From Pelagomonas calceolata (Eukaryota), in contig CAKKNE010000004.1 in assembly GCA_918797485.1 (NCBI GenBank), positions 2,852,001 to 2,916,000 of the forward strand: a DNA stretch of 64,000 nucleotides. The letters run 5' to 3'. Positions 1 to 64,000 of this stretch are shown here, piece after piece. The notes under the pieces are model-generated. The model was not told where the DNA came from, did no database searches, and saw only the letters and a list, made by a program, of their open reading frames with translations. The position numbers were made by a program, and so were the translations under genes. Position 1 is the stretch's first letter, and each line of letters opens with the position of its first letter.

Positions 1-3000
1 GAAGGATTCCACCGCTTCGCCCGTGTGCGGCTCCGAAATAGTGCATATTATATCTTTATTGGCTTGCAATCGTACTTCTGATGCTGCGCAGAACGTCACG
101 ACAATTCTCTCTGACGCATCGGCTGCCAGTGTACCTTGTTCAGGGAACACACTGAATACGTTCGAGTAGGCCTCGCGCTTGAACCCGAAGGAGTAGGAAA
201 TGTCGTACTTGCCTCGGTTGCGCAATGAAAACCCGAGCTGCGCCGTCACCCCAACTCGTTGCTGGCCAAAGTCCAGCACCCCAGGCTTGGCCTTCTCGTC
301 CTGATCACCTTCTTCGTCGATGGCCACGGCCTTGATGAAGTAGGCTTCGGCCTTGACCGGGAGTTCCAGCGTCTTGACCCTATCCTCCAAACCTCCTTCG
401 TCGTCCGAGTAGTTGATCAAAATAGTAGGTGCGACCTCGATGGCTTCGACAGCGGTAAACGACACCACGATGCGCTGACTCCCGTGGATCTTCATCACGC
501 CCTCGGTCGGCGTCACGCGCAGCTCCCGGTCGAACTCTTCCAATTGAGACAAATCAAGCTTCCACGCGACGGCACACAACGACGTGTTTTTCAGGACGAA
601 CTCCCTCGTTTCACTTCTACCTAATAATAACCGGTCGAAGTCTAGCAACACCGATGATTCCTCTTCCGAAACACCGTCTTGATCAGACCAGGGCCCTTCC
701 ATCTCGACCAGAGGTTCCACACCCGTACAGGTCAACGCGAACGCGTAGGGCTCCGGGTTCTGCGCTACCGAAGCGTAGAGCGTGTCCTTCACTTCTCCTA
801 CCTCAGAAGGAAAGGCCCACACTGCTAAGTCTTTCGTGTCACCTGGCTCGAGTTCCATCACCTCCTCATCGACGGAGAAGACCGTGTCTTCCCGTCCGAA
901 ATCCAGGTTGATGGTCGTAGCGAAGGGCCCGTTGTTCGACATTCTCAAAATGTCACAATTGCTCTTTACCTTGTCTCCTTCGTCGTCTTTCATGGAGGCC
1001 GTCTTCCAGGTCAGCAAGGGCCCGAAGTCGTACTCGTTCTGACTCAGGACGAACCTCTTGGATACGGGAGGCTTCGGCGGTCGGGACGGGTTCTTGACTC
1101 TCGACATGAAAACATTTCTTGGATCGGCATTAAGAGTGGGCACGGCACAGCTACCAGCACAAGGTAATGCTACCTCTGATGAGGGTGCACCAACAACTTC
1201 AAAGCATAGTGAAGCGTTCGTCAGTCCCACGCGCTTGGAATCGAACTTGACGGCGAATCTCACGGAACCGCGGGCGGGGATGACCCACCTGCTTCGAGTC
1301 TCGGGGTCGTACTCCGGCAACGGCTCTTCGTCCTCTGGTGAAGGTGCGGGCGCCGGGGCAGCGGCCTCTTCATCGGTAGGTTCGGCCTCGGGCCGCGGCG
1401 GCTCGGGCACGAGGATGAACTGCGTCTGCGGGGCCCTCGAAGGACGTTCTCGAGGTCTCCTGACGAGCTGCTGCGTCACGGGCTCCGGGATTTTGAGGTA
1501 ACCGGGCTCGGGGAGCGGCTCCAAAGGTTGAGGTGCCGCATTCACAAGATTGTCCAGCGGCGCTTCACTGTCAAGGTCGATGACGAGCTCCTCGTTGATG
1601 GGCTCCAGAGGCGCGGGCTCCTCCTCCTTCGGCTGCTGCTGGTCTTCCGTAGCGACCGTCGAGTCGTCCGCCGCCTCCACGACCGCCGCGGTAATATCAG
1701 AAGCCTCGAGCGGCGCGGGCGCCGGCGCGGCGGCCTCCTCGACGGCTGCTTCTACTATAATAGGTTCCAGCACGCCGAACTGGACGAGGCGCTCCTCCGG
1801 CGCGAGCGACGGCGGCGGCGCCGGCGCGTCCTCTTCACCGTCGGCTTCGGGCGCCGGCGGCTCCGGTAACGCGTCGACGGCCGCCCTGAACGCCGCGCGC
1901 GCCTTCACAAGTGCTTCCTGGAACTCCTTGTGCGGCGCGGCCGCGTCCTCCGCTTCCGCGGGAGGCGCCGCCGGCTCCTCGGGCTCCGCGGCCTCCGGCT
2001 CTTCGGCGGCGGGCTCCTCCGCCTCCGCCGCTGGATCCTCTTCGGCGACCGGGGCCGGCGCCGCCACCTCCTCGACGGCGGCGGGCGCCTCGGCCGCCCC
2101 GCGGAGCTTTCCATCGACCAAGCACGACGCGATGCGCCGGCGCACCTCGGCCGCCGTCTCGCGGATGTCGGACGCGCCGGGCACGCGGCCGCCGAGCGCC
2201 TCGGGCACGACCGGCGCGCGCGCCGGCGGCCGGCTCGCCTCCGTCTCCAGTGCGGCGTCGCGCGCGAGCTGAGGGCCTTCTTCCTCGGAATCCTTCTGGG
2301 GAGAAGCGGGGGGCGACACCGGCGCGTCGTCGACGCCCTCGAGCGCCGCGAGGCACCGCTCGCACTCCTCGTCCAGCGCTCGTAATGTCGCTTCGATCTC
2401 TTCATTCGTCGCCTCCAAGACCGCCAGGGCGCAGTTCGGCAGCCCGGCGACGCACGCCGCGGCGACCGCCTGCAACGACGGCGCGTCGGCCGCCGGCTCC
2501 GAGGCGTCGACGACGAGACCGCGGCCCGCGTCGGCGCGCGTCGCGCGCCACGCGAGCACGTCCCCGAGGACCTTTGCAATTTTCTCGGGGTCCGGCACCG
2601 CCTCGGCCGGCTCGGGCTCCGGCTCCGGCTCCTCCGCGGCCGGCTCTTCGGCCTCGTCGGCGGCCGGCTCGGCGTCGGCCTCCTCGACGCCTTCTTCAGC
2701 AGGAGAAGGCGGCACAACAGCACTTTTCAGGCCCAGGGCCGCCCTTACTTCGTCGCCCAGCTCCGACCGTACGACCGCGCAGGCCATAAGAGCGGCCAGG
2801 GGCGTCGTGAGCGCGTAGCCGTGTTTCGCCGCAAAGGCTTCGGCTAACGCGGGGCCGTGCATGAGCGGCGGCGCCACGAGCATGACGTCGCGCGCCATAC
2901 CCCTCATCCGCAGGGACGGCTCGTCGTCGAGCCACCGCGTTTCGTGGTTGTCGGCGTCCGACATGACGAACGGCCCGCCCAGCGCGTCCTCGTCCGCTTC

Positions 3001-6000
3001 GAGGCCGTCGTCCTCAAAAGTGATAGGTGCCGGCGCCGGCGCCGCCTCGTCGACTTCTTCTGGTAGATCGGGCAGCGCCAATTGTGACCCGGGCTCCCTG
3101 ACCGGTAGTCTGATGAGGTTGTTGTCCCAGTCCAGATCGTCTCGCTCCCTCAACTGTTCTTCTTCCGTCATGAAGTCGGTGTCGAAATCCAACGAGAAGA
3201 CCTCGACGGGCCGGTCGGACGCGTTCCGTAATGTAACTGCTCCTGATACTATATCAGAGAACGGTAGGATGGGCCCGACTTCGACCAGAGAAGGCTCAAA
3301 TTTTAACTTGGCGGCAATGCCCTTGCCCGTAAATAGTAGAGTAGAAGAAGAAGTAGAATTGGCCACCTTGAGCGGCAAGCGCAACGAGCAGGGCCTATCG
3401 TCGACGGGCGCGAATTCGACGGCCACGTTCACCTTCTCCGAAGGCTTGAGAACACCAGAACGAGGCGTCAGCGTGAACCGGTGCGCGTCCCTCGCTTTCC
3501 CGAGCGGAGCCTTGAAATCCCACTCGGCCGGCACTGGCGACACGTTATGCAGCTGGACGTAGGCCGTGCGCCCACAGCCCGTCCAGACGTCGCCGAACTC
3601 TAAAGCATCGTGCGACGCGACGACTTCCGGGACACATATAGAGGCCCTTAAAACAACCATCGTGACCGGGCCGTTCCTCTGGGTTATCGGTAGCCGTAAC
3701 TCCCGATCACCGAGCGGTAGGTTCTTCTGGGCCTTGAAGTTAACCTCAAAAGTCGTCGCTTCGCCTTCCGCCAGGACGAACTTTTCCGGATCTACTGAGA
3801 AACCAGTATTGGTCAGCAGCTTCTTGTCCACGGACCACGACAACCTCCCGGACTCGGAGTCGTTCTTTATGAGGAACTTGCGCTTTTTCGTAGCACCAGA
3901 CACGACGTGCTTGAAGTCGCACAAGTGCCAGGCCAGCACAAAATCAGAACCGGGAGCGGGCCCGTCCCGGACCGACGATTGCGACCGGTTGCTTTGTTTG
4001 GAGGTCGGTCGCAGCGCACCCGTCGGCGGCCTTATGCCTCGCAAGTGATCCAAGAATATACGACGATTGGCTTCTGCTTCCACTTCGGCCATCGTGATCC
4101 TTATTGTTTTTTCCTTGAGAACTGGCGGCGGTTCCTCAACGACAGGTTGCGCCATCGCGAAGAGGGGCAGATTCAAGGTAGGCGGCGGCGGTGGTTCATC
4201 AGGATGTAATTTCTTTTCTTTCACGAGCTCCCTGGTCGTCTGCAAGCACGACGCCCAGCTACCGCCAAAGTCTTTTACGGTGTCGCTCATCTTCACCTGG
4301 TCCCGCGGTAGAGCGATACTAACAGTAGAGTAGATCCCCACACCGGTCACGGGGAAGTAGATCGGATTAAAATGCGCGCACTCGACAATCAAATTCTCAG
4401 CAAAGTTCCGAGGCAAGCCGGGACGCATACATACCTTGACGACCTGCTTGGACATCTCCGCGACTCGTCCAGACTTAGGAGAGATCTCGAAGACCTGAGC
4501 TTCCGGATCTTTCGCGTCGCACATGACGGAGAAGGGAAACGCGACCTTGCCCGTATTGTGGATCGTAAACTCGAGCTCCTTGAACTGCGTGTATAACACT
4601 GAACCGAAGTCCAAACTCGACTTATCGAGCTTAAAGCCGACGGTAGACCCCTCACCAATCAGTGAAAGTTGATATTCGGGCCCGCCCACGACCTCCGCGA
4701 GACATATCCCCTTAAATTTGCGACCCGCATGCGCATAGTACACGAAGTCGACATCTTTGTACTCGTCCGGTTCCAGGTGCGACCGAATAGGCAAGATATC
4801 GAAGACCTGATTGACCGGGACATAGGGCTTCTTCTCGGTTGCTTTACGGGCTTCCCGTTCGGCGTCCTCGAGGAAGGCCCAGTGGAAGTCCACGGGCACT
4901 TTACTGGAGTTGGTAATCCGCATCGTCGACGTCATCTGCGTGTCGTTGAGGATGCAGCCGAAGTTTACAGTTTTACTTTCGAAATGCAAGTTTGGGTAGT
5001 TAATTTCCCCGATGAGCTGTACGGAGTCTTTTTGCGGGTGATTGGTGTAGGCTATGACTAGTTTCGGTTCCAATAATTGGGACTGCCGGTCGCCCTTGTA
5101 GCCCGGGTCGAATCTAATGTGTACTGTAGCAGCTTCACCCGCCTCCAGACTGAGAGAACTGGGTTCGACGTGGAACGGTGACGGGCACTTCAATGCGAAG
5201 CTCACAGGTAAATCTGATCTATTTCTCATCGACAACTCCTGCGTCTGAGGAGTAACTAAGACATCAGGCTCCCAGTCGTAGCGGAAATGGACCGTCGGCG
5301 AGGAAAACTCGAGGAGCGGGTTACTGACATCGGCTTTAAATGTGGTACGGAACACGGTCCGCGAGTTCTTCTCCTTTTGCACTTTCGTCTCGCAAACTAA
5401 TAACTCCTCGACAGCACCGATTTTGGGCGCATAACCCCGGAACGTAAAGATAGCCGCCGTCCTCGGCCGTAGCTCAATCTCCGCCGGCGACACCGTAAAC
5501 ACAGGTTCCGGGTCCTCCATCTTGAATTTCACGCCGTCCTTCTGGGCCTTCTTGCGCTTGGCCATGACGTTTAATAGGAGATTAGTATGTGTCTCGTTAA
5601 CCCATTTCAGCGTTTGCGGGCGCCGCCCTTTGTTCTCGAGGGTCACTTTCCGCTCGAAGATGGTCGAGGAGAATTGCGAGCCGAAGTCCATCTCTTCTAG
5701 TCGTTCGTGGCAGAATATCGTCGTACCCGTACCTCGCGCCGAGACAGGTACCACAACGGTCTCACCTTCTGCTACGGCAATATGTACTTGGTCCTTGTGG
5801 TTCGTCGTGTCGTCCAGACAAGCGATCGCATTTAATTCCATGGACTGGTTCGGCGCCAGGACGCTTTCGCGGACGTCGACCCTAAACTTGCTGCGCGCAT
5901 TTTTCACGAACGTCCGAAACGGCGCCGGGATGCAGCTCGTATTCGTCAATACTAAACTTCTGGGAGCATCATACAAGCACGGCGTCGGGCCCCAGTTTAT

Positions 6001-8265
6001 GGACTGGGGTTCGACCGCTAATACCGGACCCTTGACCGTAGCACAAAGGTTGGACTGGAGCGGCGGTTGTGGAGAACCGGCGATGGCCGTCGCTACTGGT
6101 AGTCTGAAATTTCCGAGGCGATTGCATCTTACCGTGACTCGGACACTTTCCCTAGAGTTGGGCGCGATGATTCCGGAGATACGATCGCACGAGTACTCCC
6201 CTATCACCGTAGTAGGCTTCTCCTGGGGCTGGATGTCGAACCTCGCCTGTAGTTCTGATGACCTGTTAACTAAGATCAAATCCGTCTCGTAGGGGTACCG
6301 CAGGAAGCATTCTCCTAGATCGAGGTCGTCCCGTAGCAATGACACGTCCGCTACCTTACATTCTGCTTGGACCGGTAGACTTAGTAAGGCTTCTCCCACA
6401 TTTGGGACATCTACGACAATATAGAAGTCGTAGACCTTGATGGTGGCCGGCGTGAAGGTCACCTTGATCGTAACTGAAGCGCCCGGTGCTAGTGAACCAG
6501 AAGACGGCTCCAGCACAAACTCGGGCGCGCCGTACTGGCCGTCCTGCGGGATTTTTAGGACGAAGTCCATCCCAATGTCCGCCGTGTTTGTGAGTTCCAG
6601 AGTGCGTTCGTGGGCGAAGGCAAAACTACATAACCCATACTCGACCACATCGACATCAAAATGAAAAGTGGGTCCAATGACGTGGCCCTTGAACTGGCAG
6701 GTCAATCTTTCGTTGGAACCGTCCAACTCCACGTCGACGAGCTCGCAGAACTCGCCTAGCGTGCTTCCGAGGAACTCTACGGACAATTGTTGCGTACCGG
6801 AGACAGCTAGCGTGCCTTGCGTCGGTTCGACGACAAACGCATCACTCTCGGGAGGATTCAACCGCCACGCCGCGGGGATGTCTCCTTTATTATCGATGGA
6901 CAGTGTATAGGAGTAGGGGTGCCCCACGAAGACGTCGCCGAGGTCGAGGACGTCATACGACAGAGCACCCTTCGGCCCGATGCCGATGCCCGTCAGCCAC
7001 ACTGGCAAGCGTTCCTCCCGCCCCACAACATCTAAATAAGCCGTGCAGGCGTAGTCCGCGGCGGTATCAGGGCGGAACATCACGTGTATATCCACTTCGG
7101 ACAAAGCGCGCACCTCCCCACTCAGCGGCTTGATCTCGAAGGTCTCATCGGAAAAGACCATGTCGTCCTTCTCGAGGGCTTGTCTCAAATGCCTATACTT
7201 CGTGGCGAGTGCAGACCGAGCCGCCCTAGCACCAGCAGAAACGTGGCCTTCATCCCCTGACAAATCGCCATCCGACCCTTCGTCGTCGGACGGCGGCCGC
7301 TTTGAGAGAGCCTCCTCGAGATGGGCCTCTTCCAACTGCTGCATCCTTTCTAAATCCGACCGGAGTCTCTCGCGTTCCGCCTCTTGTTCAGCGGAGTCCT
7401 GGAACTGCTTCCAGGAGAAGGTCACGGGGATTTCGGACGCGTTCCGGACTTTGAACGTCCTTTGTGAAGATAACGATACGTAGGCCGGCTCCAGTTGTAA
7501 ATTATTTGTACTGAGGTGCACGTCGACGTCTTCTGCCACGCCCCTCAGTAAAACAGTAGCGACCGTCTTTTCACCTCCAAGATACTCCACTAGTAGTCGC
7601 CCTTCGTAGGGTTCCACGCATTGGGGCGAGAAGGATAATTCTAGAGTTGCCATCTGGCCCGGGTGCACTAACCCTTCAGATGGTGAGGCAGAAAACTCCG
7701 GGACGTCACATGACAGTCGGAAGCGAGCTACACAACTCCCCGTGTTCTGCACCAACATACTTTTAGCTTTTGTGGACTTGACCGCCGCTGCGCCAAAGTT
7801 GACCTCTGAGGGTAGGGACAGTCTAGGTCTAAAGCCCGCGGCCTTGACCTGGACGATGAACTTTTCTCGTTCCGTACAACAAACTAAGTCTACACTATAT
7901 TCGCGAACTTCCTGCGGTCGAAAGGTCACCTCAAAAACTACCTCCATGCCCGGGGCGACTTTACTGGCGGCTCGTTTCCCACCGCTGATCTCGAAGTACG
8001 GTGACTTGGGAGGTAAGACCTTGATGCGCCGCGCCACATAATCACCATTTCTGAACCGCAACGTCTTCGTCACCGTGCTAAAGGGTTCATACCCCGAAAA
8101 GTGAACGGTGGCAGGAGTCGGCTTGAAGAGTGGTACGTCGATGGGCACCGTGCTGTTGATCTGCGACGTGTTGTCTTCCAGACACAGCAGCTCGACGGGT
8201 CTAACAACTTTCTGCTTCTTGGACGGCTGGCCGCTGGGAACCAGCGCCATGTCTAGGGTGCGCAT
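1..8265 (-). CDS. HYDIN: Hydin (axonemal central-pair protein), N-terminal ~2750 aa, continues past the left window edge
   Basis: Missing from the ORF track because it has no stop inside the window. The minus-strand frame from ATG 8265 (or 8250) reads ...VPLFKPTPATVHFSGYEPFSTVTKTLRFRNGDYVARRIKVLPPKSPYFEI...KVAPGMEVVFEVTFRPQEVREYSVDLVCCTEREKFIVQVKA, like the Hydin N-terminus. Repeated ASH/PapD-like segments follow, and the same frame still reads as coding at positions 1-90 (spot-checked, not every codon). Confidence 0.9.
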   Translation of the reverse strand, partial: MRTLDMALVPSGQPSKKQKVVRPVELLCLEDNTSQINSTVPIDVPLFKPTPATVHFSGYEPFSTVTKTLRFRNGDYVARRIKVLPPKSPYFEISGGKRAASKVAPGMEVVFEVTFRPQEVREYSVDLVCCTEREKFIVQVKAAGFRPRLSLPSEVNFGAAAVKSTKAKSMLVQNTGSCVARFRLSCDVPEFSASPSEGLVHPGQMATLELSFSPQCVEPYEGRLLVEYLGGEKTVATVLLRGVAEDVDVHLSTNNLQLEPAYVSLSSQRTFKVRNASEIPVTFSWKQFQDSAEQEAERERLRSDLERMQQLEEAHLEEALSKRPPSDDEGSDGDLSGDEGHVSAGARAARSALATKYRHLRQALEKDDMVFSDETFEIKPLSGEVRALSEVDIHVMFRPDTAADYACTAYLDVVGREERLPVWLTGIGIGPKGALSYDVLDLGDVFVGHPYSYTLSIDNKGDIPAAWRLNPPESDAFVVEPTQGTLAVSGTQQLSVEFLGSTLGEFCELVDVELDGSNERLTCQFKGHVIGPTFHFDVDVVEYGLCSFAFAHERTLELTNTADIGMDFVLKIPQDGQYGAPEFVLEPSSGSLAPGASVTIKVTFTPATIKVYDFYIVVDVPNVGEALLSLPVQAECKVADVSLLRDDLDLGECFLRYPYETDLILVNRSSELQARFDIQPQEKPTTVIGEYSCDRISGIIAPNSRESVRVTVRCNRLGNFRLPVATAIAGSPQPPLQSNLCATVKGPVLAVEPQSINWGPTPCLYDAPRSLVLTNTSCIPAPFRTFVKNARSKFRVDVRESVLAPNQSMELNAIACLDDTTNHKDQVHIAVAEGETVVVPVSARGTGTTIFCHERLEEMDFGSQFSSTIFERKVTLENKGRRPQTLKWVNETHTNLLLNVMAKRKKAQKDGVKFKMEDPEPVFTVSPAEIELRPRTAAIFTFRGYAPKIGAVEELLVCETKVQKEKNSRTVFRTTFKADVSNPLLEFSSPTVHFRYDWEPDVLVTPQTQELSMRNRSDLPVSFALKCPSPFHVEPSSLSLEAGEAATVHIRFDPGYKGDRQSQLLEPKLVIAYTNHPQKDSVQLIGEINYPNLHFESKTVNFGCILNDTQMTSTMRITNSSKVPVDFHWAFLEDAEREARKATEKKPYVPVNQVFDILPIRSHLEPDEYKDVDFVYYAHAGRKFKGICLAEVVGGPEYQLSLIGEGSTVGFKLDKSSLDFGSVLYTQFKELEFTIHNTGKVAFPFSVMCDAKDPEAQVFEISPKSGRVAEMSKQVVKVCMRPGLPRNFAENLIVECAHFNPIYFPVTGVGIYSTVSIALPRDQVKMSDTVKDFGGSWASCLQTTRELVKEKKLHPDEPPPPPTLNLPLFAMAQPVVEEPPPVLKEKTIRITMAEVEAEANRRIFLDHLRGIRPPTGALRPTSKQSNRSQSSVRDGPAPGSDFVLAWHLCDFKHVVSGATKKRKFLIKNDSESGRLSWSVDKKLLTNTGFSVDPEKFVLAEGEATTFEVNFKAQKNLPLGDRELRLPITQRNGPVTMVVLRASICVPEVVASHDALEFGDVWTGCGRTAYVQLHNVSPVPAEWDFKAPLGKARDAHRFTLTPRSGVLKPSEKVNVAVEFAPVDDRPCSLRLPLKVANSTSSSTLLFTGKGIAAKLKFEPSLVEVGPILPFSDIVSGAVTLRNASDRPVEVFSLDFDTDFMTEEEQLRERDDLDWDNNLIRLPVREPGSQLALPDLPEEVDEAAPAPAPITFEDDGLEADEDALGGPFVMSDADNHETRWLDDEPSLRMRGMARDVMLVAPPLMHGPALAEAFAAKHGYALTTPLAALMACAVVRSELGDEVRAALGLKSAVVPPSPAEEGVEEADAEPAADEAEEPAAEEPEPEPEPAEAVPDPEKIAKVLGDVLAWRATRADAGRGLVVDASEPAADAPSLQAVAAACVAGLPNCALAVLEATNEEIEATLRALDEECERCLAALEGVDDAPVSPPASPQKDSEEEGPQLARDAALETEASRPPARAPVVPEALGGRVPGASDIRETAAEVRRRIASCLVDGKLRGAAEAPAAVEEVAAPAPVAEEDPAAEAEEPAAEEPEAAEPEEPAAPPAEAEDAAAPHKEFQEALVKARAAFRAAVDALPEPPAPEADGEEDAPAPPPSLAPEERLVQFGVLEPIIVEAAVEEAAAPAPAPLEASDITAAVVEAADDSTVATEDQQQPKEEEPAPLEPINEELVIDLDSEAPLDNLVNAAPQPLEPLPEPGYLKIPEPVTQQLVRRPRERPSRAPQTQFILVPEPPRPEAEPTDEEAAAPAPAPSPEDEEPLPEYDPETRSRWVIPARGSVRFAVKFDSKRVGLTNASLCFEVVGAPSSEVALPCAGSCAVPTLNADPRNVFMSRVKNPSRPPKPPVSKRFVLSQNEYDFGPLLTWKTASMKDDEGDKVKSNCDILRMSNNGPFATTINLDFGREDTVFSVDEEVMELEPGDTKDLAVWAFPSEVGEVKDTLYASVAQNPEPYAFALTCTGVEPLVEMEGPWSDQDGVSEEESSVLLDFDRLLLGRSETREFVLKNTSLCAVAWKLDLSQLEEFDRELRVTPTEGVMKIHGSQRIVVSFTAVEAIEVAPTILINYSDDEGGLEDRVKTLELPVKAEAYFIKAVAIDEEGDQDEKAKPGVLDFGQQRVGVTAQLGFSLRNRGKYDISYSFGFKREAYSNVFSVFPEQGTLAADASERIVVTFCAASEVRLQANKDIICTISEPHTGEAVESF

Positions 8266-8816
8266 GGTACCGGCTGCGCTGCGTTCAGTGGTCACGCCCC
8301 CAAGGCGTATTCACCAAACGCGTGCGTAGCCTCCACCCAAGCCTCCGGGCGCGCCGGGGCAGCCCTTTGGCTGCTGCTTTTAGCAAGCGCTACCAGCCAA
8401 TGGGCGCTGGTAAGCTGTAAGTCCGTAGTTAGCACACCCATGCGGAATGCCCCCCGCGGCTGCCTTGCACGCGTCCTGGGGCTGCCCCGTAGCCATTCGG
8501 ACACTCGTGTCACGCCTGCAGTCAGGGCTCGTTCCGTGCGGGTACAGTCCGAGACGCTTAGCTTGGATGAGGCGTATTGGCGCCGCGATTGCCTTTGTGT
8601 GACCTTCGGTATCGGTTAGAGGTCGCTCTGATACGGGACATTGGGTGCCACGCATTGCTGCAGCGCCGCACGCGCCAGAAAGCTGCGAGCAGCTACGGAA
8701 GCGAGCGAAGCGCGGCGTTACGAGGCGCGCGGCGATAAGAGTTGGCCGCAAAGCTCTCCACCGATTCGCGGCGTCGTGCGACGCCGCGCCAGCACGCCTG
8801 AAGCGCCGTCGACGGC

Positions 8817-9755
8817 GTGATGGCCGCGCCGCCGCCGCGACGAAAGCAACTCTTGACGAATGCCCAAATCACCTGGTGCTCCGGCACGGTTTCTGGTTTT
8901 TGCGCGACCTTCGCCAAGCAGCCCATCCAGCGCGTGAAATGGATCCGCCAGACGTCGTCGGAGCCGGTGGCGTATTCCACCATAGCCAGTAGGACGCTCC
9001 AAACGCAGGGCCTGAGCGGCTTCATGAGCGGTTCTGCTGCCGCCGTATACCGGAACGTGCCTCATAGTGTTCTGGTCTACTCGCTGTATCCCCACGCCGC
9101 GAACTTAACAAAAAAAGTGAGCGGCGGCCGCGAGGAGGTGTTTATGACGCGGTTCTGCGCGGGCTACATCACGATGGTCGGCGCAACATTGGTAACGCAT
9201 CCACTTGATACGTTACGAGTACGTGTCAGTGTGCAGCCCGACAGCGCGACGTACTTGCAAACCGCGAGACGGGTATACACCGCGGACGGCGTGCGCGGGC
9301 TGTACGGCGGGTTTGGCGCGACACTGATCGGTGCCGGGCCGCGCGGCGCGATTGGCTTTGGCGTCTTCGAGACGCTCAAGCCCTATCTCGCGCGGTACGA
9401 CTACTTCCGGGAGAATCCTTCTGTTTCGAAGGTAGTGTGTGGCTACCTCGCCGGGCTGCTGAGCGAGTCGTTCATTTATCCATTGGATACGGTGCGACGG
9501 CGGCAGCAGGCGTTAGGAGCGGCATCGCCGATCGGGCGGTTGGGCGTCTTGGCCGCCGTGGCGTCCATCTATAGGGTCGAGGGCTTCCTGGGCCTCTTCA
9601 AGGGCATCTCGCTGAACCTCGTGAAGAACCCCATCGGCACGGCCATCTCGTTCACGGTCAACGACCACGTGAAGGAGTGGCTCGGGTACGAACATGAGGA
9701 CGCGGAGGATCTGGGGAGGAAGCCTACCTCGAAAACAGGGAATATTTCCCTTTGA
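8817..9755 (+). CDS. Mitochondrial carrier family protein (SLC25; possibly CoA or adenine-nucleotide carrier)
   Basis: Three carrier repeats with Px[DE]xx[KR]x[KR]-type signatures (QPIQRVKWIRQ, HPLDTLRVRVS, YPLDTVRRRQQ) and EGFLGLFKG motif; 312 aa. Confidence 0.9.
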   Translation: MMAAPPPRRKQLLTNAQITWCSGTVSGFCATFAKQPIQRVKWIRQTSSEPVAYSTIASRTLQTQGLSGFMSGSAAAVYRNVPHSVLVYSLYPHAANLTKKVSGGREEVFMTRFCAGYITMVGATLVTHPLDTLRVRVSVQPDSATYLQTARRVYTADGVRGLYGGFGATLIGAGPRGAIGFGVFETLKPYLARYDYFRENPSVSKVVCGYLAGLLSESFIYPLDTVRRRQQALGAASPIGRLGVLAAVASIYRVEGFLGLFKGISLNLVKNPIGTAISFTVNDHVKEWLGYEHEDAEDLGRKPTSKTGNISL

Positions 9756-10046
9756 TATATCGTCGTGTAAATTATTATTTGGTCGTTTGATGATGTCGAG
9801 TGCACGCCGCGCACGGGCGTGCGGGTGCACCAGACAGAGAGGCCAAGCCAGCCGAAAGCGGAGACATATCCGTGCCCAGCCGACGGCACGCATCGACAGG
9901 CTCGGTAGACGAGCAGGGGCAGCATCTGCGAGCGGCGCCGAGGCGTCTGCTGGCAGCCCTATAGGAAAGCACCGCGCATGCTGCCCGAGGAGCGGGCCCA
10001 ATATCGACGCCGCCGCAGCGAGCGCCGCCGCAGCGAAGGCAGCAAT

Positions 10047-11525
10047 ATGTCATCATCGCCGCAGAATGATCCCTCGACGGAGTGGGCGCACCAGCAGATG
10101 GCCCGCTTACGGTCGAGGGTCGAGGCGCAGCGTCGCGATGCCGCTGCGGAGGCGGGATCACCGACCGGCGACCGCCTCTCCAAATTGTTAGATAGGGCGC
10201 TGCAGGGGCCCGCTACTACACCAACGTCGCCGCGCGAGGCGCCGGAGCAGCTGCGCACCGAGGCCGCGACGCTGCGAGCGGCCCTCGAGCGCGAGAAGGA
10301 CGCCGCGGAGGAGCTGAGGCGGACGCTCGCCCACGAGGCCGAGGCGAGCGACGGCGTGCGCCGCCAGCTCAAGACGGAACGCGACGCGCACGCGCGGACG
10401 CGAGAGACGGCGGACGCTTCAAGAGACGAGGCCCGAAGAGCCAAGGACGCGAACGCCGTGCTGCGGTCGGAGCTCGCGGCGGCGCACTGCGAGCTGCAGC
10501 GCGCGGCCGACGACCTGAGTCGCATGGCCGACGCGGCGCCGACGGTCGTAAATGGCGACCACGACGCGGCCGTCGAGGCGCTGTGTAGCGCGCTCCGGGC
10601 CGCGGCGCGGCGCGAGGTCGATGCCGTCGTACAGCGGGAGCGCCGGTCCGCGGACGCGGCTTTAGCCAACGCCAAGGATCTGGCGGCGGCGGACCTGGCC
10701 ATGGCCCTGGCCGAGCGGGATGTCGCCCACGGCGAGGCCATGCGCACGCAACACTCAAAGAGCCCCGACGGCTCGGAGGTCGAAAGGTTGACCAAAGAGC
10801 GCGACGAGGCGCGGAAGGAGCGCGACGCGTTCCGCGATGCATTGGGAGAGGCGTCGGCGCAGGCCCAGGGGCTTAAACAGGAGCAGGACAAGTCGCTGCG
10901 TGTTGCTGCCAAGAGGGCGGACGAGACCAAGAAAGAGGGCGCAGAAGCGCAACGTGCCCTCGAGCAGGAGCGGCGCGACCGCCGCGACGCGGACGCGGAG
11001 CGCGAGACGGCATTACGGGTTGCGCGGACGGCCTGGCTGGCCACGCGGCAGCGCCTGCTCGCGGTCGTCGTTTCCGAGCGCGCGCGGGCCGACCGCAACA
11101 AGAAGAGGTACAAGGCGTGTGAGGCTGACCTCGACAAAGCCAACGAGCGGTCGCGGCGCCTGCGGGCCGAGGTCGACGCTTTGAAGCGCCTGCCGCCGCG
11201 GCCGCCGCCCACTCCTTCCCCTGGGCGGCCGGCGCCCACACCACCTACACCTGCCGCCGCGCGGCCGCCGCCCACGCCGCCGCCCTCGGCGCCGTGCCCG
11301 CACACGGGTCTGACACCCGACGTCGCGCACAAGGACGTCGACGACGTCTTCGCCGACGCGGCTGAGGCCGTGCTCTCGTCGCGAGCATCCTCCACGCGGG
11401 CGACGCCGACGGGCTCTCGGGACTACGACGTGGACGACATTTTTCACGAACGGTTGGGCGCGGTGTCCGAGGCGCTCGCGTCGTCGCCGCCGCTGGTGGC
11501 GGGGCGGAAGAAGTATAAGGGCTAG
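10047..11525 (+). CDS. Coiled-coil protein with proline-rich C-terminal linker, unknown function
   Basis: Long E/A/R/K heptad-rich ORF with GC3-biased codons; start could also be ATG 9978. Confidence 0.7.
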   Translation: MSSSPQNDPSTEWAHQQMARLRSRVEAQRRDAAAEAGSPTGDRLSKLLDRALQGPATTPTSPREAPEQLRTEAATLRAALEREKDAAEELRRTLAHEAEASDGVRRQLKTERDAHARTRETADASRDEARRAKDANAVLRSELAAAHCELQRAADDLSRMADAAPTVVNGDHDAAVEALCSALRAAARREVDAVVQRERRSADAALANAKDLAAADLAMALAERDVAHGEAMRTQHSKSPDGSEVERLTKERDEARKERDAFRDALGEASAQAQGLKQEQDKSLRVAAKRADETKKEGAEAQRALEQERRDRRDADAERETALRVARTAWLATRQRLLAVVVSERARADRNKKRYKACEADLDKANERSRRLRAEVDALKRLPPRPPPTPSPGRPAPTPPTPAAARPPPTPPPSAPCPHTGLTPDVAHKDVDDVFADAAEAVLSSRASSTRATPTGSRDYDVDDIFHERLGAVSEALASSPPLVAGRKKYKG

Positions 11526-11689
11526 TTTTGGGTTTATTTAGCCCCGGAAAACATATCCCGCGGCGACGGATTTAAAAAGCTAGTGCCTCTCTGGTTTAAG
11601 TCTGCTCGCGCCACAGCGCGTTTTGCAGCGCCACCAAGGCCTTGCAAGGGGGGTTACACGTATTTTGAGCTAGGATTCACTGCACAGTC

Positions 11690-14600
11690 ATGGCTGAGAT
11701 CCCGCGCGAGCTGCAGGACACGCTCACGAGCGGCGGCAGCGACGCGCCCGCCACGCTGACGAGCGGAGGCCGCCCGCGCCGCGCACGCCAGGCCCCAGCG
11801 CCGGCGCCTCCCGCGCGCAAGAAGCGCCAGGCGCCGCCCGCTGCCGCGCCGGCGCGCAAGAAGCCCAGCGGCCGAAAGCCGCCCGCGGCGCCGGCGGCTT
11901 CGTCGAAGAAACCGGCCGCGGCGCCGGCGCGCTCGAAGAAGGCCGCCGCGCCGCCCAAGAAGCCGGCTGCGGCTCCCAAGAAACCGGCCGCCGCGCCCAA
12001 GAAGAAACCGAGCCGCAAAGCGCCGGCCGAGGAGAAAGCGCCGCCGAAGCGGCGGCGCCAGGAGGCGGAGCCGGAGCCGGAGCCGGCCGCCAAGGCGCCG
12101 ACGGCGCGGCGATCCGCGCGGCTGCGGCCCGAGGCGCTCGCCGCCGTGGCCAAGGCCCAAGAGAAGACGACGCGCGGTTATGATTGGAAGCCGCCGTCGC
12201 AAGGCCCGCACGCGATCGGCGCGGACGGCCTGCCGTACCCGTTGCTGCGCGACGCTGAGAATCGCCTGGACGGGTCGCGGCTGCGCCCGGACGAGGCCTG
12301 GCCGACGCGCGTCATCCCGCGCGCTACCGAAGAATACGGCCAACCGGTGGAGGAGGGCGAAGTCGGCCCCCCTATTCAGGGCGACATCCCGCTCGCGACC
12401 ATGGTCGTCCCTGACCTCCAGTGGCTCAACCGCCAGCCGTCGGAGCCGCTATCGGCGGGCTTGAGTTATTACTACCCTCCCGGCGCCGAGGGCCCGGAGC
12501 GGTGGCGCAGCGGCTATCAAGCTTTCGTCGTCGAGGACAGTTCAGGTGAAGTCTGCGCCGTGAAGCGGGTGAACACGCAGTACGAGTTCGGCTGCCTCTA
12601 CGCCAAGTTACGCCAGCTCGAAAACTGCGTCAGGGACGGGTCGCTGCGCGAGGACGTCGTCACGCGGCGCGGCGCCAACAGCGTCGCCATCGAGATCTGG
12701 ATGACCGACAGCGGCAAATACAACGGCAATTTCCAGTTCGACGAGAACCTCGATCGGGGGTCGATATGGCGCACCGACGAGGACCACGACGAGGCGCTGC
12801 GCGGCGACACCATCAGGAAACCCCCGAAGGACGACTTTTCTAGGTTTGTGAAGTCGGTCGTATTCCGCTACCCCGAGGCGTTTCCCGAGCACGACGACGC
12901 CGGCCAGCGCGGGTGGCGGGCGGTCGAGTATCGCATGGAGGCCCACTGCGAGCCGGGCCCGGACGACGACAATTTGTCGCTGAACCGGTTCCTGGGCGTC
13001 GTGCCTCGCCCTAAGTCCACAGTCTTCAAGGACTCCATCGAGGCGTTCCTCGAGGCCGCGACGACGGACGACGACGGGTCGCCCTGCGCCGATGGCCAGG
13101 GCGCGTCGCGCGCGTGCCACGGCGCCATGCAGTCGCTGTTGTTACCTTATCAGGATCGAGGCGTCGGCTGGATGGTGCGCCGCGAGAACGCGCCCGATCA
13201 TCTCACGTTGCACCCGGCATGGACGCAACAGGTCTCGGACGACGGCTCCGTGTGGTATTTACATCGCCTTACGGGACAGGTCTCGAGGTCTTTCTTTCCG
13301 GCGCCCGTCGCGCATACCTGCGGCGGCATGCTCTGCGACGACGTCGGGCTCGGCAAGTCGATCCAAGTTCTGGGGCTGATTTTATCGAACCCCGCGCCCG
13401 AGGGCTGGGCCGTCGAGAAATTGCCCGCGCGGACCAACGAGCCCGTGCCCTGCAAGGCGACGCTGCTCGTGTGCCCCGCGGCGCTGCTTCCGCAGTGGGA
13501 GCAGGAGATCGAGAAGCACACGCGGGCGGGCTCGCTCAAGTTCGGAACTTATCTAGGCGTGGGCGCCTCGGCGAAGAAGAAGCGCGGCTCCGACGACGCC
13601 CTCGTCGACGACGACTCCGTCGGCGACCACGAGGTCATGGCGCGCATGAGAAGCTTGTTTGGCGAAGGCGATCCCGAGCTGGCGTCGTGCGACATCGTGT
13701 TGTGCTCCTTCGAAACGTTGAGAGACGAATTGCGCAAGGTCCGGTGGGACGAGTCCCAGGACGGTCTGCCGATGTCGACGCCGCTCGGAGCTTTGGGGTT
13801 CTGGCGCGTCGTCCTGGATGAAGCCCAATTAGTCGCGCAGACGACGTCGAAGGCCGCGCTCATGTGCTCGGCATTACTACGGCGCCACGCGTGGGTCGTC
13901 ACCGGCACACCTATCACGAGAAGCGCCGACGAGATCCAGGGCCTGCTCGCGTTCCTCGGCGTGGCGCCTTTTACGGACAAGTACGTCTTTGATCAGCTGT
14001 ATCGAGACCCGCTCAAGTGGCGCAACACGTACGCGGTCGGCTGCGAGCGCATGCCTAATTTATTAAGAGGCCTCATGCTCCGGCGCGGCAAGGACAAGCC
14101 GGGCATCAAGGCCCAGACCAAGCTCCCGCCGCTCATCTGGGAGACGGAGACGCTCGTCGCGGCGCCGGCGGAGCGCGCCGCGGTGCGCGTCGCCCTCGAC
14201 CAGCTGCGCCGCTCCTACCGCGCCTTCGAGCGCGTGCGCGGCTCCGACGAGCCGGGCCGGCGGCGCCCGGGCCGCGGCGCCGCGAAGGCCATCGGCCGGC
14301 TGAACGGCGATCTTACCAGATTGCGCCAGACGATCTGTCACCCGGCCACGGTGAACACTCAAAGAGCCGCGGCGTCGGACGGCGTCTTAGATGACGAGGG
14401 CAACGCCCTGCCCATGGCCGACGTGCTCAAGAAATTAGCGACGAAGGGCGAGAAGCAGCTCGCCACCGCGGCCGCAGCCTTCCTAAGGGCGCGCATCGTC
14501 AACGTCGTCTGTTTCGGCGACGCGAAGCACGAGACGATCCGAGCGGAGGCGGCCGAGCTCTGCTCGAGCCTCGACGACGAAACGACCACGAAGGAGATCA

Positions 14601-15766
14601 ACGCGCTGCTCAAGCGGCTCAAGTCCAACTGGAGCAAGGGTACCAAGGCCATCCGCGCCGGCATGGACGCCGGCGGCGGCGACGACGACGATAGTGAGGA
14701 CGACGACGACGACAGCGAAGCGAGCGACGAGGAGGACGGCGCCGCGAAGACGCGCGTGTTCGACGCGCCGAAGCTCGAGGCCTATTCGCGGAAGCTCTTC
14801 TCTCGGGCGGGCCGCAAGCAGGAGGCGGAGGAGGCGGGCCGCAGGCTCGAGGATAGGGCAAAGGCTGACCTGCGGGACAAGCAGGCGTCACTCAACTACC
14901 TACGGCGCGAGATGGCCAACGCCGAGAAGGAGAAGGAGAAGGCGGCCGCCGACGCGGACGAGGACGACGACGAGGATGAGGACGATGAACCCGTCGAGGT
15001 CCACCAGTGCCCCATCTGCCTCGACGAGCGCACGGTCGACTCGCAGTGGTGCGTGGCGCCGTGCGGCCACGGCGGCTGCCACGAGTGCGTCTCCGAGTGG
15101 GTGCGCCGCGAGCGGTCCTGCCCGATCTGCAAGAAGTCCATGTCGACGGAATTATTACTGGCGTGCTCGGTGCGGCCCGTCGACGATAAAGACAAGAAGG
15201 CGGCCGAGAACGCGCCGAGCTCGGACGTGGCCGAGGCTGCGGCCGCCGGTGAGTGGGGCACGAAATTATCAGCCCTCGTCACGCGCTGCGGCGCCGCGGC
15301 GCGCAAGAAGGAGAAGGTCGTCGTCTTCAGCGCCTGGACGCGCCTGCTCAAGCTAGCCCAGAGCGCCCTCGAGGCGCACGACGTCGACGCCGTGTCTTTA
15401 TCTGGCTCGCCCGACGCCAAGCGCGAGGCGTTGCGCCGCTTCAAGGACGCCACGGTGTTGCTGGTCCCGCTCTACGGCGGCGCGTCGGGGCAGGGCGGTG
15501 GCGGCGCGGCGGGCTTGACGCTCACGAGCGCGTCGACGGCTGTGTTACTAGAACCCGCCCTGCAGCCGGGCATCGAGCAGCAGGCCGCCGGCCGCATCTC
15601 GCGCCTCGGCCAGACGAAGACGGCCAAGGTCGTCCGCCTCATCGTCAAGGACACGGTCGAGGAGAAGATCATGGAGTGGTCCGCGCGCCGCGTCGAGGAC
15701 GGCACGTCGCGCCGCGGCGGCGCCGCGCTCAAGCTGAACGACTTCGTGCAGTTGGGGATTGTGTAG
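11690..15766 (+). CDS. SNF2-family ATPase with RING finger (Rad5/Rad16/SHPRH-like)
   Basis: Motif I LCDDVGLGKS, Ia TLLVCPAALLPQWEQEI, II VVLDEAQ, III VTGTP, C3HC4 RING (CPIC...PCGHGGCHEC...CPIC), KVVVFSAW, VI QAAGRISRLGQ. Confidence 0.92.
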   Translation: MAEIPRELQDTLTSGGSDAPATLTSGGRPRRARQAPAPAPPARKKRQAPPAAAPARKKPSGRKPPAAPAASSKKPAAAPARSKKAAAPPKKPAAAPKKPAAAPKKKPSRKAPAEEKAPPKRRRQEAEPEPEPAAKAPTARRSARLRPEALAAVAKAQEKTTRGYDWKPPSQGPHAIGADGLPYPLLRDAENRLDGSRLRPDEAWPTRVIPRATEEYGQPVEEGEVGPPIQGDIPLATMVVPDLQWLNRQPSEPLSAGLSYYYPPGAEGPERWRSGYQAFVVEDSSGEVCAVKRVNTQYEFGCLYAKLRQLENCVRDGSLREDVVTRRGANSVAIEIWMTDSGKYNGNFQFDENLDRGSIWRTDEDHDEALRGDTIRKPPKDDFSRFVKSVVFRYPEAFPEHDDAGQRGWRAVEYRMEAHCEPGPDDDNLSLNRFLGVVPRPKSTVFKDSIEAFLEAATTDDDGSPCADGQGASRACHGAMQSLLLPYQDRGVGWMVRRENAPDHLTLHPAWTQQVSDDGSVWYLHRLTGQVSRSFFPAPVAHTCGGMLCDDVGLGKSIQVLGLILSNPAPEGWAVEKLPARTNEPVPCKATLLVCPAALLPQWEQEIEKHTRAGSLKFGTYLGVGASAKKKRGSDDALVDDDSVGDHEVMARMRSLFGEGDPELASCDIVLCSFETLRDELRKVRWDESQDGLPMSTPLGALGFWRVVLDEAQLVAQTTSKAALMCSALLRRHAWVVTGTPITRSADEIQGLLAFLGVAPFTDKYVFDQLYRDPLKWRNTYAVGCERMPNLLRGLMLRRGKDKPGIKAQTKLPPLIWETETLVAAPAERAAVRVALDQLRRSYRAFERVRGSDEPGRRRPGRGAAKAIGRLNGDLTRLRQTICHPATVNTQRAAASDGVLDDEGNALPMADVLKKLATKGEKQLATAAAAFLRARIVNVVCFGDAKHETIRAEAAELCSSLDDETTTKEINALLKRLKSNWSKGTKAIRAGMDAGGGDDDDSEDDDDDSEASDEEDGAAKTRVFDAPKLEAYSRKLFSRAGRKQEAEEAGRRLEDRAKADLRDKQASLNYLRREMANAEKEKEKAAADADEDDDEDEDDEPVEVHQCPICLDERTVDSQWCVAPCGHGGCHECVSEWVRRERSCPICKKSMSTELLLACSVRPVDDKDKKAAENAPSSDVAEAAAAGEWGTKLSALVTRCGAAARKKEKVVVFSAWTRLLKLAQSALEAHDVDAVSLSGSPDAKREALRRFKDATVLLVPLYGGASGQGGGGAAGLTLTSASTAVLLEPALQPGIEQQAAGRISRLGQTKTAKVVRLIVKDTVEEKIMEWSARRVEDGTSRRGGAALKLNDFVQLGIV

Positions 15767-15817
15767 TTCCCCGCCTCGTGTAGATAATGACTAACGTGAA
15801 GTGCTTAACTGGACGCA

Positions 15818-16534
15818 CTAGCCGCCCGCCTGGTCGTCCTGGTCCCCGACGTCCGAGTCCGAGTCGCTCGAAATGAGCGCGCTCACGTTGCCGCAGCGCG
15901 CGATGGCTATTTCCTTCGGGGTTTTGGGCCGCGCCGGGACGCGCGGCGTGAGCTGGTTCGAGGCGCTCTGTAAAGCTTTCAGGCGCGTCGCCGCGACGCG
16001 CGCGCGCACGGCCTCGACCTCGGAGGCGCGCGACGTCTCGCGCTTCGTCGAGTCGCGCGCGGACGCCAAGGCGATGTCCTCGGCCGTCGGCAGCGCGAAG
16101 TCGCCGGTGGCGCCGGGCGGCACGTTGGCCTGGTGCGATAATGATTGAGAGGGCAGCGCCAGGGCGGGCACGGTCCCGCCGCCCCGGAGCGGTTTTCGCC
16201 GCGGGCCGTGCTGGAACTTGATCTTCGGGCCCGCGGAGCTCGTCGTGTTCTTGATCTCTTCGCCGGCCGCCGTCGCGGCTTGCGTCGCCATTGTAGCTTT
16301 CGACGCTTCGTTACTCTTGGCCATCTGCACGCGGCCCGCGGGCGGCTGCGTGCGCTTGTATTCATTCGCGGCGGGCGCGGGGAGGATGCCGGGGCCGGGC
16401 AGCCCGCGGTTCACAACCACTGCGGGCTTGGCATCAGCGACAGGCGCCGGGGGCGGCGGCTTGTCTACACTGATAGGTCGGACCGGCGAGACGGGCAGCC
16501 CCTTGATGACCTCGAGCTCCACGACTCTGGCCAT
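15818..16534 (-). CDS. Hypothetical low-complexity protein
   Basis: 238-aa ORF with ATG start, fills the gap between flanking genes; no recognisable domain. Confidence 0.55.
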   Translation of the reverse strand: MARVVELEVIKGLPVSPVRPISVDKPPPPAPVADAKPAVVVNRGLPGPGILPAPAANEYKRTQPPAGRVQMAKSNEASKATMATQAATAAGEEIKNTTSSAGPKIKFQHGPRRKPLRGGGTVPALALPSQSLSHQANVPPGATGDFALPTAEDIALASARDSTKRETSRASEVEAVRARVAATRLKALQSASNQLTPRVPARPKTPKEIAIARCGNVSALISSDSDSDVGDQDDQAGG

Positions 16535-16888
16535 GGTGCTCTGGCCTTAGAGACTAGGCCTAAGCCCTTGGGCAGCCCAAACCTGTAAGGGCAGTGCACA
16601 GGGAGCCGACAGGTGCCGTCCTACGTTTATGGCTGCCCGTCTGCGGGCAACTCGGCGCGATTGTTCGAATCCGGCAGCTTGCTTAAAAAGGCTAGTGTCT
16701 TACCGATGCTAGCTGGCGTGCCGAGGCCGGCTTTACGGCTGTACTCCGGCGCGGTGAGCTACAAAGCGGTGCTGGCGCACTGGACAGCACCGCTGCTACA
16801 GCCGGAGTGCGGCGTCAACGCCTCAACGCCAGCAGTGCGCCGCTCCCTGCCCATTGGCCAATCACTAAAGCAGCCAAAAAAATAAAGG

Positions 16889-19800
16889 ATGACGGCGGAG
16901 GTCGGCCCGGCGCACCAGCGCGCGCGCGAATTCCTCGCGCGCGCCGCCGGCGACGAGACCTACGGCAAATTGGTAGATGAAAACTTCGACGCGGGTGCCT
17001 TCGCCGACGAGATTATACAAAGGGACAGACAAAGATCTTTGGACGACACGGGTCCCAGTGCGGCCGTCGCGGCGGTGGACGCCATCAAGGCCTACAAAGT
17101 GCAATTACAAACGCACATCGAAGACCACGTCGAGGAGTCGCGCGAAGCTCTGTTGAAGAGCAGTAGGGGTCTGCGAGCTTTGAGGGGCGACGTCGAGGCC
17201 GTCGCATTGGCGGCGCGAGAAGCCAAACGCAAGACCTACAAGATGACTAGGAAGCTGACCAAGCCCTACGACTCCTGCGAGCGGAAGACGAGACGATTAC
17301 GTTTAGTGTTCGAGGCGAACGAACTGCTGAGGAGGGCCCAGCGCTGCCGGTTTGCGTTGAGACGTTTAGACGAGAAGCGTGGTTTAAATGACCCGGAGGA
17401 CCTCGCATCACGCGCTGCATTAGTTAATGAGATCGAGGGCCTGGTAGATCCACCTGAGAGGGATGGTAAGAAGCCGGCCTCGCTCGATGCTATTGATGTC
17501 TGTCGCGGGGCCAAGGACGCGGCTCTGGCAGCGCGAGCCGAGCTCGAGACTAGTTCAGACGGCGTGCTCGACGAGGCCCTCTCCACCCTAAATGTTGCAA
17601 GGGCCGGCGCCGCGTTGGCGGTCGCGGCGGAGCTCGGGCGGATTGGCGAGGCTGTTGATAGAGCGCTGCAGCGTTTGTCCGACGCTGCGAGATTGTGCAC
17701 GACGGAGGCGTTAGCGGGGCGCGACCCCTTGGGTGCCGAGGAGCCACTCACGGCGCCCTTCTCGAAGGAAGCGGCGCAAGCCCACGCTAGGAGATGGGCT
17801 AATGCACTCAGGGCCTCGTCGCAACGCGCGGCTCTGTTGGAAACAGCTCTTAGGAAGAGACGCCTCGACAATGGAGCCGAGACCCTGAACGACGTGTGTA
17901 TCAAGAGTGGAGCGCTGCGCGGTGCAAGCACATTGAGACAGCGGCACGCTCGCGAAGCGGCCGCGGCCGTGAGGGAGGCGCTCGTCGAGGCCCTGCGCAA
18001 GGACGAAACGGTGCTTGTCGAAGAGGAGGAGGAGGACGACGAATCCGAGGACGAGGAGGAAGGCGGCGACGCTCCCGCGGAGGAGGTAGAGGACACCCTG
18101 CTCGGCCGAACGAAGTCCATCATCGCCAAGACCGCGGAAAGGACCACGGATCTCATCGACAAGACCCAGGAGCAGCTCGATCGGCTGGACGAGCGCACCG
18201 AAGCTTTGGTGAATGCGGCAGCTAAGACCCTGAAGAAGACGGGCAGCGACGTCAAGGATCGGATCGTGGGAATGTCAGAGAAACGAGCCGCCGATTTAGT
18301 GGCGGAGACACTCGCGGACCACTACCCCGTCGTGCGGCAGGCGTTCCTGACGGAGGTTTGTGAGCCTTTTGAGGATATTGTCGATGACGATGCTGGTTTA
18401 CAGCAACAACGATTGTTTGATGAGTACCCCTCGTTGACGATCGACCCTCTAAATGACGGCGGCATGCTCCCCCTGTCGATGTTGCCGCCGGACGGCGACT
18501 ACCTCGGGTCTGCGGCGAAAGTGGCACCACCCAAGTCCTTTGTGGCGCTGTTCGAGGCCCAGTTTCAGGCTTTGGCTGCTTCCCATGAAAAGTCGGCGTT
18601 CTGCGACGACGAGGATCGAGGCATAGAGCAGGCCCTGGCCGACGCTGCACGGGAGGAACCGGTGCCCGTCGACGACGTTAGTGTAGGTAATAGATTGGAG
18701 ATGGCCTTGACAAGAACTCATTGTAGAGCGGCCGTCGGGCGGGCGGGCGGGCCCAACCCCGAATTCTCAAATTCTTGGGAGACGGAGAATCCGGCCATGG
18801 CGCTGGCCGGCCGCGACTTCGAGCCCGGCGAAGTAAGTAGAAGGCGGCGTTCCGAACGCGGTCCTCATAGGGAACCGGTCAACGTCGAGCTCCCTCGGTC
18901 CGAAGCCGTCCAGGCTGAAAGTTCGGTGGAGTCGTTGGGCGATGCGTTAGAACCACTCGAGGCCCGCTATTTGACGCAGTGCCGCGAAAGGTTGCTCGGT
19001 CCGATTAGAATGGTCTATCCGGAGCGGGAAGGCTACGACGCCGACGTGCCGACGCATAGTGATGTGGAAAAATTAGTAGGTATCGGGCGCGAGGAGCTGC
19101 GGAGGGTCGACGATGTAAGTTTGGAGGACGCGGTCTGCGGCGAGATCTCGAACGCGTGTCGCGAATTTGCTGAGAGAGCGACGCGAGCTTTAAGAAACGT
19201 CCCGGCGGCGCGGGACGCCAAGGCCTTCGGGAAGCTTCCTAGAGCGGTCACTGAAGCCTACGCGTCGACGAAACCGACGGATGGGCTCATTGTGCCGCGC
19301 GCCGAGTGGCGCGCTTCGGTCAGAGAGGAATTTGATGCCAGGACGGCCGGGGCCTGCGCCGTTTTAAGGAAGGGCGTCTCCCTCCTCAAGGCGACGCCTT
19401 CATTAGGGCCAGGATTGGATGCGTTAGATGCGGTCTGCGCGCGCGTGTCCAACCGCGGCGCCGACGCCGCGGCTTATGTGTGTTGCGCCCAGCTGGCGAA
19501 CGCCGACGTCGAGGAGGACTACTCTGATGGGAGGGACGCCTCGTCCGGTTCTCCGCTCGGCGCGTCGCCCTGCGTCGTGCGGCTGCTGTCGTCGCTGCAC
19601 GCCATTAGAGCAGGGTACCTCGCGTTCCTGCCCGCGTGGCCGAAGCTCCAGCCGAACCAGGACTCGCCCTCAGCCCGCGCGGCGATCCCGGCGCTCGCGG
19701 CCCGCGTCGCGCGCCAATGTAGTTCCCATATCTGCCTGCGGCGGCCGCTCGCCGGCGGCGGGCGATTGGTGGTAGCGCGCGACATTGATGTGCTCTGCGA

Positions 19801-20305
19801 CGCGCTCGCGGACTACGAACCCGAACCTGGCGACGCCGTGGAGGCGTCCGCGGAGCTCAGGGCCGCGCTCGACGAACTGGGAGCTGTAAAGCGCTTGCTT
19901 TTCGTGGAACCACGCTTGGCCGAGGGCGAGACGCGCGCGGGCGCGGTGCTCCGGGCCGGTTTGGAGCTGGCGCCCGTCCTCCGGCCCTCCTGCGCCTGGC
20001 ATCATTGTCTGGCGGCGTGCGGCCACGCGCGGCTGCCGCTGCCCGACGCCCTCGACGTCGCGGAAGACGTCGAGGCGTCGCCCGCTCTACGGACGGCGTA
20101 CGTCGCGCAGCTCTGCGGCGGCGACGACTTCGGCGCGGCGGACTCCCCCGAGACGCGGCGCGCGCGGGAGGAGCGCGCCTGGCTCGACGTCCAACGATGT
20201 CTTGACGCGTGGGCGACGCGTGCGTCCGCCACGGGCGTGTCGGCGCTCGGCGACGTGTATGAGTCTATGCAACGGAGCGGTGCGGAGCTGCGGGTTAATA
20301 CTTAG
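16889..20305 (+). CDS. COG5: Conserved oligomeric Golgi complex subunit 5
   Basis: N-terminal FDAGAFA...LTKPYD...LRLVFEANELLRRAQR and C-terminal HICLRRPLAGGGRLVVARD resemble conserved COG5 blocks; long internal insertions. Confidence 0.75.
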   Translation: MTAEVGPAHQRAREFLARAAGDETYGKLVDENFDAGAFADEIIQRDRQRSLDDTGPSAAVAAVDAIKAYKVQLQTHIEDHVEESREALLKSSRGLRALRGDVEAVALAAREAKRKTYKMTRKLTKPYDSCERKTRRLRLVFEANELLRRAQRCRFALRRLDEKRGLNDPEDLASRAALVNEIEGLVDPPERDGKKPASLDAIDVCRGAKDAALAARAELETSSDGVLDEALSTLNVARAGAALAVAAELGRIGEAVDRALQRLSDAARLCTTEALAGRDPLGAEEPLTAPFSKEAAQAHARRWANALRASSQRAALLETALRKRRLDNGAETLNDVCIKSGALRGASTLRQRHAREAAAAVREALVEALRKDETVLVEEEEEDDESEDEEEGGDAPAEEVEDTLLGRTKSIIAKTAERTTDLIDKTQEQLDRLDERTEALVNAAAKTLKKTGSDVKDRIVGMSEKRAADLVAETLADHYPVVRQAFLTEVCEPFEDIVDDDAGLQQQRLFDEYPSLTIDPLNDGGMLPLSMLPPDGDYLGSAAKVAPPKSFVALFEAQFQALAASHEKSAFCDDEDRGIEQALADAAREEPVPVDDVSVGNRLEMALTRTHCRAAVGRAGGPNPEFSNSWETENPAMALAGRDFEPGEVSRRRRSERGPHREPVNVELPRSEAVQAESSVESLGDALEPLEARYLTQCRERLLGPIRMVYPEREGYDADVPTHSDVEKLVGIGREELRRVDDVSLEDAVCGEISNACREFAERATRALRNVPAARDAKAFGKLPRAVTEAYASTKPTDGLIVPRAEWRASVREEFDARTAGACAVLRKGVSLLKATPSLGPGLDALDAVCARVSNRGADAAAYVCCAQLANADVEEDYSDGRDASSGSPLGASPCVVRLLSSLHAIRAGYLAFLPAWPKLQPNQDSPSARAAIPALAARVARQCSSHICLRRPLAGGGRLVVARDIDVLCDALADYEPEPGDAVEASAELRAALDELGAVKRLLFVEPRLAEGETRAGAVLRAGLELAPVLRPSCAWHHCLAACGHARLPLPDALDVAEDVEASPALRTAYVAQLCGGDDFGAADSPETRRAREERAWLDVQRCLDAWATRASATGVSALGDVYESMQRSGAELRVNT

Positions 20306-20933
20306 TAAAATACCGCATCGCATTCTTCCTGAACCTAAAGGCGAGTTCCTTCCTAAACTCCGACGCGTTGACATTCGTCAGCACCGTGACCTTCGGGGCG
20401 GTTTCGTCAGCCCAGGATCGTCTGTCCACGACAACCATGCCGTGCGCGTCTCCTGGCCCCACGACCACGTCGATTGCGACTGTTTTGGTCTCGTATAACG
20501 ATGGGTTTGTCAAATATGCCACAACGTGGGCGTCATGTACCGGAGCTCCTTCACAGGCATTCAGCAGGTCGCAGTAAGCCCCTCGGAATGTCGCAAAGGC
20601 GTCGGTGAAAATCTCGGGCGCATGCCGAACGTCCGCCTCAGTTTTGCCGGCTTCCCGCTTTTTCGCCCTCGCCGCCGCCGCCATCCACTCGGCCGCGGCG
20701 GCGCCCGGCGGGAGCGGTTGGGGCGGCGGGGGCCGCCGCGCCGCCGCTCGCAGCGACGACGCTCTCAGTTCTTCCACGCTGACCTCCTCCATCCGATGCG
20801 TCTCGAAGGCGAACTCGGTGCGGTGGCGCGTGACGCTACGTCTTGACCTCGCGTCGAACGCCATGTCTTGTTTCGTCGACACGGTCCCGTCGTCACGCGG
20901 GCTCCGCGGCGGCGTCGGCCAGCCCTCAGACAT
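20295..20933 (-). CDS. Protein with only the C-terminal part of an inosine/uridine nucleoside hydrolase domain
   Basis: GAPVHDAHVVAYLTNPSLY...HGMVVVDRR...KVTVLTNVNASEF matches the IU-NH C-terminus; no DxDxxxDD N-terminal motif found; ATG at 20933 in AAAAATG context. Confidence 0.6.
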   Translation of the reverse strand: MSEGWPTPPRSPRDDGTVSTKQDMAFDARSRRSVTRHRTEFAFETHRMEEVSVEELRASSLRAAARRPPPPQPLPPGAAAAEWMAAAARAKKREAGKTEADVRHAPEIFTDAFATFRGAYCDLLNACEGAPVHDAHVVAYLTNPSLYETKTVAIDVVVGPGDAHGMVVVDRRSWADETAPKVTVLTNVNASEFRKELAFRFRKNAMRYFTKY

Positions 20934-22912
20934 TTTTGCTTCCTCAATGTTACTCTTGTCTGGAAACACTGATGTGAACACCTCTTGTATTTGCGGTTTC
21001 ACAGGCGGCGCCGCGAGATATCGCGTGTGTAGAATGACCACACGCTACCGACGAAGCGGGCCGAGCGGATTGGCGTCTCTACGGCCGCCGCTTTTGCACG
21101 GCAAAAAATAATGAGCTAGCGTACTCGACATTCTAGCAAATCCAAAGATACGCCTCAATAGCGTCAAAAGAATGACCCAAATTCAGAATACATCCTAGTC
21201 GTTCGCCGAGACCAAATATTTCAGAGTAGCGGCCCGGGAACATACCCTCGCGCCTCCCGGAAGGCACCGCCCGCGACATTCGCAGATGAGTCTTACGAGT
21301 TTCCAAAGTAGACCAGCGCTTGACACCGCCATCTACCATACAGATGGTACATTATATCAACTCCAGCCCAGTTTTCATACATATTCGACGGAACCGGAGC
21401 CGACGGCCCGCGCTCGGAGGGCGGGAGAAGAATTCTACTAGACAACTCCCGAGTTTATGTTCGTTTTCTTTCGTTTGTTAGTGGTAGAGTCCATTTAGGC
21501 CGGATGGACTCAGACCGAGGTATGTTAGATGACCCATTAGAGCCGCGCGATTAGACGAGTTCGCGCCCTCACGTTTAGGTGAAGAGGAGTAAATAAGTAG
21601 GATCCGCGAGTATCAGCGACGACACTATCCAGATGGATCATAATCCCGTTGTTCTATTCACAATCGACCGACTTGCCCATTCTCCGCGGACGACGGTGCG
21701 TACGCGGGGCACTGAATTGGCCCCAGACCGGTGGTTTATAAAATAAATTCACGTTTGAGGCGCTTCGGTTCCGGGACGGGCCAGATAACCGGCCTGAGCG
21801 TGTCCTACATTTGATTTCCTATTGCCAAATGCTCCCGCGCCTCGTTGGTCTCGGGACCCCACTATCTAGCAAAGAATGGCGTTATACCTGGACCTGCGAC
21901 CATCAGCCCGTGTACCTTCACCATGGACCATGACGCGATCATTTGTTCCATGATCGACCGACTTACGCGAGCTCCAGATAAAGATGTTCACGTCCCGAGC
22001 GTGGGCAGCAAAAAGTACCCTTCTTATAATGTAGATGGCATATACTGGTAATTGACTATCGCTGGGGTAGTATGGGGTCCGAAGAGACCGCTATCACGAG
22101 TCCTGGGGGCCCTTTCAAAATTGGCGTATTGACGGTGACGGGGCACCATCGGGCCCAAATTGCACACTTTTTTCGGGGGCAGATCGGGTCCTGGAGGTCT
22201 CTCGGGGTAGATCCGGTGGTGGGTAGTCGCCTGTACCGCATACGCCGTCGATGCGACAGTCCGGGAGCTCTGGAAGCCATGGCCAAGTAATTCATGGTTT
22301 TGGGGCGCGCAGTGGTAAGAGAATTGGTCGATTATGCCCCGTGGCCTGGCGCATGCGGCGTAGGCGATTGCGCACGTCTATTACTGACTCTACGCGGTCC
22401 CGGGGACACCTCTTGGGCAGGGATCGACAGGATTCAGCCGGCGCGGCCGCCATGGCCCTGGCGCCACTGTCGGCCGCGAATTAAAAAAAATTCTTTTTCG
22501 GCCCCCGGTACGTGTCCCATTGCTCTCTCTGGACCATCAGCGAACGGAACGGAACTCAGACGGCTGCATGTCGCATCTGTGTTCCAAACCTAGTGTGTCT
22601 CTCGCCTAGCAAGCGGCCGCTGGCGCGGGCCATTGTTGCCCTCTCGGCTCGCCAATCGGTGCAATTTACGAATTGCTCGTCTATTCATACGACCACGACT
22701 GCACGGCGGCAGCGCGCGTGCAAGCTCTGCCGTATACGCTGCCGCAGCGCGCCTCACAGCAAGGGCAGCACGCAGCGCAGCGCGTAGCGGTGCCCGCGCT
22801 GGCTCGGGTTGCGTCACATAGTTCGTAAACCAGCGCACGCGCGCGCGGCGAGCTAACCGGCGGCAGACGGGCGCGCCGGGCGCACGCCGCCGCGAGCGCC
22901 GGCGCCGCAGCG

Positions 22913-23206
22913 ATGGCGTCCGCGCTCAAGGAAATGATCGGCAAGCAGATCAGCGTCATCACCTGCGACGGCCGCAACATCGTCGGCACGCTGCGCGGCT
23001 ACGACCAGGTGACGAACGTCATCCTCGAGGAGTGCCACGAGCGCGTCTACAGCCTCGACGCGGGCGTGGAGCAGGTCGTGCTCGGCCTGTACATCATCCG
23101 AGGCGACAACATCGCCATCATCGGCGAAATCGACCCGGAGCGAGACGCGAAAACGGACCTGTCAAAGGTCCGGGCAGAGGCGATGAAGCCCGTGAGCCAT
23201 TCTTAA
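22913..23206 (+). CDS. LSM8: U6 snRNA-associated Sm-like protein LSm8
   Basis: ISVITCDGRNIVGTLRGYDQVTNVILEECHERVYS...LGLYIIRGDNIAIIGEID is the LSm8 signature. Confidence 0.95.
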   Translation: MASALKEMIGKQISVITCDGRNIVGTLRGYDQVTNVILEECHERVYSLDAGVEQVVLGLYIIRGDNIAIIGEIDPERDAKTDLSKVRAEAMKPVSHS

Positions 23207-23850
23207 GTAGTAGTAGTTTTCTTTCCCGTCGCGTCGATGGCGTGGGTGGGGTGACCCGCGCGTCTCGCGGGTCCAGAACGGGGCGAAGGTCCCAGTGTGC
23301 ATACACTTGGGATACGTATGTTGCCTGAATTTTAAACTTGAATTCGCATGGGACCTGGTGGACGAGCCTTCCGGTGGGCTGGATGGACGGCGTGGCGGTC
23401 GGCTTCCGAGGCGTTGGCAGGAAATTTACTCGGCCTAGGCTAGTCAAGGGTCGTAGTCCAGTCAAAGCCTATGCCAAGTCCTATGGTACCAGACCCCCAC
23501 AGTCTATCAAAGCGCCAGGTCGTCCTCGGCTCCGGTCTTTGCAAAGAGCACGAGGAGTTCGCGGCGCACCAAACCGCCCCGCAGGACCCGCTCGCGCCTC
23601 AGTCGCAGCCACAGCGGCCCCACAGAGCCCAGCGCGCGCGAAACGAGCCGCGCCGCGCGTTTTAACGCGCGTTCAAAGCCGGGTCCGGTACCTTGCGGAG
23701 GGCACCCGCAGCGCCCCCCGAGAGCGCGAGACCGCCGAGACGCCACCGCCGCGCCTCCAGCCGCGAGCCAGACGCGCCCCGGCCCGAAAAAAAAGCCTCT
23801 GCGCCTAACGCGGAACGAACCCTATCGAGACGCACGACGCATAAACAAAG

Positions 23851-25481
23851 ATGAGCGACTCCGAGGACGAGCAGTACATCTATTCGGATGAAGAGGACGG
23901 GGATGGCGACGCCTTCATGGCCGAGAGCCCCTCGGCCAAGAAGGCGCGCGACGAGACGCACCCGGCGCGCGTCGAGGACGGCGCGTACGTCTTGATGGGC
24001 GCCGACGACGTCGCCAAGATGATGCTGGCCAAGGTCAAGCAGATTTCCGAGTTATTGGACGTCCCTCGAGACTGCGCCGAGGTCCTACTGAGGGAGAAGG
24101 GCTGGTCGCCCGAGCGGCTCACGGAGCAGTACTGGGCCGACGGCGAGAAGCTGAGGAAGGCCGCCGGTCTAGAAACGTGGACCTGGCCCGACGGCGAACG
24201 TAGTTCAGTGACGCTGCCGCAAGCTAGTGGTACGGTGACGTGCCGCATCTGCTTCGACGAGGTCCCGGCCGACAAGGCGAGGGCCGCGCCGTGCGGCCAC
24301 TCCTTCTGCGACGAGTGCTATGCTGGTTATTTGGACAATGCGGTCCAGGAGGGTGCTGGCTGCGTCTTGGCGCCGTGCCCGGAGCAAGAGTGCGCTACCA
24401 GTGTACCGCTGAAGCTCTGGGAGCAACTCTTAGACCAGGAGCGCTTCGAACGATTACGTAGATTCAGACTCGAGAACTTCGTCACGTCCTCGAAAGACCT
24501 CAGGTGGTGCCCCGGCGCGGGCTGCGACAAGATCGTGCGGAGCGGCGCGGCCTGCACCTCGGTCAAGTGTACCGTGGCCAACGGCGGCTGCGGCGCGGCC
24601 TTCTGCGTCCGCTGCGGCGAGGAGGCCCACCAGCCGGCCGGCTGCCCGGCCTTGGCGGAATGGGCCGAGAAGTGTCAAAATGAAAGCGAGACGGCGAACT
24701 GGATCCTGGCCAACACGAAGCGGTGCCCGAAGTGCCAGACGCGCATCGAGAAGAACCAGGGCTGCAACCACATGTCCTGCTCCCAGTGCAAGTACGAGTT
24801 CTGCTGGATGTGCATGGGCGACTGGTTTCGCGCGGCGTCCCTTTTCGTTGCTTGCGGCCATCGCGGCGATGGCGTCTGCGAGAGTACCGTACGCCGTCGA
24901 CGCGTCATTCCACACACAGGGCCGAGCACGGTGCGACGACCGGCGGCTTCTACAAGTGCAACCGCTTCGACCCGAGCAAGGACAACGAGGACGACCAGAG
25001 CGACACGGCCAAGGCCAAGCGCGAGTTGGATCGGTACCTCCACTACTACAAGCGCTACCACGGCCACGACCAGGCCCAGAAGTTCGCCACGAAGCAGCTC
25101 GAGGCCACCGAGAAGCGCATGATGGAGCTCCAGGAGACGACTTCCGGGAGTTGGATCGACGTCCAGTTTCTCAAGGCGGCCAACGAGATGGTCATCGACT
25201 GCCGCCGCGTGCTCAAGTACACGTACGTCTTCGGCTACTACCTCGACCCGAAGAAGAACAAGATGAAGGAGTTGTTTGAAAATTTACAAGAACACCTCGA
25301 GAAGTTCACGGAGCAGCTCTCGGAGATGACGGAGCTGCCGGTGGACCAGATGGACCGCACGGAGATCGTCAACGTCACGCGCGTGACCGAGTCCTTCCTC
25401 GTGAACCTCATCAAGGGCACGGAGAGCGGCCTCGACGTGCCGGTGGAGCCGCCGCCCGCGCCGGTCGCGGCCGCCAAGTAA
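23851..25481 (+). CDS. ARI1: Ariadne-type RBR E3 ubiquitin ligase; exons 23851-24824 and 24920-25481
   Basis: Acidic N-terminus, RING1, IBR, RING2 (TKRCPKCQTRIEKNQGCNHMSC) and Ariadne domain (LDRYLHYYKRY...CRRVLKYTYVFGYY). Removing the 95-nt GT..AG intron 24825-24919 joins the two ORFs as MGDW-AEHGATTGGFYKCNRF. Confidence 0.93.
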
Positions 25482-25654
25482 GTCCGCTGCCCGTCCGCGA
25501 GTAAGTCTATGTGCCAACTACGCTGTTTGATTCTTGCCCGCCCGCCCGGCGTCGCCGACTCGCTGCCGTCGGCGCTCGCCGGTTAGTCCTTGTGAGTTTA
25601 ATTTATATGAAGTAATTACGCGGGGAGGGATTGGGGAGGGATTCTTGTTGGCGG

Positions 25655-25710
25655 CAGCGCCCGACCAGTTTTTCTCACGTGCGGGGAGATGCTTTCCAGA
25701 TCTTCTGCTG
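25655..25710 (-). repeat. 56-bp conserved 3'-UTR element, copy 1
   Basis: 52/56 identical to 29782-29837. Confidence 0.9.
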
Positions 25711-25736
25711 CTTTTGGCTCACTTCAGGAGTGAGCA

Positions 25737-25991
25737 TTACGGTTGACGCAGTAGCCTTTCCACTCGTGGCCAATACCGGTGGCAGTCGTGCGAGCGCGAC
25801 ATAAAAGACGCGGGCGCGCGGGAAGCTTGAGATGTAACCGCGGTCGCGGCGAGCATACCGAGGACGAACGCCGCGGCGGCGGCGCCGCCGATAAGCGTCT
25901 TGGCGTTGACCTTGATGTCGCGGCTCAGGACCGGCGTCTCCGATTCGACGTCGGCGGCGGGCACTGTGTTCATCGTGGAGTAGGAGGCCAT
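25737..25991 (-). CDS. Short (84 aa) single-pass membrane protein; truncated paralog of 29853-30611
   Basis: MASYSTMNTVPAADVESETPVLSRDIKVNAKTLIGGAAAAAFVLGMLAATAV aligns with the N-terminus of the 29853-30611 protein. Confidence 0.6.
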   Translation of the reverse strand: MASYSTMNTVPAADVESETPVLSRDIKVNAKTLIGGAAAAAFVLGMLAATAVTSQASRAPASFMSRSHDCHRYWPRVERLLRQP

Positions 25992-26458
25992 TGTGCTAGG
26001 TACCTGCGTGGCGAGAGCGGTGAGCACCACGCGCCGGTCAGCGCGGCCGCGTCGGCCTCGCACGATGTCGGCAAGACTCAGTGATGCCCAAGTGACCAAG
26101 CCTCACAGTCGATTTGTTTTGGTCGCGCGAGCGGGCGTCCGCCCGCATTGAGACGCGTTCGTGGGCGCGTGGCGTGATTGCTCGGACGCCGTGATCGCTA
26201 CGATTGCGTGTTTGCTGTCTATAAGTCTGTCTAATAATCGAGTTGCTTTTGTCTCCTTGTGCCGGGTTTGTAGCGCGTTCTCTCGGAACGCGCGGTGTTC
26301 CGACGGCCGGAATTGCGCTTCAAAGCACGGCGACGACCCAGGGAGCGCTAGGACGCCTCCCAACCCCCACCAGAAGGATCCGCGCATCGCGCCACGTTTC
26401 CCGAACACGCGAGACGACTACACACTTTGTTAATTCGAAAGAAAACGAACCCCCACTT

Positions 26459-27644
26459 TCAGAAGAGGTAACACCGCGCCTCGCGCACGTTCGCGCAGGG
26501 CGGGCAGCGCACGCGGTACAGCGCGACCTGCAGAGCCAGCGCCGAGAAGAACCTGTGTGGAAATCAAATTTCGGGCGCCCCACGCCATCGACGCGATATT
26601 TTCTCCGTAGCTGCGTCTGCTCGATGGCGTGAACATTCCAGGCAACCTAACTAACTCACTGGTTGATTTCCACACAGCTCTCGACGGAATCGTCAAGTTG
26701 TCGTCGAGCAACAGCGGCTCGTACAGCTCCGTCAGCGTCGCCGTCGCCGCGGCCACGACCGCCGCGTACTCCGATAATTGCACGTCCCAGAAGAAGACCA
26801 TCGCGACCAGGAAACAGACGCAGAACATGGCCAAGCTTCCTTCCACGCTCTTCTTGCCTTCTCGGCCTAGTTTTAACGAGGCGACCTCGCCGCCGAACGA
26901 GACGCCGATCAACGCCGCGGCCATGTCGCCGAGCACTAAAAAAATAATCGCGCAGCTCGACACGTCCGGCGGCGAGACCTGCGTCGCGTGCAGGCGTCGC
27001 GTCGATGGCGTGCGGGGGTGCGGTCGCGTCGATGGCGTCGATGGCGCGTGGCGCCACCCCTACGCCATCGCCGCGACCCTACGCCATCACGGCGACGGCG
27101 TCGCTCACCGATCGCGCGCGCAGGTCGAAGGTAAACAGGTCGTGATTCGGGCACCGAACCACACAGTCATCGCCAGAGTACACCCGAGAGAAAAGTAGCA
27201 CCCGCCCGTCAACTGCTCGTGCTCGTGGTCCCGCAGGATCGTTTGCAGGGGCCAGTGCCGTGCGACGAACGGTATATGTAGCCGCGCGAGGTCCGCGCTC
27301 CAGCCTATACTCGTGATGGCCCACGCCATTAATATACATGTTCTTTGTCGAAAGCCCGCCTCGAGCAGCGCGAGGTGGATTAACGGAACTAACAAGCCGC
27401 ACAGGTGGAACGTCTTCCGCTCCAATTCGCGCAGCGCGCTCTTCACGCGCCGCAGGGGCACGCCCCATCCTCTAAGAGTTACCGACGGCCGCGGCCGCGC
27501 GCCGACGCCGCGCGGCGTGCCCAGCTTCACGCGGAACAGCAGCACGGACCCGACGGCGAGCAGCGCGACGACGACGGCGAGGTTGTACGTGACGTTGTCG
27601 AGGTCGTGCGCGTCCTGCGCCCGTTCCTCCCGCATGATCGTCAT
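26459..27644 (-). CDS. CTP-dependent lipid kinase (Dgk1/phytol/dolichol kinase-like, CTP_transf_1); exons 27644-27165, 26978-26686, 26552-26459
   Basis: ELERKTFHL, LGDMAAALIG, KKSVEGSLA and DDNLTIP motifs; two GT..AG introns (27164-26979, 26685-26553) give LAMT-VSPPDVSSCAIIF and DDNLTIP-FFSALALQ...YLF*. Confidence 0.85.
26553..26677 (-). mobile_element. Introner-like non-autonomous TIR element forming most of intron 26553-26685
   Basis: 15-bp perfect terminal inverted repeats CTGTGTGGAAATCAA/TTGATTTCCACACAG; internally similar to 29026-29143; its end supplies the 3' splice AG. Confidence 0.9.
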
Positions 27645-28159
27645 GGTGATCTGCTGCGACTCCGGTGTTTGGCGGCTTTGAGCAGGCGTATCCGGCGGCT
27701 TCGAGCGGTTGGCTCAAATCGTTTGAGCCCGGTTTGAGCTGTGGTGCGCACGGAGACGAATATCGCTGCAGCGGCTGCGTGCGGTGGATGCGTAGAAACT
27801 TGTTCTGATCGTGCCTACCACTCGTGGTGCAATCGACGCCTTTTTGAGCGCGAGTGGCGACCGAGTGTAAAAGTTAATCTCGCGTGGCTAGCGGAATGTA
27901 AGACACTAGGAATGAAGCAAGGATGGCCAGCCGGAGCTTTCGGGCCGCACGGCTCTCCGACCACTTTACAAGCTCATAAGGCAGCCCCAATAATAGCCCC
28001 ATCACGACAGACAACGCGTGCGGCGCGGGGCAGCATGAATCAAGGTCTTTGCTTCAGGATCCCCACGATCACAAATTGCGATAGCGTCGCGGCCGTCGTG
28101 TTGCGGGACAGCCGTACTTGCATAATGAGGACGCGGAGTGCAGCGGTGCGGGAGCAATA

Positions 28160-29587
28160 ATGGCGCCGCTCGTGGTGTATCTCATGTCGACGCGCTGCGC
28201 GTCGGCCACGCCATGGAACCACCGGGACCACCTGCGGACGCGCGTCGCGCCGGCGGCGGCGGCCTACGGCGCGCATTTGGAACATCCGATCGTGGCCGTC
28301 GTCGACGAGTGTGATGGTGAGGAGCTGCCGGTCTGCGAGCGGTGCGCGCCGTCGCCGCTCGCGCCCTTGGTATCGTCGGAGTGTACGAACTGCGACGGCA
28401 TCGACGTGATCGTCGCCAGCTGCCCGGGCGGCAACTCCGGCCGGGGCCCGGGCTGCAAGACGGACGCGGCGATTGCGCACTTCGCGCGCCGCTTTCCAGC
28501 TACAAACCCGGCGTGGCTCGCGTTCTCCGACGACGACATGCACTATTTCGTTCCCTGGTTCGCGGCGCTCCTCCGCTTTGTTGAAAAGGCGGGCCATTCT
28601 GCATCGGTGCCGCTGGCACTCGGGGGCCGGGACCGCAAGTTCAAGACGGAACGAATCCAGGCGTCGTTCCCCGGGTTGGGGTCGCGCACAAATCGCGCTC
28701 CCTGCCTGCTGACGGGCGCGCCGCGCATCGTGCTGCCGCTGGTGCTGTCGTCGGCGGGGGCCGAAAAGCTGGCGCCGCTTTGTTTGAACCGAGTTACCGA
28801 GAAACAGTGCGGACCGGTGTCTTTGATGCTCGCGTGGCCCAATGGACACGGCGTCGCCCTCCTAAGGCGAAGATTGCGGGTTCGAGTCCCGCCGTGAGTA
28901 CTCATGGTCCGCGCGCGCAGGTGCGGCGCGTTCCATACGACTCACGACACCTGCTTCGGCGTCGTGCTCTGGCGTCTGCAGATGAGGTACCTCCCGGTCT
29001 TCGAGGAGTGCCGGCTCGTGACGAACTGTGTGGAAATCAACCAGTGAGTTAGGTTACTAACCTCCACGCCATCGAGCCGCCGCAGTTACGGGGACGACGT
29101 CGCGTCGATGGCGTGGGGCGCCCGAAATTTGATTTCCACACAGGTGACGAACGTGCATCGCATCGGGGAAACGATCGGTGACGCCTGGCCGCTGGTCGCC
29201 GTCGACCGCGTCCACCGCGGCAGACGGCACCAGCGAGAACGGCAGACGTTTAGCGAGAACGAGAAACATTTGACCGACCACGACGCCGCGATCCGCCACG
29301 ATGGCTCGTTAGATCGCCTATCCGCGTGCGTCAATGCGACCGCCGCATCGCTGCTCGGAGACGTGCAGGGCGTCAAGCGCCCCATCGCGCCCGACGCCGC
29401 GCCGATGACGTTACAAGACTGCGGCGTCTGTCGCGACCTCTCGCCCAGCGAGCTCCAGCGGTTGCAGCACAAGCAGGCTGCCGAGGCGCGGGATCGCGTC
29501 TGCGCGCCGGGGCCGGTGCGGCGCGGCCGGATCGGCCGTATCGGGGGAGCGCGCAAACGACGACCCGTAATGTCGGACCCTCTGTAA
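28160..29587 (+). CDS. Fringe-like (GT31-type) glycosyltransferase; exons 28160-28806, 28921-29017, 29144-29587
   Basis: CKTDAAI...WLAFSDDDMHY (DxD-type motif) and, after splicing, KQCGAFHTTHDTCFGVVLWRL; both introns are GT..AG and restore one continuous frame. Confidence 0.65.
28828..28900 (+). tRNA. tRNA-Arg(CCT), located inside intron 28807-28920
   Basis: Cloverleaf: acceptor GCTCGCG/CGTGAGT+A, D-arm TGGCCCAATGGACACGGC, anticodon arm TCGCC-CTCCTAA-GGCGA, T-arm GCGGG-TTCGAGT-CCCGC; 73 nt. Confidence 0.95.
29026..29143 (+). mobile_element. Introner-like TIR element with 8-bp target-site duplication; intron 29018-29143
   Basis: TIRs CTGTGTGGAAATCAA/TTGATTTCCACACAG flanked by GTGACGAA at 29018-29025 and 29144-29151. 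Confidence 0.93.
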
Positions 29588-29781
29588 TTGTGAGTCTAGC
29601 GGTCGCGTCCGCGGACTCCGCGCCGAGTCCGCGGCGTCACGCGACCACCTCCGCGGCGCTGACGCAACCGTCCCGCGCGTCGAGAATCCCGAAGCTTCCC
29701 GGGCGACAGGAGGACTTGTTCTAGTGTATCTTTGTTTAGGGATGGATCTTACGTGGGAGGGGGCGGGGAGGGAGTAGGGCA

Positions 29782-29837
29782 CAGCGCTCGACCAGTTTTT
29801 CTCACGAGCCGGGAGATGCTTTCCAGATCTTCTACTG
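29782..29837 (-). repeat. 56-bp conserved 3'-UTR element, copy 2
   Basis: 52/56 identical to 25655-25710. Confidence 0.9.
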
Positions 29838-29852
29838 TATGTTCTTAGCTGC

Positions 29853-30611
29853 TTAGCAATTGGCGTTGCAAACGGAAAACGTGTAGGTGCTTTGGTACCA
29901 CTTTTCGCCGACGAATGCCGTGACGGTTGCCGTTTTCGACTGTGTGGTTACCCCATTGGGGTAGCCGTAATTGTAATTCGGGAGGGTATACTTGGCCGAG
30001 GCTGGCATGGAACTCCCGCGGAGCCCGGATCTCTTGTTCACGATGGGTCCGTCGACGAATGAGAATTCGCCGCCAGTGCAGAGTGCTTTGGGGAACTCGA
30101 TTCCGGCGGGACTGGCGACTGCGGCGTACCCGGGGTCGCCCAGGCCGCCTGCGAACGCCCAGGCTGTGACCCGCGACAAAGAGTCAGCCCCATCAATGCT
30201 CTTCAGAGTAAAGGTGACGACCTGGTCCCTCGGGGCCTGGAACTTGTAATCCTCCGTCTCGGACACAGCCTGCGGATTGGGCCAGTCGGACCAAACGGCC
30301 AGTCCCGCGGCGCTTAGTGGACCGCTTGACGGGCCGTACGTGCTGTCTACGTAGGGCGCGTCGCACGTCCACTTCTTAGTACCGCGATCGGCGACCGCCG
30401 CGGCGAAATTCGTCGCGCCGCCGGCTTTGTAGAGCGCCGAAGAGTTCGTGCGCGCGGGTGCCCCGCTCACGACGGTCGCGGCGAGCGCGCCGAGCAAGAA
30501 CGACGCGACGGCGGCGCCACCGATGACGGTCTTGAGGTTGACGCGAACGTCACGGTTCAGAAGCGGCGTCTCGGCCTCGGCCTCGCCCGGCACGGTAGCG
30601 TAAGAGGCCAT
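29853..30611 (-). CDS. Type II membrane-anchored protein with a beta-rich C-terminal domain, unknown function
   Basis: 252 aa from ATG 30611; one hydrophobic segment (VIGGAAVASFLLGALAATVV) then a Gly/Thr/aromatic-rich domain. Confidence 0.75.
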   Translation of the reverse strand: MASYATVPGEAEAETPLLNRDVRVNLKTVIGGAAVASFLLGALAATVVSGAPARTNSSALYKAGGATNFAAAVADRGTKKWTCDAPYVDSTYGPSSGPLSAAGLAVWSDWPNPQAVSETEDYKFQAPRDQVVTFTLKSIDGADSLSRVTAWAFAGGLGDPGYAAVASPAGIEFPKALCTGGEFSFVDGPIVNKRSGLRGSSMPASAKYTLPNYNYGYPNGVTTQSKTATVTAFVGEKWYQSTYTFSVCNANC

Positions 30612-30791
30612 AGTTGTGATGTTTGTGCCTGAGAGCCTCAACTTTAAGAGATCGTTTTTGGTCGCGCGCGCTTGAAAGACGTGCGCGGGCGTGACTCGTG
30701 ATTGTGTTCGTACGCTGTGATCGCTACGACTGGATGCCTGAAGCGTAGTTAAATGAGGACTAGGCACTGAAGCACAGTCGAGGAAGTTTAG

Positions 30792-30813
30792 CTAGCGGCC
30801 TGTAAGACACTAG
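30792..30813. promoter_or_regulatory. Representative copy of the recurrent intergenic motif CTAGCG-N(2-4)-TGTAAGACACTAG
   Basis: CTAGCGGCCTGTAAGACACTAG; similar copies at 16692, 27888, 32734, 42054, 44549, 45970, 51271, 54494, 58758 and 63752, all intergenic. Confidence 0.7.
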
Positions 30814-30907
30814 CAAGCTGCAAGCCCAGGGCTCGCAGTGCATCGTGCGCATTCGCGGGCACCCGCTACCTGTCGTGTTGCCAGTCGACGCCATCGCTGC
30901 AGCACCA

Positions 30908-32131
30908 ATGCCGCCCGTCGAGATCGCCGCCCCACCACCATCTCCAGCGCCGGAGATCGTCGCGGCCCAGCTCGCGACCGCACCGCTCTGCCTGCCCCCG
31001 ACGTCGTGCCCCGGCTGGATCGCGCCGTGCCTGCACTCGCTGACCGTCGCCGAAGCATTAAGGCTGGAGCGGACATCAAGAAGGTGGCGCGCGTGGCTCC
31101 TGTCAGCTGACCACATCTGGCAGCAGCTCGCGGCGTCGAGCGGCGTTTCACTACGATGCGCGGGGCCGCTCGCCCCGTTCTTTCGCGTGGCGAGCTGGCG
31201 GCGCGTCTGTGTGGAATTAGTGGGCGCGCTGAGTAGGGATCTGAGGGGCGAGGACGCGTTTTTGCAGGACGCGGCGCCCGGTTGTATAGTGGAGGTCTTC
31301 GAGACCGTCTCCCCCGACCGCGAGTACACGGTACCGGCGGCGGGCGAGGTCTTCGAGCCGTCTTCAACATTCAGACCGTCTGATGTAGGAGTGCCGGTGC
31401 GGCTGCGCGATAACCAGCGCGCCTGGGCGATCAAATACAGGGTCTTGACACCGCGGACGCCGCGGTGGTGGCGCGCGGTGTGTGATGTCGATGCGGATGA
31501 TGCGGCGGCGAGGGACTTCTGCGCGGGCCTCGCGGGCCGGCACTGGGTCGCGGAGCCCGGCGGCGTCTTCACTTTCTGCGCGTCCCGCACTGTGATGAGC
31601 CGTGTGGAAATCAACTGGTCGCGTCGATGGCGTAGGACCTTGTTCACGCAGGCGACGCCGACGCACTACCGCTACGCGGCGAAGGAGTGGCGCTGGTCCC
31701 CGGACCGGCTCAACTGGACGCCCGTCACCGAATTCCTGTCGGGCGGCGTGCGGTGGCGCGCGCGCACGCTCGCCGAGGGCGACCGCCAGATCTGCCGCTT
31801 CCTCGCGCGGCGGGCGCCGGCGCCGGACGCGTGGCGCCTCGCGCCGACGTCGTGCTCCTTGGCTTATAACGCGCCGCCGCAGCGGCGGCGCGACGACGAC
31901 CGCGGCGCCCGCAGCGCGCACCGGTCGATCCGGCCGGACGCGCACGGCGGCGTGCTCGCCTTGGCGGACACGCGCGTGCAGGTCATCCACGCCTCCTTCG
32001 CGGCGCCGCGGCGCATCCTCCACGCGGAGCCGCACGTCGTCCAGGGCCACCCGGGCGGGTGGCTATGGGAAGAAGATGGGTCGTGGAGCGTCGGCCTCGG
32101 GTCCGCGGCGGACATCGTCGACGACGACTAA
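30908..32131 (+). CDS. F-box-like protein; probable in-frame 60-nt intron 31592-31651
   Basis: LHSLTVAEALRLERTSRRWRAWLLSADHIWQQL resembles an F-box; the internal GT..AG segment carries the introner TIR and core motif. Confidence 0.6.
   Translation: MPPVEIAAPPPSPAPEIVAAQLATAPLCLPPTSCPGWIAPCLHSLTVAEALRLERTSRRWRAWLLSADHIWQQLAASSGVSLRCAGPLAPFFRVASWRRVCVELVGALSRDLRGEDAFLQDAAPGCIVEVFETVSPDREYTVPAAGEVFEPSSTFRPSDVGVPVRLRDNQRAWAIKYRVLTPRTPRWWRAVCDVDADDAAARDFCAGLAGRHWVAEPGGVFTFCASRTVMSRVEINWSRRWRRTLFTQATPTHYRYAAKEWRWSPDRLNWTPVTEFLSGGVRWRARTLAEGDRQICRFLARRAPAPDAWRLAPTSCSLAYNAPPQRRRDDDRGARSAHRSIRPDAHGGVLALADTRVQVIHASFAAPRRILHAEPHVVQGHPGGWLWEEDGSWSVGLGSAADIVDDD
31592..31651 (+). mobile_element. Shortened, degenerate introner-derived intron
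   Basis: GTGATGAG + CCGTGTGGAAATCAA (TIR, 1 mismatch) + CGCGTCGATGGCGT core + CACGCAG acceptor. Confidence 0.75.
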
Positions 32132-32149
32132 AGGAATCTTTATGAAAGA

Positions 32150-32659
32150 CTAATCCTTGTTCGTCATGGCCTTCACGGAGGCCAGGAGCGCGTCGGCCTC
32201 GTCGGACGCGGCCGCGTCGGCGGCGGCCTTGCGTTGCGTGAATTCGTCCGCCGGCGGCGCGTCCGCCGCCGGCGCCGGCGCCGGCGCCGGCGCGTCTCCC
32301 ACCAAAAAGCTGTACTTGTCCTCCAAGTCCTTCAGTTTTTGCTGCTTCTTCGCGATGGCCGCGGCGGGGTCGGCCTGGTTCTCCAAGATGTCACCGACGA
32401 GCGACGGGATCACGAAGATGACTAAAAACGCGAGCACGCCGAGCGCGACGTAGTCCTGCGTGCCGAGGCCCGAGATCCAAGTGCCGAAATCTGCTAGCGC
32501 AACGGTTGGGATCAAGGCCGTGGCGACGGCGGTCGCACCCGCGATGGGTCGCGTCGACGGCGGCTGCAGAGCGCCTGCACGCTGCAGGGGCCTTGTAGGC
32601 GGCACGAGAGCGCTGGCTGTCGCAACCACGACCGCGACCAGGGCGAGGCGGCACGCCAT
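32150..32659 (-). CDS. Probable plastid-targeted small membrane protein
   Basis: Signal peptide ending ASA-L (MACRLALVAVVVATASALVPP), a second hydrophobic stretch ending ALA-D, then one TM helix. Confidence 0.65.
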   Translation of the reverse strand: MACRLALVAVVVATASALVPPTRPLQRAGALQPPSTRPIAGATAVATALIPTVALADFGTWISGLGTQDYVALGVLAFLVIFVIPSLVGDILENQADPAAAIAKKQQKLKDLEDKYSFLVGDAPAPAPAPAADAPPADEFTQRKAAADAAASDEADALLASVKAMTNKD

Positions 32660-33173
32660 TGCTCTCTGTAACGTTCGACAAGCGACTGTAGGCTGCGTAC
32701 TGGCTCGTTCTGGGCCGATCAAAGTTTAGCTAGCTAGCGCCCTGTAACACACTAGGAAAACCCGCTTTGCTTCAAGGAACGCTATTTTTGGCTTTTCAGC
32801 CTTGTAGAAGACGCGTGCATGTTTCTTCGAGCCTGTCTCAGCCCCCTAGCAGCGGCCTCGACAGCCCAGACTCGCGCTTGACACATCAGCAGGTTGAAAG
32901 CGTACACCTGTCAAGTTGCCGACCGCGTGGAAAACTTTTCTGTAGCCTAACGTTGCCATACAACTGCCGGCTGGCCGTTTCGAGCGGATGCGAGCGCGGT
33001 AGACAGCACCAAAGGAGTGCAACACCAAAGCCGAGGCTGAACCGGGCCCGTCGCGGGGCTATAAACGCCATCGATGCGACTGTCGATCGCTCTCACCCGC
33101 CCTACGCTGCCGCCGACCTTGCGATAACTGCCGAGGCCGCAATGCGCACTCACCGCGTCCCGCGCAGGTCACC

Positions 33174-33920
33174 ATGCTGTCCAAGGCCTGCATCGCCCTC
33201 GCGCTGGCGCCGGCCGCGGCCTTCAACTTCGGCGACATCCTCAAGAAGAAGTCGGCGCCGAAGCCGGCGGCGCCCGCGGCGCCGCAGAAGTCGAGCGGCG
33301 GCGCCTACCCGTCGGTCGCGCTCCCGTTCACGACGACGAACCTCGACGGCTCGTTGGTGGGCGACGTGGGCTTCGACCCGCTCGGCTTCTCGAAGTACGC
33401 GCCGGGCGCGTGGTGGCAGGGGGACGAGGGCGACGGCTCGCTCAAGATCTTCCGCGAGGCCGAGCTCATGCACGGCCGCATCGCCCAGCTCGCGTGCCTG
33501 GGCTGGGTCTTCCCGGAGATCGCCCACTTCCCGGGCAAGGACGGCGCCTTCGGCAAGATGAACCCGTTCGAGGCCGTCGACGCGATCCCGAACGCCGGCT
33601 GGTACCAGATCCTGGCGTTCATGGCCTCGCTCGAAGTCTACCGCGTGAACAAGCTCAAGGACCCGGCCTACGTGCCCGGCGACCTCAGCCTCGGCCAGGG
33701 CCCGGGCCGCTGGAACCCGTTCGGCTTCGACTACACGCCCGAGGAGTACGCCGAGAAGCAGCTCCAGGAGATCAAGCACTGCCGCCTCGCGATGCTCGGC
33801 ATCATCGGCCTCGCGGCCAAGTCGTCGGGCGCGGGCGACGTCGGCGTCCTCGCCATGCTCGGCGGCGGCAAGCCCGAGTTCGTGACGAAGGCCGGCTTCT
33901 ACTTCCCGGAGGGCATCTAA
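33174..33920 (+). CDS. Light-harvesting complex (fucoxanthin-chlorophyll a/c binding) protein
   Basis: AAA-F presequence, LVGDVGFDPLG, REAELMHGRIAQLA, QLQEIKHCRLAMLG; extreme codon bias. Confidence 0.96.
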   Translation: MLSKACIALALAPAAAFNFGDILKKKSAPKPAAPAAPQKSSGGAYPSVALPFTTTNLDGSLVGDVGFDPLGFSKYAPGAWWQGDEGDGSLKIFREAELMHGRIAQLACLGWVFPEIAHFPGKDGAFGKMNPFEAVDAIPNAGWYQILAFMASLEVYRVNKLKDPAYVPGDLSLGQGPGRWNPFGFDYTPEEYAEKQLQEIKHCRLAMLGIIGLAAKSSGAGDVGVLAMLGGGKPEFVTKAGFYFPEGI

Positions 33921-34009
33921 AGCAGCTGACGAAATCCAGTTGTGCCCTGTTTTAATACTAACCCTCATCTAGGAAGTCGCGTCGACGGCGTCGACTCGGA
34001 GCAGAAAAA

Positions 34010-35293
34010 CTAAAAGTCGACGTTACCCGAGATCGTCGGGTAGGCGTAGACCGGCCGGGGCACGGCCTTCGTCACGAGCGTGTCGCCCTTCGTCGGGTGC
34101 GTCACCGTAACACTAATAATCGGGTCGCGCCGCACGTCCCGCTTCAGCGTCCTATGTAAACCGCCCACGGACCGGTCGGGCGCGGGCTTCAAATCTAACC
34201 GACGATACGAGCCCGCGACGGTGGGCGCACTCGGGTAGGCCCAGCCCACGGGCGCCGCCTCCGCATTTTCTGTTCGCATCGATATGAAGGACGCCGTCGA
34301 CAGCTCCTGTTCTGAAGCGTCGGCGAACTTGGCTCGTCCCCGATCGTAGGGCGGCACGGGGTCGACAGGCGTCCAGTCGATGGCCGTCGTCATGTTATGT
34401 GCGGCCACCGGCAGGGCTACGGGCTTCGGGACGCGGCACAAAGCCGCGGGCGCGACGGACGCGTCCAAACCCGTGTCGGTGTGACAAATAGTCATCACCG
34501 GGCCGGTCGGCGACCCGGGCGGTGGAGATAAAGGACATTCGTCGATGTGTCTAGCGGATCGAGGCCTCCCTTGCGTCCTTAAACCACGATCGAAGGGAAA
34601 TCTTCCTAACTCGGCAACTCGCGACGCGCGCGTCGTCCTCCCCATAGCCTTCTCCAGCAAAGCATGCTTCGATTTTCTGGAATGCTCCAACCTTTTACTT
34701 TCACCAGAGGGTAGCGACATGATCGAGAGCCGCGCGGACGGCGCCGTCAGCGCCATGCTACGCTTCGTATACTCGTATTTCTCAGCGTGCTTCGCGAGCT
34801 CCTTCCGCGCAAGGCCTTTCCAGGGCTTTGACTGTTTGACCATGCGCTTGCACATTTTTACTTGGGCCCACTTCTCACTGTCCAGTTCTTTCACTTTATT
34901 CACTTTATGCTCGCGGTACTCCTTAGGAGTCGGCCCGGGCATGTCAATGCCGTTGCCCCAGGTCGACGTCGGCATGTCCGTCCGACAGGTCCCTCCTGTC
35001 AGAAATTTCGGCGGATCGTGCTGGATGTTGTGGAAGGTCCTCGCGTTTTCCTCGTCCCTAATTCTCAGTTTGTCCTCGAGCATTTCTCGTTTTTTTCTTT
35101 TTGTCCAAAGGTGGATCTGCTCGTCCGGTGTTCTATGATCGAAGGAGTACTGGCGGTCCGCGTGCGGCTTGCGCCTTCGAATGCGCATCAAAGCCATCTG
35201 GGTGTGCGCCTGCTGCGCTCTAATATACTCATTTTGGACACATACTGAACTTGCGCGCAGCTGGGGCCGGCCCTTGAAGGCGGCGGTGGGCAT
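34010..35293 (-). CDS. Hypothetical basic protein
   Basis: Long ORF; first plausible ATG at 35293; no recognisable domain. Confidence 0.6.
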   Translation of the reverse strand: MPTAAFKGRPQLRASSVCVQNEYIRAQQAHTQMALMRIRRRKPHADRQYSFDHRTPDEQIHLWTKRKKREMLEDKLRIRDEENARTFHNIQHDPPKFLTGGTCRTDMPTSTWGNGIDMPGPTPKEYREHKVNKVKELDSEKWAQVKMCKRMVKQSKPWKGLARKELAKHAEKYEYTKRSMALTAPSARLSIMSLPSGESKRLEHSRKSKHALLEKAMGRTTRASRVAELGRFPFDRGLRTQGRPRSARHIDECPLSPPPGSPTGPVMTICHTDTGLDASVAPAALCRVPKPVALPVAAHNMTTAIDWTPVDPVPPYDRGRAKFADASEQELSTASFISMRTENAEAAPVGWAYPSAPTVAGSYRRLDLKPAPDRSVGGLHRTLKRDVRRDPIISVTVTHPTKGDTLVTKAVPRPVYAYPTISGNVDF

Positions 35294-35664
35294 GGTGGGC
35301 TGCCTGTTGTCTCGACTGTCTGCTGCCCGGGCAGCCCGCCAGCCCGACAAGCGTGGTTCTCGGACGCCCTCCGGTTGCGGCAAATCGTTCAATTCGCTCA
35401 GCTCCCTCGCAGCTGTGTGCGCGGCGCAGGTGCGAGAGCCCGCGTTGGATGGGGAGCTGCAAAAGCAGGCTTTTGCCGAGGAACCCTCGGCGAGGCCTCC
35501 GGCCACGGCCAGCACTACCTGAGAGTAGTGCCGGGACGGGCAGGTATGGTGCGGGTCGCGCTCCAGCGGCCCTGCCAAGGTTTGGAGTCCGGCAGTCTAA
35601 GCGCCGGCATTGATCGCACCCAGCATCCGGGCAGCGTCCAGCACCCAAGGGCAGCCTGGAAACC

Positions 35665-36483
35665 ATGGCAAGGCGCATACTACTGCTCCTCCTCGGCAGT
35701 AGTATCGGAGTAGAGAGCGCCCCGAGCCAGGACGTCCAGGACCTCTGCCGCGACGAGGCGCGCAGCACGACGACGGTGCGCGAGAACGTAATCGTCGCGA
35801 TCCGGGGCGGCGGATTTAGAAGGAGGCCCGGCCAGGCCATGATCCACCCGTGCTGCCCGTCCGACGAGGACGCGCGGCGCGTCTTCATGTCCGTGCTCAC
35901 GTTCATCAACAAGTTAAAGACCTACGGCTTCGGCGACACGCGCGTGCTCGGGACGACGTACGGCTGCCCGGCCGGCGACGCGCAGTACACAAAGGAGCTG
36001 CAGGAGTGGTACGAGCCCTACCTCAAATCATCTGATGATTGGACGATGCTGAGCCACGGCTCGAAGGCGCATGACAAACATCGACAGAAGAGCGGGGCGC
36101 AGGGCCTCTGGACGCAGTCCAAGTTCGTGGTGAGCGAGCTCCAGGCGCGGCTCCGGCCCGTCGAGGCGGCCGCGCCGCCCAGGCTACTCGTGGAGCTCCG
36201 CGCCGACGAGATGATCGCCGTGCGCAACTGGACGCTCTTCCGCGAATGTTTACATGAGGGTCCCGCGGGCGACGTCGTGCCCGGGGAATATGCGAGGTGC
36301 TACACGCACTGGGACGACCTGCCCGACGCCCCGTCCGTCATCCCGGCCATGCGGGAGCTCTTCAAGCTGGGGCCGGAGCGTACGGCGTGCGCCGAGAATA
36401 TCGTTCGAAGGCAGGTCCGGGGCTCGTGCGTCGCCGACGACGCCTTCCCGAACCACGCGTGGCTGCACCGCGCGCCGGGCTAG
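35665..36483 (+). CDS. Hypothetical secreted protein
   Basis: Signal-peptide-like start (MARRILLLLLGSSIGVESA), GC3-biased codons. Confidence 0.65.
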   Translation: MARRILLLLLGSSIGVESAPSQDVQDLCRDEARSTTTVRENVIVAIRGGGFRRRPGQAMIHPCCPSDEDARRVFMSVLTFINKLKTYGFGDTRVLGTTYGCPAGDAQYTKELQEWYEPYLKSSDDWTMLSHGSKAHDKHRQKSGAQGLWTQSKFVVSELQARLRPVEAAAPPRLLVELRADEMIAVRNWTLFRECLHEGPAGDVVPGEYARCYTHWDDLPDAPSVIPAMRELFKLGPERTACAENIVRRQVRGSCVADDAFPNHAWLHRAPG

Positions 36484-36499
36484 GACTAACTACACTACA

Positions 36500-37699
36500 T
36501 CACATTTTACGCCGCTTGAGCAGGTCCCCGAGCCGCCGGACGCTCGACGCGTGCGGGTCGCTCGCCTTGGCGTCCTTGTAGCACCGCTTCGCGCCGGTCT
36601 CGTCGCCGGCGTTCAGGGAGATCTCGCCGAGCGCCGCGTGGGCCGTGGCGCACGCGGGGTCCAGCTCCAACGCTCTACGTAATAAAGCCGCGCCCTTTTC
36701 CACCTGGGCCGCATCATTCGTATCCGCGCCCCGGCGTGCCTCGAAGCGGCCGTGGTCCGCGACGGCCAGCGAGTCGCGGGGCGCCGCCGCGACGGCCCGC
36801 TCGTACAACGAGCCCGCCCTTTCATGATCGTTCAACTTCTCCTCGCAGACCACCGCTAAGTTGTAGAGCGCGTAGGCGTGCGTCGGCTTCGCCTTCAAGG
36901 CGCGCTCGTAGAGCTGCACCGCGCCCTCCACATCATTCAAACCCGAGTCGAGCATGACCGCATAATTATAACACGAGTTCGCGTGCGCGGGATCCGCCGT
37001 GAGCGCCTGTTCGTAGATTTTTTTGGCTTTCGCGTAGTCGCGCTTCATCTCGCTCAGGTAGAGCCCATAATTCGACAGCGCGTTGACGGCCGTCGGGTCC
37101 GCCTTGACGGCTCTCCCATACAATTGTTCCGTGAGCGGGTCGTGGGGCCGCACGGCGTGCAGGAGGACGGCGTAGGCGCCCAGCGCGTCGGCGTCCTCGC
37201 TTATGCCGATGGCCTTCTTGAGGATGGTCTCGGCGCGGTCCGGGGCCCGCAGCGCGTGCCGTAAAAAATTAGCGTACTTCACGAGCACGGCGACCGAGTC
37301 CGGATATGCATCGAAATAAGCTTTGTAGGCGGCCTCGATTTCATGAGATGGCCGCTTGCAGCTCTGTAGAAATAAAGGCAGGTTGCCCAGGCAGGTCGGG
37401 CACGTCGGGTGCACGCTCAAACCGCGCTCGTAGAGCTCCTGGGCCCGTTGCCTGTCGCCTTTTTCTTCACAGAGCGCGGCGTACGCGCCGCAGTAGTGCG
37501 CATAAGCTCTTTGTAAGTGCGGCGGCACGCCGGCGGGGCAGCACGCGAGCGCGTCGTCAAACGCTTTCGACGCCTCCTCGGCGCGGCCGCCCTGCGCCGC
37601 CAGGGCCTCGCCCAGGGAGCCGTAGCCGATCACATCCTTCCTCAGGTGCTCCTCCTGGAGGCGCTGGACGACCGCGGCGGGCGGGTCGGCCGTGCCCAT
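36500..37699 (-). CDS. Tetratricopeptide repeat protein
   Basis: Tandem TPRs (ALSNYGLYL...YEQALTADP, CYNYAVML...YERALKAKP, LYNLAVV...YERAVAAAP). Confidence 0.88.
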   Translation of the reverse strand: MGTADPPAAVVQRLQEEHLRKDVIGYGSLGEALAAQGGRAEEASKAFDDALACCPAGVPPHLQRAYAHYCGAYAALCEEKGDRQRAQELYERGLSVHPTCPTCLGNLPLFLQSCKRPSHEIEAAYKAYFDAYPDSVAVLVKYANFLRHALRAPDRAETILKKAIGISEDADALGAYAVLLHAVRPHDPLTEQLYGRAVKADPTAVNALSNYGLYLSEMKRDYAKAKKIYEQALTADPAHANSCYNYAVMLDSGLNDVEGAVQLYERALKAKPTHAYALYNLAVVCEEKLNDHERAGSLYERAVAAAPRDSLAVADHGRFEARRGADTNDAAQVEKGAALLRRALELDPACATAHAALGEISLNAGDETGAKRCYKDAKASDPHASSVRRLGDLLKRRKM

Positions 37700-38193
37700 G
37701 GCCGCTGTTTGTTTTAGGCAGCCCTTCTTGCTCTGTGCTGCCTGTTAGAGCTGCCCCTGCCGCGCACCGCGCCGAGTAAAATCGTTAGACGAAGGCCGAT
37801 CGCAGGAGCGCGCCATCTGGGAGCACTCCTAGTGCCCGCCCATACGCCTACGCCCCGTGGCTAATAGTCCTACGGGGATTTGCGGCTTCCCAAATTTTAC
37901 CGATGGGTGGGACCAAGGACAGCTGTTTGGGCCGGTGGATGCTCAAGGGTTGGCTTTTGGCCGCTTCGCGCTGCGAGACAAAGCAGCGCGCAAAACGACC
38001 CAAGGGCCCGCCCGCAAAAGGGCGCAGTGTGCCAGGTCGCGTCGTAGAGTTTCGCTCGCCTCAGGGCCCGGCGCTTGGGCGCTGGTGACCACTGCGCGCT
38101 CCGTAAGCACTGTGCAGACAAAAGCGACGTTCGACGCGTAACCGCCTCCCCGCGCGGCCTAGCGCCCGTGAAAGAAGCTTCCCCAAGATCACG

Positions 38194-40410
38194 ATGGCGA
38201 CCACCTTCCGCCCCCGCCGCCTCTCGGCAGAAAACACGGCAGAAAACAGGGACCACGAGTTCGGCGCCCTGAAGACGCAGTGGAGCGCCGCGGCGCGCAA
38301 GAGCGCGCGCATGCCCTTCGGCGCGCTCGACCCCAACTCCAGCGTCAGCTACCCCGGCGGCGCCGGCGTGAAGAAGGCCCGCAAGGCCGCTGTAAAGAAG
38401 CCCTTCGTCAAGCCGCCGCCGCTCGACGCGGAACTGCTGGTGGGCGCCGACCCGCTGCCCGGCCTCCGGTCGCCGGGCAAGGCGCCGCCGCGGCGCGCGT
38501 CGCTCGCGCCCGCCGCCTGCGCGCGCACGCCGAACGTCGCGCGCGCGGCGACGCCGACGCCCAGCCCGGTCGCGCCGACGCCGCTCACGGCGGCGATGCT
38601 CGCGGCGCCGACGCCGGTGGCCGCAGCGACGCCCAAGGTCGCGAGCCCGGCGTCGTGCGTGTCGACGCCCGCCGAGGCGTCGCCGGTCGAGAAGGCGCCG
38701 TCGCCGATCCAGCAAGCGCCGACGCCGGCGGCTCCAACGCCTGCTGCGCCGTCGCCGATTCAGAAAGCGCCGACGCCCGCGCCAAGCCCGGTGGCCGCGC
38801 CCTCACCGATCCGCAAGATCGAAAAGCGCCAATCGACGCCGATCGAAAAGGCGCCGACGCTGTCGCCGCACAAGCCTACGGCGGCCGAGGTCGCGGCCGC
38901 CGACGCGACGCTCGCGCGCATGGAGGCCGAGCTCGCGGCCCAGATCCGAAAAGCGGCGTCGCCCGCGCCGCCGGCGTCGAGCCCCGTCCCGGCGGCGACG
39001 CCGCACGTCGTCACCGGACCCCAAAAACCGCGGCAGCCGCATTCAAAAGACGCGCCCGTGGCGACGCCTCAGAAGGCCGGTTTGTTCACAGCCCCGCCGA
39101 ACACGCCCGCCGACCGGTGCGACGCCGTCGTCGCGCGCACGGCGCTGCGCCACGCCGAGCTCATGACGCGCCTGCAGCACCTGGGGAAGCGGCGCGGCGT
39201 CAAGGCGAACCCGGGCCCGCGGCCGCGGCCGCCGGGCGGGCCGACGCACAAGCCCTACGAGTTCCGGGAGAGCCGCTTCGTCAAGCCCGAGGAGGCCTCC
39301 TCGTCCAAGGTGGAGACGCCGCGCGGGCCGACGTTCGCGCCCTGGGCGCCGACGCCGCCGCCGCCCTCCGAGAAGGCGCCGCCGACGGGCTGGCGCGGCG
39401 CGTCGCCGGATTTGAGAGTTGCGCGCGCCGAGGCGGCTCTGGAAGCCGAAGCCCTGAAGCGCGAGCACGCGGAGCAGGCGCTGGTTAAAGAAAGAGCCGC
39501 GCGCGAGGCGCTCGCAGAAGCGGCTAACAAGTGCGACGTGGCTGAAGCACGTGTTGCGGCCGAGTCCGCGCGCGCTGATGTGGCCGAGGCGGCCTTAGCG
39601 GCAGAGAAACTCGCGCGCCAACAAGACGCGCAGCGGCCCGAGGCCGAGGCCGCGGCGACCCTCAAAGCCAAGGCGGCGACGGCGCACGCGCGCGACGACC
39701 TCGCGCAGCGCGAGGCCGACGCCCAGCACCAGCGGGAGAAGGCCGAGCTCGTCGACGAAGCTAGGAGCGCGGCGGCGCGCGCGGCGCGCGAGGCCGCGGC
39801 GAACTCCATGGGCCGCGTGGCTGCGGCGGCGGCGGCCCACGCGGCGCGCGACGAGGCGCTGAGGGCTCTCGACGAGGAGCGGGGCCTGCGCGACGCCGAG
39901 GTCGCCGACGCGCGCAAGGCCGTCGTCGAGCGCGCGAAGAGCCAGTTCGCCGACGCGCGTGCCGAGTACGCCCGGCTCAAGGACGAGCTCGCTGCGGAGC
40001 GGGCGAAGCGCGAATCATTGGAGGCGAGTTCCGCGGAACGGGCGACGGAGGCTGCGGCGGCGATCGCCGAGGCGCGGCGCGAGGCCGAGAAGGCGGCGGC
40101 GGCGGCGGCCGAGAAGTCTGCGGCCGTCGAGAGAGAGGCACAAGCGGAGCAAATCGCGAAGCTGGAAAAGCAGCTCGCGGCGGCGCGCGACGCTGCCCGC
40201 GACGCCGAGCGCGGCACGGCGGACGCCAAGGCGACCGCGAACCTCGCGGCCAAGCGGGCCGACGCGGCGGAAGCCAAGGCCGCACGCGTCCAGGCCGAGC
40301 TTACGGAGGTGCGCGCCGTCTCCGAGGAGCTCGCGGCGCTCGCCGAGGCGCGGACGGCGAAGCGGTCCTCGCACGCGGCCTCGGACGACCTCGAAGGCCT
40401 CGTGCTCTGA
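38194..40410 (+). CDS. Pro/Ser/Thr-rich plus long coiled-coil protein
   Basis: N-terminal SP/TP repeats (SPIQKAPTP-like) and an Ala/Glu-rich C-terminal coiled coil. Confidence 0.75.
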   Translation: MATTFRPRRLSAENTAENRDHEFGALKTQWSAAARKSARMPFGALDPNSSVSYPGGAGVKKARKAAVKKPFVKPPPLDAELLVGADPLPGLRSPGKAPPRRASLAPAACARTPNVARAATPTPSPVAPTPLTAAMLAAPTPVAAATPKVASPASCVSTPAEASPVEKAPSPIQQAPTPAAPTPAAPSPIQKAPTPAPSPVAAPSPIRKIEKRQSTPIEKAPTLSPHKPTAAEVAAADATLARMEAELAAQIRKAASPAPPASSPVPAATPHVVTGPQKPRQPHSKDAPVATPQKAGLFTAPPNTPADRCDAVVARTALRHAELMTRLQHLGKRRGVKANPGPRPRPPGGPTHKPYEFRESRFVKPEEASSSKVETPRGPTFAPWAPTPPPPSEKAPPTGWRGASPDLRVARAEAALEAEALKREHAEQALVKERAAREALAEAANKCDVAEARVAAESARADVAEAALAAEKLARQQDAQRPEAEAAATLKAKAATAHARDDLAQREADAQHQREKAELVDEARSAAARAAREAAANSMGRVAAAAAAHAARDEALRALDEERGLRDAEVADARKAVVERAKSQFADARAEYARLKDELAAERAKRESLEASSAERATEAAAAIAEARREAEKAAAAAAEKSAAVEREAQAEQIAKLEKQLAAARDAARDAERGTADAKATANLAAKRADAAEAKAARVQAELTEVRAVSEELAALAEARTAKRSSHAASDDLEGLVL

Positions 40411-40486
40411 TTATTCCCCTATTCCCCAACCGGTTGCCACAAGGGCATGTTGTAATGACTGACCGCCCGGATTCACTAGTCACATT

Positions 40487-41932
40487 TTAGTCTTTCCCCC
40501 AGAGCACCCGTCGCACGTGCTCGTTTCGGAATACGCCGTCGGGGTCGTGCGCGTCACAGAGCGCACGGAAACGCTCGAGCTTGCTGGTTTCAATCTGGTG
40601 CGCCGCCGCCGACGAGAGCTTTCCCCAGTGCGCGCGGACGCCGAACGGCCGGAGAGCCGCCTCGATCGCGGCGACAGCGTCCTTCGCCTCTTCCAGTAAC
40701 GCAGGGTCCGCGTTAAACGACGTGTGGACGCCGAGCGAGTCTACCGGGTGGGGCGAGATCCAAGAGCCATCACCCTTGACGCATCTAAACTCAAAGGCAT
40801 CGACGATGCCCTTCACAGGAGTGCCAACGCTTGAATGCGGCGATGAGAAGCTCCACCCGCTGGCGACCTCGGCCACGGCCCGGACCGCATCCTGCGCGTG
40901 CTCGAGCGGCACGAAGAACTCGGACTGCAGGTCTAGCGCTTTCATCGAGGTCTCTTCAAGTTCGTCATCAATCGTTAATGCGAGCGTCGTCGACCAGGGT
41001 CCTCTAGTCGTCGGCGAGAAAAACTTCGGGTCGGCTGGGTCCGTGAGATAACGCTCCATCTTTGCGAGTTGGGGCGTGCCGAACGCGGGTGGTACGTGTT
41101 TCGGCACGGCATGAGACGACCAGTGAGGATGGAAGTGCCGATACGTCATCCAGGCGAGGCCGGCGCCCGGGCCGGTTCCAAAGCCCGAGGTCCAGATCGA
41201 TAGGCTATCGCACGTCTTGAAGACATCCGGTAGCGACTCGATCGCCGTTTCCAATGGCACGTCGTCATAGCGGTACGCGGCGACCTCGAAGTACGGAACG
41301 ACGTCGAGTGTAAGCTTCGTGACTACTCCCAAGCATCCAAGGTGCACGCGGACGCCCTCGATGAGCTCGGGCGTCCGTTCGCGGTCATAACTCACAGTCG
41401 TTCCATTCGGCAGCATAAATTCCAGCATTGAAACATCAGCTGCGAGGTTTTGGATATGGATCCCCGAGCCGTGCGTTCCCGTGGCGATCGCGCCCGCGAC
41501 GGTGAATTGCGGACACGACGGCAAATTACGCAGAGCGCCGCGCTCGCCGAGGTGTTGGATCACTTCCGTGTAGGTGCATCCGCCCTCGATGGTGATCGAG
41601 CCGAGGCGGTCCGCCATCGGCGCCCGGAAGTCTAGCACGCGATTGAGGCGCGCCAGCGACAGCAAGGTGCCTCCAGCGCACTCGGCGACGGGCGTGAAGC
41701 TGTGTCCGCGGCCGACGACTCGGACAGGCGCTCGCGCGCCACGGACCGCTGACTCCAGCTCCTCTAGAGATGCCGGCACAATAGCTTTGGCGCTGCCGAA
41801 TTCGACGTTGCCCACCCAGTTCTTTTCGAGCAATTTTTCATAGCCAGGAGTGCCGCGCTGGACCCATGCTGCATCTGAAGGCTGCAGCGCAAGGGCTCGC
41901 GTCGCAGTGCATAGCAGGATAAGGGCAATCAT
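40487..41932 (-). CDS. FAD-linked oxidase, alditol oxidase / L-gulonolactone oxidase-like (VAO/PCMH fold)
   Basis: VVGRGHSF (FAD-linking His), TVAGAIATGTHGSG, RVHLGCLGVV, LQSEFFVP, RAHWGK, DPDGVFRN; N-terminal signal peptide. Confidence 0.88.
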   Translation of the reverse strand: MIALILLCTATRALALQPSDAAWVQRGTPGYEKLLEKNWVGNVEFGSAKAIVPASLEELESAVRGARAPVRVVGRGHSFTPVAECAGGTLLSLARLNRVLDFRAPMADRLGSITIEGGCTYTEVIQHLGERGALRNLPSCPQFTVAGAIATGTHGSGIHIQNLAADVSMLEFMLPNGTTVSYDRERTPELIEGVRVHLGCLGVVTKLTLDVVPYFEVAAYRYDDVPLETAIESLPDVFKTCDSLSIWTSGFGTGPGAGLAWMTYRHFHPHWSSHAVPKHVPPAFGTPQLAKMERYLTDPADPKFFSPTTRGPWSTTLALTIDDELEETSMKALDLQSEFFVPLEHAQDAVRAVAEVASGWSFSSPHSSVGTPVKGIVDAFEFRCVKGDGSWISPHPVDSLGVHTSFNADPALLEEAKDAVAAIEAALRPFGVRAHWGKLSSAAAHQIETSKLERFRALCDAHDPDGVFRNEHVRRVLWGKD

Positions 41933-42150
41933 CGATGGATGTAAGTTATCAGACGTAAAGAACCGTGCTGTGCAAGTCTTAAAAACAAAGTTTAGACTAC
42001 CAGCTTCGCGTACGGCAGTAGTGCCAGGCGCCCGAGCCCGAGCTAAAAACTAGCTAGCGCCTTGTAACACTAGAAATCAAAAGCCTCAGCCTCAGCCTCA
42101 AAATTAGGAAGCCGCGTGGGCTAGCGGCCCGTAAGAAGCAGCAAGCAAAA

Positions 42151-44469
42151 TCAACGCACACTTACTCGTCGCGAATCACTCTTCTGCGCGCGCGCCACGG
42201 CCGTCTCGATGGCCGCGAACCGCGCGTCCGTCCAGCCGTGCTCGGCGAGGCCCTCGAAGATGACGAAGGCGTCGGGCCGCGTCAGCGACGCGCCGAGGAA
42301 CGCGTGCACGGCGACCAGGGCGCGCGACTCCTCGTCCACGCCGGACCCGTTCCTCGTCAAAGCCGCGCCGCCCGTCAAGCCCTCACACAGCAGCAGGAGG
42401 TGGTGCGCCAACCGCGCGCTCAGCTTGTCGATGGAAAGCACGGAAGCGCGGAGCCGCGGCAGCGCGTCCGTCGACATCAGCACGTCCGCGCCGCGCGTCT
42501 CCTCGACCGCCGCGCGCAACGCCCGGACATCAGCACACTCCCTAGCAAAGTCCTCGCCGCAGCACAGGCGGTGGGTCGTCGTGAGACCGCACCGCAACGC
42601 ACATTCACACCGCGCCGTGAGGTCCTCGCGGAACCGATCCAAGCGTTCTAGGAGTCGCGTACCGAGCAGCTGGATGAAGTCTCTAGCTTCCTCCTGCGCC
42701 CTCTGTACACGACCCCACACGCGAGCGTCGTCGGGCGGCACCATCTGCCTTAAGGACGCCGTCGCCGCGAAGACGGAACGCCACTCGTCGCACGCGGCCA
42801 CGAGCGCCGCGTCGTCGTTCTCGGCACTCTCGATGCTTGCACGCCGCGCCGCGGCGAGCCACGTATCGAAGCGCTCGGCGAAGGACGAGATGACCGTCTC
42901 CAATTCTAATTCCGCGGGGCGGACGCGGTTCGCGCACTCGCGCCACCAGGCGCCCATCATCGCGTCGTCGCGCAGGCCCGCGAAGCGCAACAATGCCGCC
43001 TCGTCGCCGACGTCGGGCAGCGGCGCGCCGGCGCACGCCGCCGTCACGAGCGCGCCGCAGAAGCGCACCCAGCCGAGCGTCGCGAGGGGTCTTTGTAAAA
43101 CGTCGCCGGGGAAACTTCTAAACTCGACCGTCGCCTCGGACGCCTTTAACACACACCGCGTTAGGTTAAGCTTCGCGTAGCGCGAGGGCTCCGGGCCGAC
43201 CTTGTTGGCGTTGTGCGGCAGTAATGACCGCACGAGCAAGAGCCGCAGGAGCCGCTCGTCGTCCTCATCAATGTCAAGCGGTGCGGCGAAGACGCAGTCG
43301 ACGCTCGTCGCTTCTTCGTCCACATGCAGTGCGTCAAGACCATCATCTATGTCGAGCGCCGCCGCCTTATCCAGATCAAAGTCCAACGCTAATGTAGGAG
43401 TCATCGGCGCGTCTCCATCACTCTCGCAGCCTAAGGCCCTCCAGATCTGCTGGCCTCCACTTTGCGCCGCGTCGCGGCGCCAGACTTCCGCGCCCGTCGC
43501 CGCGTCGCGGATCACCGCCAGTTCTAACCCGGGCGGGACGAAGAAGGCATCGCCGTCCGGCGCCGTGGCCGTCAGCCAGTCGTCGACGCCCCGGTTCTTG
43601 ATGACGCACTGCGCGTCATCGCCGGCGACGCGCATCCTTAGAGCGTCGCGGCCGACGCGGCCCCGGACGCCACCTTTGCGCGCCGCCTCGGAGAGGCCCC
43701 GTCGCCGAAACTCGCGGAGCCGCGCGACGACGTCGTCGACGTGGCGTAAAGCGGCGGCCGTCGTCGACGACCCGCGCCGCGCGCCGGCGCCCAAGATGTC
43801 CCTCAAGTCGCGGCAGTACGCGTTGCCGCGCCGCGCGAGCGGCAAAATAAACGACGACAACGTCTCCTCGAAGGTGCACCAGGCCTTGGCGACCGCCGCG
43901 ACCTCCTCCATGGCGAAGAAGTTCCCGCGGCCGAACGCTCTTCCAATATGCACGTGGAAGCCTGTGCTGTCGTTCGTTTTCGCGCTCAGCGGCGGCTGCC
44001 GCAAAGCCGCGGCGACGTCGATGAATTCTTCCACATCCACGGCGTCGAAGCGCATGACGTGGCTCACGACTTCGAAGGGGAAGGGGGCGTCGTCGTGGGC
44101 GCGGCTCTCCGCCGAGGGCGACGGCGCGATCGACGTGTCCGGCGCGGCCGTCCAGAGGCGGCCCCAGTCGCGTCGATCCGAACTGACGTGGCGGCTCCTC
44201 GTCGTGTGCCGCGCCCCGCCGCCGCGTCTATGAACGAGAGCAGCTATCCGCGCCGAGAGCGCCTCGGCGACGGCCGCGAATAGCTCCTCGTTCGAGCGCA
44301 GTAATCGCAGTTTCGGCAGCACGCGGCGCAAGTCCGGCAGCCAGCATTCCACCTCTAATCCTACGCTCAGTTCGCGCTCGCTGCGCCTGAATGCGAGCGT
44401 GCGCATCTCGCTCTCCGAGCGCACAGCTAAAGCGCTGCCGCTGTTTTGGTGTTCGAGTAGGGAAGCCAT
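42151..44469 (-). CDS. Putative amidoligase (Amidoligase_2, COOH-NH2 ligase fold)
   Basis: GLEVEC, DTSI, FEVVSHVM, NDSTGFHVHIG, RRGNAYC, RYAKLNL and TVEFRSFPG in the expected order. Confidence 0.8.
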   Translation of the reverse strand: MASLLEHQNSGSALAVRSESEMRTLAFRRSERELSVGLEVECWLPDLRRVLPKLRLLRSNEELFAAVAEALSARIAALVHRRGGGARHTTRSRHVSSDRRDWGRLWTAAPDTSIAPSPSAESRAHDDAPFPFEVVSHVMRFDAVDVEEFIDVAAALRQPPLSAKTNDSTGFHVHIGRAFGRGNFFAMEEVAAVAKAWCTFEETLSSFILPLARRGNAYCRDLRDILGAGARRGSSTTAAALRHVDDVVARLREFRRRGLSEAARKGGVRGRVGRDALRMRVAGDDAQCVIKNRGVDDWLTATAPDGDAFFVPPGLELAVIRDAATGAEVWRRDAAQSGGQQIWRALGCESDGDAPMTPTLALDFDLDKAAALDIDDGLDALHVDEEATSVDCVFAAPLDIDEDDERLLRLLLVRSLLPHNANKVGPEPSRYAKLNLTRCVLKASEATVEFRSFPGDVLQRPLATLGWVRFCGALVTAACAGAPLPDVGDEAALLRFAGLRDDAMMGAWWRECANRVRPAELELETVISSFAERFDTWLAAARRASIESAENDDAALVAACDEWRSVFAATASLRQMVPPDDARVWGRVQRAQEEARDFIQLLGTRLLERLDRFREDLTARCECALRCGLTTTHRLCCGEDFARECADVRALRAAVEETRGADVLMSTDALPRLRASVLSIDKLSARLAHHLLLLCEGLTGGAALTRNGSGVDEESRALVAVHAFLGASLTRPDAFVIFEGLAEHGWTDARFAAIETAVARAQKSDSRRVSVR

Positions 44470-44713
44470 AGCTGCGATACAGGAGCCTCGGAAAGCGCCG
44501 TACGATGACTGCGCAACTGTAGGCGTTTTTTTTTGCCAAAAACTCGAGATAGCGGTTGTAACACACTAGAAATCTCATTCAGCCCGGGAGGCTGCGCGCT
44601 TGTTTAGCTGCCTGAGGCTGCCCCAACGCGTCCCTCGGAGCCATTCGCCAGTCATTCGATCGATTCGCGTCGACAGGGCAGCTCTGAGGCGGCTTGGGTG
44701 CGATGTGCTGAAG

Positions 44714-45766
44714 ATGGGGTTACCGAGAGTGCTCCTCACACTGGCGGCTCTCGCGGCCGCGGACGACCGGCAGGTAGCATGGATCGCAGAGCAGCGCGAC
44801 GGCACCGGCAGAAAGGGCTGGCGGGCCGCTCTGGGCTCCGTCGACGTGAGCTGTCAGTTCGCCGCGCGCATCGGAACAAAAGCGCTGGTCTTCGAGACGG
44901 CCGACGGTCGCTTCGCCTTCACGGCGGCCGAGGCCTCGGGGGCGGCGTTCGCGAAGACGCCGCGCCTCTGTCGTTTTGCGGGAGGCGCGGCGCCCGCCGA
45001 CACACCGGCGCTCGTGCTCGCCGCCGTAAGCGTCAAGCGCGTCTTCGCGTCGTGGCCGAAATTTCTGAACGCGCTGGTCTACGCGGCTGCGCGACGGCTC
45101 CCTGTCTATTTGTGGGTCGGCGAGGCGCCCGCCCCCCACCTCGGGGACGTCTGCAAGGATTCGAAGCACGACGACGACCCGCACGTCAAAATCGCGGCGA
45201 CCGCCGTGCTGCTGGGCCACCCGCGGGTCCCGGCCGCGTTTGCGCGCGATCTTGACCTGGTTGTGGAGGGGCGCGCGGTCCGCGACCCCATGGCCGCGAC
45301 GCACGACGCTATATCAATACACGATGAGAATAGAGTGGACGTCGCGGTGCCTTGCACCGCACATGGAGGGCGCCATCGCTTAAGAGCCACAAAGCTCTAC
45401 GTGCGTGATGTGCCGGCCGCACGGAACTTCCTGGACCTCTGGCTCGACCACCGGTGCGGCGCGGAAAGGTGGTACCATCCTCTGAGGGACGCCGCGTACC
45501 GCGCCGGCGTCGCCGGCGGCTGCTTGAAATCAGAGGGAGCACGATTGATCGCGAACCGCACGCGCACGGAGAAGCAGCCCGCGCTCAACTACCTCTTCCG
45601 GCGCTGCCCGACCTTCCGCTTCGGCTGCGGCCAGCACTTTGTGATGCCCGAGTTCCACGTATTGAAGTCTCATGACCTGGCGGGTGGATCGGACCTCGAG
45701 CGCCTCGGGCTCGCGGGCCTCGACCACGACGTGATATACAGTGCGGCTCGGCCGCTCGTCGTCTAA
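44714..45766 (+). CDS. Secreted protein, weakly glycosyltransferase-like
   Basis: Signal peptide MGLPRVLLTLAALAAA; HVKIAA...ARDLD and ARNFLDLW loosely resemble GT34-like enzymes. Confidence 0.55.
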   Translation: MGLPRVLLTLAALAAADDRQVAWIAEQRDGTGRKGWRAALGSVDVSCQFAARIGTKALVFETADGRFAFTAAEASGAAFAKTPRLCRFAGGAAPADTPALVLAAVSVKRVFASWPKFLNALVYAAARRLPVYLWVGEAPAPHLGDVCKDSKHDDDPHVKIAATAVLLGHPRVPAAFARDLDLVVEGRAVRDPMAATHDAISIHDENRVDVAVPCTAHGGRHRLRATKLYVRDVPAARNFLDLWLDHRCGAERWYHPLRDAAYRAGVAGGCLKSEGARLIANRTRTEKQPALNYLFRRCPTFRFGCGQHFVMPEFHVLKSHDLAGGSDLERLGLAGLDHDVIYSAARPLVV

Positions 45767-46212
45767 TGTGTTCTTTGTGTGTCACGGTAGCGTGGGCCCC
45801 TTAGCCTTGGGCGACGATATCGCGATCGCCTCGTCGCAGATGGCAGCGAGCTGTGCCATGCGTGCCGCGGTGAAGCTCTAGGAGTGACAAAATTCTGCTC
45901 AGGCTCAGGCTAGTTACGTCGCGGGGTTCTCGTACCTTTCCGCTCCCCCCGGGCCCACCCGTCTGCTTGCTAGTATCTTACAGGCCGCTTGCCCACCTGA
46001 TTTAGCCTGAAAAAAAGTAGCGCTTACGTCACGAGCTGTGGCGCCGGTGTGGATACGGCCCGCGTGGCTCGCTATTGTACACAACGCACGACAACGCGTG
46101 CAGTTTCAAGCCGTAGGGGCGAAACTCCCGTGATCAAACCAAGTTACTTTTTGACCACCGGCAACGCGATACGCCGTCACGCGTTAGAGCCGTGTCGCCG
46201 GACCCCGCGACG

Positions 46213-46459
46213 ATGCGCTCGATCCTGCTGCTCGCGACCGCGGTGACCGCGAAGCCACTCTTCGAGGACGCGCCGGCGTTCCCACAAGGAAGTCACCGGG
46301 GACAACGCGAAGCGCCTGCACAACTTCGCCCACAACGTAAAAAAGGGCCACGCGCTCCAGGAGATATCGGGAGCGCTCGCTCGCGGTGACATCACCTGGA
46401 ACGCTCTGGGCGTCGCGTTTCGCCGAGGCTTTCGCCAGTCCAAGGCGACCAGGCTATAA
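46213..46459 (+). pseudogene. Small secreted-protein gene with an apparent frameshift near 46283
   Basis: MRSILLLATAVTAKPLFEDAPAF, then coding-like codons continue in a shifted frame (HKEVTGDNAKRLHNFAHNVKKGHALQEISG...KATRL*). Confidence 0.45.
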
Positions 46460-46491
46460 TATCAATTCATTTATTCCCAGTAGTGGGCGAG

Positions 46492-47334
46492 TCAACACGC
46501 GACGTGTATCCGTATGGCAGCCCGCTCCTCGGGCGTCATGCCCAAGGCATCAAGGTCGTCGTCATCAATAAAAACCAGGTCGCTGACGCGGCGCGCGCCG
46601 AGGGCCGCGACGGCGTCCAGATATTTCCCCAAGCCTCGCCGGACGAGCCACAGGTCCAAATTCGAGGAGGGGGACCGCGGCAGCTCCGGCGGCGCCGGGG
46701 GCAGCGGCGGCTCGGCGTCGCTGTCGGACGCAGCGACCTCGAAGCGCGCGGCCACGGAACAGCCGAGGTAGCGGCCCACGAGCGAGGCCTCCTCCTCAAA
46801 CTTCACGAGCGACTCCTCGGACGAGGACGCGTCCCGCCGCCAACCGCGCGGGTCCTCGTCGACCGGCGACTCCGGCGTGCCGGGCGTCACGGCGCGCGTC
46901 GGCGTCGCCGCGCCCGACGACGCGACGCTGCGCGCGGGGCTGCCGGCCACGGGCGCCGCGAAGTCGCCGATAGATAATGCGCTGCAAAAAGTAAACGGCG
47001 CGACGGCGTCCGGCCCCGCGGGTGGCGTCACAGCGTGGACCCGCGACGCCCGGGCTTTGCCGGTGATGCGCTTCTCGCGGCGACGCGGCGGCGTCGTGAG
47101 GTCGACTGTCTCGACGACGCGGGCATCGTCGTCGTCCTCGTCCAGTGAGAGCGCGGGCCCGATGCGTGGCGTCCGCGGGCCGTCGTCGGGTGGCGGGGGC
47201 GCCTCGCTGGGCCAGCGGTCGACGTACTCCAGTTCCTGCAGGGAGCCCATTGAGGGCTCGCTGCGTAATCCGTCGTCGGAGAATGAGTCCTCCGATCTTG
47301 CCAGCGGCACGGATTCGGGCTGCCCTAGCATCAT
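46492..47334 (-). CDS. Disordered protein with C-terminal SAM domain
   Basis: LDLWLVRRGLGKYLDAVAALGARRVSDLVFIDDDDLDALGM is SAM-like; start at ATG 47334 is tentative. Confidence 0.7.
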   Translation of the reverse strand: MMLGQPESVPLARSEDSFSDDGLRSEPSMGSLQELEYVDRWPSEAPPPPDDGPRTPRIGPALSLDEDDDDARVVETVDLTTPPRRREKRITGKARASRVHAVTPPAGPDAVAPFTFCSALSIGDFAAPVAGSPARSVASSGAATPTRAVTPGTPESPVDEDPRGWRRDASSSEESLVKFEEEASLVGRYLGCSVAARFEVAASDSDAEPPLPPAPPELPRSPSSNLDLWLVRRGLGKYLDAVAALGARRVSDLVFIDDDDLDALGMTPEERAAIRIHVAC

Positions 47335-47754
47335 GTTGTCATGTCTCTGGCGGACAATGTGGTGAGAGGGCTGCCCAGGGACAATTCGCTGTCCTGGTCG
47401 CCGCCGAGAAGGCTGTCTCTTGCGCGTGCGATGCGCGGACGCCTCCCCTGCGCCTGCCCGTGTGTCTCGGCGCGCTGCTGTGCGCTGAACAGATGCTGAG
47501 CAGAATGGCTCTCTAGAATTCAAACCACTAGGAGCCGCGCGCAAGCCGTGGACCAGGCGATCGGGGGCGCTGATCTCACTGTTCGTGGGTTTTCTACGCG
47601 GTCGCGAGCTACGAAGAACCGCGATGGGCCTGCGCCGCGCGTTAGCGTCGGTCCGCCGTCGGAGCGGCAACGAGACCCACTCCGTCCGCCGCGACGCCGC
47701 CGACGCGGCACAAATACAAGAAAGTTGGAATCACACTTATATTTCCCCGAAGAA

Positions 47755-49089
47755 TCACGCGTCGTCGAGCGCGGCCACGCCCGGCAGCACCTTGCCCTCC
47801 AGCAACTCGAGGGACGCGCCGCCACCCGTACTAATATGAGACATCTTCGACGCCAGACCGGCCTTCTCCACCGCCGCCACACTATCCCCCCCTCCAATAA
47901 TCGTGATCCCGTCCAGACTGCCAAGCGCGTCGGCCACCGCAAAAGTACCTTTGGCAAAGTTGTCGAACTCAAACACGCCCATGGGCCCGTTCCAGACCAC
48001 GGTTTTTGATGCAGAAACAACATCCGAAAACTCCTTGGCCGACTCCGGCCCGACGTCGAGCCCGAGCCAGCCGTCCGGGATGCCGTCGACGCCGACATTC
48101 TTGAACGCCGCGTCGGCGGCGAACTTGTCCGCCACGACCACGTCCTTCGGCAGCAAGAACTTCACGCCCTTGGCCTCGGCCTTCGCTAACAGATCCCGAG
48201 CCATATCTATGTAGTCCTCTTCGATCAACGACCCGCCGACAGAATGGCCCTGAGCTTTATAAAAAGTGAAGATCATGCCGCCCCCAACTAATACATTATC
48301 GCACTTGTCGAGCATGGACTCGATGACCGGGATTTTCGTCGAGACTTTCGCGCCGCCCAGAATCGCCGTCAACGGTCGTTTAGGAGCATCAATAGCGCCC
48401 TTGATGTAGACGAGCTCCTTCTCCATCAACACACCGCCGGCAGCGGGACCATCAATATGTTTTACGACACCTTCAGTCGACGCGTGGGCCCGATGCGCGG
48501 TGCCAAACGCGTCGTTCACGTAGGCATTGGCGCCCGACGACGTCGCCAGGGCTTTGGCAAAGTCCTCGTGGTTTTTGGTCTCGCCCTTGTGGAAGCGCAC
48601 GTTCTCCAGGAGGACGACACCGCCCTTGGGCATGCCGTCGCACATTTTCTTCACGTCGTCGCCGACGCAGTCGTCCGCTTTTATCACATCGGTGTCAAGT
48701 AGCTCCGAAAGTCTTCCAACGACGGGCGAGACGGAGAACTTCGGATCGGGTTCTCCTTTAGGTCGGCCGATATGCGTGGCCACGACGACCGACGCGCCCT
48801 GCTCCTTCAGAAAATTCATGGTGGGCACGACGGCCCTCAACCGCGTGTCGTCCGTGATGGTCACGCCGTCGTCTTTTGATAAAGGTACATTTAAATCTAA
48901 CCGGATGAGGACGCGCGACTGGCTGAGGTCGACCTGTGTTGCATCGATGCGTTTTTGCGCATAGTTTCACATGGGACAGCGGTAATTTACCTTGTTAGCG
49001 AGGCCTTCGAGCCCTAGTTTGCCGCCCGCACCGGCGGCGCTGAAGCAGCGCGCTGCGTGCGCGGCTGCGCGACTTCCTTGCCGAATCAT
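47755..49089 (-). CDS. PGK: Phosphoglycerate kinase, probably mitochondrion-targeted; exons 49089-48991 and 48933-47755
   Basis: [61 protein letters not shown]; 57-nt GT..AG intron 48934-48990 with an in-frame stop. Confidence 0.96.
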
Positions 49090-49449
49090 TGCTTTTACCC
49101 GCTGCCACTGTCCGTCCACGTCCCTGTGTAAAACCACTCTCCGAAATGTGGGAGCCTAATCACTGCTCTTTGAAGGAGTACTTTTGGGCTCAGAAGACTC
49201 GTCCAAAGGAAATGCAAAGGAAAAAGGGGTGCGCCGAGCTAGCGTCGACGGGCTCTAGCTCGACAAGCTCAGCTGCAGCTTGGCCTTGCCTGGCGCGGCG
49301 TACGCGCTAGATTTGGCGCAACAGACAGCAGCACTGGTGCAAAAGGAGACTGTGGTGCATCTCTGCCGCTTGCTGAGTCGGCGTGCCCAGCGGTAACAGT
49401 GGTACCCCCTCACAGCAAGGCTGGGCTGTAGGCAAACAAAACAGAAGCG

Positions 49450-51189
49450 ATGCCGCGCCTCATCGCGCTGACGCTGCTCGCATGCAGCGGCGGCCTCCAG
49501 CCGCGGCGCGTCCGCGTGCACCGCGTCCGACGCCACGTGCAGGACGAGACGTGGATCGCGGAGGAGGACCGAGCGCAGCCGTCGTACCTCGACACGCTCA
49601 CGAAAAAGATGGCCGACTCCTTGTTGGCAAATTCTTTAGAGATCCAGGTCCCTGGTCCTGGCGCGGCCCGAGAAGGTGATTTTTTTGAGTCGCAACGGAG
49701 AGAAAGAGCCGCGCCGGCTGCGTTAAGGATCAACGCCGACTTGTTGCACTGGCGCGCGAAGAAGGAGGAACGACGAGGTAGAATAAAAGAGGCCAGAAGG
49801 TTGTGGCAGCTGTGCCTGCAAATAAGGCCGGACGACGGCCGCACTTATATAGCATTAGCAAGAGATCTGGAACGGAGGCAGCGAGACGGCGAAGCCGCGT
49901 TGCAGCTCCTGAACGAGGGCCTGACCCAGGACCCGTCGAATGCCTACGTGAGGCAGGCCTACGCCGTGCTGCTGGAGCGACGGGGTCGCACTAACGAGGC
50001 TCTGAAGCAGTTACGACTCGCGACGGCCTACGACCCGAAGCACGTCGCGTCGTGGGTCGCTACTGCGCGCTTACTCACAAGGGATTTGAGGGGAGCTCCC
50101 TTACCTCTAAGGAGAGATGTCAATCAAACGGAAGATGATGATGAGGTCTGGCTGCTAGGTACGACGACCCAGACGCTAGCACGGGCTCCCGAGAAGGACG
50201 ACCAGCGCAACGCCGCCGACGCCATCGAGTGCTTCAAGAAAGCGCTACAGGCGGAGCCGCGGAACTACTACGCGTTATCATGTTTCGCGGACCTCGAAGC
50301 GCGACTAGGACATGTGGACGCCGCGCGCGATTTGTTTAGGAGGTCGTCGGACGCCAATCCGTCCAATGCCGCTACGCTGGTGGCCTGGGCGAATTTGGAG
50401 GAAGCTAGGGGTCTGGGGTTGGTGCGCGCGCGGGAGTTATATGATAAGGCTCACAGAAGTCACGCGACGAACACGAGGGTGTTTACGGCCTGGGCCATGG
50501 CTGAAGCTAGACATGGGAACGCTACCGGCGCGCTGAAGTTGTTGGAGCGGGCGACGCGCGCGAGGGGCTTCGCGCCCGGTGGCATCACGGACGCCGCGGT
50601 CTTCTCGACGCTAGGAGAAGTGTGCTGGCACCACCTCGAGGACTTCGACCGAGCGGCGGACGCGTTTCGGCGGAGCGTCGAGACGGACCGGAGGCATGCC
50701 GCTGGTTATTATAAATGGGCTACGATGGAGTTGAGACGGGGTCGAGCTGGACGAGCTAGAGATTTACTCCAGCGAGGCATCTGGGGCTGCGCGGGCGTCG
50801 CCAAGTCCGTGGAGATGGCCAAACTCCATAGGGCCAAGGGGCAGCTCGAGGCGAATAGTACGTTACGCGGCAAACGAAGGTGGGAGAAGTACGAGGACGG
50901 CAATATGGAAAAAGCCCAACGGTGGGAGCAGGACGCGGAAAGTGCGAGAACATCATTTAGGAAAGCCTTGGAGCTGTCGGCGGCGGCGGCGACGTTCGCG
51001 GCCTGGGCGCGCTTCGAGGAGGCTTTAGGTGACGTGGACGCGGCGCGCGACGTCCTCGAGGACGGCTTGTCGAGTTGCCCGCGGGCAGCGAATATTTGGA
51101 GGGAGTTCGTCCAGTTCGAGGGGCGGCATAGGGGAGAGGAGGCGGCCGAGGCGGCCAGAAGGCGGGCGCGGGCGGCGCTGGGCGGGTAA
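49450..51189 (+). CDS. HAT/TPR repeat protein similar to plastid mRNA maturation factors HCF107/Mbb1
   Basis: Signal peptide; PDDGRTYIALAR, NAYVRQAYAVLL, HVASWVATA, ARDLLQRGIW half-a-TPR repeats. Confidence 0.75.
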   Translation: MPRLIALTLLACSGGLQPRRVRVHRVRRHVQDETWIAEEDRAQPSYLDTLTKKMADSLLANSLEIQVPGPGAAREGDFFESQRRERAAPAALRINADLLHWRAKKEERRGRIKEARRLWQLCLQIRPDDGRTYIALARDLERRQRDGEAALQLLNEGLTQDPSNAYVRQAYAVLLERRGRTNEALKQLRLATAYDPKHVASWVATARLLTRDLRGAPLPLRRDVNQTEDDDEVWLLGTTTQTLARAPEKDDQRNAADAIECFKKALQAEPRNYYALSCFADLEARLGHVDAARDLFRRSSDANPSNAATLVAWANLEEARGLGLVRARELYDKAHRSHATNTRVFTAWAMAEARHGNATGALKLLERATRARGFAPGGITDAAVFSTLGEVCWHHLEDFDRAADAFRRSVETDRRHAAGYYKWATMELRRGRAGRARDLLQRGIWGCAGVAKSVEMAKLHRAKGQLEANSTLRGKRRWEKYEDGNMEKAQRWEQDAESARTSFRKALELSAAAATFAAWARFEEALGDVDAARDVLEDGLSSCPRAANIWREFVQFEGRHRGEEAAEAARRRARAALGG

Positions 51190-51485
51190 TTCTAGTCCAG
51201 ATTTGATGTTACGGTGCTAGAACTAGTGGGCGGAGTCCCTGGGGGGTAATTTAGTCCGTTGCATTTATTCCTAGTGTCTTAATGGCGCTAGATGGTGTCG
51301 GCCCCGCCTTAGTAAGACGAGCGTTCTGGTGCCTTGTGCGCACTTACACGCATCAACAAGCAGCGCCGCGAGCAGCGACAGCCCGCTGACGACGCCTAAG
51401 GCACGCAACGGTGCGCAGAGCAACGCTGTAAAGAGGCTGCTCTCACACGCTGCCCAGGCCAGATCACGCCGTGCGCGCCGCATCG

Positions 51486-52904
51486 ATGGCGTTCTCCTAT
51501 GCGCTCGCAGCTACGGTACTATGCCTCATCTTGCCGCCCCTCGTGATCCTGTATCGCATCGTACGGGTGCGCGTGCCGGGCCCGCTGCGGCCGCAGACGC
51601 TGCTGCTCGGGACGTTACTCGATAAGAAGTACATACCGGATCTCTTCACAAGACACCGCTCGCTCGCGACGCTGCAGAGCGACTACGGCAAAACTTTAAG
51701 AGTGGTGGGACCGCTGGGAAAGGTAATGGTCATGTTTACCGGCTCGATACCTAAGTGGTTCAGCGGTCGAGATCTTGACAGTGGGAGGGAGGGCGTGAAT
51801 CACCTCCTACCTCGCTCGATCCTCGGTCTACCTCTGGGACCGGAGTGGTCGCGCCACCGCCGCGCCATAGCGCCTTTATTCAGTGCGAAGAGTCTCGAGG
51901 CGCAGCTGCCACACATCCTCGTTGCGTGCCGGGAGCTCGTTGACAGCAACCTCGCCGAAGCGGGCGTCTCGGACCTCTACCCGGTTATTGGCGCCTGGGC
52001 GCTGGACATCATCGGGAACGTGGCGTTCGGCCACGAATTCGGCGCGCTCGTGGGCGCGAAATCAGGTAAGGAATCGCGCTATGCGACGGCTGCCGCCGGC
52101 CTCAATGCTGATATACTGCGTCGCTTCGCGAAGGGTCCGTTTGCGAGCTTGGACCGCGCCGCCTGCGCCAAGGCCACGGCCGACATGGAGGTCTTCCGCG
52201 AGACGGCAGCCGAGATTATCCGCGCGTCCGCGGCCCCGACGGCGCCCGAAGCGCTGCGGTCTTCGTTCGTCGCCCGCCTGGCCCACAAGGAGAAGCTAGC
52301 GCCGGAGGACTGTATCCAGGAGAGCGTGTCGCTACTCATAGCTGGGCATGAGACGTCGTCGAACACGGCGTGCTGGATCTTGCATCTACTTGCGAGCAAC
52401 CCCGAGGAGCAGGCCAAGTGCCGCGCCGAGGCCGATATGTCGCCCGCGACACCGTCATACCAAGACTTTCTGGCCATGACGACTCTCGTCGGCGCCGTCT
52501 ACGAGGCACTTAGATTATATACGATTATCATCGGACCGGCCAAGAAGATGACACGCGACGACCAAATTCCTGGTGTGCCCAAGAATACCTACGTGCTCCC
52601 AAACAAAACGGTAATGGCCCGTTGTCCGATGCAGTTCCCATCGCCCGACAAGTTCGACTGTTCGCGTTATGTGAAAGGACAGCACGGTCGTATGGGTGAG
52701 CCGCACTGCCCCTTCGGCGCCGGCCCCCGGATCTGCGTCGGCTACGCTTTGGCCCAGCTCGAGCTCGTCGCACTCCTCCACGCGGTGCTTCGCCGCTACG
52801 AATTGTTCCCCGCGGGCCCGGGCTACCCGGAGCCGAGGGAGCACGTCCTCGTCACGAACGGCCCGCGCGAGAGCGGCCTCTTCCTGAAGCTCGTGCCGCG
52901 CTAG
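51486..52904 (+). CDS. Cytochrome P450
   Basis: N-terminal TM anchor, WSRHRR, AGHETS (I-helix), EALR (ExxR), PFGAGPRICVG heme motif. Confidence 0.95.
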   Translation: MAFSYALAATVLCLILPPLVILYRIVRVRVPGPLRPQTLLLGTLLDKKYIPDLFTRHRSLATLQSDYGKTLRVVGPLGKVMVMFTGSIPKWFSGRDLDSGREGVNHLLPRSILGLPLGPEWSRHRRAIAPLFSAKSLEAQLPHILVACRELVDSNLAEAGVSDLYPVIGAWALDIIGNVAFGHEFGALVGAKSGKESRYATAAAGLNADILRRFAKGPFASLDRAACAKATADMEVFRETAAEIIRASAAPTAPEALRSSFVARLAHKEKLAPEDCIQESVSLLIAGHETSSNTACWILHLLASNPEEQAKCRAEADMSPATPSYQDFLAMTTLVGAVYEALRLYTIIIGPAKKMTRDDQIPGVPKNTYVLPNKTVMARCPMQFPSPDKFDCSRYVKGQHGRMGEPHCPFGAGPRICVGYALAQLELVALLHAVLRRYELFPAGPGYPEPREHVLVTNGPRESGLFLKLVPR

Positions 52905-52960
52905 TTGTGTGAATAATACTGTTACTATCCCACGAACGAAAGCGATCGATACAAACACAC

Positions 52961-54349
52961 TCACCCCAGGTTCAAGCTCTCATGCTTCTCCGCGAGAGCT
53001 TGCAATTCGTCCTGCCCCGCGCCGCCGAACCGATCCGAGGCCGTCGCGCGCTCCCGATTGGCCTTGAGCAGCTGCGCGTCGCGCGCCATCTTCAGCGCGA
53101 CGGCGGACCGTTTGACCGGCTTTTTCTTCGCGTCCTTGACTAGTTTTCTGAACGCCATGTACAGGACCTCGCAGTCGGCCTCGGAGCCGCCGAGCGCCTC
53201 GACCTGCCTTAGTAGATCACCGCGGTAGATCACGGCCAGCGTCTTGCCCGACTTACAGAACGCGGGGGCCAGCTTCGCGTATTTCCCGCCGTCGAACTCG
53301 AGGCACCACTTCTCGCACTCCTTCGAGGACCACTTCTCGGGGCCCTTGAACTGCTTCCGCTGCCGCGCGAGCTCGGAAGCCTCGAGAGTGGCGGCGGCGT
53401 ACTCGAGCGTCCGTTTTGATTCGGTTGCCGTTGCTGGACTTGGAGACACGCAGGCGACGAAGGCCGTGGACGTCGCGCCGTCGACCTCCAGGGCATCTCT
53501 CAAAAGCAGCGTGATCTTCGCGCGGCGGTAGGGCACGTGCTTGTCGCCTCGTAACCGCGCCCGCAGACACTCGTTCAAACATGATAAAGAAGAATTGATC
53601 TCCTGGGCCTCGCGCAGTCGCTCGTCCGAGTAGTTCTCGGCGCCGGCTTTCAGCCGCTCCGAGCCCGCCAAATCAACGAGCCTCAGCCGGCCTCCTCCCT
53701 TTATCTTGAGCTGGCAGACGGCGTGGCTTCGCGACGAGACGCTGTTCCGCTCCGTGGCCGCCGTGGCTCGTAGCTTATTCGCATTCTTTGTCTTCGCGTC
53801 GAAGTCGTCCAGCGAAGCACATTGGTTCTTCGAGAGGCCGACGGGCTGGATTGTTCCACTACTATCCGCCAGGAGCTTGACTGTTTCACGATCCTTCAGC
53901 AGGTCGCAGCAACTTTCACCAGCGATCTCGAGGAAGGACACATCCACTGAGCTGCTTTTGAGGAGCTGCTCAGCGGCAAACCGCTGCGCTGCACGCGCGG
54001 AGTGCGTCTTGCCCGCGCCGGACGCGCCGTAAAACACGACGCAGGCCGTGCCGCCTCGCGAAGCGAGGTCGGCGAGCGGCGCTATGACCGTCTCGCAGAA
54101 CGTCGGGTCGTCCGCGCTGACGGCGTGGTGCAATCTGAAGCCGCGCCCGCGGCCCGCGTCGCCCGGGGCGCGCACGCGGACGCCCGTCGCGCTCACGGCG
54201 CTCGTGGACGCGATGTCGTTCGGGCCATCCAGTGCGGTGAGCCAGGGGCGGACGCGGGCAGCTACGGTTGTCGTGGCTTTTGCTTGTGCGGGCGGTGGGG
54301 GCGGCGTCGCATCATCGCGTGTCTGCATTCGTTGTTTTAGGCTTTCCAT
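52961..54349 (-). CDS. Kinesin motor domain protein with short C-terminal extension
   Basis: VAARVRP, YGASGAGKTHS (P-loop), NSVSSRSHA (switch I), LVDLAGSER (switch II), HVPYRRAKIT. Confidence 0.93.
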   Translation of the reverse strand: MESLKQRMQTRDDATPPPPPAQAKATTTVAARVRPWLTALDGPNDIASTSAVSATGVRVRAPGDAGRGRGFRLHHAVSADDPTFCETVIAPLADLASRGGTACVVFYGASGAGKTHSARAAQRFAAEQLLKSSSVDVSFLEIAGESCCDLLKDRETVKLLADSSGTIQPVGLSKNQCASLDDFDAKTKNANKLRATAATERNSVSSRSHAVCQLKIKGGGRLRLVDLAGSERLKAGAENYSDERLREAQEINSSLSCLNECLRARLRGDKHVPYRRAKITLLLRDALEVDGATSTAFVACVSPSPATATESKRTLEYAAATLEASELARQRKQFKGPEKWSSKECEKWCLEFDGGKYAKLAPAFCKSGKTLAVIYRGDLLRQVEALGGSEADCEVLYMAFRKLVKDAKKKPVKRSAVALKMARDAQLLKANRERATASDRFGGAGQDELQALAEKHESLNLG

Positions 54350-54735
54350 TGTTGTGGGATCAGCCGGGAGGGCAGTTGTCCTCCGGCGTTGTAGGGCAGC
54401 CGTGTGTTCGTTAATAGTGTGCGGGCAGTGCGGCGGGCAGTGCTTCGGGCGTGGCGGGGCAGCTGTTGGCCAGAAGTTTGAGCATCTGACTTTCTAGTAT
54501 CTTACAGACGCTAGCTCCATCGGCCGTGGCTTGTTTTGCAGTGCGGCTCGGTTATTAGCGAAGCACGCCCAGACCTGACCCTCGCGTCGTCACATCTGCA
54601 ATGAACCATCGAGCCGTAGCTCGTTTGACGCACTCATGACTCGCAAAAAATTGCATTGATCAATATTTGACCGCGACGGCCGGGACCAGCATCGATGGCG
54701 TCAACCTCCACGCCATCGATGGCGAGGAACATGAA

Positions 54736-55053
54736 ATGACTCTCCGAGCGGCCAACAACTACGCAATGTCCCTTATTGATCTAAAGCGCTTCGAAGAAGC
54801 GAAGCGACTGCTACGCAAAATGACGCCCGTGGCGCGACGCGTTCTTGGAGCTGAAAATAAAATAACGCTGTCTATGCGTGAGGACCTCTCTCGCGCGATA
54901 CTAGACGGAGACTCCTCCGCCAATGAAAAGCGCCAGGCGCTTCGGACACTGGAGGAAGTGGCAGGAGTCATGCGTCGCGTTATGGGACCGGCTCATCCCG
55001 ACACACTGCATGCTCAGAGGAAGCTGGAGGGTTATCGCCAGCGCATCGAGTAA
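54736..55053 (+). CDS. Short TPR-like (kinesin-light-chain-type repeat) ORF, probably a fragment of a repetitive gene family
   Basis: TLRAANNYAMSL...RFEEAKRLL...ARRVLGAENKITL and MRRVMGPAHPDTL repeats; appears 5'-truncated. Confidence 0.55.
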   Translation: MTLRAANNYAMSLIDLKRFEEAKRLLRKMTPVARRVLGAENKITLSMREDLSRAILDGDSSANEKRQALRTLEEVAGVMRRVMGPAHPDTLHAQRKLEGYRQRIE

Positions 55054-55075
55054 CTTATAGTCTTACGCATCAAAC

Positions 55076-56350
55076 CTACTGCCCCTTGAAGATGTCGATC
55101 TGCGAGATGCGGCGCCGCGCCTCCTCGCAGGCCTCGCGCGGCGCGAAGGCCGAGAAGCGCAGGAAGCCCTCGCCGCCGGGCCCGAAGCCGGCGCCGGGAA
55201 TCGTCACGACCTGGCACTCCTCGAGGATCGTCGAGAAGGTGTCCCAGGACGAGTGGCCCTTCAAGTCCACGAAGACGTAGGGAGAGTCGTCGCCGCCGAT
55301 GTAGTCCAGGCCGAGATCATCCGCCAACCCTTGCAGGATCTTCGCGTTGCCCAGGTAGTAATCAATGAGTGAATCAATTTCCTTCTTGCCCTCCGGCGAC
55401 AGGCAGGCCATGCCGCCGCTCTGGATGACGTTCGACGCGCCGTTGAAGCACGTCGTCATGACGCGGTTGAAGTCGTCGCGGACCTTGCTGCCGTCCGAGT
55501 ACTCCAGGGCATCCGGGACCACCGTCCAGCCCAACCGAGCACCGGTAAACCCGGCGTACTTGGAGAAGGAGTTCACCTCGATGGCGCACTTCTCGGCGCC
55601 GGGGATCTCGAAAATGCTGGTGGGCACGCCCGGCGTCTTGATAAAGGGGGCGTACGCCGCGTCGAAGACTAGTATACTACCATCTTTCAATGCGCGCGCA
55701 ACTAACTCTTCGAGCTGGGCTTTCGTCGCGACGGCGCCCGTCGGGTTGTTCGGCGAGCAGAAGTAGTAGACGTCGGCTCTCGGCACTTCATCTAAATGAG
55801 GGAAGAAGTTGTTCTCCTTGGGGCACTTCATGTACACGAGATTGTTGAACTGGCCGTTCGCATCGACCTCGCCCGTTTGCCCAAACATCACAGAGGTATC
55901 GACGTAGACGGGGTACGACGGGTCCTGCACCGCCGACGTGACGCCGGAGCCGAACATGATCTGTAAACGAGCAATGTCGCACTTGGCGCCGTCCGACACG
56001 AAGACCTCGTCGGCCTTGATGTTCGTGTTGGCGTAGCACGACTCGGCGATTCTTTGCCGCAAGTCGCCCATGCCCTGCTCGGCGCCATAGCCGCTGTAGC
56101 CCTCCTGCGTGCCTAATTTCGACGCGCCTTCCACTAAACCAGACAGAATGTGCTCGGGGATCGGTTTGGTGGTGTCGCCGATGCCCAAGGAAATGATCTT
56201 GTCGGCCTTGTCGGGGTTCGCCGCGACGAACGCGGAGCGGCGGCGGCCGATCTCGGGGAAGAGGTAGCCGCCCTGGAGTTTCGCGAAGTTCGGGTTCCGC
56301 GCGACGTTCAGGGCTTCCGCCGACAGCGCTAGTGCTAGGACGACCTTCAT
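55076..56350 (-). CDS. dapL: LL-diaminopimelate aminotransferase, plastid-targeted
   Basis: RNPNFAKLQGGYLFPEI, ISLGIGDTT, FVSDGAKCD, CSPNNPTG, NSFSKYAGFTGARLGW (PLP lysine); signal peptide from ATG 56350. Confidence 0.95.
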   Translation of the reverse strand: MKVVLALALSAEALNVARNPNFAKLQGGYLFPEIGRRRSAFVAANPDKADKIISLGIGDTTKPIPEHILSGLVEGASKLGTQEGYSGYGAEQGMGDLRQRIAESCYANTNIKADEVFVSDGAKCDIARLQIMFGSGVTSAVQDPSYPVYVDTSVMFGQTGEVDANGQFNNLVYMKCPKENNFFPHLDEVPRADVYYFCSPNNPTGAVATKAQLEELVARALKDGSILVFDAAYAPFIKTPGVPTSIFEIPGAEKCAIEVNSFSKYAGFTGARLGWTVVPDALEYSDGSKVRDDFNRVMTTCFNGASNVIQSGGMACLSPEGKKEIDSLIDYYLGNAKILQGLADDLGLDYIGGDDSPYVFVDLKGHSSWDTFSTILEECQVVTIPGAGFGPGGEGFLRFSAFAPREACEEARRRISQIDIFKGQ

Positions 56351-57032
56351 GGCTGCTGCGACCTGTGTGCGTGATGGTGAGCGCGAACTGCTCTCGCGAA
56401 GCGCTCCTCTCTCAGTTGCCGCGGTCGTCGGTGGCGTCACGTCGACGGCGTCGCGGTCGCAACGTCCACCGGATGCAAGGTCCAGTGTGATGTGCTGTTG
56501 CAAGCATGCGTGGCGTCGACGTCGTCGCGGTTGCTTGCCGCTGCGTCGTGCGCGCTGGATCTGCAGCTGCAGTGTGAGGTGTTGCCGTCTCTCTCCAGCC
56601 AGCTATCGCACGGCAGTGCCACCAGCAGCACACGACAGATGAGTATTGATTTAAAGGAATGTAGAGTCTGGGCACGGATGGTTGCAAGTATGCTGAGATC
56701 TGCGACGCGCACGAGCCACAATCGCCTGGAGATGCTGGCTCTGTCACTTGGCTCCGCCAGCGGAAGGATCTGTCTCCGGCCAGGATACGTCCGAATACAG
56801 ACCTCTGCGACAGGTGCCAAGACCCATAGAGCGAACCGCACCTCCACCCGCCGGCCTCTCACAGCTGCAGCGCCGCCAGACAAAGGGCAGCCTCTCGCGC
56901 GCCGACGCGACGACAGGGCCACCACGCGACAACCTACGGATCACTACGAACCCCTTGGTTCTAGGTAGCCGCAGCGCCGCCGGCCTCCTCTCTGCAGCGC
57001 CAAACACAAGGGCAGCCTCGAGGACAGCAGTC

Positions 57033-58142
57033 ATGAGCGCGCCCTCGTCCTACCGCCCCCCAACTGAACAAGACCGCCAGCTCGTGGATGGAGTGTGGAG
57101 AGAAAGGAAGCACGGCATCGAACCCCCGAAGCAAGAAACGGACATGACGAAGGCGATGTTGGCCCAAGGGCGAATGTCGCCACAGAAAGTAGGCGTCGAC
57201 CTGAAAATGCAAAAGGCGATGCTCCTGAAGCAGATGGCCCTGCTGGATGACCGTTGTGCCGCGACGCACAAGATCCTCGGCAAGAAAACAAGAGATAGAC
57301 GAGCATCCAAGTTGTTGGCGCAGGCCCACGCGCATCTGCCGCGGTCTTCTCTCTCGAAGCAAGGCCAACGTGTCATTGAAAAGCCGGTAGCTTTGCCGAA
57401 GAGGCCGCCCGTGCGAAGAACGACACCATCCATAACACCGAACCCGGACGTGCTCATACACAAACTGAAAAGGACAGCAAAAACAGTCAATGCCCAGAAA
57501 ATTCAGAATCGGACGCGGCCGCACAAGGGCCCCTGTTCAGGTGTCTTCCGGAAGCAGAAAGTAGAAGAAACGGTATTCCCGACGAGATACGAGCGGGGCG
57601 AGTTGCCGTGCGCGATCGAGCACGGCGCCTGCCACAACACTTTAAGCTGGGCCTGTCCGTTGCTCCAGTTGGACTACGAGCACTATTTACCGATTTTCTT
57701 GGATGGGATTCGTTGTACGGACGCGCGGTACAAGTTCGTGGCCAGACAAGGCTTTGACGAGATGATCGAAGAAGCGAAGGGCTTTCCGGACTGCGTGCTG
57801 CCCGTCGTGCCGGCTTTAATAAAACCCATCCGACTGGCCCTGGCGACGCACGACCCGGACATCGTGGTCGCCGGTCTCAACGCTTTACAAAAAGTTGTGT
57901 TGAGCAACTACGGCGTCGGCGAGGCCATGGTGCCCTTCTACCGGCAGTTACTCCAGCCGATGAATTTATTTTACACGAAGCGCCAGAACATCGGCGACCA
58001 GATTTTTTATGGACAGCGGAAGGGGACGGACTTGGGGACGGCCGTGCTGGAGACCTTGGAGCTGCTCGAGAAGACGGGCGGGCCGAACGCGTTCGTGAAC
58101 ATCAAGTCCTACGTGCCGGTCTACGAGTCGTGCATGCAGTAA
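57033..58142 (+). CDS. PACRG: Parkin co-regulated gene (PACRG) family protein with N-terminal extension
   Basis: FPTRYERGELPCAIEH, LDYEHYLPIFLDGIR, VPFYRQLL, LELLEKTGGPNAFVNIKSYVPVYESC. Confidence 0.9.
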   Translation: MSAPSSYRPPTEQDRQLVDGVWRERKHGIEPPKQETDMTKAMLAQGRMSPQKVGVDLKMQKAMLLKQMALLDDRCAATHKILGKKTRDRRASKLLAQAHAHLPRSSLSKQGQRVIEKPVALPKRPPVRRTTPSITPNPDVLIHKLKRTAKTVNAQKIQNRTRPHKGPCSGVFRKQKVEETVFPTRYERGELPCAIEHGACHNTLSWACPLLQLDYEHYLPIFLDGIRCTDARYKFVARQGFDEMIEEAKGFPDCVLPVVPALIKPIRLALATHDPDIVVAGLNALQKVVLSNYGVGEAMVPFYRQLLQPMNLFYTKRQNIGDQIFYGQRKGTDLGTAVLETLELLEKTGGPNAFVNIKSYVPVYESCMQ

Positions 58143-58162
58143 GTCTGTTACACACAATAGTT

Positions 58163-58618
58163 CTACTTCGCCTCGTCGTCCGGCTCGACGTAATTTCCGG
58201 GAAACGCCGATGCACCACCATAGCCCGCACCGCCCCCCAGGAGCGTGCAGTAGTCGGCCGCGCACCACGACGAGAGCATTTCGTCGCGCGCCGCCGCGTC
58301 GGGCGGGTTCGCGATGAGGCCCAGGAGCGGCGCTTGGGACCCGAGGCCGACCGCGACCGGGAACGCGACCGCCGCGAGGACATTTCGACGGCTGCTGGTT
58401 GGCTCGTTTTGTTCAATTGGCGGCGCTGACGGCTTCCGCGCCCATCGTCTCGTCCCGCATCGCGTCCCGCGTGTTCGTCGAAAGAAGCGCGATGGTGCCC
58501 GTGCGAGTGGTCGCGTCGTCAGCGCGAGTGCCCTACTCAGTGTGCACAACAGTAACACAAATGCCCAACGCAAGAAGGAGGAAGTGCTCTGCTTAGTCAG
58601 CAAATGCAACGCTGCCAT
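58163..58618 (-). CDS. Small probable plastid/thylakoid protein; 5' structure uncertain
   Basis: Signal-like segment, SRRNVLAAVAF twin-arginine-like motif, C-terminal WCAADYCTLLGGGAGY. Confidence 0.45.
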   Translation of the reverse strand: MAALHLLTKQSTSSFLRWAFVLLLCTLSRALALTTRPLARAPSRFFRRTRGTRCGTRRWARKPSAPPIEQNEPTSSRRNVLAAVAFPVAVGLGSQAPLLGLIANPPDAAARDEMLSSWCAADYCTLLGGGAGYGGASAFPGNYVEPDDEAK

Positions 58619-58978
58619 GCTCTCCAATGCCTGCACGACTCGACCTCAAATTTCAGCCAGCGCGTGCTGCGCGGCCAAGGATCAAAAATTTACAAGCCCG
58701 TGACAGTGGTGACAGCTGTGCGGGCTGTGGTGGCAAAAACCACAAAGGCTCGCAATGCTAGCGTCCTGTAAGTCACTAGCAACAAAAACGCTGAGGCAAA
58801 ACAAGGTTGCCTAGGCCCCGTAGCGCTCTAACATATAGAGCACTGCGGCCCAGGGATCAATATTCGAGGGCTGCGACCACAACCAGCCCTTTGCGACCGC
58901 TCCAACACGTGAGGGCACGCCGTAGGGCAGAATCCTCAAGTTCAGAGATTGCCACGGAGATTTAGCCACGGAGACGCA

Positions 58979-61063
58979 ATGAAAGGGCTCGTCGCCCTCT
59001 GTTGCGCGGCCTACGCCGCCGCGCTGTCCGCGCCCGCGAGCAAGCCCATGCCGCCGGCCCGCGCCGAACCGCCGCCCACGAAGGAAACGTACGAGTTCAG
59101 CTACAGCGGCGCGAGCGAGCGGCGCGCGGCCGCCGAGGCGCAGATGCGGTCGCGCATGCGGCGGCTCGGCCGCGCCGCGGGGCCCAAGATTGTGTTACTG
59201 GGCAAGCCGGCGTCGGGCAAGGGGACGCTGGCGCCGATGCTCAGCTGCGCCTACCGGTCAGCGCGAGTGGGCCTTGGAAGTCTGCTAAGAGCACGACTGC
59301 GGGCCGAGAGCGACGGGCAAGTCCGGGCGGCGCTGCAGTCCGGGAAGCTGTTGAGCGACGAGGACGCCATGGACATTGTGCAAGAGAGGTTAGAAAGGGA
59401 GGACGCGGTGGAAGGAGGTTGGTTGTTGGATGGGTTTCCCCGGACGGCCGGACAAGCTAGATTGCTCCTAGAAGGACCGCTGAAGCCGGACGCCGTGGTC
59501 GTCTTGGATCGGCCCGACGATCTGGCCGTGGCGTTCTGTCTCGGGCGGTGCGAGGACTCGGCGACGGGTGCCGTGTACCATCCTCGGTTCGCGCCGCCGC
59601 CCGACGACGTCCGGCATCGACTCGTGTGGCGCACGGACGACACGGAGGAGGTCGTCAAAAAGAGGCTCGCCAAGCACGCCCAGGAATGCAACGCGGTGCT
59701 GGCTACTTTTGAAGAAGCGGGCGTGCCCGTCAAAGTCGTCGACAACGCACGCTCAGAGTTGGAGACCTTCGCGGACTGCTGCAGTTTCGTCGACGAGGTC
59801 GAGGCTTCCATGAGGGGGCTTAAAGCAAGGAGAGAGCGCAAGCAGAAACGCCGAGACAAATTAGCGGCGCCCTGGCGCTTGATGGAAGCTACAAGAAGGG
59901 TTGAAACGGCGGCTGTGGAGCAGAGACCGGAGCCCAAGCCGGCGTCGGGCGGCTCGGCGACGGAGGAGGACGTGGAAGCTTTATGTTACGTGGACGAGAC
60001 GGCGGAGCAGTGCGCGGCGCGCAACGAGGAGTTGCGGGGTCTGCGGGCGGTTGTTAGAAGATGCAACACCTACGATCCGGCTCGATTCGCGCCGGTGTTG
60101 GTCGAGGGCGAGCAGGTCGGGTTTGTCGCCGCGCAGCTATTGAACAAGTTACGGGGGCCGGGCCTGTCGGCGGCCGTCGAGGTCGGGCCGAACCCGCTGC
60201 CGCACGTCGTGCGGCGCCGCGACGATGAACTGGATGAGGAGGTCATCGAGGACGACGACGTGTCGGCGCTGGCCGCGACGCTGGCGCCGCACGCTCATTC
60301 AGTAGCGGAGCGCACGCGCGTCGTCCAGGCTCTCGTGGACGCTTTAGTGGCAGATTCAGAGCTACTATTAGCGAGGCCGGACCAGGGCACGGAGGTGGCA
60401 TTTGTTCCTAGATCAAAATTGCGGGACGAGCTCCAGGACGTGCGGGCGCTCGGCGCGCCCCTGAACTCGCCGCCATTGTTACGAATTGAGAGAGCAGCGG
60501 TGGTCTCCTTCGGCGTGCCCTCCTACGGCTGCCACGTGAACGGCTTCACGCGCAAAAATGGTGACGTCTACATCTGGCTGGCGAAGCGGGCCCTGTCGAA
60601 GCCGACGTACCCCGGGCTGCTGGACCAGATCGCCGCGGGCGGGCTGCCCGCGAAGACGAGTCTGCTGGAGAATGCGAAAAGAGAGGCCGCCGAGGAAGCC
60701 AGCATCCCGCGCGACATTTTGGATGGGAACCTGCGGGCGGCGGGCTGCGTGTCGTACCGGTACGCCGCGCGGCGCGGCCTCTCCACCAAAACCCTGGCGG
60801 TGTTTGATCTCGAGCTTCCGGAAGATCTGGTCCCGATCAACGGCGACGGCGAGGTCGACGCCTTCATGCTCATGAAGGCCGAGGACGCCGTCGAGAGCCT
60901 GCGGAGCCGGCTCTACGAGTGGAAGCCGAACTCGGCTCTCGTGATGCTTGATTTTGCCATGAGATGGGGCTACATACCGCCGGACGACCCGGACTACATT
61001 TCAGTGAGTCATGATCTTCGGAGCTACTCGGCGTCGTCGAGATCGTCAGTATGGAGTAAATAG
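58979..61063 (+). CDS. Adenylate kinase-like domain fused to a Nudix hydrolase (YJR142W/AtNUDT20-24-like)
   Basis: LLGKPASGKGT, GWLLDGFPRT, RTDDTEEVVKKRL (AK); FGVPSYGCHVNG, WLAKRALSKPTYPGLLDQIAAGG, REAAEEA, DGEVDAF, WKPN (Nudix); N-terminal signal peptide. Confidence 0.9.
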   Translation: MKGLVALCCAAYAAALSAPASKPMPPARAEPPPTKETYEFSYSGASERRAAAEAQMRSRMRRLGRAAGPKIVLLGKPASGKGTLAPMLSCAYRSARVGLGSLLRARLRAESDGQVRAALQSGKLLSDEDAMDIVQERLEREDAVEGGWLLDGFPRTAGQARLLLEGPLKPDAVVVLDRPDDLAVAFCLGRCEDSATGAVYHPRFAPPPDDVRHRLVWRTDDTEEVVKKRLAKHAQECNAVLATFEEAGVPVKVVDNARSELETFADCCSFVDEVEASMRGLKARRERKQKRRDKLAAPWRLMEATRRVETAAVEQRPEPKPASGGSATEEDVEALCYVDETAEQCAARNEELRGLRAVVRRCNTYDPARFAPVLVEGEQVGFVAAQLLNKLRGPGLSAAVEVGPNPLPHVVRRRDDELDEEVIEDDDVSALAATLAPHAHSVAERTRVVQALVDALVADSELLLARPDQGTEVAFVPRSKLRDELQDVRALGAPLNSPPLLRIERAAVVSFGVPSYGCHVNGFTRKNGDVYIWLAKRALSKPTYPGLLDQIAAGGLPAKTSLLENAKREAAEEASIPRDILDGNLRAAGCVSYRYAARRGLSTKTLAVFDLELPEDLVPINGDGEVDAFMLMKAEDAVESLRSRLYEWKPNSALVMLDFAMRWGYIPPDDPDYISVSHDLRSYSASSRSSVWSK

Positions 61064-61068
61064 TTGTT

Positions 61069-62649
61069 TTAAAAATCCTCCCGCGACTCCTCGACCAGGT
61101 CCACGTACGTGAAGCCGCCCTCGACGCGCGGCCCCGACGCCACCACAAAACGCGCGCGCGCCGAGGCGACGATCTCTTGCGTATCCGGGAAGCACGAGTA
61201 GTCCTCGACGGCCCGGCCGTGCTTTAAGCGCAGGCGGAGTATCACGTCGGTGGTCGTATCCGCGACGGCCGTGGCCGTCGCGAGGTCCGCGGTGACGCTG
61301 AAGAATGCTCCGTACTGGATCCTTCCACCCACCGGGTAATTCGACAACTGCAGCCGGTCGGGGCACACTCGATAAAACAGACCACTCATATCCGGGAGCC
61401 GGGTGAGGGCCGCCATCAGATAGTACAGGACGCCGCCCCACCGCTGCACAAGCTCCCGTCGCCCTCGCCGGTTCCGGAGCGCCCGATTCACCTCCTCATA
61501 GAATTGCCCAGCGGGCGAGCCGCTCTGGTTGTCATACGTGTAGGCCACAAGCGCCAGTAGCTCGTCGTCGTCGAGGAGCACGGGCGTGTCAAGGCGCAAC
61601 TCACCCGTCCGCCGGAGGCAGTCGCCCACCAAGCCAGAGGGGATGGAGCCCCGCGCCTCGAGGCGCTCGAGCTCCTCCCGACACGACGTGCCGGGATCCT
61701 TCAGCGTGAGCGGCGGCAGCAGGGACGTCTCCTCCGCGACTGGTTTCAATCTATGGTGGAGCTGCCCGGCAGGCGGGGCGTAGTCCTCCTCGTCGCTGTC
61801 GACCTGGACGCTCGGCCAGCGGCGTCGCGTCGGCGACGCTGATGCGGACGAAATTGTCCCCGGCGACGGCGGCGAGGCTGGCGCGTCCGACTGCCGTGCG
61901 CGAGGAGGAGGCGAGGCCGGCGCGTCGTCGGCGTCCACGACCTCCTGCGGCGAGCCGCAGCCGAAGAAGTCGATGGCGCCGGCGAGCGCGCCGGGCAGCG
62001 TCGCCGGGCTGTTCGACCGCGAAGGCGGGCCGTCCGAGGCGTCGGTTCTAGGAGACCCGCAGAGGCCCATGGCGCCGGCTAATTCATCCGCTGGCGTCGG
62101 CCCGGCGACGCCCGACGGCGGCGAGCTCACCTCGACGCGGTCGACGGTGATGTCGACGATGGGCGACTTGGGCGGCGGCGGCGGCGGGTCGCCGCGCGCG
62201 AAGGCGTCGAGCAGCTCGACGACGTCTGTATGACCGTGGATCTTCGCGATCTCGCGCGCGAAGGCCGTCTCGGCGCCGCGCGAGAAGCCCCGCGCGAGGA
62301 GCAGCGCGACGATGTCTGCGTGGCCGCCGCGCGCCGCCGTGTTCAACGCACTCAAACCAGATGTCGTCGGCGTCGCGATCGACGCCCCGCGCTCGATCAG
62401 CAGCTCGCAGACGTCAAGCCGCCCGTTCTGGCAGGCGACGAGGAGCGGCGTCGTGCCGTCGCGCTCGCGGTCGACGGCGGCGCCCCGCAGCAGCAGGAGC
62501 TTGGCGCACTGGTAGTGGCCGCCGGCACATGCGTACCACAGCGGGCTGCCCCCCGCCTCCCCCTCGTCGTCGACGCGGCAGCCCTCCGCGTCGAGGAGGC
62601 GTCGCACGTCGTTCGTGCGGCCGCTGCGGGCGGCGGCGACGAGCTCCAT
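61069..62649 (-). CDS. Ankyrin-repeat protein with C-terminal mono-ADP-ribosyltransferase-like domain
   Basis: Ankyrin repeats (GGSPLWYACAGGH, GTTPLLVACQNGR, GLSALNTAARGGH); ART-like AYTY...FYEEVNRALR...LFYRV...FFSVT...YSCFPDTQEIV. The ORF-track start (GTG 62757) lies in the intergenic motif, so ATG 62649 is preferred. Confidence 0.82.
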   Translation of the reverse strand: MELVAAARSGRTNDVRRLLDAEGCRVDDEGEAGGSPLWYACAGGHYQCAKLLLLRGAAVDRERDGTTPLLVACQNGRLDVCELLIERGASIATPTTSGLSALNTAARGGHADIVALLLARGFSRGAETAFAREIAKIHGHTDVVELLDAFARGDPPPPPPKSPIVDITVDRVEVSSPPSGVAGPTPADELAGAMGLCGSPRTDASDGPPSRSNSPATLPGALAGAIDFFGCGSPQEVVDADDAPASPPPRARQSDAPASPPSPGTISSASASPTRRRWPSVQVDSDEEDYAPPAGQLHHRLKPVAEETSLLPPLTLKDPGTSCREELERLEARGSIPSGLVGDCLRRTGELRLDTPVLLDDDELLALVAYTYDNQSGSPAGQFYEEVNRALRNRRGRRELVQRWGGVLYYLMAALTRLPDMSGLFYRVCPDRLQLSNYPVGGRIQYGAFFSVTADLATATAVADTTTDVILRLRLKHGRAVEDYSCFPDTQEIVASARARFVVASGPRVEGGFTYVDLVEESREDF

Positions 62650-62862
62650 TCTTGTTTGACGGGGCAGCCCTAGGTTGCGTTCCTCCCCTTTTGGCTGTGA
62701 TTTATCCTCGGGAGAGCACCCGGGAATCCGGATTTTCGGGAGAGTGGCAGAGCTCACTAGTGTGTCGACACGCTAGCTCCGACCTACGACTTGATTAGAG
62801 CTACTTGAGTCCTAGCACCGTAACAATGTGCAGTACAGGAAGGTGGCTACACAAAAACAGAA

Positions 62863-63591
62863 TTACCCAGAACCAGCCTCGACCTCCGCCTTGCTCCGCT
62901 CCATCACCCCCATGAGATCCGTCGCAGCCCTGACGACGGCACCCGGCGGCGCCTGGCCGCGGCCCTCGAGGAACTTGAGGTACGCGACGAACGCGTCGGC
63001 GGCGTCGCTCGCGCAGACGAAGCGCGCCCAGGCGTGCGGCGCGGCCGCGGCCTCGGCGCGCCGCGCGACCGCGCGGCCGAGGAGCGAGAACGTCTGCGAG
63101 TGGACCGCCATCTGCAAAAAAGCCGAGCGCCGCTCGTCGCCGTCGCAGGCGTCGCGCGCGACGGCGGGCGCCGGCAGCGCGAGCCGCACCTGCAGCGCGC
63201 GGTCCGCGTACTGGACCATGGCCGCGACGACGCTCTCGATCGACGCGTCCGGGATCGCGCCGCCGGCCAGCGCCGCCGCGAATCCAAACACCGCGCGGTC
63301 GTAGTAGCGCAGCACCGCGCGCCGGCCTGCGGCGTCGTCCGCCGGCGCGCGCGCGTCGAGCGCCACGGCCATCTTCGCGTCGCGCGTCGCCTCGAGGGCG
63401 CGGCCCCGGGCCGCCGACTTCGCGTCTCTTTCTGCGCGGCGCTGGGCCGCTTCGTCGTCGGTTGTGTCCGTGCCGTTCAGGACTTCCTGCAAAGCTTTTT
63501 CAGCGGCCGCATCGGTCACCTCTAGTGCGGCCATGGCGGCGCCCAGCTGACCTATCGGGGCGAGCAGCTCGTCCATTTGGTCGCGGTCCAT
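62863..63591 (-). CDS. Hypothetical helical protein
   Basis: 242-aa ORF with ATG start and GC3-biased codons. Confidence 0.65.
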   Translation of the reverse strand: MDRDQMDELLAPIGQLGAAMAALEVTDAAAEKALQEVLNGTDTTDDEAAQRRAERDAKSAARGRALEATRDAKMAVALDARAPADDAAGRRAVLRYYDRAVFGFAAALAGGAIPDASIESVVAAMVQYADRALQVRLALPAPAVARDACDGDERRSAFLQMAVHSQTFSLLGRAVARRAEAAAAPHAWARFVCASDAADAFVAYLKFLEGRGQAPPGAVVRAATDLMGVMERSKAEVEAGSG

Positions 63592-63919
63592 TGTTGTACA
63601 GGGGGCTCTGGCCTAGCTCCAGCTATGCGCTAAGGCTTCCAGCTGGACGCGGAGCAGCTAAGTAGCGTTGCTGTCGCCTGCCTGACAACGCCGAAGAGTG
63701 CGCGCTTCCTGTCCTGCCTACAAAAAGCGCCGGCGCCGTGATTTTCTCGCGCTAGCGACACAGTAAGACACTAGGAAGCGAAGCGCTTTTGGGCAAAGGA
63801 GCTGTTAAAGAAGCAGTTACGCGCGTGAAAACGCGCCACGCAGCGTCTCTACAGCAGCGCTACAAACGCAGGAAACCGCGACAAAGACGCGAAAGGCAGC
63901 GCACGAGCACCCTTGCAGC

Positions 63920-64000
63920 ATGGCCAAGACCAGTGCTTCCGCACTCGTTTGGGCCCTCGCGGCCGCGCGCGGATGGGCGCTCGTGGCGCCGAGCGCCGCG
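63920..64000 (+). CDS. 5' fragment of a signal-peptide-bearing protein, runs off the right edge
   Basis: MAKTSASALVWALAAARGWALVAPSAA. Confidence 0.5.
   Translation, partial: MAKTSASALVWALAAARGWALVAPSAA

What the first reader, a model, noticed from the sequence alone, without database searches (positions are those of the whole stretch)
28807..28920. Complete tRNA-Arg(CCT) gene filling a 114-nt intron with introner-like borders
Seen: a canonical 73-nt tRNA (28828-28900) lies on the sense strand inside a GT..AG intron whose removal restores the glycosyltransferase frame (KQ-CGAFH). The intron starts GTGCGGAC and the next exon starts GTGCGGCG, a 6/8 direct repeat with the same geometry as the 8-bp TSD of the neighbouring introner. 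The bases after the repeat (CGGTGT) and the end (CGCGCAG) loosely echo the TIR ends CTGTGT and CACACAG. No T4 Pol III terminator follows the tRNA inside the intron. Inference: an intron-generating element may have captured or delivered a tRNA gene, or the tRNA may be processed from the excised Pol II intron, coupling its supply to host splicing.
Basis: partly seen in the sequence, partly recalled or inferred. Interest (0 to 1): 0.85.

Follow-up and report, generated by a model that had tools for sequence, protein, structure and literature searches.

The report
Mobile introns carrying a tRNA gene
A short intron that is spliced out of a gene of the marine alga Pelagomonas holds a whole tRNA gene, and near-identical tRNA-bearing inserts sit in six other unrelated genes and appear absent from some wild alleles, so it is likely a mobile intron that carries a tRNA gene as it spreads.

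Summary
28807-28920 is a GT-AG intron (89 sense polyA reads) holding an intact tRNA-Arg(CCT). It is not a one-off. A scan for this tRNA variant gave 33 metagenome loci; 28 hold the whole unit, donor GY-GCGGACC ... tRNA ... GGTCCGC ... CAG, inside coding frames of seven unrelated genes. Relatives read straight through the site at two genes, so it is present in some alleles and absent in others. The unit has its own 8-10 bp inverted ends. One site carries a decayed tRNA, and some of its alleles an extra tRNA-Cys. Best reading: a small tRNA-carrying introner family, likely copied via the excised intron RNA (inferred). Whether mature tRNA comes from the intron is untested. I found no published case (10 searches); this scan earlier noted decayed tRNA halves in Perkinsus introns, not whole genes.

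The parts
28160..28806 (+). Coding exon 1 of the host gene (395-aa protein, likely a GT31/Fringe-like glycosyltransferase)
   Evidence: family label only, no Pfam hit
28807..28920 (+). The whole unit: 114-nt GT-AG intron, member of the tRNA-carrying intron family
   Evidence: 89 spliced reads; family
28807..28816 (+). 5' splice site and 5' arm of the inverted repeat (GTGCGGACCG; GC donor in 24 of 28 complete metagenome copies)
28828..28900 (+). Intact tRNA-Arg(CCT), 73 nt, no CCA; A-box-like 28835-28845 and B-box-like 28879-28889 (box consensus recalled)
28904..28904 (+). Candidate branch-point A just before the 3' arm (inferred; an A lies 1-2 bases before the arm in all 31 copies with a 3' end)
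28905..28914 (+). 3' arm of the inverted repeat (TGGTCCGCGC), 6 bases short of the intron end
28915..28920 (+). Tail with the 3' splice site CAG; variable between sites
28921..29017 (+). Coding exon 2
29018..29143 (+). Neighbouring introner of the common family (8-bp TSD GTGACGAA, long inverted ends); a different family, also polymorphic
   Evidence: 151 spliced reads
29144..29587 (+). Coding exon 3 to the stop codon

Best explanation
This spliced 114-base intron with a whole tRNA-Arg(CCT) gene inside is one copy of a small family of near-identical units found in seven unrelated genes, and it is likely a mobile intron (an introner) that spreads, probably as a copy of the excised intron RNA, while carrying a tRNA gene that is likely functional. 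Shown: the unit is 112-131 bases, begins with a GC or GT donor inside an 8-10 bp arm, holds a variable spacer, the tRNA, a second spacer, the complementary arm and a CAG acceptor; it lies in the sense strand of coding exons, always before a G, and its removal joins two open frames; the window copy is spliced efficiently. Inferred: copying between genes (0.9); purifying selection on the tRNA (0.7); spread through the excised RNA, because the unit's borders are exactly the splice sites, there is no target duplication beyond one G and the 3' arm stops short of the end (0.45, against 0.3 for a DNA transposase working in trans and 0.25 for repair or ectopic recombination); release of mature tRNA from the excised intron by RNase P and RNase Z rather than by its own polymerase III transcript (0.35).
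For: Splicing: 89 reads; in run X21, 32 spliced reads against 1 of 15 intron reads of the window type at 28824. Family: 33 of 33 loci matching the tRNA variant carry at least one family end, 28 carry both, at seven sites A-G; hosts are this protein, an autoantigen-p27 repeat protein (PF06677), a homocysteine methyltransferase (PF02574), an ion channel (PF00520, below cut-off), a TRM13-type methyltransferase (PF05206), a microbial PARG (PF10021) and a 2OG-Fe(II) oxygenase (PF13640). DNA contigs of cultured runs show the flanks of sites B and F, and a consensus that fits C plus F, at about single-copy depth. Empty alleles: site A, 105 of 161 fetched proteins span the site: 44 read into the intron, 47 read straight through (9 of these still run into the downstream introner), 12 paralogue proteins read through, 2 unclear; read-through forms include a MetaClust record with a TARA 0.22-3 name and two JGI/IMG records. 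Site G, 50 of 57 proteins span the site: 48 read through, some on contigs of 7,468 and 14,402 bases, 2 read into the intron. Constraint: tRNA positions 1-44 (outside the search pattern) differ at 0 of 924 pairwise positions among 7 site-D alleles, against 0.36 and 0.30 in the spacers and 0.12 and 0.07 in the flanking exons. End helix 96% paired, with one G-C to A-U change.
Against: Splicing is shown only at site A; sites B and F were seen only as unspliced polyA reads (14 and 12 reads). I hold no DNA of an empty allele: read-through proteins can come from transcript assemblies, and the three cultured DNA runs show no joined form. The loci were chosen by a pattern inside the tRNA, so copies without this tRNA could not be seen. 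Three of 33 loci are chimeric through the tRNA (L003, L009, L013), so assembly artefacts occur. The decayed site-F tRNA is also invariant among 4 alleles (0 of 264), which weakens invariance as proof of function; gene conversion or collapsed assembly could also give invariance. The tRNA has non-standard pairs (G1-U72, G5-U68 or U5-U68, C13-C22). Whole-intron folding is not better than shuffles (z -1.0 to -2.0 for 7 copies). Only one end pair covaries (121 of 500 shuffles reach the pair count). No mobilising enzyme is identified.
Confidence: 0.7

Rival explanations
1. Same family, but a non-autonomous DNA transposon (MITE-like introner) moved in trans by a transposase that recognises the GCGCGGACC inverted arms; the tRNA is captured cargo transcribed by polymerase III.
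For: Conserved 8-10 bp inverted arms; the species has 956 putative introners with inverted repeats and GT or GC donors (PMC9481584 supplement) and a Tc1-like transposase gene; families with inverted repeats but no target duplication exist (PMC9860276); capture of a second tRNA at site F resembles cargo uptake; 4 of 32 copies have TTTT right after the tRNA.
Against: The 3' arm is not terminal (4-12 variable bases follow it), there is no target duplication beyond one G, and 7 of 7 sites are sense insertions in coding exons although the search pattern did not select for genes.
Confidence: 0.3
2. Not a self-propagating element: tRNA genes with their flanks were pasted into genes by double-strand-break repair or ectopic recombination, survived only where they happened to be spliced out, and were homogenised by gene conversion.
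For: Low copy number (about 9 tRNA-Arg(CCT) copies by depth in run X2); alleles of one site carry trailers typical of other sites (sites D and F); a 6-base match to the target at site A and G matches at +3 (5 of 7) and +5 (4 of 7) hint at microhomology.
Against: Every complete copy begins at the same base and ends at a CAG, with no gain or loss of codons, at seven sites; random repair would give ragged ends.
Confidence: 0.17
3. Ordinary old introns that independently house tRNA genes, as in Caenorhabditis; the empty forms are spliced transcripts or later intron losses.
For: Intronic tRNA genes are common and conserved in nematodes (PMC4999229); spacers differ strongly among alleles of one site, so some insertions are not very young; cultured DNA runs show no empty allele.
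Against: The introns consist of almost nothing but shared ends and the tRNA; ends are homologous across unrelated genes beyond splice signals; the 67%-identical paralogue lacks the intron; filled alleles are rare at site G, 2 of 50.
Confidence: 0.06
4. A tRNA-derived retroelement (SINE-like) in which the tRNA is only the promoter and is not used in translation.
For: A- and B-box-like motifs are kept even in the site-F copy whose anticodon arm has decayed; the acceptor stem is weaker than in ordinary copies.
Against: No target duplication and no A-rich tail; 19-33 bases of conserved sequence lie upstream of the tRNA; the anticodon arm is intact at six of seven sites.
Confidence: 0.07

Closest known systems
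Introners (Gozashti et al. 2022, PMC9860276, passages read; Gozashti et al. 2025, PMC12130899, passages read)
   Same: Near-identical introns at unrelated genes, presence/absence among alleles, own splice sites, inverted ends without a target duplication (as described for Acanthoeca).
   Different: Carries a whole, apparently working tRNA gene; the word tRNA does not occur in the main text of either survey; few copies; 3' inverted arm not terminal.
Common introner family of Pelagomonas calceolata / Aureococcus (Guerin et al. 2022, PMC9481584, passages and supplementary note read; Huff et al. 2016 not held, recalled)
   Same: Same genome, same gene, GC or GT donors, polymorphic.
   Different: That family has an 8-bp target duplication that supplies the donor and long terminal repeats ending CACACAG; this unit has neither and shows no sequence similarity above shuffles.
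Fungal introner-like elements (as summarised in PMC9860276)
   Same: No target duplication, strong bias to genes, proposed spread through spliced RNA.
   Different: They lack inverted ends and carry no gene.
Intronic tRNA genes of Caenorhabditis (Sagi et al. 2016, PMC4999229, passages read)
   Same: [quoted passage not shown]
   Different: Those sit in old, conserved introns in either orientation and are polymerase III genes; they are not the intron and are not mobile.
Intron-encoded small RNAs (snoRNAs, mirtrons, nimtRNAs PMC7722341, GUT15 tRNA-like RNA PMC6152437; search listings only)
   Same: A structured RNA filling or lying in an intron, potentially released after splicing.
   Different: Not canonical cytosolic tRNAs and not mobile intron families; release from the intron is untested here.

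Membership tests
tRNA (RF00005), Arg(CCT) | Cloverleaf with CCT anticodon above the family cut-off | tested here: met
   62.7 bits against 29; ARAGORN
tRNA (RF00005), Arg(CCT) | Matured, CCA-added and charged in the cell | not testable with these tools
   only polyA libraries were laid
Spliceosomal intron | Excised at GT..AG from the sense transcript | tested here: met
   89 reads at site A; sites B-G not tested by reads
Introner (general) | Highly similar introns at several unrelated loci | tested here: met
   seven sites
Introner (general) | Recent gain: empty sites in alleles or paralogues | tested here: met
   protein level at sites A and G; DNA of an empty allele not in hand
Introner (general) | Target-site duplication (optional feature) | tested here: not met
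   only one G shared at 7 of 7 sites, which cannot be told from splice-site preference
Introner (general) | Inverted repeat of 6 or more bases near the ends (optional feature) | tested here: met
   8-10 bp, 96% paired, but 4-12 bases inside the 3' end
Common Pelagomonas introner family | 8-bp target duplication supplying the donor | tested here: not met
Common Pelagomonas introner family | Terminal repeats CTGTGTGGAAAT / ATTTCCACACAG or sequence similarity to them | tested here: not met
   score 18 against shuffled 95th percentile 19
MITE / DDE transposon | Autonomous partner with the same ends | not testable with these tools
   no whole genome held; none in 139,914 bases of window and loci
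tRNA-derived SINE | Target duplication and A-rich or simple-repeat tail (recalled) | tested here: not met

The most novel reading that the evidence does not exclude
A self-spreading intron whose cargo is a working tRNA gene: the spliceosome cuts out a ready-folded pre-tRNA closed by a terminal stem, the cell matures it into tRNA-Arg, and the same stable RNA is copied back into other genes, so that intron gain and tRNA gene dosage spread together through wild Pelagomonas populations, with new tRNA types (Cys) being picked up on the way.
Probability: 0.25. Interest if true: 0.93.

Novelty: new variant of a known kind. Interest (0 to 1): 0.8.

Why it matters
Known introners are described as non-coding passengers. 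A family that carries an intact tRNA gene links intron gain to tRNA gene copy number, offers a benefit that could help new introns persist, and is caught in the act: filled and empty alleles coexist in a globally abundant alga that grows in culture. Because its borders are exactly the splice sites and it has no target duplication, it is a compact test case for the long-open question whether spliced introns can re-insert through RNA. The family tRNA has marker bases, so one tRNA-sequencing experiment can ask whether a canonical tRNA is made from a polymerase II intron.

Tried and rejected
No whole genome is held, so no genome-wide tRNA/intron overlap could be run. The tRNA patterns found nothing in viral contigs or prokaryote genomes; the extra tRNA-Cys and the unit's ends were not in viral contigs either. 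A protein-based metagenome scan did not complete, so DNA of empty alleles was not fetched. The broad protein search found only close relatives of the host protein, 10 hits, so no orthologue in another pelagophyte could be examined. Pfam gave nothing for the host protein. Folding energy of the introns is not distinguishable from shuffles. No further family member without this tRNA in 139,914 bases of window and loci (the six 'ends without tRNA' are the 3' arms read backwards). The GTGAGT at the tRNA 3' end looks like a donor but no listed joint uses it. Rejected: TSD reading of GTGCGG (it would match by chance at one of seven sites with probability about 0.013, or 0.056 if GC/GT drift is allowed, so microhomology remains possible); kinship with the neighbouring introner; loss of polymerase III (subunits RPC1, 2, 3, 5, 6 and a TFIIIB subunit are annotated; that table was cut when stored and no TFIIIC row was found in the part held). 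Three chimeric loci, two double-tRNA alleles and four cut-off loci were left out of alignment A1 (24 of 33 loci plus the window used). Huff et al. 2016 is not held.

Full report
Observation. The window is from the pelagophyte Pelagomonas calceolata: the spliced product of the host gene is letter for letter P0055, which its source names so. ARAGORN and Rfam place one tRNA in the window, tRNA-Arg(CCT) at 28828-28900, 62.7 bits. PolyA reads from four runs of one sample skip 28807-28920 at GT..AG in 89 reads, all sense, and skip the neighbouring introner 29018-29143 in 151 reads. Retention would stop the frame inside the tRNA. In run X21 only 1 of 15 reads inside the 5' spacer is of the window type, against 32 spliced reads. 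So the tRNA gene really fills a working intron.

A family, not a single case. Laying DNA contigs of three cultured runs on the intron showed other single-copy contigs that share not only the tRNA but the intron's ends and then run into unrelated sequence. By depth in run X2 (single copy 162-175) there are about 2 copies of the window's 5' tRNA half, about 5 of a variant with T5, T13, A22, and about 2 of a tandem variant. A scan of metagenome contigs with a 27-base pattern from the tRNA's T arm and 3' strand gave 33 loci. All 33 carry at least one family end; 28 carry both; 4 are cut off by a contig end; 1 (L013) has a diverged 5' end. The unit reads donor GC (24 of 28) or GT (4 of 28) plus GCGGACC, a variable spacer, the tRNA, a variable trailer with an A just before the second arm (31 of 31), GGTCCGC, and a short tail ending CAG. 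Single-tRNA units are 112-131 bases. Flanks sort 26 complete copies into seven sites: A, this gene (4); B (2); C (2); D (7); E (4); F (6); G (1). Two complete loci and L013 join the flanks of different sites through the identical tRNA and are treated as assembly chimeras. At each site removal of the unit joins two open frames (frames for C and E were chosen by eye), and the hosts are unrelated: PF06677, PF02574, PF00520 (below cut-off), PF05206, PF10021, PF13640. Flanks of B and F, and a two-contig consensus that fits C plus F, are in the cultured DNA; D and E were not seen among the rows shown. Splicing at B-G is inferred, not shown.

Empty sites. At site A, of 161 fetched proteins 105 span the junction: 44 read into the intron, 38 read straight through (one is the annotated spliced protein), 9 read through yet run into the downstream introner, 12 belong to a 67%-identical paralogue and all read through, 2 are unclear. 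Read-through can come from transcript assemblies; the retained downstream introner, a MetaClust record named TARA_109_DCM_0.22-3 (a DNA size fraction, from my own knowledge) and two JGI/IMG records argue that some are genomic. Filled alleles occur with (L026, L028) and without (L007, L031) the downstream introner. At site G, 48 of 50 spanning proteins (57 examined) read through, some on contigs of 7.5 and 14.4 kb, and 2 read into the unit; the cultured genome has only two copies of that tRNA type by depth, accounted for by A and B. These counts are not allele frequencies. The cultured DNA runs show no joined form at site A. I hold no DNA sequence of an empty allele.

GYGCGG begins the unit at every site, but the next exon begins GTGCGG only at site A; over seven sites intron and exon starts agree 7, 4, 5, 2, 4, 2, 1, 3 times at positions 1-8. 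So there is no 6- or 8-base target duplication; a single G is shared, which by the criteria of Gozashti et al. 2022 (PMC9860276, passages read) is ambiguous. The match at A has a chance of about 0.01-0.06 and may reflect microhomology. The unit is not similar to the neighbouring introner (score 18, shuffled median 15, 95th percentile 19). Its own inverted arms pair in 96% of cells over 8 pairs, with one two-sided change in three site-D sequences; pair-count significance is weak (121 of 500 shuffles) and whole-intron folding is not exceptional.

Is the tRNA kept by selection? Among alleles of one site the 44 tRNA bases outside the search pattern do not vary at A, B, D, E or F, while spacers (0.04-0.36) and exon flanks (up to 0.12) do; one site-C allele has lost its first bases. 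Across sites the intact tRNA differs at four positions only. Against this, the site-F copy has a decayed anticodon arm and is also invariant in four alleles, and conversion or assembly collapse can mimic constraint. AGG is 74 of 799 arginine codons in long frames of the window (rough), so about nine genes for it is generous, in line with amplification. Three site-F loci carry a second gene, tRNA-Cys(GCA), inside the same unit after a 12-base tandem repeat.

Mechanism. Shown: structure, spread over unrelated genes, splicing at A. Inferred: copying. I favour an RNA route (0.45): the unit is exactly the intron, adds no codon, has no target duplication, its 3' arm is 4-12 bases from the end, and 7 of 7 sites are sense insertions in coding exons although the pattern did not select for genes. 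A DNA route in trans (0.3) fits the inverted arms and the species' 956 putative introners and Tc1-like transposase (PMC9481584, passages of main text, supplementary note 3 and table rows read). Repair with conversion (0.25) fits the low copy number and swapped trailers. On tRNA supply: 28 of 32 copies lack TTTT before the acceptor and the window's first TTTT is 895 bases on, which suits release from the excised intron, but polymerase III is present, promoter-like boxes are intact, and ordinary tandem copies also lack TTTT in their spacer. This point is open (0.35).

Comparison and novelty. It works like an introner and meets the general features tested (repeated, spliced, polymorphic); it is not a member of the common Pelagomonas family. 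Ten literature searches and term searches in the main text of two introner surveys, one review and the genome paper found no introner carrying a tRNA gene; the library lacks most subscription journals, Huff et al. 2016 was not held, and the surveys' supplements were not searched. Intronic tRNA genes as such are known (PMC4999229, passages read). Earlier notes of this scan describe decayed tRNA halves in Perkinsus introns (unchecked); none matched this sequence. Verdict: real; a new variant of a known kind; interest 0.8.

Noticed in passing
L005:1023-1235 (-), L030:531-744, L016: Site-F alleles of 213-214 bases hold the decayed tRNA-Arg, a 12-base tandem repeat and a well-paired, A+T-rich tRNA-Cys(GCA) inside one intron; its origin is unknown (not in viral contigs).
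   Followed up: partly
reads laid on window 28833-28898: Tandem tRNA-Arg copies elsewhere in the genome appear in 36 sense polyA reads joined by a 26-base spacer with no TTTT: tRNA clusters inside polyadenylated transcripts.
   Followed up: no
L013:270-317: An eighth candidate site in a gene that looks like a cold-shock plus CCCH zinc-finger protein (recalled motifs), with a diverged 5' end; a similar leader is seen in 77 polyA reads of the culture.
   Followed up: partly
window 29018-29143: The common introner is polymorphic here, appears in opposite orientations at the same site in different alleles (P0022 versus P0031) and at the same position in one paralogue record (P0001); a further insertion site lies in exon 1 of other alleles (P0018, P0021, P0135).
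   Followed up: partly
window 29029-29143: Reads from other introner copies pile up to 300-570 per strand in polyA RNA against 15-50 on the host exons, so many introners persist in polyadenylated RNA.
   Followed up: no
window 28160-29587: Alleles of the host protein differ by 9-19% and look like mosaics of blocks, including hybrids with the paralogue (P0053, P0033); possible balancing selection on a surface-glycan enzyme.
   Followed up: no
window 26551-26680 and 31595-31650: A second common-family introner in a minus-strand gene, and a one-ended introner remnant near 31600.
   Followed up: no
window 28892-28907: The tRNA 3' strand and its trailer form a near-palindrome (sites A, B, F, G), so the trailer could compete with the acceptor stem.
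   Followed up: partly
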